From contig JAGQOI010000515.1 in assembly GCA_020427625.1 (NCBI GenBank), positions 1 to 30,532 on the forward strand: a DNA stretch of 30,532 nt, given 5' to 3'. Source of the stretch: Phycisphaerales bacterium (lineage in GTDB: Bacteria > Planctomycetota > Phycisphaerae > Phycisphaerales > SM1A02). Position numbers and translations under genes: made by a program. The notes beneath the pieces were generated by a model. The model had not been told where the DNA came from and did not search any database. It worked only from the letters and a program-made list of their open reading frames with translations. Shown here in pieces: positions 1 through 30,532 of this stretch. Position 1 is the stretch's first letter; every line of letters begins with the position of its first letter.

Positions 1-999
1 ATCAATACTGCGGGCGCCGACGAGATCTCGTTCCTCGCCAACGCGAAGTACACGCGATACCTCGCGACGACGACCGCGGCGGCGGTGATCGTCGGCCGCG
101 ACGTCGAGGCGCCGCCCGGGCTCTCCCTGCTCGTCGCCGAGGACCCCTACTACGCCTTCCGCAACGCGATGATCGTCCTCCACGACTTCCGGCCGCATCC
201 CACGCCGATGGACGCGGCCGTCGGGTCGATCTCGCCCGCGGCTCACGTGCATCCCGACGCGATCATCGACCCGGCGGCGATCATTCATCCCAACGCGACG
301 GTCGAGGCCGGCGCGTCGATCGGTTCGGGCACCGTCCTGTACCCGAACGTGTACGTCGGTCCGGAGGCGGTCATCGGGACCGGGTGCACGCTGTACCCGA
401 ACGTCACGATCTACGACCGCTGCCGTCTCGGCGACCGGGTCACCGTGCACGCGAGTTCGGTCATCGGGTGCGACGGGTTCGGGTACGCGACGCATGCCGG
501 GCGTCACCACAAGATTCCGCAGAACGGGATCGTGATCATCGAGGACGACGTCGAGATCGGAGCCGCGTGCGCGATCGAGCGGGCGGCGATGGGCGCGACG
601 GTGATCGGCGCGGGCACGAAGTTCGCGGATCTCATCTCGATCGGTCACGGCACGACGATCGGCGAGCACTGCCTGATCGTGTCGCTCGTCGGCGTCGCCG
701 GGTCGGTCGAGGTCGGCAAGTACGTCGCGCTCGGCGGTCAGGTCGGCGTGAGCGGGCACCTGCGGATCGGCGATTTCGTCCGGGCGGCCGGGAAGACGGC
801 GATCATTCAGGACGTGGCCGACGGCGAGCAGGTCGGCGGCATTCCGGCGGTGACGCTGGACCAGGCGAAGCGCAACGCGCTCGCCGGGATGGATCTCTAC
901 GGCATCGAACGTCGTCTGCGCAAGCTCGAGCGTGAGCTGGCGCGACGTTCGGCCTCCTCGAAGCGCGGCGGTGACGATGCCGCGGGAACGCACTCATGA
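1..999 (+). CDS. lpxD: UDP-3-O-(3-hydroxyacyl)glucosamine N-acyltransferase (5'-truncated by window edge)
   Basis: Frame 1 is open from base 1 (INTAGADEISFLANAKY, matching the LpxD N-terminal 'ISFL.N.KY' motif). Hexapeptide repeats, 'VIGCDGFGY', 'KIPQNGIVIIEDDVEIGA', conserved His in 'ISIGHGTTIG'. Stop overlaps the gcvT start (ATGA). Confidence 0.93.
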   Translation: MNTAGADEISFLANAKYTRYLATTTAAAVIVGRDVEAPPGLSLLVAEDPYYAFRNAMIVLHDFRPHPTPMDAAVGSISPAAHVHPDAIIDPAAIIHPNATVEAGASIGSGTVLYPNVYVGPEAVIGTGCTLYPNVTIYDRCRLGDRVTVHASSVIGCDGFGYATHAGRHHKIPQNGIVIIEDDVEIGAACAIERAAMGATVIGAGTKFADLISIGHGTTIGEHCLIVSLVGVAGSVEVGKYVALGGQVGVSGHLRIGDFVRAAGKTAIIQDVADGEQVGGIPAVTLDQAKRNALAGMDLYGIERRLRKLERELARRSASSKRGGDDAAGTHS

Positions 1000-2117
1000 C
1001 GACCACCCTCGCCCATACGCCCTTCTACGACTTCCACGTCTCGAATCACGGGAAGATGGTCGACTTCGCCGGCTGGGAGATGCCGCTGCACTACGGATCG
1101 ATCCTCGACGAGCATCACCAGGTGCGCACGAGCGGCGGCATGTTCGACGTGTCGCACATGGGTCGTCTGCGGTTCACCGGCAAGGACGCCTGTCGCTTCC
1201 TCGATCACGTGTGCACGCGACAGGTGGCGGGCATGACGGACGGGCAGGTGCGGTACTCGATCGTGTGCAACGACCAGGGCGGGTGTCGCGACGACGTGCT
1301 CGTGTACCGGATCGGCGACGCCGAGTACGTGATGGTGTGCAACGCGTCGAACCGGGAGAAGCTGCTCGGGCACTTCGATGCGGTGCGCGGCGGCATGGTC
1401 TTCAAGCTCGTCGACGAGACGGAGAAGACCGCGATGCTCGCCATCCAGGGCCCGAAGGTCATTCCGCTCCTCGCGGAGTTCTCGTCGAGCATCGGCACCC
1501 TGAAACGCTACCGCTTCATGCAGAAGAGCGTGCTCATCGCGAAGATCATGATCTCGCGGACCGGGTACACCGGCGAGGACGGCGTCGAGGTGATCCTCCC
1601 GGCGGCGTTCGCGAACAAGGCCATCGACATGATGCTCAAGAACGCCGACGGCGCCGACTCGACGGTGAAGCCGGCGGGACTCGGCGCCCGCGACAGCCTG
1701 CGCCTCGAGGCGGGCATGGCGCTCTACGGACACGAGATCACCGAGACGATCGACCCGGTCTCGGCCAACCTCATGTTCGCGATCAAACTCGACAAGGGCG
1801 ACGATGATCCCGCGATCGGACGGTTCATCGGACAGGAGGCGCTGCGGGAGATCGCGAAGAAGGGCCCGAAACGCACGCTGATCGGGTTCGAGGTCGAGGG
1901 ACGACGAGCCGCGCGGCAGGACATGAAGATCATGCAGGGCGAGCGCGAGGTCGGCGTCGTGACGAGCGGCTGCCTGAGCCCGACGCTCGACAAGAGCATC
2001 GCGATGGGCTATCTCGATGCCGCGCTCGCGACCCCGGGCACGGCGGTCACGATCGATCTCGGGCGCGCCGTCGCACCGGCGCGGACGGTGCCGCTCCCGT
2101 TCTACAAGTCGTCGTGA
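996..2117 (+). CDS. gcvT: Glycine cleavage system aminomethyltransferase T
   Basis: 'TPFYDFH...GKMVDFAGWEMPLHY', 'GMFDVSHMG', 'SRTGYTGEDGVE', 'GLGARDSLRLEAGMALYGHE', 'VTSGCLSPTL..SIAMGY'. Confidence 0.96.
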   Translation: MTTTLAHTPFYDFHVSNHGKMVDFAGWEMPLHYGSILDEHHQVRTSGGMFDVSHMGRLRFTGKDACRFLDHVCTRQVAGMTDGQVRYSIVCNDQGGCRDDVLVYRIGDAEYVMVCNASNREKLLGHFDAVRGGMVFKLVDETEKTAMLAIQGPKVIPLLAEFSSSIGTLKRYRFMQKSVLIAKIMISRTGYTGEDGVEVILPAAFANKAIDMMLKNADGADSTVKPAGLGARDSLRLEAGMALYGHEITETIDPVSANLMFAIKLDKGDDDPAIGRFIGQEALREIAKKGPKRTLIGFEVEGRRAARQDMKIMQGEREVGVVTSGCLSPTLDKSIAMGYLDAALATPGTAVTIDLGRAVAPARTVPLPFYKSS

Positions 2118-2148
2118 CGCCTCGTCGGCGCCACGAACGGCGACGGCG

Positions 2149-2835
2149 CTATGACGTGACGAGGCCGTCGAAGCCGGTGAGTCCGAGCGGCTCCTTCGTG
2201 AAGAAGGGTTCGCCGGCAGCGGTGCCGATGCGGCTGCCGAAGTAGGTGTTCGCGGCATCCACCCATTCGACGACGCGCCGGTTCTTCTCGGGCAGCACGA
2301 ACTGGGTGTGGTACGCGACGATGGCGTCGTGCTTGCGGGCCTCGAACCCGGTGATGTCCATCACGAAGCGCGGATCGGCGACCCAGCGCAGGTGCGTGCA
2401 GTAGTAGTAGAACAGCCAGCGCGGGTAGATCGGGTCGCCGGGCAGGTCGATCTTCGTGAGTTTCGCGTCGAACCGCGCGTCCTCGACGATCTTCGTCACG
2501 GCGATGTGGTCCGGATGCGCGTCCTGGAAGTACGGCGTGAACACGATCTCGGCGCGATGCTCGCGGATCACGCCCGCGACCTTGTGACGGGCCGCGATCG
2601 AATGCTCCACGAAGCGGTTGGGAAGATCGATGCCGACGCGTCGGACGCCGAGGATCTCCGCCGCCCGCGCGGCTTCGGCGGCGCGGGTGACGGGATCACC
2701 GTGCGGCGTCGGCTCGCCGTTCGTCATGTCGAGCAGGAGCACGTCGTGACCCTGGGCCGCGAGACGCGCGATCGTGCCGCCCATGCCGAGTTCCTGGTCA
2801 TCCGGATGCGGACCGACGACGAGTATCTGTGTCAT
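2149..2835 (-). CDS. PIG-L/LmbE family Zn-dependent deacetylase, BshB1-like
   Basis: 'GPHPDDQELGMGGT', 'DMTNGEPTPHG', 'DAHPDH', 'KHDAIVAYHTQF', 'GEPF'. Single domain, 228 aa. Confidence 0.85.
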   Translation of the reverse strand: MTQILVVGPHPDDQELGMGGTIARLAAQGHDVLLLDMTNGEPTPHGDPVTRAAEAARAAEILGVRRVGIDLPNRFVEHSIAARHKVAGVIREHRAEIVFTPYFQDAHPDHIAVTKIVEDARFDAKLTKIDLPGDPIYPRWLFYYYCTHLRWVADPRFVMDITGFEARKHDAIVAYHTQFVLPEKNRRVVEWVDAANTYFGSRIGTAAGEPFFTKEPLGLTGFDGLVTS

Positions 2836-2887
2836 GGTGAGACTGTAGCGAGGTCGCGCGAAGCGGGGCGCGCGGGGGCCGGGAAGC

Positions 2888-3400
2888 TCACGCCGTCTCG
2901 TCGCGCCGGCGCTCGTAGCGGATCACGGCCGGCTCCGAACCTTCGCCGATGAAGCGGAAGCCGCACTTCGCAAGGACGCCGATCGACGGCGCGAGTTCGG
3001 GCCGCGTCTCGGCGATGACGCGGGTGACCGACGCGTCGGCGAAGGCGCGGGCGATGAGCGCGCGGGTCGCCTCCGTCGCGTAGCCGCGCCGACGATGGGC
3101 GGGCAGCATGCTGTACCCGACCTCGACCGTGCCGCTCGCGTCCGGCGGGCCCTTGTACCCGGCGGTGCCGATGAGCGTGCCGTCGCACAGCACGTAGGAC
3201 ATCCACCAGTCGGGCGCGTCGGGATGGGCGCGGACCTGCGTGCGGGTCCATTCGAGGGCGCCTCGTTCGAGGAGTTCGGGCGGCCAGTCGTCGGGGACAT
3301 CGGCGTCGAGCGCGCGGGCGAGGTCGGCGCGGCCGCGCAGATCGGCGTCGAGCAGCGCGACGGTCGCGGGCACGAGAGTGAGACGTTCGGTGCGGATCAC
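2888..3400 (-). CDS. GNAT family N-acetyltransferase (RimJ/RimL-like)
   Basis: C-terminal part of track ORF 2888..4423. GTG start at 3400 overlaps the truA stop (GTGA). 'IRTERL', 'VEVGYSMLPAHRRRGYATEA', 'SIGVLAKCGF'. Confidence 0.85.
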   Translation of the reverse strand: MIRTERLTLVPATVALLDADLRGRADLARALDADVPDDWPPELLERGALEWTRTQVRAHPDAPDWWMSYVLCDGTLIGTAGYKGPPDASGTVEVGYSMLPAHRRRGYATEATRALIARAFADASVTRVIAETRPELAPSIGVLAKCGFRFIGEGSEPAVIRYERRRDETA

Positions 3401-4176
3401 GGCGTCGACCCGGGGTATTCGATCCACATGAGGCACAGGCCTTCGGGCGGGAGCGTGGAACCCGCGGCGGCGCGGCTCCTGGCGTCGAGGATGGTCCTGA
3501 CATGGTCGGGCGCGTGTCGTCCGCGTCCGACGTCGACGAGCGTGCCGGCGACGATGCGGACCATGTTGTAGAGGAAGCCGCTGCCGCTGATCTCGATGCG
3601 ACAGCGATGGTCGTGCTCGGCGGTGACGGTGCAGGCGTGCACGGTGCGGACGGTGGATTCGCGTCCGTGATTGACGCGGGTGAAGGACGCGAAGTCGTGT
3701 TCGCCGACGAGGTGTTGCGCGGCCGCGTGCATGGCGTCGACATCGAGCGGGTACGGCGTCCAGTACGAGAAGTGTCGATCGAACAGGGGCGGGAGGAGGC
3801 CGTCGCGTCGACTGTGGGCGATGGCGTAGCGGTAGCCCTTGGAGACGGCGTCGGAGATGGGGCTGAAGCGTTCGTCGACGAGTTCGATGGCGCGGACCTG
3901 GAGGTCGTCGGGCAGGCGCGAGTTGAGGGCGGCGGCGAGTCGGGGGAGTTCCCAGTCGCGCTCGATGGTGAAGGCGGCGACCTGTCCCTCCGCGTGCACG
4001 CCGGAGTCGGTGCGGGAGGCGCCGACGACGCGGACGTTCTCGCGGCAGACGTGACGGGCGGTCTCCTGGAGCACGAGCTGCACGGTGCGCAGCTCGCCTT
4101 TGACGGCGTCGTGCTGCATCTGCCAGCCGTGGAAGTCGGTGCCGTCGTAGGCGATGGTGAGCTTGTAGCGGGGCAT
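3397..4176 (-). CDS. truA: tRNA pseudouridine(38-40) synthase
   Basis: Real start is ATG at 4176 inside track ORF 3397..5721. 'YKLTIAYDGTDFHGWQ', 'GASRTDSGVHAEGQV', 'GEHDFASF', 'GSGFLYNMVRIVAG', 'PPEGLCL'. Confidence 0.96.
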   Translation of the reverse strand: MPRYKLTIAYDGTDFHGWQMQHDAVKGELRTVQLVLQETARHVCRENVRVVGASRTDSGVHAEGQVAAFTIERDWELPRLAAALNSRLPDDLQVRAIELVDERFSPISDAVSKGYRYAIAHSRRDGLLPPLFDRHFSYWTPYPLDVDAMHAAAQHLVGEHDFASFTRVNHGRESTVRTVHACTVTAEHDHRCRIEISGSGFLYNMVRIVAGTLVDVGRGRHAPDHVRTILDARSRAAAGSTLPPEGLCLMWIEYPGSTP

Positions 4177-4193
4177 GGCGGATCGGGAATCGG

Positions 4194-4538
4194 TCAGGAC
4201 CGGGCATCGGCGGGCGCGATGTAGCCGCACTCGGGACATCGTCCGGTCTCGGCGACGGAGAGGTCGTATCCGCAGCGGAGGCATTGCGGCGTCGAGACGG
4301 GGGTGAGCCAGCGGGCGACGGCGCGTCCGAAGAACGCGAGCAGCAGGCCGAATGCGCCGAAGATGACCGGCTGCGCGAGGACGAGGATGACCGAGATCGT
4401 CGGCACCCGTCCGCGCACGCCACCCACTTCGAGGACGGCGAGGAACGAGCGGTAGACGGCGTAGAGGACGAGGAGCAGGGCGATGGTTCGGACGCAGATG
4501 AGGGCGCGTTCGCGTCGGAGGGTCCATCGGTCGGCCAT
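4194..4538 (-). CDS. Small membrane protein with C-terminal zinc ribbon
   Basis: Two hydrophobic segments followed by 'CLRCGYDLS...CPECG'. Co-oriented within the operon. Confidence 0.65.
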   Translation of the reverse strand: MADRWTLRRERALICVRTIALLLVLYAVYRSFLAVLEVGGVRGRVPTISVILVLAQPVIFGAFGLLLAFFGRAVARWLTPVSTPQCLRCGYDLSVAETGRCPECGYIAPADARS

Positions 4539-4553
4539 GGTTCGACTCCGGGA

Positions 4554-5690
4554 TCAGTATCCGAACAGATTGGGTTGCGCGAACATGCCGGCCTCTTCGA
4601 AGTAGGTGAGCGCCTCGTCGACGGACGCGAAGATCTTCGTCGCGGTCTCGGTGATGAACGGGCTGGGGTTCTTCTTCGGCTTCCAGACGACGTAGACTTC
4701 CTTGGTGTGTTCCCAGGCGTGCTGGAGTTCGCGCTCGACGCCGCTGGAGAGTCCGGGGATGCCGCCGGGGAGTTCGGGGATGAGCGAGCAGATCATGTCG
4801 GCCTGGTCGATGAGCTTGAAGTCGCGCATGTAGATCTGGCCGTCGATGTCGCCGGCGATGTCGATGATCTCGCGGACGGCGACGCGGATGGGGCGCGTGT
4901 CGCCGGAGCGTCCGCCGAAGGCGTGGGGCTGGACGTCGATGAAGTCGCGTCCCTCGCGGGCGGCGGCGATGCCTCGCTCGAGGAGGAGCTTCTCGTCGAC
5001 GTCGCCGGGATCGAACGCGATGAAGTGCTTGGCGAGTTCGGCGCGGAAGTGGTCGATCTCGGCGAGGACGTCGGGCATGTCGACGACGTGGCTCATGGGG
5101 AAGGACGGGTAGACCTTGCGCATCTCGGGTCGGGTGAGCATCCGGTAGCAGGTCTCGACGGACTCGCGCTGTCGTCCGCGGCTGAGGATGTAGAAGCTGT
5201 TCGGGCAGCCCATGGCCTGGGCGAGCAGTTCGGTCGCGAGGATCTCCTCTTCGCGCCAGACCATGCAGTCCTTGAGGGTCGCGTCGATGTCGTGTTCGTC
5301 GTGCAGGCGCTGGTGGACGACCTCGATGTTGTCGACGAGGCAGATGAACATGTTCGCCTGGAGCTTCTGCATCTGGTCGAAGTCGAAGGCGCTGAAAAGG
5401 CCGTGGCGCCAGCGGAACGTCGCGTGCGTGTTGACGGCGATGTTGGGATGGTCGGCGACGGGATGACTCTCGGCGATGATGTCCTTGAAGGCGGCGCGTC
5501 GGAGGGAGTTGAGCCGGCTGAGGGGCAGATCGAGGATGCGGCCGGGTCGGACGTCGGCGCCTTCGCGGTACATCATGTTGCCGACGTGGAAGATGTCGAC
5601 GTGCACGCCCCGCTCGCCGGCCATGGTCGCGACGGCGTTGAGGTACGGCTTCTTGTCCATCCCGATCTGACCGGTGATGACGGCGCGCAT
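4554..5690 (-). CDS. Two-domain protein: archaeal-type adenylate-kinase-like P-loop domain plus nucleoside 2-deoxyribosyltransferase-like domain
   Basis: ATG at 5690. N-terminal 'VITGQIGMDK', 'HVGNMM' and 'IAVNTHAT' parallel archaeal AdkA 'VVTGVPGVG', 'NFGTVM' and 'VIVDTHST'. C-terminal 'KVYPSFP...RDFKLIDQADMI...SSGVERELQHAWEHTKEV' parallels the NDT/DNPH1 fold. Confidence 0.65.
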   Translation of the reverse strand: MRAVITGQIGMDKKPYLNAVATMAGERGVHVDIFHVGNMMYREGADVRPGRILDLPLSRLNSLRRAAFKDIIAESHPVADHPNIAVNTHATFRWRHGLFSAFDFDQMQKLQANMFICLVDNIEVVHQRLHDEHDIDATLKDCMVWREEEILATELLAQAMGCPNSFYILSRGRQRESVETCYRMLTRPEMRKVYPSFPMSHVVDMPDVLAEIDHFRAELAKHFIAFDPGDVDEKLLLERGIAAAREGRDFIDVQPHAFGGRSGDTRPIRVAVREIIDIAGDIDGQIYMRDFKLIDQADMICSLIPELPGGIPGLSSGVERELQHAWEHTKEVYVVWKPKKNPSPFITETATKIFASVDEALTYFEEAGMFAQPNLFGY

Positions 5691-5754
5691 GGGCGGATCT
5701 CCTGGGTTCCCGGGCGACCAAGGGTACCCGGAGGCGACGGACCTGACGAATGGA

Positions 5755-6726
5755 TCAGGTCGCGGGATCGTCCGCGGGCCCGATCGCTTCGCGCAGCAGT
5801 CCGAGGAGTCCGACGGTGATGTCGAAGAACTCCGGCGCTCGGCGCGACGCGGTCGCGCTGCCGCCGTGGGCGAGGTCGAAGACGACGCCGCCCGGATGGA
5901 AGGAGACGTCGACGATCTCGTCCCACGGCACCATGATCGCGTCGTCGCCGATGATCGCGTCGTCGTCGTCGTCGGGGTCGATGATGAGACCGTCGGCACA
6001 GACGGCGAAGCCGGTCGTGTCGTCGGACCCGGGCCATTCGCCGGCGGCGGCGAAGACGATCGAGATCGGCGCCGGCACGAGCATCGCGCCGACGAGGCTC
6101 ACGAGGCCGCGCCCGAGCCGCCGGGGCCCGAACCCGTCCGCGGCCGTCGCGGGCAGGCGGACGATGACTTCGGTCCGGAGGCGTGTCCGCAGGCGGGCGG
6201 CGCGACCGGGACACATCGCGACGATGATCGCATCGTACAGCTCGAGATCCGGGCGGACGGGCGGCAGGTGGATGGCGCGGCCACGCCGCGGGCGCACGCG
6301 CACGTGCGCGTCGGGGTACGTGAGCTGGACGTCGGCGATGTCGTCCCAGGGGATGGTGCGGGTGCGTCCGATCGTGGCGAGCACGAGCGCGTGTTCGTGC
6401 AGCCGGATGCGCGTGAGCAGGTCGCGCAGCAGGAGTCGCCCGACGAGCTGGGCGGCGACGATGGCGCCGGTGATCGCGCCGACGAGGACGGGCACGTCGG
6501 AGGATGCGGCGGCGTGCCCGAAGAGCATGGCGACGAGCATGCCGATGCCGCCGCCCGCCATGGCGCAGGCGATGGTCAGGACGGCGGTGACGGCGAGGTA
6601 GAGCGTGCCGATGCGCAGTCGGTTGAACGTCGACCGCCGCAGTTCGACGAGGAGCGGCCCGGGGTCCGGCGCGGCATCGAGGGCGGGATGCGTCAGCGCG
6701 TCGGGATCGGGGGTGAAGTCGGACAT
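5755..6726 (-). CDS. Hypothetical membrane protein with two putative bacterial PH-like domains
   Basis: Hydrophobic pairs each followed by 'RIRLHEHAL...TIPWDDIADV' and 'FAVCADGL...MVPWDEIVDV'. Start uncertain (6726 or 6765). Confidence 0.55.
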   Translation of the reverse strand: MSDFTPDPDALTHPALDAAPDPGPLLVELRRSTFNRLRIGTLYLAVTAVLTIACAMAGGGIGMLVAMLFGHAAASSDVPVLVGAITGAIVAAQLVGRLLLRDLLTRIRLHEHALVLATIGRTRTIPWDDIADVQLTYPDAHVRVRPRRGRAIHLPPVRPDLELYDAIIVAMCPGRAARLRTRLRTEVIVRLPATAADGFGPRRLGRGLVSLVGAMLVPAPISIVFAAAGEWPGSDDTTGFAVCADGLIIDPDDDDDAIIGDDAIMVPWDEIVDVSFHPGGVVFDLAHGGSATASRRAPEFFDITVGLLGLLREAIGPADDPAT

Positions 6727-6860
6727 GGCGGGTGGGATGGAGAGCGGGGGCATGTCCGGAAGCACACCAGAAGGGTAGGCCGCGGCGACGCGAGGCGGGA
6801 TCGCCGAGTTGGGACAGTTCCCGGGACAGTTCCCGGGACAGGTCCCGGAACTGTCCCAGA

Positions 6861-6869
6861 TGTGGATAA
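6861..6869 (-). promoter_or_regulatory. Consensus DnaA box (TTATCCACA on - strand)
   Basis: + strand reads TGTGGATAA. Sequence match only; function not shown. Confidence 0.45.
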
Positions 6870-7011
6870 CTCAGTTTGGGACAGTTCCCGGAACTGTCCC
6901 AAGTCCAGTCTCGACGACATCGGGCGCACCGCGATGGACCTGGTCGTGGGCCGGCGACCTGCCACCCGCGTGCCGAACTCGCGTTGGGACAGGTCCCGGA
7001 ACTGTCCCAAT

Positions 7012-7020
7012 TGTGGATAA
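7012..7020 (-). promoter_or_regulatory. Consensus DnaA box (TTATCCACA on - strand)
   Basis: Second TGTGGATAA, at the same position in the second repeat unit. Sequence match only. Confidence 0.45.
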
Positions 7021-7101
7021 CTCGGTTTGGGACAGTTCCGGGAACTGTCCCAAATGCCGTCCCGACGTGGTCGGGGCGGGCGCCGTGGCGGGAACGGACG
7101 A

Positions 7102-8517
7102 CTACAGCAGGACTTCCGCGCCGGCGTCGATGCGCTCGGGGAGGTCCGCGACGCGGAGGTCGGCGGGGGCGAGGGCCGTGAGCGGGCTGATCTCGATCTT
7201 CGCCGCCGCGCGACCGTCGGCGGTACGGGCGACCGTCACGCCCGCGGACTCGAGCCAGTTCGCGGCCCGGTCGGACTGCAACTGGTGCGAGGTCGCGACC
7301 GAGTCCGTGCCGCTCGCGTTCTTGATCGGCGCGAACTCCTCGACGCGTCCGGTCTCGTAGACGATCGACGACGACGCGAAGGGGATCGCATCGAAGATGA
7401 ACATCTCGAGCTTCACGGCGTTCGCGGCGGCGGGTTCGACGAGCTCGCCACGCTCGTCGACATACGGCACCTTCTTCAGGGCGCGGTGGAACGGGAGCGT
7501 GAGGTCGGACGTCATGCGCTCCACGAAGTCGACGCCGATGAGATGGATCGCGATGGAGCCGGCGTTGAAGGTGAGTCGACCGTCGGGGTTGCGGGCGGCC
7601 GCGAGGGCGGGCGGGAGGTCGGAGTACTCGATCACGGCGGTTCGTCCGTCGACGCGGGCGAAGACGCCGACCTTCTCGTCGGGCCCGGCCTTGGCGACCA
7701 TCTTCGAGGACATCTCGCCGGAACTGTCGGGCGCGCCGACGTGCAGGCCGATGAACAGCGGGTCGACGATGCGCACGAGGGGGTTGTCGACCTGGAAGTA
7801 CGAGATGTGCTCGATCCCCCGAGCGCCCATGTCGGCCAGCGCGCCGCTCGCCCGCAGCGCACGAAGCGCGCCGCCGTGTCCGTCGGGATTGAGGGCGAGC
7901 GCACCCGGTGCGGCGAGGAGCAGTCTGCCCGTCGCAGCGTCGATGGACGGCATCGTGCCCTGGGGGAACATGAAGATGTTGCGGCGGCTCAGACCGAAGC
8001 AGTTGTTGTCCTCGAAGAACCGACGCGTGTCGGCGTCGTTCGCCGGACTCGTCATGATGTACCACGGGATCGTGACGCCGTACGTCTTCCCGGCGGCGGC
8101 GATCTGCTCGGCGAACACGCGAAAGAGCGGCTTGCCCGTCACCACCGTCGCGGGAAACGTGCCCTTCGGACCGTTCCAGCCCAGACGAGTGCCCTGGCCG
8201 CCCGCAACGGTGAACGCGGCGACCTTGCCGGCGCGGATGATCTCGGCGCCCCGCGCGGCGTACGACGCGGCGTTATACGTTCCGGCCGGATCGTGCGGGT
8301 AGTACGGCGCCGGTTCGAGATCGTCGGGCACGGTCACGGGTGTGTCGTGTCGGACGTACCGGTCGATGAGGGCGTCGAGCGCGTCGAAGTCGATGGCGTC
8401 GAGTTCGTCGAGCAGCGCACCGAGCGCGCGGGCGTCGAGCCGGTCGGCGAAGGCGAGGAGATGCGCCTGGCCGTGCTGGGAAAGGACGCGGCGAAGGGTC
8501 TCGAGGCGTTTGGACAT
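7102..8517 (-). CDS. UDPGP type 1 family nucleotidyltransferase (UDP-N-acetylhexosamine pyrophosphorylase-like)
   Basis: 'VAGGQGTRLGWNGPKG', 'IPWYIMTS', 'NPDGHGG', 'YFQVDNPL', 'EKVGV', 'IEYSDL', 'KLEMFIFD', 'EFAPIKNA' are the UAP1/AGX-type motifs. Confidence 0.9.
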   Translation of the reverse strand: MSKRLETLRRVLSQHGQAHLLAFADRLDARALGALLDELDAIDFDALDALIDRYVRHDTPVTVPDDLEPAPYYPHDPAGTYNAASYAARGAEIIRAGKVAAFTVAGGQGTRLGWNGPKGTFPATVVTGKPLFRVFAEQIAAAGKTYGVTIPWYIMTSPANDADTRRFFEDNNCFGLSRRNIFMFPQGTMPSIDAATGRLLLAAPGALALNPDGHGGALRALRASGALADMGARGIEHISYFQVDNPLVRIVDPLFIGLHVGAPDSSGEMSSKMVAKAGPDEKVGVFARVDGRTAVIEYSDLPPALAAARNPDGRLTFNAGSIAIHLIGVDFVERMTSDLTLPFHRALKKVPYVDERGELVEPAAANAVKLEMFIFDAIPFASSSIVYETGRVEEFAPIKNASGTDSVATSHQLQSDRAANWLESAGVTVARTADGRAAAKIEISPLTALAPADLRVADLPERIDAGAEVLL

Positions 8518-8553
8518 GAGGGCGCGGGGTGGGTCGGCGGAGAGGTTCGGAGA

Positions 8554-9237
8554 TCAGAGCGACGGCGGCTCGGGCTTGGTCCATCCGCCGGGCAGATGGC
8601 GGACGATGTTGCCCGTTTCGAGGTAGATGAGCTGTTCGCAGATGTTCGTGCAGTGGTCGGCGACGCGTTCGAGCGACTTCGTGACGCTCATGAGGCGGAA
8701 GCCGAGTTCGACGTTGAACTCGCCGTGCGCGACCTTGCGCTGGGCCTCCAGCAGGATCTCACGCTTGAACGCGGCGACGGTGTCGTCGAAGCCGAGCACC
8801 TGCTCGGCGAGGGCGGTGTCGGTGTTGCGCAGCGCGGCGTTGGCGTCCCGAAGCATGCCGATGACGCTGTTGGCGATCATGCGGAAGTGCGACGGCACAG
8901 CGCCGTCCTTGGAGTCGTGGAAGGCCGCGACGTTCTCGGCGATGTTCACGGCGCAATCCGCGATCCGCTCGAGCTCGTTGTTGATCTTCACGATCGTCAG
9001 GACCGACCGGATGTCGTGCTCGTCCGTGACGCCCATCGTGAACAACGGGATCGACGCCCGCTCGATCTCGACGTCGACGCGATCGATGACGTTGTCCTCT
9101 TCGATGACGGACGCGGCCGCGTCGACATCGCGCGAGAAGAAGGCCTCGACCGCCCGCTGGGTCACCTCGAGGACACGGTCCCCCTGGGTCACCAGGTCGT
9201 TGCGAAGCTGCGCCAGCCTCTGCGAGAACGTGTGCAT
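8554..9237 (-). CDS. phoU: Phosphate signalling complex protein PhoU
   Basis: Two helical repeats with 'DNVIDRVDVEIE', 'ELERIADCAVNIA', 'DDTV' and 'LERVADHCTNICEQLIY'. Confidence 0.92.
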   Translation of the reverse strand: MHTFSQRLAQLRNDLVTQGDRVLEVTQRAVEAFFSRDVDAAASVIEEDNVIDRVDVEIERASIPLFTMGVTDEHDIRSVLTIVKINNELERIADCAVNIAENVAAFHDSKDGAVPSHFRMIANSVIGMLRDANAALRNTDTALAEQVLGFDDTVAAFKREILLEAQRKVAHGEFNVELGFRLMSVTKSLERVADHCTNICEQLIYLETGNIVRHLPGGWTKPEPPSL

Positions 9238-9355
9238 CGGAACTCCTGCGTCTCCAACCGGACGCAGGCAGTATATCGACGGCCCGCGCCGGACACCACA
9301 CGCCCGCGATTTGGTCTCGGTTGTGCCCGGACCGCAGGCGCGCTACGCTGACGCC

Positions 9356-10120
9356 ATGATCGAACTCGGCGTCAACATCGACCACGTCGCGACCGTCCGG
9401 CAGGCCCGGCGAACCTACGAGCCCGATCCCGTCTGGGCGGCGGTCGAGGCCGAACTCGGCGGCGCGGACGGCATCACCTTCCACCTCCGCGAGGATCGAC
9501 GCCACATCGGCGACGACGACGTGCGCCGCCTCCGGGACACCGTCCACGTCCGACTCAACTTCGAGATGGCCGCGACCGAGGAGATGATCGCCCTCGCCTG
9601 CACCATCCGACCCGAACTCGCGATGTTCGTGCCCGAAGCCCGAACCGAAATCACCACCGAGGGCGGACTCGACGTCGCCGGACAACTCGACCGACTCCGC
9701 AATGCCGTCGCCCGACTCCACGACGCCGGCATCGTCGCCAGTGCGTTCATCGATGCCGACGAACGACAGATCGATGCCGCGGCCGACGCCGGCTTCCGCG
9801 TCTGCGAAATCCACACCGGTCCCTACGCCCACGCCATCCGAGCCCACGGTCGAGACCTCCGAGCCCCCGCCGTCGTCGCCCAACTCGACGCCGTCGCGAT
9901 CGCCGGCGATCGCGTGATCGAGCGAGGCATGCGGTTCAACGCCGGTCACGGCCTGAACTACGTCAACGTCCAGCCCATCGCCGGACTGCCGGGCATCGGC
10001 GAGCTGCACATCGGACACGCCATCGTGAGCCGCGCCATCTTCGTGGGGATCCGCGAGGCCGTCCGCGAGATGAAGCGTCTCATGCGGGCGGCCGGCGCGG
10101 ACGGAGCATCGTCGACATGA
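9356..10120 (+). CDS. pdxJ: Pyridoxine 5'-phosphate synthase
   Basis: ATG at 9356. 'LGVNIDHVATVRQAR', 'GADGITFHLREDRRHI', 'EIHTGPYA', 'NAGHGLNYVN', 'ELHIGHAIVSRA'. Confidence 0.96.
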   Translation: MIELGVNIDHVATVRQARRTYEPDPVWAAVEAELGGADGITFHLREDRRHIGDDDVRRLRDTVHVRLNFEMAATEEMIALACTIRPELAMFVPEARTEITTEGGLDVAGQLDRLRNAVARLHDAGIVASAFIDADERQIDAAADAGFRVCEIHTGPYAHAIRAHGRDLRAPAVVAQLDAVAIAGDRVIERGMRFNAGHGLNYVNVQPIAGLPGIGELHIGHAIVSRAIFVGIREAVREMKRLMRAAGADGASST

Positions 10121-10653
10121 GCGATCCCGGTTCGTACAAGGTCGCCGTGTTGTGTTACCTGACGGACGCCGAAGGCCGCGTGCTGCTGCTGCACCGCGTG
10201 AAGAGTCCGAACGCGGGCATGTACTCGCCGGTGGGCGGAAAGCTGGAGATGGCCCTCGGCGAGGGCATTCACGACTGCGCGATCCGGGAGATCGCGGAGG
10301 AGACCGGCATCCGCCTCGCCCGCGAGCACGTGCGGCTCATCGGCATCGTGTCCGAGCGGGCGTACGAGGGACGCGGGCACTGGCTCCTGTTCCTGCTCGA
10401 ATCCACGCGATCGATCGGGCACGACGAACTCGCCTGGACGGCGTTCGACGAAGGCACGCTGGAATGGATCGAGCCCGAACGCGTCGGCGAGATGGACATC
10501 CCGTGGACGGATCGGCACATCATGTGGCCGCTCGTCCGCGCCCATCACGGCGGCTTCTTCGTCGTGCACATCGACTGCTCCACGAACCCGCCGACGTGGG
10601 TCGTGCACGAGTCCGTGAAGGCCGTCGGCGAGGTCGATCTCGGCACGACCTGA
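10117..10653 (+). CDS. Nudix hydrolase (MutT/MTH1-like)
   Basis: Nudix box 'GGKLE...AIREIAEETGI', 'EGTLEW'. ATGA overlap with pdxJ. Confidence 0.88.
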   Translation: MSDPGSYKVAVLCYLTDAEGRVLLLHRVKSPNAGMYSPVGGKLEMALGEGIHDCAIREIAEETGIRLAREHVRLIGIVSERAYEGRGHWLLFLLESTRSIGHDELAWTAFDEGTLEWIEPERVGEMDIPWTDRHIMWPLVRAHHGGFFVVHIDCSTNPPTWVVHESVKAVGEVDLGTT

Positions 10654-10715
10654 CGGGCGTGGCATGCATCGGGGCGATAGAATCGCGTCGCCTCCCCCAC
10701 TCCCGGAGCCGTGCG

Positions 10716-11273
10716 ATGCATCACGTGCGTCTGGCCGTCGCGGATGACCTTCCGACGATCCTCGAGATCAGCAACTGGGCCGCGCTGCACACGGCGGCGA
10801 ACTTCGCGATCGAGCCGGAGTCGTTCGACTCGTGGTCGCGATCGTTCCTGGACACGAGCGAGCGCTATCCGTGGCTCGTCGCGGACACGGGCGGTGCGGT
10901 GATCGGGTTCGCGAAGGCGTCACCGTGGAAGGGCCGCTGCGCGTACCACTGGGCGGCGGAGACGACGGTGTACGTGCAGCCCGACGCGCACGGTCGCGGC
11001 ATCGGGCGGGCGTTGTACGTGCGTCTCATCGATCTGCTGGATCGGCAGGGGTATCGCACGCTGCTGGGCGGGATCACGCTGCCGAACGTCGCGAGCGTCG
11101 CGTTGCACGAATCGTGCGGATTCCGGCACGTCGCGACGTTCGAGCGGGTCGGCTGGAAGTTCGATCGCTGGCACGACGTCGGCTACTGGGAGCGACTGCT
11201 CGGCGCGAGCGACGAGACGCCCCGCGCGATCCGACCGGTCCGCGAGGTCGCCGGCGCGGCCTCGCTTTCCTGA
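10716..11273 (+). CDS. GNAT N-acetyltransferase, phosphinothricin acetyltransferase (Pat/YncA)-like
   Basis: ATG at 10716. 'YPWLVA', 'ETTVYVQPDAHGRGIG', 'NVASVALHESCGF', 'GWKFDRWHDVGYWE'. Confidence 0.88.
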   Translation: MHHVRLAVADDLPTILEISNWAALHTAANFAIEPESFDSWSRSFLDTSERYPWLVADTGGAVIGFAKASPWKGRCAYHWAAETTVYVQPDAHGRGIGRALYVRLIDLLDRQGYRTLLGGITLPNVASVALHESCGFRHVATFERVGWKFDRWHDVGYWERLLGASDETPRAIRPVREVAGAASLS

Positions 11274-11290
11274 CGCGGCGAAGAAACGCT

Positions 11291-12511
11291 CTATCGACTC
11301 CACGCCTCCAGCACGAGTGTGAGGTCGTTCGAATCCACGATCCCGTCGCGGTTCAGATCCGCCGGCGAGTCCGACAGACCCCAGTCGGCAAGCACCTCCG
11401 CGAGATCACGTGCATTCACGCGGCAGTCCGCCGTCACGTCGCCCGGGATGCGGCGAGGCACGAGCAGGCACCAGGGATGGGACGCGAGGATGACGCCGTT
11501 GTCGCGGAGGTCCCGCGTACTGGTGACGTCACCGACGAGTTCGATCGCCTCCGGCGTGAGGAGGTCGTTCACGAACGTCAGTTCGCCCTGCTGGTAGAGG
11601 AAGACGATCGGCTCCGTCGGCTTCGGATAGCCGACGCCGACGATCATGTCGAAGCGGTTGATGTTCGAGGCGCCGCTCTGGTACCAACCGGTGTCGGCGT
11701 CGACCTGCGCCAGACCACGCCCGGTATAGATCCAGACGTGGTTGTAGGCCGACGGCAGATCCGGGTCCTGAATCTTCCCAACTCCGACGATATGCCCACG
11801 GTTGTTGATGAAGTCCCCCTCGCTGGTCGTGCCGCCGGGGATCACGCCAAGGTCGATGAACTCGCTGCCGTCGACGTTGGCACGGAACGTGTGAGGCGGC
11901 GACCCCTCCGCCCTGATCCGGCCCGTCACCTGGCCGAATTCGTTCATGTCGTGGATTCGCAGGAACGGTTGGCGGAAGACCGGCCCAAGGTCCGTGAACA
12001 CGCCGTCTTTCCAGACGAAGCCTGAGGACAGTCCGGTCACATTCTCGCCCCAATGCCCGGTGACCTCACCGTGGTCCGTGATGGCCTTCGCCTCGATGTA
12101 CGTCCCGCCCGGCGGGATCTCCAGCAGCGTCCACGTGCCGGAAACGTAGACGACCGAGTGTTGGAAGCTCTGGTCGCCTTGAACTCGCGCGATGCCGCAG
12201 AACTCGCCGGCGCCATTGATGTCCACCGGCCTGAACGATGCGATGCCCGGCGGCAGCGTCGGATACTGGAGCCCTTCCGGCTCCGACCACAGCACCGGAC
12301 GCCGCTGATCATCGTTCGTGCACAGGCTGTACTCACCGAGGACCAGGCCGCTCTCGTTCACCGCCGCCCAGGTCGTATGGGACGACGAACAAGGCTGCTG
12401 TGCCGGCACGACGCCCAGCACGACCGCGTCGTATTGGCACTGCGCGAACGCCGGGACGGCGCACACGATGAAGACGGCGCCGATCGCCAAACGCGCTCCA
12501 TGTCGATGCAT
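11291..12511 (-). CDS. Secreted HAF-repeat-like (putative beta-propeller) protein with C-terminal dockerin-like EF-hand pair
   Basis: GGAGA RBS before ATG at 12511. Signal peptide ending 'PAFA-QC'. Repeats 'INGAGEFCG', 'MNEFGQVTG', 'INNRGHIVG', 'INRFDMIVG'. C-terminus 'GDVTADCRVNARDL...ADLNRDGIVDSNDLTLVLEAW'. Confidence 0.75.
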   Translation of the reverse strand: MHRHGARLAIGAVFIVCAVPAFAQCQYDAVVLGVVPAQQPCSSSHTTWAAVNESGLVLGEYSLCTNDDQRRPVLWSEPEGLQYPTLPPGIASFRPVDINGAGEFCGIARVQGDQSFQHSVVYVSGTWTLLEIPPGGTYIEAKAITDHGEVTGHWGENVTGLSSGFVWKDGVFTDLGPVFRQPFLRIHDMNEFGQVTGRIRAEGSPPHTFRANVDGSEFIDLGVIPGGTTSEGDFINNRGHIVGVGKIQDPDLPSAYNHVWIYTGRGLAQVDADTGWYQSGASNINRFDMIVGVGYPKPTEPIVFLYQQGELTFVNDLLTPEAIELVGDVTSTRDLRDNGVILASHPWCLLVPRRIPGDVTADCRVNARDLAEVLADWGLSDSPADLNRDGIVDSNDLTLVLEAWSR

Positions 12512-12635
12512 GACGAGGTCTCCCCGGACGGCAGGACAGCGCCGCGAACATGCGGGCGTACCCGACACTCAGCATGCCACGCGGGTCGAGGGCGGGCAAG
12601 AGGAAAGTCGCCGGCGCGCGTTCGATCGATGTCGA

Positions 12636-13958
12636 TCAGCGGGCGTAGTCGGCGATCGGGGGGAGCACGCGACAGCGGATGAAGAGCCAGGCGGCCTGGG
12701 CGGTGGCGCCGGCGGTGATGGCGGCGGTCGTCACGATGAGTCCGGGTGATCCCTGCCAGAGCACGCCGCCGCCGATGACGATCGCGGTGACGACGAGGAA
12801 CACGCCGACCGCCTCGGTGATGCCACGCGTGCGATGGGCGTCGACGAGCAGACCCTGGTAGTACGAGTGCAGGAACGTCATCAGCGGATGAGGAATCGTC
12901 CACAGCAACGCGACGATGGCGAGCGCGACGATCTCCTCCGTCAGATCCGAGACGTCGCCGAACCACCAGGTCGCCAGCGGCGTGAACGCGATGAGCGCCA
13001 TGAGACCGGAACTCAGCAGGCCGGCGGTCCAGGCGAAGCGTCCCAGCGCGGCCCGCCCGCCGGGATCGCTCGCGTGACGCACGACCACCTCGTTGTACGC
13101 CACGCCGATGCTGCGGATCATGAACGACAGGCCGTTGAGCACCATGAACGCGGCATAGGAATCGAGTTCCCGGGGCATGCGGCTGATGCCGGCGCTGGCG
13201 ATCGGCTGGGTCGACAGCGCCAGCAGCGGCGACATCGCGAGCGGAATGTAGAAGTGGATGAAGCGTGTGAGATCGATGCGTCGGGCGACGGGCGGCGCGT
13301 CGGCGAGGGGACCGGCGATGACGGCCCGCGCGCACCAGCGCGCGTACGCCGCCTCGCAGCAGACGCTCACGGCGAGCGCACTGGTCCCGACGACGATGCC
13401 GGACGTGCCGCCGATTCCCCAGCCGGCGAGGAGCATGGTCGCGGTGCCGAGGAGTCGGACGACGGTGCCGACGCCGACCTGGTGCTGGCGTCCGAAGCGG
13501 ATGAGCAGGCCCTGGTGGAACCGCCGGTCGGCGATCGCCCACGTCCAGAACGTCATGATCCGGAAGCCGATGCGGGCGGGTTCGAGGACGACGGGCTTGG
13601 CGCCGATGACGTGCAGGACGAGCACGTCGAACAGCGGCGTGAAGGCGACGAGGGCGTGGATGAGCGTGAGCATCAGGGCGAGACGCGTCATGTAGCGCTT
13701 CAGCGTGACGAACGACGCGGCATCGCGGGAGAGCGACGTCGAGGCCGCGAGCATCATGATGATGGGCGCCTCGATGAGCAGCGCGAGCGGGAACACGATG
13801 CCGCCGAAGGCCGCGAGGTTCACCGTGTCGTCGGGGAACCGCGAGATCACCGCCGCGATGGCGGGCATCTCGACGCCCATGAGGAGCCAGCTCGACGCGA
13901 GCGGCCACCAGGTGTGCAGGACGGTGCGGGCGGCGAGGGCGGGGGCGGGCGTCGACAT
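12636..13958 (-). CDS. Multi-pass membrane transporter, MATE/MOP superfamily, ANKH-like
   Basis: ATG at 13958. Many hydrophobic segments in two similar halves ('WWPLASSWLLM...AAVISR' and 'FYIPLAMSPLL...SAGISR'). Confidence 0.65.
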   Translation of the reverse strand: MSTPAPALAARTVLHTWWPLASSWLLMGVEMPAIAAVISRFPDDTVNLAAFGGIVFPLALLIEAPIIMMLAASTSLSRDAASFVTLKRYMTRLALMLTLIHALVAFTPLFDVLVLHVIGAKPVVLEPARIGFRIMTFWTWAIADRRFHQGLLIRFGRQHQVGVGTVVRLLGTATMLLAGWGIGGTSGIVVGTSALAVSVCCEAAYARWCARAVIAGPLADAPPVARRIDLTRFIHFYIPLAMSPLLALSTQPIASAGISRMPRELDSYAAFMVLNGLSFMIRSIGVAYNEVVVRHASDPGGRAALGRFAWTAGLLSSGLMALIAFTPLATWWFGDVSDLTEEIVALAIVALLWTIPHPLMTFLHSYYQGLLVDAHRTRGITEAVGVFLVVTAIVIGGGVLWQGSPGLIVTTAAITAGATAQAAWLFIRCRVLPPIADYAR

Positions 13959-14022
13959 GAGGGCGACAGCATAGCGCGGCCACGGGCCCGGAGGGGCGGG
14001 TCGACCGATTCCCGGGACGAGA

Positions 14023-14466
14023 TCAGTGTCCGGTGCTGCCGAAGCCGCCGGCGCCTCGGGCGGTGTCTTCGAGCGCGTCGACCTCGGTGACGGCGCACTG
14101 GGCGACGGGCGCGACGACCATCTGGGCGATGCGCATGCCGGGCTCGACGGTGAAGGGATCGCGTCCGAGGTTGATGAGCGGGACCATGACCTCGCCGCGG
14201 TAGTCGGCATCGATCGTGCCCGGCGCGTTGGGCATGGAGATGCCGAACTTCGTCGCGAGTCCGGAGCGTGGCCGGACCTGGGCCTCGTAGCCGATCGGGA
14301 CGGCGATGGCGATCCCGCAGGGCAGGAGTCGGATGTCGCCGGGCTCGAGGACGACGGGGGCGTCGAGGGTGGTGTGCAGATCGAGTCCCGCGGCGTGTTC
14401 CGTCTGGTAGGCGGGCACGACGGCGCGATCGTTCAGGCGATGGACGCGAAGGACGGGCTCGGGCAT
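14023..14466 (-). CDS. dut: dUTP diphosphatase
   Basis: ATG at 14466. Motifs 'AAGLDL', 'PRSGLA', '[10 protein letters not shown]', 'RIAQMVV', '[10 protein letters not shown]'. Confidence 0.96.
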
Positions 14467-14489
14467 GGGATGGAGTGTAGCGTCGCGGG

Positions 14490-14903
14490 TCAGACCGTGA
14501 TCGGCAGGACGAACCAGGCGACCGCGACGACGATGACGATGCTCACGAGCGCACAGACGAGCAGCGCGGTGCGGGCCTTCGGCTGGCCGTGACAGGCGCG
14601 CAGCGACCGACCGCCCTTCGTGCCGAAGCCCGCGAACCGCAGGGGGATGCGGGCGAGGGCTTCCTTCCAGTTCGCCTGGTGGTCGCCGGCGTAGGCGCGC
14701 CAGGCGTAGAAGTTGACGAGCACCGCCGCGGCGGCGACGAGCCCGACGATCCCCGCCCGGACCTGCGTCTGGACGAGGAGTCCCCAGATGAACAGCGCGA
14801 AGAGCCCGATCATCGTGAGACCGAGGTACACGACGCCGTCGTTGACGGTTCGGACGGGCGCGGGGGCGTGCGCGGCCTTGCGGGATCGGGCTTTGGTGGT
14901 CAT
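14490..14903 (-). CDS. Hypothetical small membrane protein
   Basis: Three hydrophobic segments. ATGA overlap with the upstream ORF. Confidence 0.6.
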
Positions 14904-15190
14904 GTGATGCTGACGGAGACGGCGGGCCGGGCGACGCGGGTGCGTCGGGGGGGATCACGTCGGGCGGCGGGGGCGGTCTCGTCGAGTTGCGCGATCATCG
15001 CCTCGGTCTGGGCGATGGCGACATCGAGGGAACTCCGGCCGGTGGCGTGCTTGTAGGGGTCGACGGTCTGGCGTTCGGCGTGGCGCGCGATGCATTCCTC
15101 GCGGGCCGCGATGAGTTGTCGGAGCACCGCGACGGCCTGGAGCCGCAGATCGGCGGCTCGGTCGGTGTCGCGGGGGAAGTCGATCGACAT
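14900..15190 (-). CDS. Hypothetical small helical protein
   Basis: Probable ATG at 15190 (MSIDFPRD...). Stop overlaps the next start. No family recognised. Confidence 0.5.
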
Positions 15191-15364
15191 GGCAGGGTCC
15201 TTTCGAGCCGGCGGCGCGACGATCGTGGACGCGCGGACGCGGGCTGCACCCAAGACACAGATCACGTGAGACGCCCCCCATTGTCGAACGCGGAGCGCCG
15301 ATCTGCAAGCCGCCCATCCCTGGGGACGGCTCGGCGGGTGCGGCTCGGGAGGATTCCGACGCGT

Positions 15365-16852
15365 CTACGCGGCGACGGGCTCGACCATCTCCGGCAGCAG
15401 GTGCCGGATCGTGACGGCGACCTCCGTCGCATCGCGGGACCGTCGGGACGGCTCCAGCGCCTGCACGATCTCTTCGATATATCGGTGATCCGGGCGGGAA
15501 AGGACCCAGATATTGATGTCCGGATGACGCGTCCGCTGCATGCACTCGGCGTCGAACGCGAGCTTCTCGTGCAGCTTCTCGCCCGGACGTGCCCCGGTGA
15601 ACACCACCCGAACAACCCCCGACGGCACGTCCGGCGACGAGCCGCCGTCACCGATCACGGATTCCAGACCGTGCATCCGAATGAACCGCTCGGCGAGATC
15701 GACGATCCGCAGCGGCTCGCCCATGTCGAGCACGAAGACCTCGGCGGAACGACACGCGGGATCGACGAGGGCGGCCGACTGGATGACGAGGGCCGCGGCT
15801 TCGGGGATGGACATGAAGTACCGCGTCATGCCCGGATGGGTGACTGTGATGGGCCCGCCGTCGCGCAACTGTCGGGCCCAGGTTTCGAGGACGCTGCCGG
15901 AAGACCCGAGGACGTTGCCGAACCGGACCATGCTGTAGCACGTGTCCGAACGTCCGTTGAGATCCTGGATGTAGAGCTCGGCGAGGCGCTTCGTCGCGCC
16001 CATGATCGAACTCGGGTGGACGGCCTTGTCGGTGCTCACCATGACGAAGCGGTCGACGCCGGTCGCGTCCGCGGCATCGGCGACCGAGCGCGTGCCGAAC
16101 AGGTTGTTGTCGACGGCGGCGCCGGGATGGTCCTCCATCATGGGCACGTGCTTGTGAGCCGCGGCGTGAAAGACCACGTCCGGCCTCAGCGTCTCGAACC
16201 ACGCGAGGGTCGCCTCGGCGTCGACGATGTCGTGAAGCAGGGCGCGTCGGTCGAGGTGCGGGTGTCGGCGAGCGATCTGTCGGTCGATCTCGAACAGCGC
16301 GTTCTCCGAGCGATCGACGAGGGTGAGATGCGACGGGCCGAACCGCGAGACGATGCGGCTGAGTTCGCTGCCGATCGAGCCGCCCGCGCCGGTGACCATG
16401 ACGCGTCGGCCGGCGATGACGGCGCGGACGGCCGCCTCGTCGATCCGGCGGGCCGGGCGCCCGATGAGTTGGGTGAGGTCGAGATCGATCTGCGTGCGCG
16501 GGCCGATGCCCGCGATCTGGTCTTCGAGGGTCGGCATGAACCGATCGGGCACGCCGAGTCGGCGGAGACGGGTGCGGATCGCGGCGACGAGGTCGGGCAT
16601 CGTCGCGGGCAGCGAGACGAGGGCGAGGTCGGGCCGGCGCCGGGCGATGACGGCTTCGAGGTCGTCGAGCGCGCCGAGGACGGGCAGGTCGGCCGCGCCG
16701 TCGGCCGCCTCGGCATCGACGAGGATGCATCCGAGCATGATCGGCGGCGTGTCGAGCAGGTCGAGTTGTCGGGCCAGTCGCCGGCAGGTGGCGGGCTGGC
16801 CGATCATCACGGCGGTCGGCGGCATCGTGGACTCCTCGGTTCCGTGATTCAT
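15365..16852 (-). CDS. CapD/PglF/WbpM-like UDP-N-acetylhexosamine 4,6-dehydratase (polysaccharide biosynthesis protein)
   Basis: 'VMVTGAGGSIGSEL', 'VFHAAAHKHVPMME', 'STDKAVHPSSIMGATKR', 'VRFGNVLGSSGSV', 'MTRYFMSIPEA', 'DMGEP', 'RPGEKLHE'. Start may be at 16825. Confidence 0.92.
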   Translation of the reverse strand: MNHGTEESTMPPTAVMIGQPATCRRLARQLDLLDTPPIMLGCILVDAEAADGAADLPVLGALDDLEAVIARRRPDLALVSLPATMPDLVAAIRTRLRRLGVPDRFMPTLEDQIAGIGPRTQIDLDLTQLIGRPARRIDEAAVRAVIAGRRVMVTGAGGSIGSELSRIVSRFGPSHLTLVDRSENALFEIDRQIARRHPHLDRRALLHDIVDAEATLAWFETLRPDVVFHAAAHKHVPMMEDHPGAAVDNNLFGTRSVADAADATGVDRFVMVSTDKAVHPSSIMGATKRLAELYIQDLNGRSDTCYSMVRFGNVLGSSGSVLETWARQLRDGGPITVTHPGMTRYFMSIPEAAALVIQSAALVDPACRSAEVFVLDMGEPLRIVDLAERFIRMHGLESVIGDGGSSPDVPSGVVRVVFTGARPGEKLHEKLAFDAECMQRTRHPDINIWVLSRPDHRYIEEIVQALEPSRRSRDATEVAVTIRHLLPEMVEPVAA

Positions 16853-16948
16853 CGTTGGGTGCCCGCGGCGACGAGACCACTCCGAACCGGAGTCGTCGAT
16901 CGCCGGTGGCTCTGTCGGAGCATTATCGACCGGAGGGGGAGGGTGGAA

Positions 16949-17974
16949 TCAGTCGGTCCGGACGGTCGGCGACCGATCGAGGAGTCCGATGCCGATGGAG
17001 GTCGCCAGGCCGAGTCCGACGAGTCCGAGCGCGCTCGCGATCTGGAGGCCGCTCGGCGCAAAGACGGCCGTCGGCCAGTCCTCCATCTTCACGGCATCGA
17101 CGTCGGCCTCGGTCCGGAGGATGACGCCCTTCACGGGTTGCCCGATCTCGGGTCGCACCGGTGCGCGAAACGGCCACAGGCCGGCGACGGCGCCGATGAG
17201 GAGGCCGAGCAGGACGCCGAGCGTCGCCTGGGGATAGCGCCGCAGGCAGAACTTCATGATGACGCTCACGCCGACGACGCCCGTGACGACGCCGAGACCG
17301 AACGGGACGCACGTCCCGAGCGCGCCCATGATCGCGGCCCCGTCCCCGGCGATGAGGCCCTGCTTGAAGGCGTCGATCGCGCCGAGGATGACGACGTACT
17401 GGCCGAGAATGAGCAGGAGATAGCTGCCGGAAACGCCGGGCAGGATCATCGCCGCGCCCGCGGCCGCGCCGGCGACGACGAGCATCACGGTTCCCGCCGC
17501 CGCCCCACCGCCGCCGGTCCCGGCGCCGGCGGTCTGGACGATGGCGAGCCCGACCATGACGGCCGCGCCGACGACGGCGCCGACGATCCCGGCGACCCGG
17601 ATGGGTCGGAGTCGCTTGTGGATGAGGGGGACGCCGCCGAGGGTGAGCCCGATGAACAGGCTGTACATGACCCACTGGTGCTCGACGACGAGCGACTTGA
17701 AGGTTGCGGCGAGGGTGACGATGGAGAGTCCGGCGGCGAGGACGACGGTCCCGACGAGGACGACGGAGCGGAGTCGGAAGCGGAACGTGAAGAGTTCGGC
17801 GACGCCGCCGATGAAGGCGGGATAGATGCCGGACGCGAGCAGCATGGTGCCGCCTGAGATGCCGGGGACGAGGTTGGCGAGTCCCATGAGCACGCCGCCG
17901 ATGCCGCCACGGGCGACGACGCGTCCGATCGGCGCGTCCGCTGCGGGCGTCGGATCGGGTCGATCGGGGGTCAC
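16949..17974 (-). CDS. DUF368 family membrane protein (putative undecaprenyl-phosphate translocase)
   Basis: 'MGLANLVPGISGGTM...GIY' and second repeat 'AMILPGVSGSYLLLILGQY' are the DUF368 signatures. Confidence 0.9.
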   Translation of the reverse strand: MTPDRPDPTPAADAPIGRVVARGGIGGVLMGLANLVPGISGGTMLLASGIYPAFIGGVAELFTFRFRLRSVVLVGTVVLAAGLSIVTLAATFKSLVVEHQWVMYSLFIGLTLGGVPLIHKRLRPIRVAGIVGAVVGAAVMVGLAIVQTAGAGTGGGGAAAGTVMLVVAGAAAGAAMILPGVSGSYLLLILGQYVVILGAIDAFKQGLIAGDGAAIMGALGTCVPFGLGVVTGVVGVSVIMKFCLRRYPQATLGVLLGLLIGAVAGLWPFRAPVRPEIGQPVKGVILRTEADVDAVKMEDWPTAVFAPSGLQIASALGLVGLGLATSIGIGLLDRSPTVRTD

Positions 17975-17989
17975 GTCGGGTCGCTCCGA

Positions 17990-18027
17990 GGGGGTTCGAC
18001 GGGGGTCGACGGGGGTTCGACGAGGGT
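17990..18027. repeat. Short tandem repeat GGGGG(T)TCGAC, about 3.5 copies
   Basis: GGGGGTTCGAC GGGGGTCGAC GGGGGTTCGAC GAGGGT in the divergent DUF368/galE intergenic region. Confidence 0.6.
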
Positions 18028-18156
18028 CGGGATCGGGTGAGGGGAGGCGTGGTCCTCAACGGAATCGGCCGCGCGGCACGATACCAGTATTCTGAATCGA
18101 CCGATATCGGTCCGGAGGCGATCCGCGCCGGGTCGTCGGACGGTGAAGGAGCAGGC

Positions 18157-19182
18157 ATGAACGTCTTGGTCACCGGCGGCGCCGGGTTCATCGGGTCGCA
18201 CGCGATCCTCCGTCTCATGGAGGATGGTCACACGGTCACGAGCATCGACGATTTCTCCCGCGGCAACCGCGGCGCAATTGCTGCGCTGCGCGCCGTGGGG
18301 CCGTTCGAATTCGTCGAGGGCGACGTCGGCGACCGCGCCCTGATGGCGACGCTCATGCGGGACCGCGGGATCGACCTCGTCATGCACTTCGCCGCGAAGG
18401 CCTACGTCGGCGAGTCGATGGACATTCCGCTCACCTACTACGCGACGAACACCTCCGCCTCGATCGCCCTGCTCCAGGCGATGGACGACGCGGGCGTTGA
18501 ACGGATCGTGTTCTCCAGCACGTGCGCCTCGTACGGCGAGCCGCCGGCGGACCGCGTGCCGATCCGCGAGGACTGCCCGCAGCGTCCGATCAACCCGTAC
18601 GGCTACTCGAAGTGGTTTGTCGAGCGCGTGCTGTTCGATCACGGTCGCGCGAAGCGCGAGGCCGGCCGGCCGTTCGGCTTCGCGTGCCTGCGGTACTTCA
18701 ACGTCGCGGGCAACGACCAGAAGTCCCGGCTGGGCGAGGACCATCGGCCGGAGACGCACCTCATCCCGATCTGCCTGGAGGCCGCGCTGGGCCATCGGAA
18801 GTCGATCACGGTCTTCGGCACGGACTACGCGACGCCGGACGGCACGTGCATCCGCGACTACGTGCACGTGTCGGACCTGATCGACGCGCACATCACGGTG
18901 ATGTCGGCGCTGGGCCCGGGGGACGAGCGGACGTACAACATCGGGATCGGCGACGGCAGTTCGGTGCGGGAGGTGATCGAGGCGACGCGCGACGTGACGG
19001 GGCGCGCGTTCGAGGTCATCGAGGGTCCGCGTCGGGCGGGCGATCCCCCGATGCTGTACGCGGATTCGTCGAAGATCCGCGACGAACTCGGGTGGGTCGC
19101 GAAGCACACCGACCTCCGGGGGATCATCGACGACGCGTGGCGCTGGCGCCAGGTCCATCCGCACGGGTACGGCGAGCAGTAG
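18157..19182 (+). CDS. galE: UDP-glucose 4-epimerase
   Basis: RBS GAAGGAG at 18145-18151, ATG at 18157. 'VLVTGGAGFIGSH', 'MHFAAKAYVGES', 'SSTCASYG', 'PYGYSK', 'LRYFNVAG', 'GTCIRDYVHVSDL', 'RRAGDP'. Confidence 0.95.
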   Translation: MNVLVTGGAGFIGSHAILRLMEDGHTVTSIDDFSRGNRGAIAALRAVGPFEFVEGDVGDRALMATLMRDRGIDLVMHFAAKAYVGESMDIPLTYYATNTSASIALLQAMDDAGVERIVFSSTCASYGEPPADRVPIREDCPQRPINPYGYSKWFVERVLFDHGRAKREAGRPFGFACLRYFNVAGNDQKSRLGEDHRPETHLIPICLEAALGHRKSITVFGTDYATPDGTCIRDYVHVSDLIDAHITVMSALGPGDERTYNIGIGDGSSVREVIEATRDVTGRAFEVIEGPRRAGDPPMLYADSSKIRDELGWVAKHTDLRGIIDDAWRWRQVHPHGYGEQ

Positions 19183-19281
19183 GCCGCGCCGACCAAGTCT
19201 CGAAGCACGGCGCCCGATCGGGCCGACATTGAGCAATGGCCTCGCGGCACGCCGTCGCCCGGTCCGAAGGACCCGTTCCGC

Positions 19282-21450
19282 ATGACGATCGCGACCGCAC
19301 CGATCTCCGTCGTTCCGGCGCTTGCCGAGGCGTATCGCTTCGCGGACTTCGCCCTGAAGCAGATCGCCGCGACGGGCGCGACGACGTCGCTCGCGCTCCC
19401 GGTCCTCCAGTCGCTCGCGACGCTCGGGCTCGGCGGACCCGCCCGCGAGCTGCTGCGCGAGCTTGATGCCGCGCTGCCCGCCGATCTCGACCGCGCCGGC
19501 CTCCGTCGTCAGCTCTCGGAGGTCCCCATCGGGCGCGTGCCCGCCGACGGGCTGCGCGGGACCGTCGAACGTCAGCTCGATCACGCGGCGACGATCGATC
19601 ACCCGCTGGCGGCTCACCGCGATGCGATTCTCGACACGCTCCGCACGCACCAGGTGTTCCGCAGCGTCGACGGCCGTCACCACCTCTCGATCCGCGAGCC
19701 GGGCGCTCTCCGACAGTGGGTGCCGGGGCTGACGGACTTCCGTTCGCTCGAGACCGTCGCGATCACGAACGACCCGGCCAGTCGCGGCCTGCTCCTGCTC
19801 GGCGTCGCGCCGCGCGATTTCGTCGAGCGGGCGCTCCGCGAGACGCTGCGCGCCGTGGGTCCGCAGATGCCGGTCTACATCGTCGAGCCCGACCTCGCGC
19901 GGGTGATGATCTGGCTCGCGAGCGGCGATCGCCGGGCGGCGCTCGACTCGACGCGCGTGCTCATGTTCGTCGGACCGGATGCCGCGGAACACCTCCTGCG
20001 GGCGCTCGACGAACGGGACGACCTGGAGATTCCGACGGCGCGGATCGACACGGGCGGCCATGCGGCGCTCGCGGAGCGGCTCGACGGTCCGGTGATCGCG
20101 CAGCACGACGTGCGCGGCGAGCGGTTCCGCGCGAACCTCGTCACGATCGCGTCCGTGACGCGCGGGCGTCGTCCGGTCGACTGGGCGGATCGCCTGCGGC
20201 CCGGCGCGACGATCCTCGGCTTCACCTCGCGCCATACGACGATGCTCCAGTATTCCATGCGCGATCTCGGCGCGGCCTTCACGGCGCTGGGCTACGACTT
20301 CCGCCTCATGATCGAGCCGGACGACCACAGCCAGGCGAACGCGGCGACGGTGACGCGGGCCGTCATCGACGCCGACCCGGCGCTCGTCGTGATGATCAAC
20401 CACCTGCGCTCCGAACAGGCGGAGGTGTGGGACGCCTATCCCGTGCTGACCTGGGTGCAGGATCCGATGCCGAATCTCCTGTGCCGCGCGGCGGGCGAGG
20501 CGATCCGCTGGAACGACGTCGTGTGCGGCTACTACGGCGAGCAGTGCACGACGCAGTTCGGCTATCCGGAATCGAGTTTCGTGTCGGTGCCGTTCTTTCC
20601 GATGTCGAGTCGCGTCTTCCACGACGCGGCCCTCACCGCGTCCGAGGCGTCGCGGTTCGACTGCGACATCATGTACGCCGGGCACTTCTCGAGTCCGCCC
20701 GAGCTGCTCATGGACGAGATGATCAAGGTGCAGGGCGAGCGTCTGCGCCCGCTGCTCGCGGGCATGCTCGCGGAGGTTCGCGCGCTGCACGCGTCGGGCG
20801 GACATCCGTCGTACGCCGACGCGGATGCGATCGTGCGTCGTCACGAACGCGCGTCGAACCTCGCGCTGACCGACACCGAGCGGACGGGACTGGTCATGTA
20901 CTTCGTCTTCCGCGCGTTCGACGTGTGGTTCCGCACGCAGTCGCTGGAGTGGGTCGGTCGCTGGGCGAAGGGGACCGGGCGACGGTTCCGCCTGTACGGT
21001 CGCGGATGGGAGCGGCATCCCACGCTCGGCCCGTGGGCGCAGGGACCGATCGCGCACGGCGACGATCTCCGTCGCGCGTACCGCGGCGCGACCCTCACGC
21101 TCCAGACCATCGCGTCGGGGCTCTGGCACCAGCGCACGTTCGAGGCGCTCGCGAGCGGGTCCACGGTGCTCGCGCGATACTCGCCGTTCGACTACGACTT
21201 CCGATCTCGCGAGGCGTTCCGCGCCGATCCCGCGCCGCAGGCGGTCGCCCGCTCCCTGCCGCACGTCGATCGCATCGTCTTCGGCGACGAAGCGGAGTTC
21301 CGATCCCGCGCCGACGCCCTGCTCGACGATGCGACCGAGCGCCGGACGATCCGCGACGACATGGCCGCGGTCGTGCACCGGACGCTGACCTACGACGCGG
21401 TGCTGCCCGGGATCATCGACCGGATCCGGTCGCGCCTGCGCGAGGGTTGA
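19282..21450 (+). CDS. Large putative glycosyltransferase: Maf-like N-terminal region plus CgeB/Glyco_trans_1_2-like C-terminal domain
   Basis: C-terminal 'RLYGRGW...GPIAHGDDLRRAYRGA...HQRTFEALASG' is CgeB-like. N-terminal 'LLLLGV...IVEPDL...RVLMFVG' resembles Maf N-terminal segments (weaker). Confidence 0.65.
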   Translation: MTIATAPISVVPALAEAYRFADFALKQIAATGATTSLALPVLQSLATLGLGGPARELLRELDAALPADLDRAGLRRQLSEVPIGRVPADGLRGTVERQLDHAATIDHPLAAHRDAILDTLRTHQVFRSVDGRHHLSIREPGALRQWVPGLTDFRSLETVAITNDPASRGLLLLGVAPRDFVERALRETLRAVGPQMPVYIVEPDLARVMIWLASGDRRAALDSTRVLMFVGPDAAEHLLRALDERDDLEIPTARIDTGGHAALAERLDGPVIAQHDVRGERFRANLVTIASVTRGRRPVDWADRLRPGATILGFTSRHTTMLQYSMRDLGAAFTALGYDFRLMIEPDDHSQANAATVTRAVIDADPALVVMINHLRSEQAEVWDAYPVLTWVQDPMPNLLCRAAGEAIRWNDVVCGYYGEQCTTQFGYPESSFVSVPFFPMSSRVFHDAALTASEASRFDCDIMYAGHFSSPPELLMDEMIKVQGERLRPLLAGMLAEVRALHASGGHPSYADADAIVRRHERASNLALTDTERTGLVMYFVFRAFDVWFRTQSLEWVGRWAKGTGRRFRLYGRGWERHPTLGPWAQGPIAHGDDLRRAYRGATLTLQTIASGLWHQRTFEALASGSTVLARYSPFDYDFRSREAFRADPAPQAVARSLPHVDRIVFGDEAEFRSRADALLDDATERRTIRDDMAAVVHRTLTYDAVLPGIIDRIRSRLREG

Positions 21451-21454
21451 TCGA

Positions 21455-23320
21455 TCACGCGATCGCGCCGGCCGCGACATCGCTCGTCGTCTGCGCATCG
21501 GCCCAGCGCAACCATCGGTCGACGTTGACGACCTGCCAGAGCAGCATCATGTGATGTTCGGCGATGCGTCCGTTCGTGATGATGTCGTCGTGTTCGTCGA
21601 TGCGTCGGCGCAGGACGTCGAGATCGTACAGGTCGCGCCCGCGGAAGCCGGTGTCGTTGACGAGGTCGAGCAGTCGGGCGCGTCCGCGGCCGGCGAACCA
21701 CTGGTCGGCGGGCGCGTTCCAGCCGGTCTTCGTGACGCGGGTGCGGGTGCGCTCCTCCAGGATGCCGCGCATGGCGCGACGGAGCAGCACCTTCGTCACG
21801 CCGTCGCGGATCTTCATGGTGTTCGGCACGCGGTACATGAATTCGACGAGGGCGCGATCGAGGAACGGGTTGCGGTGCCGGATGCCGTGCGCGGCTCCGT
21901 GCCGGTCCTGCGCACGCAGACAGCACGGCAGCGTCTCGCGCGTGAGATCCTGCCAGGTGCGGTTGCGGAGATACGAGGAGAACGGCGCGTCGAGCGACGG
22001 GACGACCTCCAGCGCGGCCGCGCGATCCGGCAGGAGGACGTCGGCGTACCGGCGGATGCGTCCGCGATCGGGTCGGCAGGCGCCCGGGCGCTGCCGGTCG
22101 ACGAGGGTCGCGAGACTGCGATCGACGACGGCGCGGGACTTGCGGAAGATCGGATGATCGTGATGGCGGACCCAGGCGTCGATCTCGCGGGCGAGCGTCG
22201 CATCGTCGCCGGCGGCGTCGAGGTCGGCGAAGAAGAACGGGAAGTACTCGTACTCGCCCGCATTGAGTTCGTCGCCGCCGAGACCGCCGAGCAGGATGTC
22301 GTACCCCGCCCGGGCGACGTGCGCGCAGAGCGTCGCATGCGCGAGCCAGGTCGCCGTCGCGACGGGCTCGTCGTGCATGGCGATCATCGCGTCGATGCGG
22401 TCGACGAGGTCGCGATCGTCGACCTCGATCGCATGCCAGTCCGACACCGCGGCGTCGAGGATGCAGCGGATGTCGTCGGACTCGTCGTAGACGGAGCCAC
22501 GATAGGTCGCCGAGAACGCGGCCTGCGGCGCGCCGGTGAGGTGCACGGCGCAGGACAGCACGGACGAGGAGTCCATGCCGCCCGAAAGCGTGAACGCGCG
22601 CCCGCCGCCCAGCCGCCGCTCGACGGCGCGCAGCAGGAGGTCGCGGTACGTCTCCGCCAGCGTGTCGAAGTCGGCGTCGTGATCGGCGCCGGGCGCGAGG
22701 GTCCAGTACGGACGCGGCGATCCGGAACGCTCGCCATGCACCACGTACGACGCGAGCGGCACCGAGTACACGCCGCGATAGGGCGACGCGTCCGGCGCGA
22801 GTTCGAAGACCCGGTAGTGCGACGCGGCGAGTCGGGCCACGGCGTCGGGATCCGGATCGAGACCGCCGATGACCGGCACGAGCCCGGACGGGCGCGAGGC
22901 ACAGGCGTGCGCGCGGCCGCGCGTCGCGTGATAGAGCGGCCGGACGCCGAAGCGATCGCGGGCCAGCACGAGGCGACCCGCATGCATGTCGAGGACCGCC
23001 AGCGCGAAATCACCGTCGAGCGACGCCAGCCAGACCTCCGGCGCGGCATCGGACGAGACGAGGCGCTCGAGCACGTCGTCGGCCCGCACGTCGTCGAGCA
23101 GATCGCCGTCGAGCGCGACGATCCACCGGCCGCAGCGCGATCGCGCGAGCGTCCCGTGCAGGACGCCGATCGCCATCCCGTCGGCGGACGCGACATCGAG
23201 CGTCCCGTCGTCGTCGCCGGGCGGCCGGAGTCGGTCGAGCATGTCGCGCACGCACGCGGCGGCCGCGGGCGGGCTGTGATCGAGTCCGACGACGGCGGCG
23301 ATGCGCGGGACGGCGCCCAT
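21455..23320 (-). CDS. AsnB-like ATP-dependent amide synthetase with degenerate glutaminase domain
   Basis: ATG at 23320 (TGATG overlap). 'LARDRFGVRPLY', PP-loop 'LSGGMDSS', 'GGDEL', 'QDR...RNPFLD', 'KVLLRRAM', 'KTGW.AP'. No N-terminal Cys. Confidence 0.85.
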   Translation of the reverse strand: MGAVPRIAAVVGLDHSPPAAAACVRDMLDRLRPPGDDDGTLDVASADGMAIGVLHGTLARSRCGRWIVALDGDLLDDVRADDVLERLVSSDAAPEVWLASLDGDFALAVLDMHAGRLVLARDRFGVRPLYHATRGRAHACASRPSGLVPVIGGLDPDPDAVARLAASHYRVFELAPDASPYRGVYSVPLASYVVHGERSGSPRPYWTLAPGADHDADFDTLAETYRDLLLRAVERRLGGGRAFTLSGGMDSSSVLSCAVHLTGAPQAAFSATYRGSVYDESDDIRCILDAAVSDWHAIEVDDRDLVDRIDAMIAMHDEPVATATWLAHATLCAHVARAGYDILLGGLGGDELNAGEYEYFPFFFADLDAAGDDATLAREIDAWVRHHDHPIFRKSRAVVDRSLATLVDRQRPGACRPDRGRIRRYADVLLPDRAAALEVVPSLDAPFSSYLRNRTWQDLTRETLPCCLRAQDRHGAAHGIRHRNPFLDRALVEFMYRVPNTMKIRDGVTKVLLRRAMRGILEERTRTRVTKTGWNAPADQWFAGRGRARLLDLVNDTGFRGRDLYDLDVLRRRIDEHDDIITNGRIAEHHMMLLWQVVNVDRWLRWADAQTTSDVAAGAIA

Positions 23321-24057
23321 CAGTTCATCTCCGGCATGCGCGCGATGACGAAGCACCACGGTTGATGGATCGATCCTCGGAAGCAGAGTCGGGTGCCGTC
23401 CGCCATCATGCGGGTGTGGCTCGACACGTCGTTCGGCTCGGTCGGGCGCGGGAGGTCGATGGGCATGTGGAAGGGCTGGAACCGCGGGTCCTCGAAGCCG
23501 GCGTCGCGGAGCGCCTCGCGCACGGTCTCCCGCGGCCGCACGTGGATGAGCAGACCGTCGGGATGGGTTTCCGATCGTTCGCGGATGACGAGGTCCTGGT
23601 CCCATTCGTGGTAGAAGTCGATCGCGACGAACCAGCCGCCCGGCGCGAGCGCCCGCGCGATGCTGTGCAGTGCCGCGCGGAAGACCTCGTCATCGAAGCG
23701 GAACAGCACGATGTTGGCGACGACGGCGTCGTAGGGATCGTCGACGGGCAGATCGGTGATGTCCATCGGTCGGAACGTGATGCCGGCGAGTTCCGGATCG
23801 GCGGTGCAGTGCTCGATGATCGGCTGGTAGAGATCGCCGCCGACGAGGTCGAGGTGCGGCATCGCATGGCGCAGATGGTAGAGCAGGTTGCCGGTGCTGC
23901 ATCCGACGTCGAGGACCCGGGCCGGGCCGTCGCCGAGGTGCGCGCGGAGGATGTCGATGAGGACGCGATCGTTCTCCCGGAGGCGCCGTCGGTACCGGGC
24001 CTGGTAGTCGAGGTAGTCGCCGGCGATGAAGCGGCCGTACTGCTCGGTGGTGGTCAT
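23320..24057 (-). CDS. Class I SAM-dependent methyltransferase
   Basis: ATG at 24057 (ATGA overlap). Motif I 'RVLDVGCSTG'; 'MDITDL', 'YDAVV'. Confidence 0.88.
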   Translation of the reverse strand: MTTTEQYGRFIAGDYLDYQARYRRRLRENDRVLIDILRAHLGDGPARVLDVGCSTGNLLYHLRHAMPHLDLVGGDLYQPIIEHCTADPELAGITFRPMDITDLPVDDPYDAVVANIVLFRFDDEVFRAALHSIARALAPGGWFVAIDFYHEWDQDLVIRERSETHPDGLLIHVRPRETVREALRDAGFEDPRFQPFHMPIDLPRPTEPNDVSSHTRMMADGTRLCFRGSIHQPWCFVIARMPEMN

Positions 24058-24752
24058 GCCGCGGACTCCTGATCCGTGCGCCGTCGCGCGTGCACGAACG
24101 TCCAGTGGTGGGGATGTCCGATGACGAGTTCCGGCCGTCCCTGCGTGCGGCGGTCGGTGATGCACTCGACGTCGAACCCGAAGGATCGGATGAACGACGT
24201 GATCTCGTCGCGGGCGTAGGTGTTGACGTGCACGCGCAGGTCGACGCCGTCGTCGAGGTACTCGTCGCGCACGTAGTGATAGGACGACGTCGCGGCGATC
24301 GACTCGCGCAGGAGCACGCCGCGGCGGGCGCAGCGGAGCATCCGTTCGAGCGGCCGGTGGAAGTTGTCGAGATTGGTGAGCACGTTGAGGCACAGCACGT
24401 GATCGACGGTGCCGTCGAGGTCCTCGATGCGCATGACGCGGAGTTGCTCGGGCCGGAGTCCGTAGGGCGCGAGTTCGGTGCGACCGATGTCGATGAAGGT
24501 CGGGTCGGCGTCGATACCGAGGTAGTCGAGGTCGAGGTGACGTCGACGGAGGGAGTGCAGGAACGATCCCGCGCCGCAGCCGACGTCGAGGATGGACTCG
24601 CCGGATCGGGCGACGGTCGCAAGGAGATCCGCCGCCTGGGCCGCGCAGTCCATCTCGGGCTCCTCCATCCGACAGCGTCGTCGGTAGAGATCGCGCACGG
24701 ACGCGCTATGGGCCCAGATGGAGTAGGTCGACCAGCCGTCGGCGACGATCAC
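24054..24752 (-). CDS. Class I SAM-dependent methyltransferase
   Basis: GTG at 24752 (GTGA overlap). 'SILDVGCGAG', 'YLGIDAD', 'DHVLCLNVL'. Confidence 0.88.
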   Translation of the reverse strand: MIVADGWSTYSIWAHSASVRDLYRRRCRMEEPEMDCAAQAADLLATVARSGESILDVGCGAGSFLHSLRRRHLDLDYLGIDADPTFIDIGRTELAPYGLRPEQLRVMRIEDLDGTVDHVLCLNVLTNLDNFHRPLERMLRCARRGVLLRESIAATSSYHYVRDEYLDDGVDLRVHVNTYARDEITSFIRSFGFDVECITDRRTQGRPELVIGHPHHWTFVHARRRTDQESAA

Positions 24753-25663
24753 GGCGCGACTCCGGTGACGAGGAACGCCGACGCCATGACGTGCCCGCGC
24801 CAGTCGCGCGGATCCTCCATCGCGAGACTCAGTTCGCGGAAGTACGCCGGGGCGCGGGATTCGAACATCGGCGGCAGCGCGTGATAGTGATAGAACAGGA
24901 CCTCGACGTCGCGCAGTCCCCGCGCGCGACACGCCGCCGCGAGTTCGAACGGGTTGTGCGTGCGCGAGAGGATGTCGTCGTATCCCGCGCCGGCGTCGTC
25001 GCCGCGACGTCGCGGCGGAAGGTCGTCGCGCACGAGGGATGCGAGATCCGACTCGACGTCGTCCAGCATCGCCCGCGTCGTCGCGTCGGCCGCGGCCCGT
25101 CGCGCATCGAGGCGCAGCAGTGCATCGGTGACGAACGCCCGCGTGTAGCGGTTGAACGTGAAGAGCGCGAACAGGGCGTTGCGCGCCTCGACGATGAGCC
25201 GCCCGCCGGACGAGACGCTCGCGCACAGATGGTCGAGCACCGTGTCGTCACGATCCGCCGGGATGTGCGGCAGGACGCCGATGCACAGCGTCGCGTCGAA
25301 CGTCGGCGGCGCGGACGGGTCGGGACATCGGAAGGCCGCGGCATCCACGACGTTGCCGCACCAGACGTGCGAGTCCGGCACGTTCTGCGGGGCGAGCACT
25401 CGTCGCGCCTCGTCGACCATCGCCGGCGTGAGATCGAATCCGAAGCGGTCGCCGGCGAGATCATCGAGCGCCCGCAGCACGGTCGCCGGTCCGCATCCCG
25501 CGTCGAGCAGGGTCGCGGGGCGCGAGGCGCGCAGCAGATCGCGAATGAGGTCGACGTGCACCGGCGGATACGGCGCGGCATCGCCGTAGTACTCGTCGTG
25601 ATACCGCCCACTCCATCCCTCGTAGCACGCCTGCACGGCGCGATACAGCGCATCGGTCGTCAT
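24749..25663 (-). CDS. Class I SAM-dependent methyltransferase
   Basis: ATG at 25663 (ATGA overlap). 'LLDAGCGPA', 'GFDLTPAMV', 'FDATLCIGVLPH', 'GGRL'. Confidence 0.88.
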   Translation of the reverse strand: MTTDALYRAVQACYEGWSGRYHDEYYGDAAPYPPVHVDLIRDLLRASRPATLLDAGCGPATVLRALDDLAGDRFGFDLTPAMVDEARRVLAPQNVPDSHVWCGNVVDAAAFRCPDPSAPPTFDATLCIGVLPHIPADRDDTVLDHLCASVSSGGRLIVEARNALFALFTFNRYTRAFVTDALLRLDARRAAADATTRAMLDDVESDLASLVRDDLPPRRRGDDAGAGYDDILSRTHNPFELAAACRARGLRDVEVLFYHYHALPPMFESRAPAYFRELSLAMEDPRDWRGHVMASAFLVTGVAP

Positions 25664-26700
25664 GACGCCGCCCTCCGCCGCGCCACGAGCCACATGTGGG
25701 AGGACAGCCCGTGGCTCGCGAGGAACTGCTGGAACGGCCACCCGAGTCGGTCGTACTCGTCGACGAGCACGCGCCGGAGGAAGGGATCGGAGACGTCGGT
25801 CTCGCCTCGCGCGATCGCGTCGTGCACGAACTCCACGTCGAGTCGACCGGGCGTCGTGAGCGACACGACCTCGAAGCCGCACGATTCGACGAGCCGGGAC
25901 AGGCTCCGGGGATTGAACAGGTTGACGTGCTCGGGATCGACCGCCAGCGATGCCGCGCCGAGCATCGCGATGTCGAACCCGAGACCGTTCGGACAACTCA
26001 GGACGAGCAGCCCGCCCGGCTGAAGCATCGCGGCGCACGCGTCGACCATGCGGTGCGGCTCGAACAGGTGCTCGATGACCTCGAACGACACGATGACGTC
26101 CGCCCGCGCGCCGGCCGGGACGTCCTCGATGCGGTGCAGGATGACGTTCAGTCCTCGCGCGGCACAGTGGGCCGCGAGTTCCGGCGTCGGCTCCACGACC
26201 GTCACGTCCTCGAATCGTCCCGACCCAGCCGCGAGCGCGGCAAACGTGCCGAATCCGGCGCCGACCTCGAGCAGACGCGGGCGCCGGAGTCCGGCGCAGG
26301 CCGCGATGACGCGTTCGAGCCATGGCCGATGGACCTTCTCCCGCCGGGCGTCCTCGGAGGCCGGGAAGATGTGGGTGGCCCAGTACCGGTAGTTCTCCGA
26401 CGACGCGTAGTAGTCGGCCATGACGGCTTCGGACGGTCGCGGCGACATGTAGATCGTCGCGCAGGCCGCGCATCGGCCGTAGGCGAACGTGTGCTTCGAG
26501 AAGATCGGCGCGGCGTCATCGGCGCCGCAGGCGGGACACGCGACGTCGACGAACTCGGCGCGTCGCGCCTGGAGTCGGAGGATGTCGCGATGGAACGCCG
26601 CCTCCTGCCCGGCGAGCAGCGCGTCGGGACACAGTTCCTGTTCGGACAGGGGTTCGCCGAGGGTGTCGAGCGTCGTCGTCACGAGTGCGGGCTCCATCAT
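25660..26700 (-). CDS. Class I SAM-dependent methyltransferase with N-terminal Zn ribbon
   Basis: 'CPACG...CAAC' followed by 'LLEVGAGFG', 'DVIVSFEVIEHL', 'LQPGGLL', 'HVNLF'. Confidence 0.88.
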   Translation of the reverse strand: MMEPALVTTTLDTLGEPLSEQELCPDALLAGQEAAFHRDILRLQARRAEFVDVACPACGADDAAPIFSKHTFAYGRCAACATIYMSPRPSEAVMADYYASSENYRYWATHIFPASEDARREKVHRPWLERVIAACAGLRRPRLLEVGAGFGTFAALAAGSGRFEDVTVVEPTPELAAHCAARGLNVILHRIEDVPAGARADVIVSFEVIEHLFEPHRMVDACAAMLQPGGLLVLSCPNGLGFDIAMLGAASLAVDPEHVNLFNPRSLSRLVESCGFEVVSLTTPGRLDVEFVHDAIARGETDVSDPFLRRVLVDEYDRLGWPFQQFLASHGLSSHMWLVARRRAAS

Positions 26701-28775
26701 GCGGTGACGAACGTCGGCGGCGCCGGCGTGTCGTCGCGTTGGTCGGCGGCGTCATTCCAGGGTTCGTCCCTGATCCATGTGCCGCGCTCGCGCCGCCAGA
26801 CGCGCGGATCGCGGAACGTATCGGCGACGGCGTCGAACTCGGCTTCGGTCATGCCGACGTAGTCGAGCCATCGCGCGAGGTCGCGTGGCTTGACGTGGTC
26901 GTAGCGTCGCACGAGGGCGAGACCTTCGGCGCGGGTCATGCGTCCGGCGCGGATGTCCTTGCAGACGTGATCGGTGCAGCGTCCGTAGCCGAACTTGATG
27001 TACTTGAGGTAGTCGTGGACGCCGTTCTCGTGCATGTCATCGAGGTTGGACATGCGTCGGTAGGTGCGGTCGAACGGCTCGTCGCTCGGCTCCCACCCGT
27101 ACTCGTCGATCATGAGTTGCGTGTGCTCGTTCGCCTCCCAGTAGACGTAGTTGCCGAGGTAGATGCCGCGCACGTCGAGCGCAAGCAGTTCCGCATCGGA
27201 CGGGTACTGGTAGGACACGAGGTCGCGTGCCGCGAGACCGTCGAGCCCGACGAAGTAGTTCCATTCGTACCCGCGGGCGAAGTGTTCGAGACGATCGCGG
27301 TAGCTCATCTCCGGGAAGTCGTCCATCGAGAACTGGCCGCAGAGGTCGAGATAGCCGTGCTCGCCCCAGATGACGAGCGGCGTGCGGGTCTGCACCGCGG
27401 CCCGGACGGGCACGGTCGTGATGCCGACGTGGGCGTGCCAGTTCATGTCGCCCATGATCTCGAACGCGAGTCGGTTCAACGTCTTGAGGACTCGGACGCT
27501 CGGCGAGAAGAACTGGTGATCGACGTCGAACACCTCCTTCATGCGGTGCACGTTGCGCCAGCCGGCCTCGGTGTAGTTGTTGCCGTTGTACGTGACGAGC
27601 AGCGGGCGCAGGCCGAACTCGCGGGTGATGACGTGCGTCTGGAAGTAGCTGTCCTTGCCGCCGCTGACGGGAATGATGCAGTCGTACCCGCTCCCGTCGC
27701 GATTGCGGTACCGGTCGAGGACGTCGCGCAACGCCTCGCGACGGCGCGACCACGCCTCGGGGGGAATCGTCGCCTTCACGTCCGCCATGTGACAGCCCAT
27801 GCAGACGCCGTCGTCCGCGAACTCCATCGGCGCGGCCGAGATGAACGGATACACGCAGCGCGAACACCACCGCATCGGCGCCGCGGGCGCGTCGTGTCGC
27901 GACCGTCGCGGCCGGTGCCGCCGGCGCGCCGGATCGGCGTCGTAGACGGGTTCGCGCGGGCACCAGCGACTGCCGAGACGGACCGGGCGCATCGGCAGCC
28001 CGGCATCGAGGCAGCACTGCTTCGCGTGCGGGTAGCTGAGTTCGCGGAAGTGGAAGATGTTGCCCGCGGCGACCGCGTCGACGCCGCCCGCGACCAGCCC
28101 GTCGACGAAGTGCGTCGACTCGCCCGCGCCGCCGCAGCCGATGACCGGGACGGTGACGGCGTCGGCGATCGCCCGCAGCAGCGGCAGGTCGTAGCCGCGC
28201 CCGGACCCGTCGCGATCGACCGAGTTCACGAACAGTTCGCCCGCTCCGCACCGTTCCATGGTCCGCGCCCACCTGACGGGATCGAGACCCGTCGGCAGCG
28301 CGCCGCCGCCGGCGAGCACCTCGGTCCGGCCGTCCTCGTGTCGGATGACGTCGAGGTTGACGACGATGCACTGGGCGCCGAACCGCTGGGCGACGTCGGT
28401 GACGAACGTCGGCCGCTCCAGCGCGGCCGTGTTCAGCATGCACTTGTCCGCCCCGGCGGCGAGTCGGTCGGCGATGTCGTCGACGGTCCGGATCCCGCCG
28501 CCGACGGTGAGGGGCATGAAGCAGACGTCGGAGACGGCGCGGATGATCTCCACCATGGTGTCGCCGATGTCGCGGATGTGCAGGTCGTCGCGCCGGAGGT
28601 CGTGTCGATCCTCGCCGCCGATGTCGATGACGACGAGTTCGTCGACGTTCCAGTTCGACAGGCGCATGATCGAGCTGATGGGGTTGCCGATGACCTGGTG
28701 GACGCGATGGCGCTGGCTGCGCACGATGAGTCCGTTCTTGATGAACAGGCATGGGATGAGGCGCGGGCGGATCAC
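26697..28775 (-). CDS. HisF-like (WbuZ) TIM barrel fused to WbuX/PseA-like N-acetyl sugar amidotransferase
   Basis: GTG at 28775 (GTGA overlap). HisF motifs 'RLIPCL', 'DELVVIDI', 'PLTVGGGIR', 'GAGE...VDRDG.G.GYDL', 'GCGGAG'. Then in frame: 'CSRC...CMGC', 'YDCIIPVSGGKDS', 'ENGVHDYLKYIKFGYGR'. Confidence 0.88.
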   Translation of the reverse strand: MIRPRLIPCLFIKNGLIVRSQRHRVHQVIGNPISSIMRLSNWNVDELVVIDIGGEDRHDLRRDDLHIRDIGDTMVEIIRAVSDVCFMPLTVGGGIRTVDDIADRLAAGADKCMLNTAALERPTFVTDVAQRFGAQCIVVNLDVIRHEDGRTEVLAGGGALPTGLDPVRWARTMERCGAGELFVNSVDRDGSGRGYDLPLLRAIADAVTVPVIGCGGAGESTHFVDGLVAGGVDAVAAGNIFHFRELSYPHAKQCCLDAGLPMRPVRLGSRWCPREPVYDADPARRRHRPRRSRHDAPAAPMRWCSRCVYPFISAAPMEFADDGVCMGCHMADVKATIPPEAWSRRREALRDVLDRYRNRDGSGYDCIIPVSGGKDSYFQTHVITREFGLRPLLVTYNGNNYTEAGWRNVHRMKEVFDVDHQFFSPSVRVLKTLNRLAFEIMGDMNWHAHVGITTVPVRAAVQTRTPLVIWGEHGYLDLCGQFSMDDFPEMSYRDRLEHFARGYEWNYFVGLDGLAARDLVSYQYPSDAELLALDVRGIYLGNYVYWEANEHTQLMIDEYGWEPSDEPFDRTYRRMSNLDDMHENGVHDYLKYIKFGYGRCTDHVCKDIRAGRMTRAEGLALVRRYDHVKPRDLARWLDYVGMTEAEFDAVADTFRDPRVWRRERGTWIRDEPWNDAADQRDDTPAPPTFVTA

Positions 28776-29389
28776 GCCATCACCTCCGGAACCGGTGTCC
28801 CGACGAGACCTTCGAGCAGGTCGAGTCCGGCGTCCTGGCTCTTCTCGGGATGGAACTGGACGCCGCACACCGAGCCGCGCCGGACCGCCGCGACGACCGG
28901 GCCGCCGTAGTCGATCGTCCCGATGACGTCGGCGTCCGCCGCGTCGTCGATCGCGTAGCCGTGGGCGAAGTAGAAGCATTCATCCCGCGCCCCGCGCGGC
29001 GGCGTCGACCAGCGGACGTCGCACCAGCCGATGTTGGGGACGGGCAGCGCGGGATCATCCGGGCGAAGGCGCCGGGCGACGCCGGGAATGAGTCCGAGTC
29101 CTTCGTGCACGCCGAACTCCTCGCTGCCCTCGCAGAGGAACTGCATGCCGAGACAGATGCCGAGGATGGGCGTCCCCCGCGCCGCCGCGGCACGAAGCGG
29201 TGCGACGAGCCCGAGTTCGCGCATGCGGGCCATGCCGTCGCCGAACGCGCCGACGCCGGGCAGGACGATCATCGTCGCGCGCTCGACCGCCTCCGGCGAC
29301 ACCGTCCGCTCGACCGACGCGCCGACGAACTCGATCGCCCGTTCCACCGAACGGCGATTGCTCATGCCGAGGTCGAGCAGGGTGATCAT
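28772..29389 (-). CDS. HisH-like (WbuY) class I glutamine amidotransferase subunit
   Basis: ATG at 29389. 'LPGVGAFG', 'LGICLGMQ' (catalytic Cys), 'QFHPEKS' (His/Glu triad). Context points to glycan amidation rather than histidine synthesis. Confidence 0.9.
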   Translation of the reverse strand: MITLLDLGMSNRRSVERAIEFVGASVERTVSPEAVERATMIVLPGVGAFGDGMARMRELGLVAPLRAAAARGTPILGICLGMQFLCEGSEEFGVHEGLGLIPGVARRLRPDDPALPVPNIGWCDVRWSTPPRGARDECFYFAHGYAIDDAADADVIGTIDYGGPVVAAVRRGSVCGVQFHPEKSQDAGLDLLEGLVGTPVPEVMA

Positions 29390-30532
29390 GGGCGCACCTC
29401 TTCGTCCATGGTCGAGCGCGGCACGCGTTCGATCGGCGCAAACGCCATCCGCAGCAGTCCGCGCTGCACGAATCGGTCCAGGTAGTCGTACACCGCGCGG
29501 AACGGCAGCCCGTGCCGGACGGCGACGTCGAGCACGGTCGATCGACCGTCGAAGGCCCGCAGGAGCGAGTCCAGCATGCGCCCCCACCGCTCGGCGACGT
29601 CGTCGATGTCCTTCGCGATCGCCGGGTCCGGACGTTCGAAGTAGAGGTCGACGTCGGGGTTCGACAGGCACGGCAGGCCGTTGAAGCATCGGTGCAGCGT
29701 CGCGTTGCGTTCGAGGATGTCGATCACGTCGGCGAGCGTGTCGAACATGCCGGCGAGCCCGTCGGGATCGAGCGCGTCGGCGGTGTCGCCGTCGCTGTGG
29801 TACGTCGCGAAGGGTGCGTACGTGTCGAGACAGCGGCTCAGTTCGACGAACGGCACCTCGATGCCCGGCGCCTCCCAGACCGTCTCGTCGTTGCCGGCGC
29901 CGGACCGCCAGGGGACGTCGACCGCGTCGGGCTCGCGCATGCGCGCGGCATGGCGCACGGCGACATCGATCGGCTGTCCGCCGAGGAACGTCGATGCCGC
30001 CTTGAGCGGCGCGCCGGGCGTGCCCGGCATCTCGACGAACAATCCGGACACGAGCCGGTCGAGTTCGGCGTCGTCGAGCGTCGACAGATGGAACACCGTG
30101 CCGAGATGCTCCGGCGCGAACACCGCGCGATACGTGTAGTGCGTGCGGCGTCCGGCGAGCGACTGGAGCAGACGGACCAGGATCGCGACGCCCGCCATGT
30201 CGTCGTTCGCCTGCCCGGGATGACACGTGTGGGCGTTGAGCACGATGACGCGATCGGTCGTCCCGCGATGCTCGGCGATGCCGACGAGCATGTCGGCCGC
30301 GTCCTCTTCGACGTCGAGCTCGACGTCGTACGTGCCGGGACCGAAGCGTTCGCTGACGAGACGATGCGGCACGCAGAACGCCCAGTCGGCGTCCCACGGT
30401 CGATACTGCCAGGCGCAGTGATAGATGACGGCGTGGGGTCGGTCCGCATCCCTCACGAGATGCGGGCGGAGATCGTCCCACGCGAGACGCGCACGCTTGC
30501 CCCGCGATTGCGCGGCGACGCCGAGGGGATGC
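29386..30532 (-). CDS. DUF4910 family aminopeptidase-like protein (5'-truncated by window edge)
   Basis: Frame stays open to the right edge (HPLGVAAQS...WDDLRPHL). 'WAFC', 'AHTCHPGQANDDMAG', 'YTYRAVFAPE', 'GNDE', 'YHSDGD', C-terminal wHTH-like segment. Confidence 0.8.
   Translation of the reverse strand, partial: HPLGVAAQSRGKRARLAWDDLRPHLVRDADRPHAVIYHCAWQYRPWDADWAFCVPHRLVSERFGPGTYDVELDVEEDAADMLVGIAEHRGTTDRVIVLNAHTCHPGQANDDMAGVAILVRLLQSLAGRRTHYTYRAVFAPEHLGTVFHLSTLDDAELDRLVSGLFVEMPGTPGAPLKAASTFLGGQPIDVAVRHAARMREPDAVDVPWRSGAGNDETVWEAPGIEVPFVELSRCLDTYAPFATYHSDGDTADALDPDGLAGMFDTLADVIDILERNATLHRCFNGLPCLSNPDVDLYFERPDPAIAKDIDDVAERWGRMLDSLLRAFDGRSTVLDVAVRHGLPFRAVYDYLDRFVQRGLLRMAFAPIERVPRSTMDEEVRP

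What the first reader, a model, noticed from the sequence alone, without database searches (positions are those of the whole stretch)
4554..5690. Archaeal-type NMP-kinase-like domain fused to a nucleoside deoxyribosyltransferase/N-glycosidase-like domain
Seen: the N-terminal ~175 aa align by eye with archaeal AdkA landmarks (VITGxxGxxK, GxMM, VNTH). The Walker A is altered (GQIGMDKK instead of GxxGxGK[ST]). The C-terminal half carries the NDT/DNPH1/MilB pattern: an early Tyr-x-Ser (YPSFP), 'D-x3-I-x2-AD', and 'SGVxxE' with the Glu at the nucleophile position. Known: that fold cleaves or exchanges N-glycosidic bonds of (modified) nucleotides. Inference: a bifunctional or nucleotide-sensing enzyme for salvage, sanitation or depletion of unusual NMPs. 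I recognise no characterised protein with this architecture.
Basis: partly seen in the sequence, partly recalled or inferred. Interest (0 to 1): 0.68.

Follow-up and report, generated by a model that had tools for sequence, protein, structure and literature searches.

The report
Kinase-like/DNPH1-like deoxynucleotide glycosidase fusion
This is a real, very strongly conserved, unstudied housekeeping gene of Phycisphaerae bacteria that joins an archaeal-type adenylate-kinase-like domain to a DNPH1-like domain, and it most likely cuts the base off deoxynucleotides to feed deoxyribose-5-phosphate into central metabolism.

Summary
Window 4554-5690 (-) encodes a 378-aa protein. Residues 1-188 have the archaeal adenylate-kinase fold (6ln3, Z 21.1). 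Residues 189-372 have the nucleoside deoxyribosyltransferase/DNPH1 fold (Z 11-15). The DNPH1 catalytic set is kept: Tyr194, Asp290, Ser315 and Glu321. The kinase half keeps the P-loop Lys and the archaeal active-site His89. It lacks the GK[ST] of Walker A, a conserved Walker-B Asp and most LID arginines.

The gene is single-copy and is found in 131/149 good Phycisphaerae genomes. It was not found full-length in 187 other Planctomycetota genomes or in viral contigs. Distant two-domain homologues occur in archaea and Chloroflexi.

New clue: in 13 genomes (three families) the next gene is deoC, the deoxyribose-5-phosphate aldolase. deoC is widespread in the class, while deoB and pyrimidine-nucleoside phosphorylase were found in none of 151 genomes.

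Best reading: a dNMP N-glycosidase that supplies deoxyribose-5-phosphate, with a nucleotide-binding kinase-like domain that regulates it or feeds it. This is not a defence gene. No characterised member was found.

The scan has noted this family before on other DNA, with the same fold reading.

The parts
4554..5690 (-). Whole gene, 378 codons plus the stop at 4554-4556
   Evidence: Full-length homologues are 76-83% identical.
5699..5703 (-). Shine-Dalgarno-like AGGAG, 8 nt before the ATG
   Evidence: Read directly from the sequence.
5127..5690 (-). N-terminal domain, residues 1-188, with the archaeal adenylate-kinase fold
   Evidence: VIA-align gives 6ln3 Z 21.1. Foldseek gives E 1.4e-9. The family profile hits 6ln3 at E 5.8e-17.
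5649..5672 (-). Atypical P-loop G7-Q-I-G10-M-D-K13-K14
   Evidence: G7, G10 and K/R13 are conserved. There is no Ser/Thr after the Lys.
5424..5426 (-). His89 in the NTHA motif, equivalent to the conserved active-site His of archaeal adenylate kinases
   Evidence: At least 90% conserved. It aligns to DTHA of 6ln3 and 1ki9. The role of this His is described in PMC9635829.
5244..5258 (-). W145-R146-E147-E148-E149, the most conserved motif of the kinase-like half
4557..5126 (-). C-terminal domain, residues 189-378, with the NDT/DNPH1 fold and a ~40-residue insertion (about residues 229-270)
5109..5111 (-). Tyr194 in KVYPSFP, at the position of the NDT/DNPH1 catalytic Tyr (DNPH1 Y24; MilB has Phe17 here)
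   Evidence: Invariant. The PF05014 match in family member P0323 starts at IYLSYPIT, profile position 1. The ranges of the structural alignments agree. The Tyr/Phe rule is from PMC10603095.
4821..4823 (-). Asp290 in the RD motif, equivalent to the DNPH1 general acid Asp80
   Evidence: HMM alignments to Rcl and 4jen. At least 90% conserved. The role of Asp80 is from PMC10603095.
4728..4748 (-). S315-S-G-V-E-R-E321: the phosphate-binding Ser and the nucleophile Glu, with the same S-x-G-V-x-x-E spacing as Rcl
   Evidence: alignments. Conservation. The roles of S98 and E104 are from PMC10603095.
4194..4538 (-). Downstream 114-aa membrane plus zinc-ribbon protein, possibly co-transcribed; no functional link shown
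   Evidence: A homologue sits at the same position in L010. It was detected in only 8 of 69 related loci.
3397..4176 (-). truA, the recurrent downstream neighbour within order Phycisphaerales only
   Evidence: truA follows the gene on the same strand in 35 of 69 loci. It does so in 0 of 20 loci from other orders.

Best explanation
The gene encodes a housekeeping two-domain enzyme.

C-terminal domain (inferred function): a DNPH1/Rcl-type N-glycosidase acting on 2'-deoxynucleoside 5'-monophosphates.
- Glu321 attacks C1' to form a covalent deoxyribosyl-5-phosphate-enzyme intermediate.
- Asp290 protonates the leaving base and then activates water.
- Ser315 holds the 5'-phosphate.
- Tyr194 disfavours a 2'-OH.
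- The products are a free base and 2-deoxyribose-5-phosphate. DeoC then splits the latter into glyceraldehyde-3-phosphate and acetaldehyde.

N-terminal domain: an archaeal-adenylate-kinase-like domain that still binds a nucleotide or phosphate, through the P-loop Lys13, Arg64, His89, Arg93, Arg128 and Arg146. It has lost several hallmarks of phosphoryl transfer. Most likely it acts as an adenylate or deoxynucleotide sensor, or as an oligomerisation module that gates the glycosidase. Less likely, it is a working kinase that feeds the glycosidase.

Shown: the folds, the residue equivalences, the conservation, the distribution and the gene context. Inferred: the substrate, the chemistry and the role of the kinase-like half.
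For: - Folds: AdkA Z 21.1; NDT/DNPH1/MilB Z 11-15; model pLDDT 94. An independent ESM Atlas model of a homologue superposes at TM 0.97.
- Catalytic Asp/Ser/Glu align to Rcl and to CMP N-glycosidase 4jen. Tyr194 sits at the start of the NDT profile. All four are invariant or nearly so in 74 sequences down to 28% identity. Their roles are taken from PMC10603095.
- Context: bona fide deoC (TIGR00126, 197-228 bits against a cut-off of 117) lies directly downstream on the same strand. Comparing searches gives 13 such genomes in 9 genera and 3 families.
- deoC is over its cut-off in 131/151 Phycisphaerae genomes. deoB was found in 0/151. Pyrimidine-nucleoside phosphorylase was over its cut-off in 0/151. 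The classical source of deoxyribose-5-phosphate was therefore not found.
- Core-gene behaviour: 131/149 good genomes have the gene, mostly in one copy. It is 79% identical between two genomes whose PhoU and TruA are 62% and 55% identical.
- Canonical Adk, Tmk, Cmk and Gmk are all present, so this gene does not replace one of them.
- Kinase half: P-loop Lys is replaced by Arg in 13/74 sequences, the Walker-B position varies (N/D/S/T/C), and only one of the LID arginines is kept.
Against: - No activity has been measured for any member.
- The deoC adjacency is confined to related families and may stem from one ancestral arrangement. In the window's own order the neighbour is truA instead.
- Co-occurrence with deoC is loose: 13 genomes have the gene without deoC, and 13 have deoC without the gene.
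- deoC was not found in the window's own genome, which is only 72% complete.
- An archaeal-type phosphopentomutase or a deoxyribokinase could supply deoxyribose-5-phosphate. Neither was searched for.
- The very strong conservation of the kinase-like site (H89, WREEE) would also fit real catalysis.
- The second-subunit contributions to the DNPH1 active site could not be checked.
Confidence: 0.55

Rival explanations
1. A true bifunctional kinase-glycosidase. The N-domain phosphorylates imported deoxynucleosides with ATP, or interconverts dNDP and dNMP. The C-domain then cleaves the dNMP. Together they would replace the nucleoside phosphorylase plus phosphopentomutase route to deoxyribose-5-phosphate.
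For: - The active-site His89, Lys13, Arg64, Arg93, Arg128, Arg146 and the acidic WREEE motif are highly conserved.
- DeoA and DeoB were not found although DeoC is present.
- The DNPH1-type Ser315 demands a 5'-phosphate, which a kinase would provide.
- A fusion of a salvage enzyme with an adenylate kinase has a precedent, HGPRT/AMPK (PMC7326950, listed).
Against: - P-loop Lys is replaced by Arg in 13/74 members. No Ser/Thr follows it. The Walker-B Asp is not conserved.
- Three of the four LID arginines of archaeal AKs are missing.
- The fold is that of an NMP kinase, not of a known nucleoside kinase.
Confidence: 0.25
2. A ribonucleotide N-glycosidase, that is an AMP/CMP nucleosidase in the manner of MilB/BcmB, LOG or PpnN, gated by energy charge through the adenylate-kinase-like domain.
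For: - MilB (Z 11.2) and the LOG-like 1rcu (Z 9.5) are also structural neighbours.
- CMP N-glycosidase 4jen is the best PDB sequence hit of the C-domain profile, though only at E 0.47.
- An AMP/ATP-binding domain would suit energy-charge control.
Against: - Tyr194 is invariant, whereas the ribo-specific MilB has Phe17; the F17Y mutation shifts MilB towards deoxyribose.
- The deoC neighbour points to a deoxyribose product.
- The LOG motif PGGxGTxxE is not matched.
Confidence: 0.1
3. A phospho-deoxyribosyltransferase that exchanges bases on dNMPs (DmtZ-like) for base salvage, followed by phosphorylation of the new dNMP by the kinase half.
For: - NDTs proper are the closest structural matches (7o62 Z 15.0).
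- A natural dAMP transferase of this superfamily, fused to another nucleotide enzyme, exists in phages (PMC12884076).
Against: - The deoC adjacency fits hydrolysis to free deoxyribose-5-phosphate.
- The kinase hallmarks are degenerate.
- The usual NMP kinases are all present.
Confidence: 0.07
4. An anti-phage or nucleotide-depleting effector (TIR/NDT-like NADase or dNMP depletion) triggered through the kinase-like sensor.
For: TIR (8fz9, Z 9.6) and ThsB (E 0.52) appear among the distant matches.
Against: - It is a single-copy core gene in 131/149 genomes.
- It evolves more slowly than its housekeeping neighbours.
- There is no PADLOC or PHROG hit.
- No relative was found in viral contigs.
- The neighbours are housekeeping genes.
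Confidence: 0.03

Closest known systems
DNPH1 / Rcl (2'-deoxynucleoside 5'-phosphate N-hydrolase 1; PDB 2khz, 4p5e, 8os9)
   Same: - Same flavodoxin-like NDT fold (Z 11.7).
- Same Tyr / Asp / Ser-x-G-V-x-x-Glu catalytic layout, with the phosphate-binding Ser in place of the Asp of NDTs.
   Different: - DNPH1 is a ~150-aa single-domain dimer of animals.
- This protein carries a ~40-residue insertion and an N-terminal kinase-like domain.
- Sequence similarity is only marginal (E about 0.5-2).
- The base-recognition residues H56 and R30 were not mapped.
- No activity is known.
Nucleoside 2'-deoxyribosyltransferases (PF05014; PDB 7o62, 6evs, 1f8x, 1s2d)
   Same: These are the best structural matches of residues 188-372 (Z 11.4-15.0). 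They share the nucleophile Glu, the Asp and the Tyr.
   Different: NDTs bind nucleosides through an Asp where this protein has Ser315. The Pfam score stays under the gathering cut-off (best member seen 26.7 against 28.8 bits; this protein has no hit).
Archaeal trimeric adenylate kinase AdkA (PDB 6ln3, 1ki9, 1nks, 7owe)
   Same: - The fold over 186 residues (Z 21.1, 22% identity).
- The P-loop position.
- The NMP-binding G-x-x-M segment.
- The archaeal active-site His and the beta-hairpin.
   Different: - Walker A lacks GK[ST].
- The Asp of DTHA is Asn or variable.
- The LID Arg cluster is reduced to one Arg.
- NCBIfam PRK04040 scores 20 bits against a cut-off of 155.
- A canonical bacterial Adk exists in the same genomes.
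MilB / BcmB CMP and hmCMP N-glycosidases (PDB 4ohr, 4jen)
   Same: Fold Z 11.2. The Ser and Glu are aligned. They are NMP-specific hydrolases.
   Different: They have Phe where this family has the invariant Tyr194. They are single-domain enzymes of nucleoside-antibiotic pathways.
Phage NDT-like fusions (DmtZ-DutZ) and kinase+PF05014 fusions seen in the ESM Atlas
   Same: An NDT-superfamily domain acting on dNMPs is fused to a second nucleotide enzyme. Language-model neighbours include Thymidylate_kin/dNK + PF05014 proteins (these are leads only).
   Different: The partner domains differ. No homologue of this family was found in viral contigs. No PHROG was hit.

Membership tests
Archaeal adenylate kinase (AdkA, NCBIfam PRK04040) | NMP-kinase fold of the archaeal type | tested here: met
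   6ln3 Z 21.1, rmsd 2.0 A over 186 residues. Profile E 5.8e-17.
Archaeal adenylate kinase (AdkA, NCBIfam PRK04040) | Walker A G-x-P-G-x-G-K-[ST] | tested here: not met
   The protein reads GQIGMDKK. Family-wide, position 12 is D/G/N/E, position 13 is K57/R13 of 74, and position 14 is not S/T.
Archaeal adenylate kinase (AdkA, NCBIfam PRK04040) | Conserved active-site His (OdinAK H85) | tested here: met
   H89 is at least 90% conserved and aligns to DTHA. The feature is described in PMC9635829.
Archaeal adenylate kinase (AdkA, NCBIfam PRK04040) | LID arginine cluster R-x2-R-D-x2-R-x-R | tested here: not met
   Only R128 aligns. The rest of the segment is acidic or variable.
Archaeal adenylate kinase (AdkA, NCBIfam PRK04040) | Score over the curated family cut-off | tested here: not met
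   20.2 bits against a cut-off of 155.
Archaeal adenylate kinase (AdkA, NCBIfam PRK04040) | ATP:AMP phosphotransferase activity and a trimeric state | not testable with these tools
   This needs enzyme assays and SEC or cryo-EM.
NDT superfamily (Pfam PF05014 Nuc_deoxyrib_tr) | Flavodoxin-like NDT fold | tested here: met
   7o62 Z 15.0, 7m5h 13.8, 6evs 13.2, 1f8x 11.4.
NDT superfamily (Pfam PF05014 Nuc_deoxyrib_tr) | [quoted passage not shown] | tested here: met
   E321 aligns to the Glu of Rcl, 4jen and 4hx9. It is invariant in the C-domain alignment A2.
NDT superfamily (Pfam PF05014 Nuc_deoxyrib_tr) | Pfam gathering score | tested here: not met
   This protein has no PF05014 hit. Of 73 relatives, 59 hit at E <= 1, the best at 4.9e-7. 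The members checked individually score 25-27 bits against a cut-off of 28.8.
DNPH1/Rcl-type dNMP N-hydrolase | Ser (not Asp) six residues before the Glu, binding the 5'-phosphate | tested here: met
   S315 aligns to the Ser of Rcl and of 4jen. It is at least 90% conserved. The role is from PMC10603095.
DNPH1/Rcl-type dNMP N-hydrolase | General acid Asp (human D80) | tested here: met
   D290 aligns and is at least 90% conserved.
DNPH1/Rcl-type dNMP N-hydrolase | Tyr (human Y24) that selects deoxyribose | tested here: met
   Y194 is invariant. The PF05014 match in P0323 begins at IYLSYPIT. The alignment ranges are consistent. The exact column equivalence is partly inferred.
DNPH1/Rcl-type dNMP N-hydrolase | Phosphate-binding Ser from the partner subunit (S128') and the base-reading H56 and R30 | not tested
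   No multimer model and no model coordinates were available.
DNPH1/Rcl-type dNMP N-hydrolase | Hydrolysis of a dNMP to base plus deoxyribose-5-phosphate | not testable with these tools
   The only support is indirect: deoC adjacency.
MilB/BcmB CMP N-glycosidase | Phe at the Tyr position, allowing a 2'-OH | tested here: not met
   Tyr194 is invariant. The rule is from PMC10603095.
Known anti-phage defence proteins (PADLOC) | Match to a defence-family model | tested here: not met
   No hit at E <= 0.1.

The most novel reading that the evidence does not exclude
The fusion is the missing entry step of a DNA and deoxynucleoside catabolic route that needs neither a phosphorylase nor a mutase.

- The kinase-like domain makes or captures dNMPs.
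- The DNPH1-like domain releases deoxyribose-5-phosphate directly.
- That product feeds DeoC. In lineages that have sugar-phosphate (SPU) microcompartments, it would feed those organelles too.

The supply of deoxyribose-5-phosphate to those organelles is currently assumed to come through DeoB (PMC11585597). This reading would define a new, widespread pathway in Phycisphaerae, archaea and other lineages.
Probability: 0.2. Interest if true: 0.75.

Novelty: new variant of a known kind. Interest (0 to 1): 0.55.

Why it matters
- This is a family of several thousand sequences. It is near-universal in one bacterial class and present in archaea. It is annotated only as 'AAA family ATPase', 'adenylate kinase' or 'hypothetical', and I found no studied member.
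- If the reading is right, it shows that DNPH1-type dNMP hydrolysis is a mainstream prokaryotic reaction. So far that reaction is known as a nucleotide-pool sanitiser in animals.
- It would also explain how organisms with DeoC but without DeoA or DeoB obtain deoxyribose-5-phosphate.
- It offers a natural example of a kinase fold recruited to control, or to feed, a glycosidase.
- It would correct the 'adenylate kinase' label that some sources give these proteins.

Tried and rejected
- Single-sequence AlphaFold failed (pLDDT 40). It was replaced by a model built on a 74-sequence alignment.
- Replacement of a housekeeping NMP kinase is rejected. Adk, Tmk, Cmk and Gmk are found in essentially all relatives.
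- A pseudouridine link through truA was considered. The adjacency holds only in order Phycisphaerales (35/69 loci) and in 0/20 loci of other orders. The NDT mechanism also does not suit a C-glycoside, so I dropped it.
- The archaeal synteny (Rpr2, a hypothetical gene, a VTT/DedA gene, then this gene, beside EMG1) gave no functional lead.
- No neighbour is conserved class-wide other than deoC in three families.
- The viral-contig scan, PADLOC and PHROGs were all negative.
- The genome-contig scan returned only close Phycisphaerales relatives, so it added nothing on the wider taxonomic range.
- The unrooted quick tree separates a Phycisphaerae clade from an archaeal-context clade. It cannot give the direction of transfer.
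The geometry between the two active sites could therefore not be measured.
Full report
**The gene.** The minus-strand ORF at 4554-5690 encodes 378 residues. Its ATG at 5690 lies 8 nt after AGGAG. The longer open frame that reaches back to 5999 overlaps the end of the upstream gene. It is not used by homologues, which are 376-378 aa long and begin at the same Met.

**Sequence-level checks.**
- Alone, the protein hits only Pfam AAA_17 (residues 30-132, E 1.9e-6).
- It hits the archaeal adenylate kinase model PRK04040 far below its cut-off (20 bits against 155).
- It hits archaeal Adk 6ln3 at E 0.002.
- An exhaustive search found 879 relatives, 140 of them at E <= 1e-30. Many are full-length two-domain proteins at 28-46% identity.
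- A 74-sequence alignment (A1) raises the 6ln3 match to E 5.8e-17. It also brings up weak NDT hits for the C-terminal half.
- Scanned one by one, 59 of 73 C-terminal domains hit PF05014 at E <= 1, the best at 4.9e-7.

**Structure.** With A1 as input, AlphaFold gives pLDDT 94.2 and pTM 0.92. An ESM Atlas model of a homologue superposes on it at TM 0.97, so the two-domain arrangement is reproducible.
- Residues 1-188 match archaeal adenylate kinases: 6ln3 at Z 21.1 and rmsd 2.0 A, OdinAK at Z 17.5.
- Residues 188-372 match nucleoside deoxyribosyltransferases: 7o62 at Z 15.0, 7m5h at 13.8, 6evs at 13.2, 1f8x and 1s2d at 11.4.
- The same residues also match Rcl/DNPH1 (11.7), MilB (11.2), YtoQ (11.2), a TIR domain (9.6) and a LOG-like protein (9.5).

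**Catalytic residues of the C-domain.** HMM alignments of the C-domain profile give the following equivalences.
- Asp290 lies on the Asp of Rcl and of CMP N-glycosidase 4jen.
- Ser315 lies on their Ser.
- Glu321 lies on their Glu, with the same S-x-G-V-x-x-E spacing as in Rcl.

For human DNPH1, D80 is the general acid, E104 forms the covalent intermediate, and S98 binds the 5'-phosphate. Y24 corresponds to Phe17 of the ribo-specific MilB, and the F17Y mutation shifts MilB towards deoxyribose (PMC10603095). Tyr194 is invariant here. In family member P0323 the PF05014 match starts at profile position 1, on IYLSYPIT. The alignment ranges also put Tyr194 at the NDT Tyr7 / MilB Phe17 position. Y194, D290, S315, G317 and E321 are invariant or at least 90% conserved down to 28% identity. 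The domain therefore carries the full DNPH1-type set and the signature of a deoxyribonucleotide substrate. That last point is an inference.

**The kinase-like half.**

*Conserved:* G7, G10, Lys13, G37, R64, His89, F92-R93-W94, R128 and W145-R146-E-E-E149. His89 aligns with the active-site His that PMC9635829 describes as a hallmark of archaeal AKs.

*Lost or variable:*
- Lys13 is Arg in 13 of 74 sequences, and no Ser/Thr follows it.
- The position before it is D/G/N/E rather than Gly.
- The Asp of DTHA is N/D/S/T/C.
- Of the archaeal LID motif R-x2-R-D-x2-R-x-R, only the first Arg aligns.

I read this as a domain that certainly binds a phosphorylated ligand. Its phosphotransfer chemistry is doubtful. 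I put sensor or pseudokinase at about 55% and active kinase at about 35%.

**Distribution.**
- The gene is single-copy in 39 of 41 close relatives.
- With the profile it is found in 131 of 149 good genomes of class Phycisphaerae.
- In a phylum-wide sample it is found in 14 of 14 class members. No full-length copy was found in 187 other Planctomycetota genomes.
- It is more conserved than its neighbours. Between this genome and the L010 genome it is 79% identical, against 62% for PhoU and 55% for TruA.
- Distant members sit in archaeal contigs next to Nep1/EMG1, Rpr2, PurP and topoisomerase VI genes. One is named as Thermoprotei and another as Chloroflexi.
- A quick unrooted tree separates a Phycisphaerae clade from the archaeal-context clade.
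- No relative was found in viral contigs. PADLOC and PHROGs give nothing.
- Canonical Adk, Tmk, Cmk and Gmk are all present in relatives, so this is an additional function.

**Context.** In this window the gene is followed by a 114-aa membrane plus zinc-ribbon gene and by truA. truA follows the gene on the same strand in 35 of 69 Phycisphaerales loci but in 0 of 20 loci from other orders. I treat that adjacency as inherited synteny.

Clustering the flanking ORFs of those 20 loci gave one recurring neighbour. It is a gene directly downstream on the same strand that scores 197-228 bits on TIGR00126, deoxyribose-phosphate aldolase, against a cut-off of 117. Comparing the coordinates shows this adjacency, with a gap under 300 nt, in 13 genomes of 9 genera in three families. 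The flanks of the pair are unrelated housekeeping genes: a release factor and a chorismate-binding enzyme. Deoxyribose-5-phosphate is the product of a DNPH1-type reaction and the substrate of DeoC.

**The deo pathway in the class.**
- deoC is over its cut-off in 131 of 151 genomes.
- deoB (phosphopentomutase) was found in 0 of 151, while the controls ring in 6 of 14 reference genomes.
- Pyrimidine-nucleoside phosphorylase was over its cut-off in 0 of 151.

The classical upstream steps of the deo pathway were therefore not found, and this gene is a natural candidate for the supply of deoxyribose-5-phosphate.

*Caveats:*
- These genomes are kin, so the adjacency may have arisen once.
- Co-occurrence is loose: 120 genomes have both genes, 13 have only this gene, 13 have only deoC, and 5 have neither.
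- deoC was not found in the window's own genome, which is 72% complete.
- PGM-type phosphopentomutases and deoxyribokinase were not searched for.

**Literature.** I found no paper on this architecture. The nearest precedents are:
- the phage NDT-like dAMP transferase DmtZ fused to DutZ (PMC12884076);
- an HGPRT/adenylate-kinase fusion (PMC7326950);
- the proposal that SPU microcompartments consume deoxyribose-5-phosphate, which is presumed to come through DeoB (PMC11585597).

**Earlier notes of this scan.** The scan has flagged the same family in many other genomes, with the same fold reading. Follow-up agents called it a kinase-like/DNPH1-like fusion. I reached the fold and deoC results before reading those notes. 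They agree with my reading but are not independent evidence.

**Verdict.** Its focus on defence and on unusual nucleotides is not supported. The most likely function is a housekeeping dNMP N-glycosidase that feeds DeoC, with a nucleotide-binding kinase-like domain as regulator or feeder. This is a new variant of a known kind of enzyme. It is uncharacterised and directly testable.

Noticed in passing
Genomes G331, G285, G361, G267, G255, G249, G311, G343, G367, G324, G291 and G355: In families f80, f87 and f90 the best deoC matches lie in open frames of 414-577 aa. That is far longer than a ~220-aa DERA. They may be RpiB-DeoC chimeras of SPU microcompartment loci, or simply long open frames in GC-rich DNA.
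   Followed up: no
window 4194-4538 (-): A 114-aa protein with a hydrophobic N-terminal part and a C-terminal CxxC...CxxC zinc ribbon starts 16 nt after the stop of the fusion gene. A homologue (46% identity over 50 aa) sits at the same place in L010. It was detected in only 8 of 69 related loci.
   Followed up: partly
L008 4481-7131, L093 3370-6086, L094 3466-6131: The archaeal homologues lie last in a conserved same-strand string: Rpr2, a ~190-aa hypothetical gene, a VTT/DedA membrane protein, then the fusion gene (a 4-nt overlap in L008). The string is divergent from EMG1/Nep1. In L093 an adenine deaminase follows directly.
   Followed up: partly
Alignment A1, P-loop column 13: A subclade that includes the archaeal-context and Chloroflexi sequences has a more canonical G-x-S-G-S-G motif but with Arg instead of the P-loop Lys (for example GISGSGRSS). 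It also has a C-domain loop that is 5 residues shorter before the Ser-x-Gly-Val motif.
   Followed up: no
Class-wide survey: In the 151 Phycisphaerae genomes sampled, deoC is common. deoB and pyrimidine-nucleoside phosphorylase were not found at all. This is an apparent gap in the classical deo pathway, whatever this gene turns out to do.
   Followed up: partly
window 6693-7400, both strands: Several overlapping ORFs translate into repeated GTVPGTVP / GQFRELSQ-like peptides. This reflects the repeat element that another note of the scan describes at 6809-7054. They are unlikely to be genes.
   Followed up: no
G107, G202 and G223 (family f51): Three non-Phycisphaerae Planctomycetota genomes have only short matches (E about 4e-6) to profile positions 275-361. 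These would be stand-alone NDT-like proteins related to the C-domain.
   Followed up: no

What the first reader, a model, noticed from the sequence alone, without database searches (positions are those of the whole stretch)
6809..7054. Palindrome / DnaA box / palindrome cassette, duplicated, in a 245-bp element with terminal inverted repeats
Seen: each 68-bp unit is a ~25-bp GGGACAG..CTGTCCC palindrome, a perfect TGTGGATAA, CTC(A/G)GTTT, and a second palindrome. The two units repeat at 151-bp spacing around an 83-bp unique segment. The left end carries two extra 12-mer tandem copies, suggesting slippage. The ends 6809-6822 and 7040-7053 are perfect 14-bp inverted repeats. No target-site duplication is visible. 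Known: TTATCCACA is the consensus DnaA box, and REP/REPIN elements are palindromic doublets spread by RAYT transposases. Inference: a non-autonomous REP/MITE family that carries DnaA boxes between hairpins, which could titrate or recruit DnaA. Alternatively it is an operator array or an RNA stability/termination element downstream of the UDPGP gene.
Basis: partly seen in the sequence, partly recalled or inferred. Interest (0 to 1): 0.66.

Follow-up and report, generated by a model that had tools for sequence, protein, structure and literature searches.

The report
Transposase-linked palindromic repeats carrying DnaA boxes
The cassette is one locus of a genome-wide family of small palindromic repeats tied to a single hairpin-cutting (RAYT/TIRYT-type) transposase gene; this kind of selfish repeat is known, but here its linker holds almost every perfect DnaA-box sequence in the genome.

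Summary
Window 6809-7054 contains four 23-29-bp palindromes (GGGACAGTTCC-S-GGAACTGTCCC), two perfect TGTGGATAA boxes, two extra 12-mer slippage copies and 14-bp inverted ends.

It is not a private operator array and not one 245-bp MITE. The 66-73-bp palindrome-linker-palindrome cassette recurs at about 18 loci of this 2.9-Mb activated-sludge MAG, which is probably Phycisphaerae. The palindrome occurs 44 times, and all copies are intergenic. The 81-83-nt middle segment of the window element is unique in the genome.

The genome's only Y1-HUH transposase gene is flanked by two cassettes in inverted orientation. Its nearest solved structure is E. coli TnpA-REP. Homologues across the class carry GGGACAG-type inverted repeats at fixed distances, matching the published TIRtron/TIRYT layout (RAYT group 1, subclass 2.1).

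21 of the 23 perfect TTATCCACA sites in the genome lie in cassette linkers. One of the other two lies in the putative oriC. The 12-mer TGTGGATAACTC is as invariant as the palindromes within this genome. The orthologous cassette of a sister lineage has a mismatched box.

DnaA binding is plausible but untested. The conserved linker may instead serve mobilisation. This scan has noted DnaA-box-bearing REP-like repeats before on other DNA.

Verdict: a new variant of a known kind, of moderate interest.

The parts
6809..6834 (.). Left end: TT plus two tandem copies of the 12-mer GGGACAGTTCCC (6811-6822, 6823-6834). These are half-palindrome units added by slippage in front of palindrome 1.
   Evidence: family D1, spacing 12, 12. 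Contigs with 0 differences over 6808-6889 and 6812-6902 in runs X2 and X3.
6835..6857 (.). Palindrome 1 core (variant GGGACAGGTCC-C-GGAACTGTCCC).
6858..6877 (+). Linker of cassette A: variable AGA, invariant 12-mer TGTGGATAACTC (6861-6872; DnaA-box 9-mer 6861-6869), variable AGT, then TT.
6878..6902 (.). Palindrome 2 (core 6878-6900, perfect, centre C) plus AA.
6903..6985 (.). 83-nt segment between the two cassettes. It is not repeated anywhere else in the genome, so it is resident intergenic DNA and not part of a mobile unit.
   Evidence: the 81 nt at 6903-6983 give only the self hit.
6986..7008 (.). Palindrome 3 core (same G variant as palindrome 1).
7009..7028 (+). Linker of cassette B: AAT, invariant 12-mer TGTGGATAACTC (7012-7023; DnaA-box 9-mer 7012-7020), GGT, then TT. 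It has the same orientation as cassette A.
   Evidence: In four metagenome runs the only common variant is 7011 T>A, which is the family consensus.
7029..7054 (.). Palindrome 4 (core 7029-7051, perfect, centre G) plus AAA.
7055..7076 (.). Right flank TGCCGTCCCGAC-GTG-GTCGGG: a degenerate half-site-like motif (GCCGTCCCG, also beside cassettes on contig C9) forming a small hairpin. It is probably the remnant of an older copy.
   Evidence: (D2 extends to 7075).
7102..8517 (-). Upstream gene (UDPGP family, 471 aa). Its stop codon lies 47 nt from the element.
5755..6765 (-). Downstream gene (bacterial PH domain, bPH_6). The longest ORF starts at GTG 6765; the first ATG is at 6726. The element lies 44-83 nt upstream of its start.

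Best explanation
The window holds two copies of a 66-73-bp cassette from a dispersed, non-autonomous repeat family of the REP/REPIN/BIME type.

The basic unit is a 23-29-bp palindrome. It consists of two inverted copies of the terminal-inverted-repeat sequence (GGGACAGTTCC) of a RAYT-like Y1-HUH transposase of the TIRYT branch, joined back to back with a one-base loop. Palindromes are strung together by a 15-nt asymmetric linker (TGTGGATAACTC plus three variable bases) into arrays of (palindrome + linker)n with a 43-bp period.

The single transposase gene of the genome sits between two such cassettes in inverted orientation. By analogy with E. coli TnpA-REP and IS200/IS605 enzymes, it is inferred to bind the hairpins on single-stranded DNA and to cut and rejoin next to them, which spreads copies into intergenic DNA, mostly just after stop codons, without target duplications. 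Local slippage or unequal exchange then changes the number of units, which explains the extra 12-mers at 6811-6834.

The perfect DnaA box is part of the linker of the dominant sub-family. It was amplified passively with the repeat. Its invariance within this genome most likely reflects a requirement for mobilisation, because the linker contains a C|T step (AAC|TC) like the linker cleavage sites of E. coli BIMEs. The host DnaA, whose DNA-binding domain is canonical, can probably bind these sites as a by-product.

What is shown: the repeat family, the transposase linkage, the clade-wide co-occurrence, the intergenic placement and the conservation pattern. What is inferred: transposition chemistry, the role of the linker, and DnaA binding.
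For: Family and placement:
- The palindrome occurs 32 times with its TT/AA borders and 44 times as the bare core, and not at all in reversed-pattern controls.
- There are about 18 full cassettes and about 28 multi-site clusters.
- All are intergenic. Many lie 2-30 nt after stop codons, and 6 of 17 classifiable sites lie between convergent genes against a 16% background.
- Contig ends are about 3-fold enriched for the motif.
- Summed contig depth over the cassette is 30-100 times that of the unique flanks in four metagenome runs.

Transposase link:
- The only PF01797 hit in the genome (54 bits) lies between cassettes at C366 7698-7763 and 8444-8509. The asymmetric linker shows these two cassettes are in inverted orientation.
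- The protein has NHVH, WQ, YVERNP and WSS motifs, fitting subclass 2.1 in Table 1 of PMC6006769.
- The Foldseek top hit is 4ER8, TnpA-REP bound to a REP hairpin, E = 1.7e-8.
- NCBIfam REP_Tyr_transpos scores 66.6 bits against 19.2 bits for IS200.

Co-evolution:
- A sister-lineage contig (88% nt identity, RAYT 80% aa identity, dN/dS 0.21, dS 0.57) has the same palindromes, 57/57 nt identical, on both sides of the gene.
- In 26 of 33 homologue loci from other genera, GGGACAG/CTGTCCC lies on at least one side of the gene, typically at about -63 from the start codon and just after the gene. This fits the published GGGGWSAS TIR motif (PMC3733652).
- Four of five relatives checked hold 20-95 such sites, mostly as inverted doublets.

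Linker:
- Variation among 18 cassettes is confined to the 3-nt borders of each palindrome and the centre base. The 12-mer has 1 change in 216 positions.
- E. coli TnpA-REP cuts at C|T in BIME linkers, and the BIME-1 linker carries an IHF site (PMC3333891).
Against: - No transposition event, empty site or insertion polymorphism was seen.
- The palindromes are perfect and lack the GTAG tag and the stem mismatch that E. coli TnpA-REP needs, so the recognition rules must differ.
- The transposase has lost about 25 C-terminal residues to a cassette insertion and could be inactive, although dN/dS of 0.21 argues for function.
- NCBIfam REP_Tyr_transpos is below its cut-off (66.6 against 80 bits).
- The genome is 72% complete and fragmented, so other transposase genes may be missing.
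- The strong invariance of the whole 9-mer box is also what host selection for DnaA binding would produce.
Confidence: 0.85

Rival explanations
1. The family has been co-opted by the host, or exploits the host, through DnaA. The 20 or more dispersed consensus boxes would act as a distributed DnaA sink (datA-like titration). Alternatively, bound DnaA would help open the DNA so that the hairpins extrude for the single-strand transposase.
For: - 21 of 23 perfect TTATCCACA sites in the genome are in cassette linkers, against about 3 expected in total.
- One of the two others lies in the about 500-bp non-coding dnaA-fpg stretch and shares the 10-mer TGTGGATAAC.
- The host DnaA domain IV is canonical, with GGRDHTTV, and aligns to the DnaA-box complex 1J1V at E = 9e-23.
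- The box is invariant in 18 cassettes while adjacent bases vary, and no variant reaches 10% in four metagenome runs.
- Some subclass 2.1 transposases carry a Bac_DnaA_C-like tail (PMC6006769).
- Earlier notes of this scan report DnaA-box-bearing REP-like repeats in other phyla (unchecked).
Against: - The constrained block is 12 nt (box plus CTC), more than DnaA needs.
- The orthologous cassette of the sister lineage has TGTGGATGA and 4 of 15 linker changes, while its palindromes are unchanged.
- Sub-families with another linker (contigs C416, C301) or with no linker (5-nt-loop palindromes, single palindromes) lack any box.
- Homologue loci in 30 other genomes show no enrichment of box-like 9-mers.
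- This transposase has no DnaA_C-like domain.
- There are only 1-2 boxes per locus, unlike datA or DnaA-box clusters.
- No binding data exist.
Confidence: 0.15
2. The cassettes serve chiefly as transcript 3'-end elements, acting as terminators or RNA-stabilising hairpins, and are kept for that reason.
For: - Copies lie mostly right after stop codons and are enriched between convergent genes.
- The transcript of the window element folds far better than shuffles: -159.8 kcal/mol, z = -8.4.
- Such roles are documented for E. coli REPs (PMC3333891 introduction).
Against: - No U-tract follows the hairpins on either strand, and the terminator scan finds none.
- Several copies lie between divergent genes or upstream of genes.
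- This does not explain the transposase linkage or the invariant linker.
- At best it is a secondary effect.
Confidence: 0.1
3. The 245-bp stretch is one MITE with 14-bp terminal inverted repeats.
For: Perfect 14-bp inverted ends.
Against: - The 81-83-nt core is unique in the genome.
- Other composite loci (contigs C9, C37, C357, C359, C443) have unrelated inner segments.
- The inverted ends are an automatic consequence of a palindrome at each end.
- There is no target-site duplication.
Confidence: 0.03
4. An operator array for a local transcription factor controlling the downstream PH-domain gene.
For: Palindromes lie 44-83 nt upstream of a gene start.
Against: - Near-identical copies occur at about 28 unrelated loci, mostly at gene 3' ends.
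- The flanks of the transposase gene carry the same cassette.
- Regulon sites are never this uniform.
Confidence: 0.02

Closest known systems
TIRtrons / TIRYT and their TIR-repeat families (Di Nocera et al. 2013, PMC3733652; subclass 2.1 of Quentin et al. 2018, PMC6006769; RAYT group 1 of Bertels et al. 2017, PMC5581495)
   Same: - A RAYT-like Y1 gene of about 225-240 aa with NHVH / WQ / Y..NP / SS motifs.
- Flanking inverted repeats share GGGGWSAS (here GGGACAG or GGGGACAG) at conserved distances.
- In some genomes the TIR sequence forms moderately abundant families arranged as dimers or clusters. Some are self-complementary, such as the ORF1152 repeats of S. maltophilia.
   Different: - Here the two TIR copies are fused into a perfect palindrome with a 1-nt loop.
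- The palindromes are chained by a conserved asymmetric linker holding a consensus DnaA box.
- The most frequent flanking 16-mer occurs 47 times in a 72%-complete assembly, against a mean of 12 for group 1.
- Quentin et al. found no REP-like sequences for subclass 2.1.
- The host is a Planctomycetota (Phycisphaerae-like) MAG.
E. coli BIMEs, especially BIME-1 (RIB/RIP) with an IHF site in the L linker, mobilised by TnpA-REP (PMC3333891; PDB 4ER8)
   Same: - A mosaic of palindromes and conserved linkers.
- A variable number of tandem units per locus.
- Location at 3' ends of genes.
- The linker carries the consensus site of a host DNA-binding protein.
- The transposase gene is flanked by the repeats (REPtron).
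- The linker contains C|T steps.
   Different: - No GTAG tag and no stem mismatch.
- The palindromes are perfect.
- The host-protein site is a DnaA box, not an IHF site.
- The transposase belongs to another RAYT branch; its sequence does not hit 4ER8, only its predicted fold does.
REPINs of Pseudomonas (Bertels and Rainey 2011, PMC3116915)
   Same: - Two inverted repeats forming a hairpin.
- Non-autonomous, with a single-copy RAYT.
- The whole cassette also folds as one long hairpin with a 16-nt loop.
   Different: - No selection is visible for the long hairpin: the centre bases of the two palindromes are complementary in only 10 of 18 cassettes.
- The RAYT group differs.
DnaA-titrating loci (E. 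coli datA; B. subtilis DnaA-box clusters, PMC2533591)
   Same: Consensus high-affinity 9-mers outside oriC.
   Different: - Those are single loci with clustered boxes and are not mobile repeats.
- Here there are 1-2 boxes per site at 20 or more sites.
- Binding and function are untested.

Membership tests
REP/REPIN with RAYT (REPtron) | Short palindromic repeat present in many dispersed, mostly intergenic copies | tested here: met
   44 palindrome cores in about 28 clusters. All are intergenic except an overlap with the 3' end of the transposase gene.
REP/REPIN with RAYT (REPtron) | Low-copy Y1-HUH transposase gene flanked by the same repeats in inverted orientation | tested here: met
   a single PF01797 gene on C366 with a cassette on each side and the linkers inverted. 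The same arrangement is found in the sister contig L007.
REP/REPIN with RAYT (REPtron) | RAYT-type protein: HUH motif, catalytic Tyr in a Y...NP motif, fold of TnpA-REP | tested here: met
   NHVH and YVERNP motifs. Foldseek top hit 4ER8 at E = 1.7e-8, with core pLDDT 74-83. NCBIfam REP_Tyr_transpos scores 66.6 bits, which is below its 80-bit cut-off.
REP/REPIN with RAYT (REPtron) | GTAG (or CGTC) tetranucleotide at the hairpin foot and an imperfect stem | tested here: not met
   the feet are TTT/AAA and the stems are perfect. It is therefore not filed as a classical GTAG-REP.
REP/REPIN with RAYT (REPtron) | Evidence of mobility (gain or loss of copies between strains) | tested here: inconclusive
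   One search shows many different flanks in metagenome contigs but no clean empty site. Searches show the UDPGP-to-AAA_17 interval differs in gene content in the nearest available relatives, so there is no orthologous site to compare.
TIRtron / TIRYT (subclass 2.1) | Inverted repeats with a GGGGWSAS-like motif at similar distances on both sides of the gene | tested here: met
   GGGACAG/CTGTCCC flanks 26 of 33 homologue loci on at least one side, typically at about -63 and just past the stop. Many read GGGGACAG. In this genome the motif is TGGGACAG, and GGGGACAG on contig C416.
TIRtron / TIRYT (subclass 2.1) | Protein signature NHVH, W[EQ], Y[IV]xxNP, SS motif, median length 238 aa | tested here: met
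   Homologues are 222-240 aa. This copy is 211 aa because a cassette replaced the C-terminal tail.
TIRtron / TIRYT (subclass 2.1) | C-terminal HTH or Bac_DnaA_C-like domain (subgroup 2.1.2 only) | tested here: not met
   no Pfam hit beyond Y1_Tnp in this protein or in six homologues, even at E = 5. The C-terminal part of the model has pLDDT below 50.
BIME-like mosaic | Palindromes joined by conserved linkers, iterated in variable number | tested here: met
   arrays with one, two or three palindromes and one or two linkers at a 43-bp period (contigs C37, C81, C139, C237).
MITE | A defined unit with terminal inverted repeats, a shared internal sequence and target-site duplication | tested here: not met
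   One search shows the inner 81 nt is unique. Searches show no duplication.
DnaA-binding / titration site | Consensus TTATCCACA 9-mer and a host DnaA with a canonical domain IV | tested here: met
DnaA-binding / titration site | Actual DnaA occupancy and an effect on initiation | not testable with these tools
   Needs EMSA or ChIP-seq and genetics. The organism is uncultivated.

The most novel reading that the evidence does not exclude
A TIRYT-mobilised repeat has captured a high-affinity DnaA box and spread it around the chromosome. The family would then work as a distributed DnaA sink, or would use DnaA-driven opening of the duplex to expose its hairpins. That would link a selfish single-strand transposition system directly to replication initiation. 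It would also give a function to the DnaA-like tails seen on other TIRYTs and to the repeated co-occurrence of DnaA boxes with REP-like repeats noted elsewhere in this scan.
Probability: 0.12. Interest if true: 0.75.

Novelty: new variant of a known kind. Interest (0 to 1): 0.5.

Why it matters
REP, BIME and REPIN systems are well studied in Proteobacteria. The large TIR-associated branch of RAYT-like transposases has been regarded as mostly lacking amplified repeats.

Here that branch has a clear, abundant repeat population in Planctomycetota. Its recognition core (GGGACAG) is conserved across a whole class. That makes it a good comparative system for how these enzymes recognise their hairpins.

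The linker supplies about nine tenths of the perfect DnaA boxes in the genome. If DnaA binds them, a mobile repeat would be reshaping the cell's pool of initiator-binding sites. This could be tested with one EMSA and one ChIP experiment.

If DnaA does not bind them, the invariant 12-mer is a candidate transposase recognition or cleavage site, which is also informative.

Tried and rejected
- Rfam scan of 6300-7500: only sub-threshold miRNA-precursor look-alikes, which reflect the long hairpin.
- Exact-pattern scans of genome contigs (twice), metagenome contigs and viral contigs found nothing. The palindrome was also absent from 40 relatives. The exact sequence is therefore lineage-specific, although these collections may leave out near-identical records.
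- phmmer of the transposase against the PDB found nothing. A profile search hit only IS200/IS605 enzymes, and weakly. The link to 4ER8 came only from the predicted fold.
- A DnaA_C-like domain was sought in the transposase clade and not found. The second Bac_DnaA_C hit in the genome is a conserved DnaA paralogue, not a transposase fusion.
- Empty-site test through UDPGP homologues: the best are only 66-68% identical, and the neighbouring genes differ.
- The joint 6902>7025 in Logan contigs was set aside as a repeat-induced shortcut, because its supporting side is under 30 nt.
- No sigma-70 promoter or intrinsic terminator was found in 6600-7250.
- My first guess that the host was an actinobacterium, based on high GC, was dropped. 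Homologues are named Planctomycetota or Phycisphaerae.
- Complementarity of the two centre bases, which would indicate selection for the long hairpin, is random: 10 of 18.

Full report
**What is in the window.** Between the stop of a UDPGP-family gene (7102-8517, minus strand) and the start of a PH-domain gene (5755-6765, minus strand; first ATG at 6726) lie four palindromes built on GGGACAGTTCC-S-GGAACTGTCCC. Their cores are at 6835-6857, 6878-6900, 6986-7008 and 7029-7051.

The palindromes are paired by a 15-nt linker that starts with a perfect TGTGGATAA (6861-6869 and 7012-7020). The two palindrome-linker-palindrome cassettes are 151 bp apart, in the same orientation, around an 83-nt segment. 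Two extra tandem copies of the 12-mer GGGACAGTTCCC precede the first palindrome. The outermost 14 nt are perfect inverted repeats.

The pattern is absent from 100 shuffles. Contigs from two other activated-sludge runs reproduce 6808-6902 without a difference.

**It is a genome-wide family.** The window is contig C408 of a 557-contig, 2.93-Mb, 69% GC assembly that is 72% complete.

- The 13-mer half-site occurs 80 times and the palindrome core 44 times. There are about 28 clusters and 18 complete cassettes.
- With a codon-usage gene caller of my own, all clusters are intergenic. The one exception overlaps the end of the transposase gene.
- Many clusters lie 2-30 nt behind a stop codon. 6 of 17 classifiable sites lie between convergent genes, against 16% of all gene pairs.
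- Units occur as single palindromes, as cassettes, and as longer arrays of palindrome plus linker with a 43-bp period.
- Contig ends are about three-fold enriched for the motif. In four metagenome runs the summed contig depth over the cassette is 30-100 times that of the unique flanks. The assembled count is therefore a lower bound.
- The 81 nt between the two window cassettes occur nowhere else in the genome. Inner segments of other composite loci are unrelated. The 245-bp stretch is two cassettes around resident DNA, not one MITE.

**The transposase link.** The genome has one PF01797 (Y1_Tnp) gene, on contig C366. It has a cassette immediately upstream and another overlapping its 3' end. The asymmetric linker shows that these two cassettes are in inverted orientation.

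- The 211-aa protein has the motifs NHVH, WQ, YVERNP and WSS.
- It scores 66.6 bits on NCBIfam REP_Tyr_transpos, below the 80-bit cut-off, against 19.2 bits on IS200.
- A model of its core (pLDDT 74-83) has E. coli TnpA-REP bound to a REP hairpin (4ER8) as its best structural match at E = 1.7e-8, ahead of the IS608 and ISDra2 transposases.

**The sister lineage.** A JGI metagenome contig from a sister lineage is collinear with C366 at 88% nucleotide identity.

- Its transposase is 80% identical, with dN/dS 0.21 and dS 0.57. The gene is therefore under purifying selection.
- Its palindromes are identical at 57 of 57 positions, while neutral sites have diverged by about 40%.
- Both proteins lack the last about 25 residues of their homologues and end in 14 residues encoded by the cassette. 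A cassette therefore inserted into the gene's 3' end before the two lineages split.

**The clade.** Homologues (44-57% identity) occur in 137 of 301 genomes sampled from the same class. This tally includes one unpublished genome, G311, on which no other claim rests.

- In 26 of 33 loci examined, GGGACAG or its complement lies on at least one side of the gene, typically about 63 nt before the start codon, followed by a TTGACA, and again just after the gene in inverted orientation. The consensus is close to AAATAGGGACAGTCACCTATTT.
- Some loci have doublets of the two orientations around a short loop.
- Four of five relatives checked hold 20-95 such sites, mostly as inverted doublets, against 1-7 for the reversed control pattern.
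- This matches the TIRtron/TIRYT layout of Di Nocera et al. 2013, with its GGGGWSAS TIR motif and moderately abundant TIR families organised as dimers or clusters (PMC3733652).
- The protein signature and length match subclass 2.1 of Quentin et al. 2018, which equals RAYT group 1 of Bertels et al. 2017 (PMC6006769; PMC5581495).
- The 29-bp palindrome of this genome is thus a TIR doublet whose loop has shrunk to one base. That explains why the centre base is C or G at random.
- Names attached to homologous proteins point to Planctomycetota, mostly Phycisphaerae or Phycisphaerales.

**The DnaA box.** Perfect TTATCCACA occurs 23 times in the genome, against about 3 expected from base composition.

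- 21 copies lie in cassette linkers.
- One lies behind radA.
- One lies in the about 500-bp non-coding stretch between dnaA and fpg. That stretch also holds two imperfect boxes and an AT-rich patch and is probably oriC. It shares the 10-mer TGTGGATAAC with the cassettes.
- The host DnaA has a canonical DNA-binding domain, including GGRDHTTV. High-affinity binding to double-stranded cassettes is therefore plausible.

Among 18 cassettes the palindrome cores and the 12-mer TGTGGATAACTC are practically invariant, with one change in the 12-mer. The three bases on each side of every palindrome vary in 1-9 copies. In four metagenome runs no variant in the box reaches 10%.

Several facts argue against a DnaA-specific constraint.

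- The conserved block is longer than the box.
- The sister lineage's orthologous cassette reads TGTGGATGACTG.
- Sub-families with a different linker, or with 5-nt-loop palindromes, have no box.
- Box-like 9-mers are not enriched beside the transposase gene in other genera.
- This transposase has no DnaA_C-like domain. The second Bac_DnaA_C hit in the genome is a DnaA paralogue conserved in all 25 relatives searched, which lack the cassette.
- E. coli TnpA-REP cuts BIME linkers at C|T (PMC3333891), and the invariant block contains AAC|TC. A mobilisation role for the linker is therefore at least as likely.

**Structure and other roles.** As single strands each cassette folds into one long hairpin of 27-28 pairs, with the 12-mer in a 16-nt loop (-24 and -32 kcal/mol, z = -6.4 and -10.5). 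The whole element is very stable as RNA (z = -8.4). The centre bases of the two palindromes are complementary in only 10 of 18 cassettes, so the long hairpin is not visibly selected. There is no U-tract and no promoter-like site. Termination or RNA stabilisation can only be a side effect.

**Comparison and novelty.** The system works like REP/BIME/REPIN repeats with their RAYT. It belongs with the TIR-repeat families of TIRYTs, not with GTAG-tagged REPs, because the tag and the stem mismatch are absent. The nearest functional analogy for the linker is BIME-1, whose conserved linker carries an IHF site.

I found no paper in the searched library that describes REP-type repeats carrying DnaA boxes. 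Quentin et al. explicitly noted that TIRYT inverted repeats do not resemble DnaA boxes, even though some TIRYTs carry DnaA-like tails.

Earlier notes of this scan report DnaA-box-bearing REP-like repeats in Patescibacteria and actinobacteria. They are unchecked leads, but the recurrence keeps the DnaA reading alive.

I rate the finding a new variant of a known kind, with moderate interest.

Noticed in passing
own genome G000, not in the window: e.g. C12:1751-1937, C92:5692-5888, C120:387-674, C260:4955-5172: A second, unrelated repeat family holds the most frequent 16-mers of the genome (53-54 copies). It has the core TTCACCACGGAGGCACGGAGG followed by another CACGGAG. All copies but one are intergenic. 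They often occur as inverted pairs 120-290 bp apart, which looks like the ends of a true MITE.
   Followed up: partly
L054 (G000 C271:5656-5802); also C291, C158, C443, C92, C556: A sister sub-family uses the same GGGACAGTTCC arms with a 5-nt loop (9 copies). It is followed by a conserved tail of about 60 nt (CATCCAAC...CATCGC...) and has no DnaA box. Most copies sit at contig ends.
   Followed up: partly
L053 (G000 C416:4058-4143) and C301:1695-1807: Cassettes with a different linker (about 17 nt, GGTGTTGGAACAAGTG-like) in place of the DnaA-box linker. The palindrome is therefore the common module and linkers are exchangeable.
   Followed up: partly
L005:1234-1275 (G000 C366) and L007:686-728: The transposase reading frame runs into the downstream cassette. 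The last 14 residues (..WDSSGNCPKCG) are cassette-encoded and replace the basic tail GSDRFIAKLE..GRPRK of homologues. The sister lineage shares this, and dN/dS is 0.21.
   Followed up: yes
L045:1-252 (G000 C514): The C-terminal fragment of a second protein with a DnaA domain-IV-like module (43.9 bits, motif RRNHSTA instead of GRDHTTV). It is conserved in all 25 relatives searched as an open frame of about 480-1,070 codons. This looks like a DnaA paralogue typical of the order.
   Followed up: partly
L006:811-880 (G000 C374, upstream of dnaA): Three tandem copies of a 24-25-nt unit (GCATGTCCCGCGAATCACGCGGTT) lie about 150 nt upstream of the dnaA start. Their function is unknown.
   Followed up: no
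L006:2517-3020 (G000 C374:18462-18965): A 500-bp non-coding stretch between convergent dnaA and fpg. It holds one perfect and two imperfect DnaA boxes and an AT-rich patch and is probably oriC. dnaN is not adjacent.
   Followed up: partly
G000 C1:8064-8095, C218:2996-3027, C308:4573-4602: A further module (GATTCCCGAC, 8-10 nt, TCGGAT) precedes the palindrome at several loci. In C1 and C218 its preceding TGA is the stop codon of the upstream gene, so the repeat may have reshaped gene ends.
   Followed up: partly
window 5755-7101 versus L055, L056: In the nearest available relatives the interval between the UDPGP gene and the AAA_17 fusion gene holds different genes: glycerate kinase plus a VTT-domain gene in one, ferritin in the other. 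It does not hold the PH-domain gene. This is a variable spot in an otherwise syntenic PhoU-UDPGP region.
   Followed up: no
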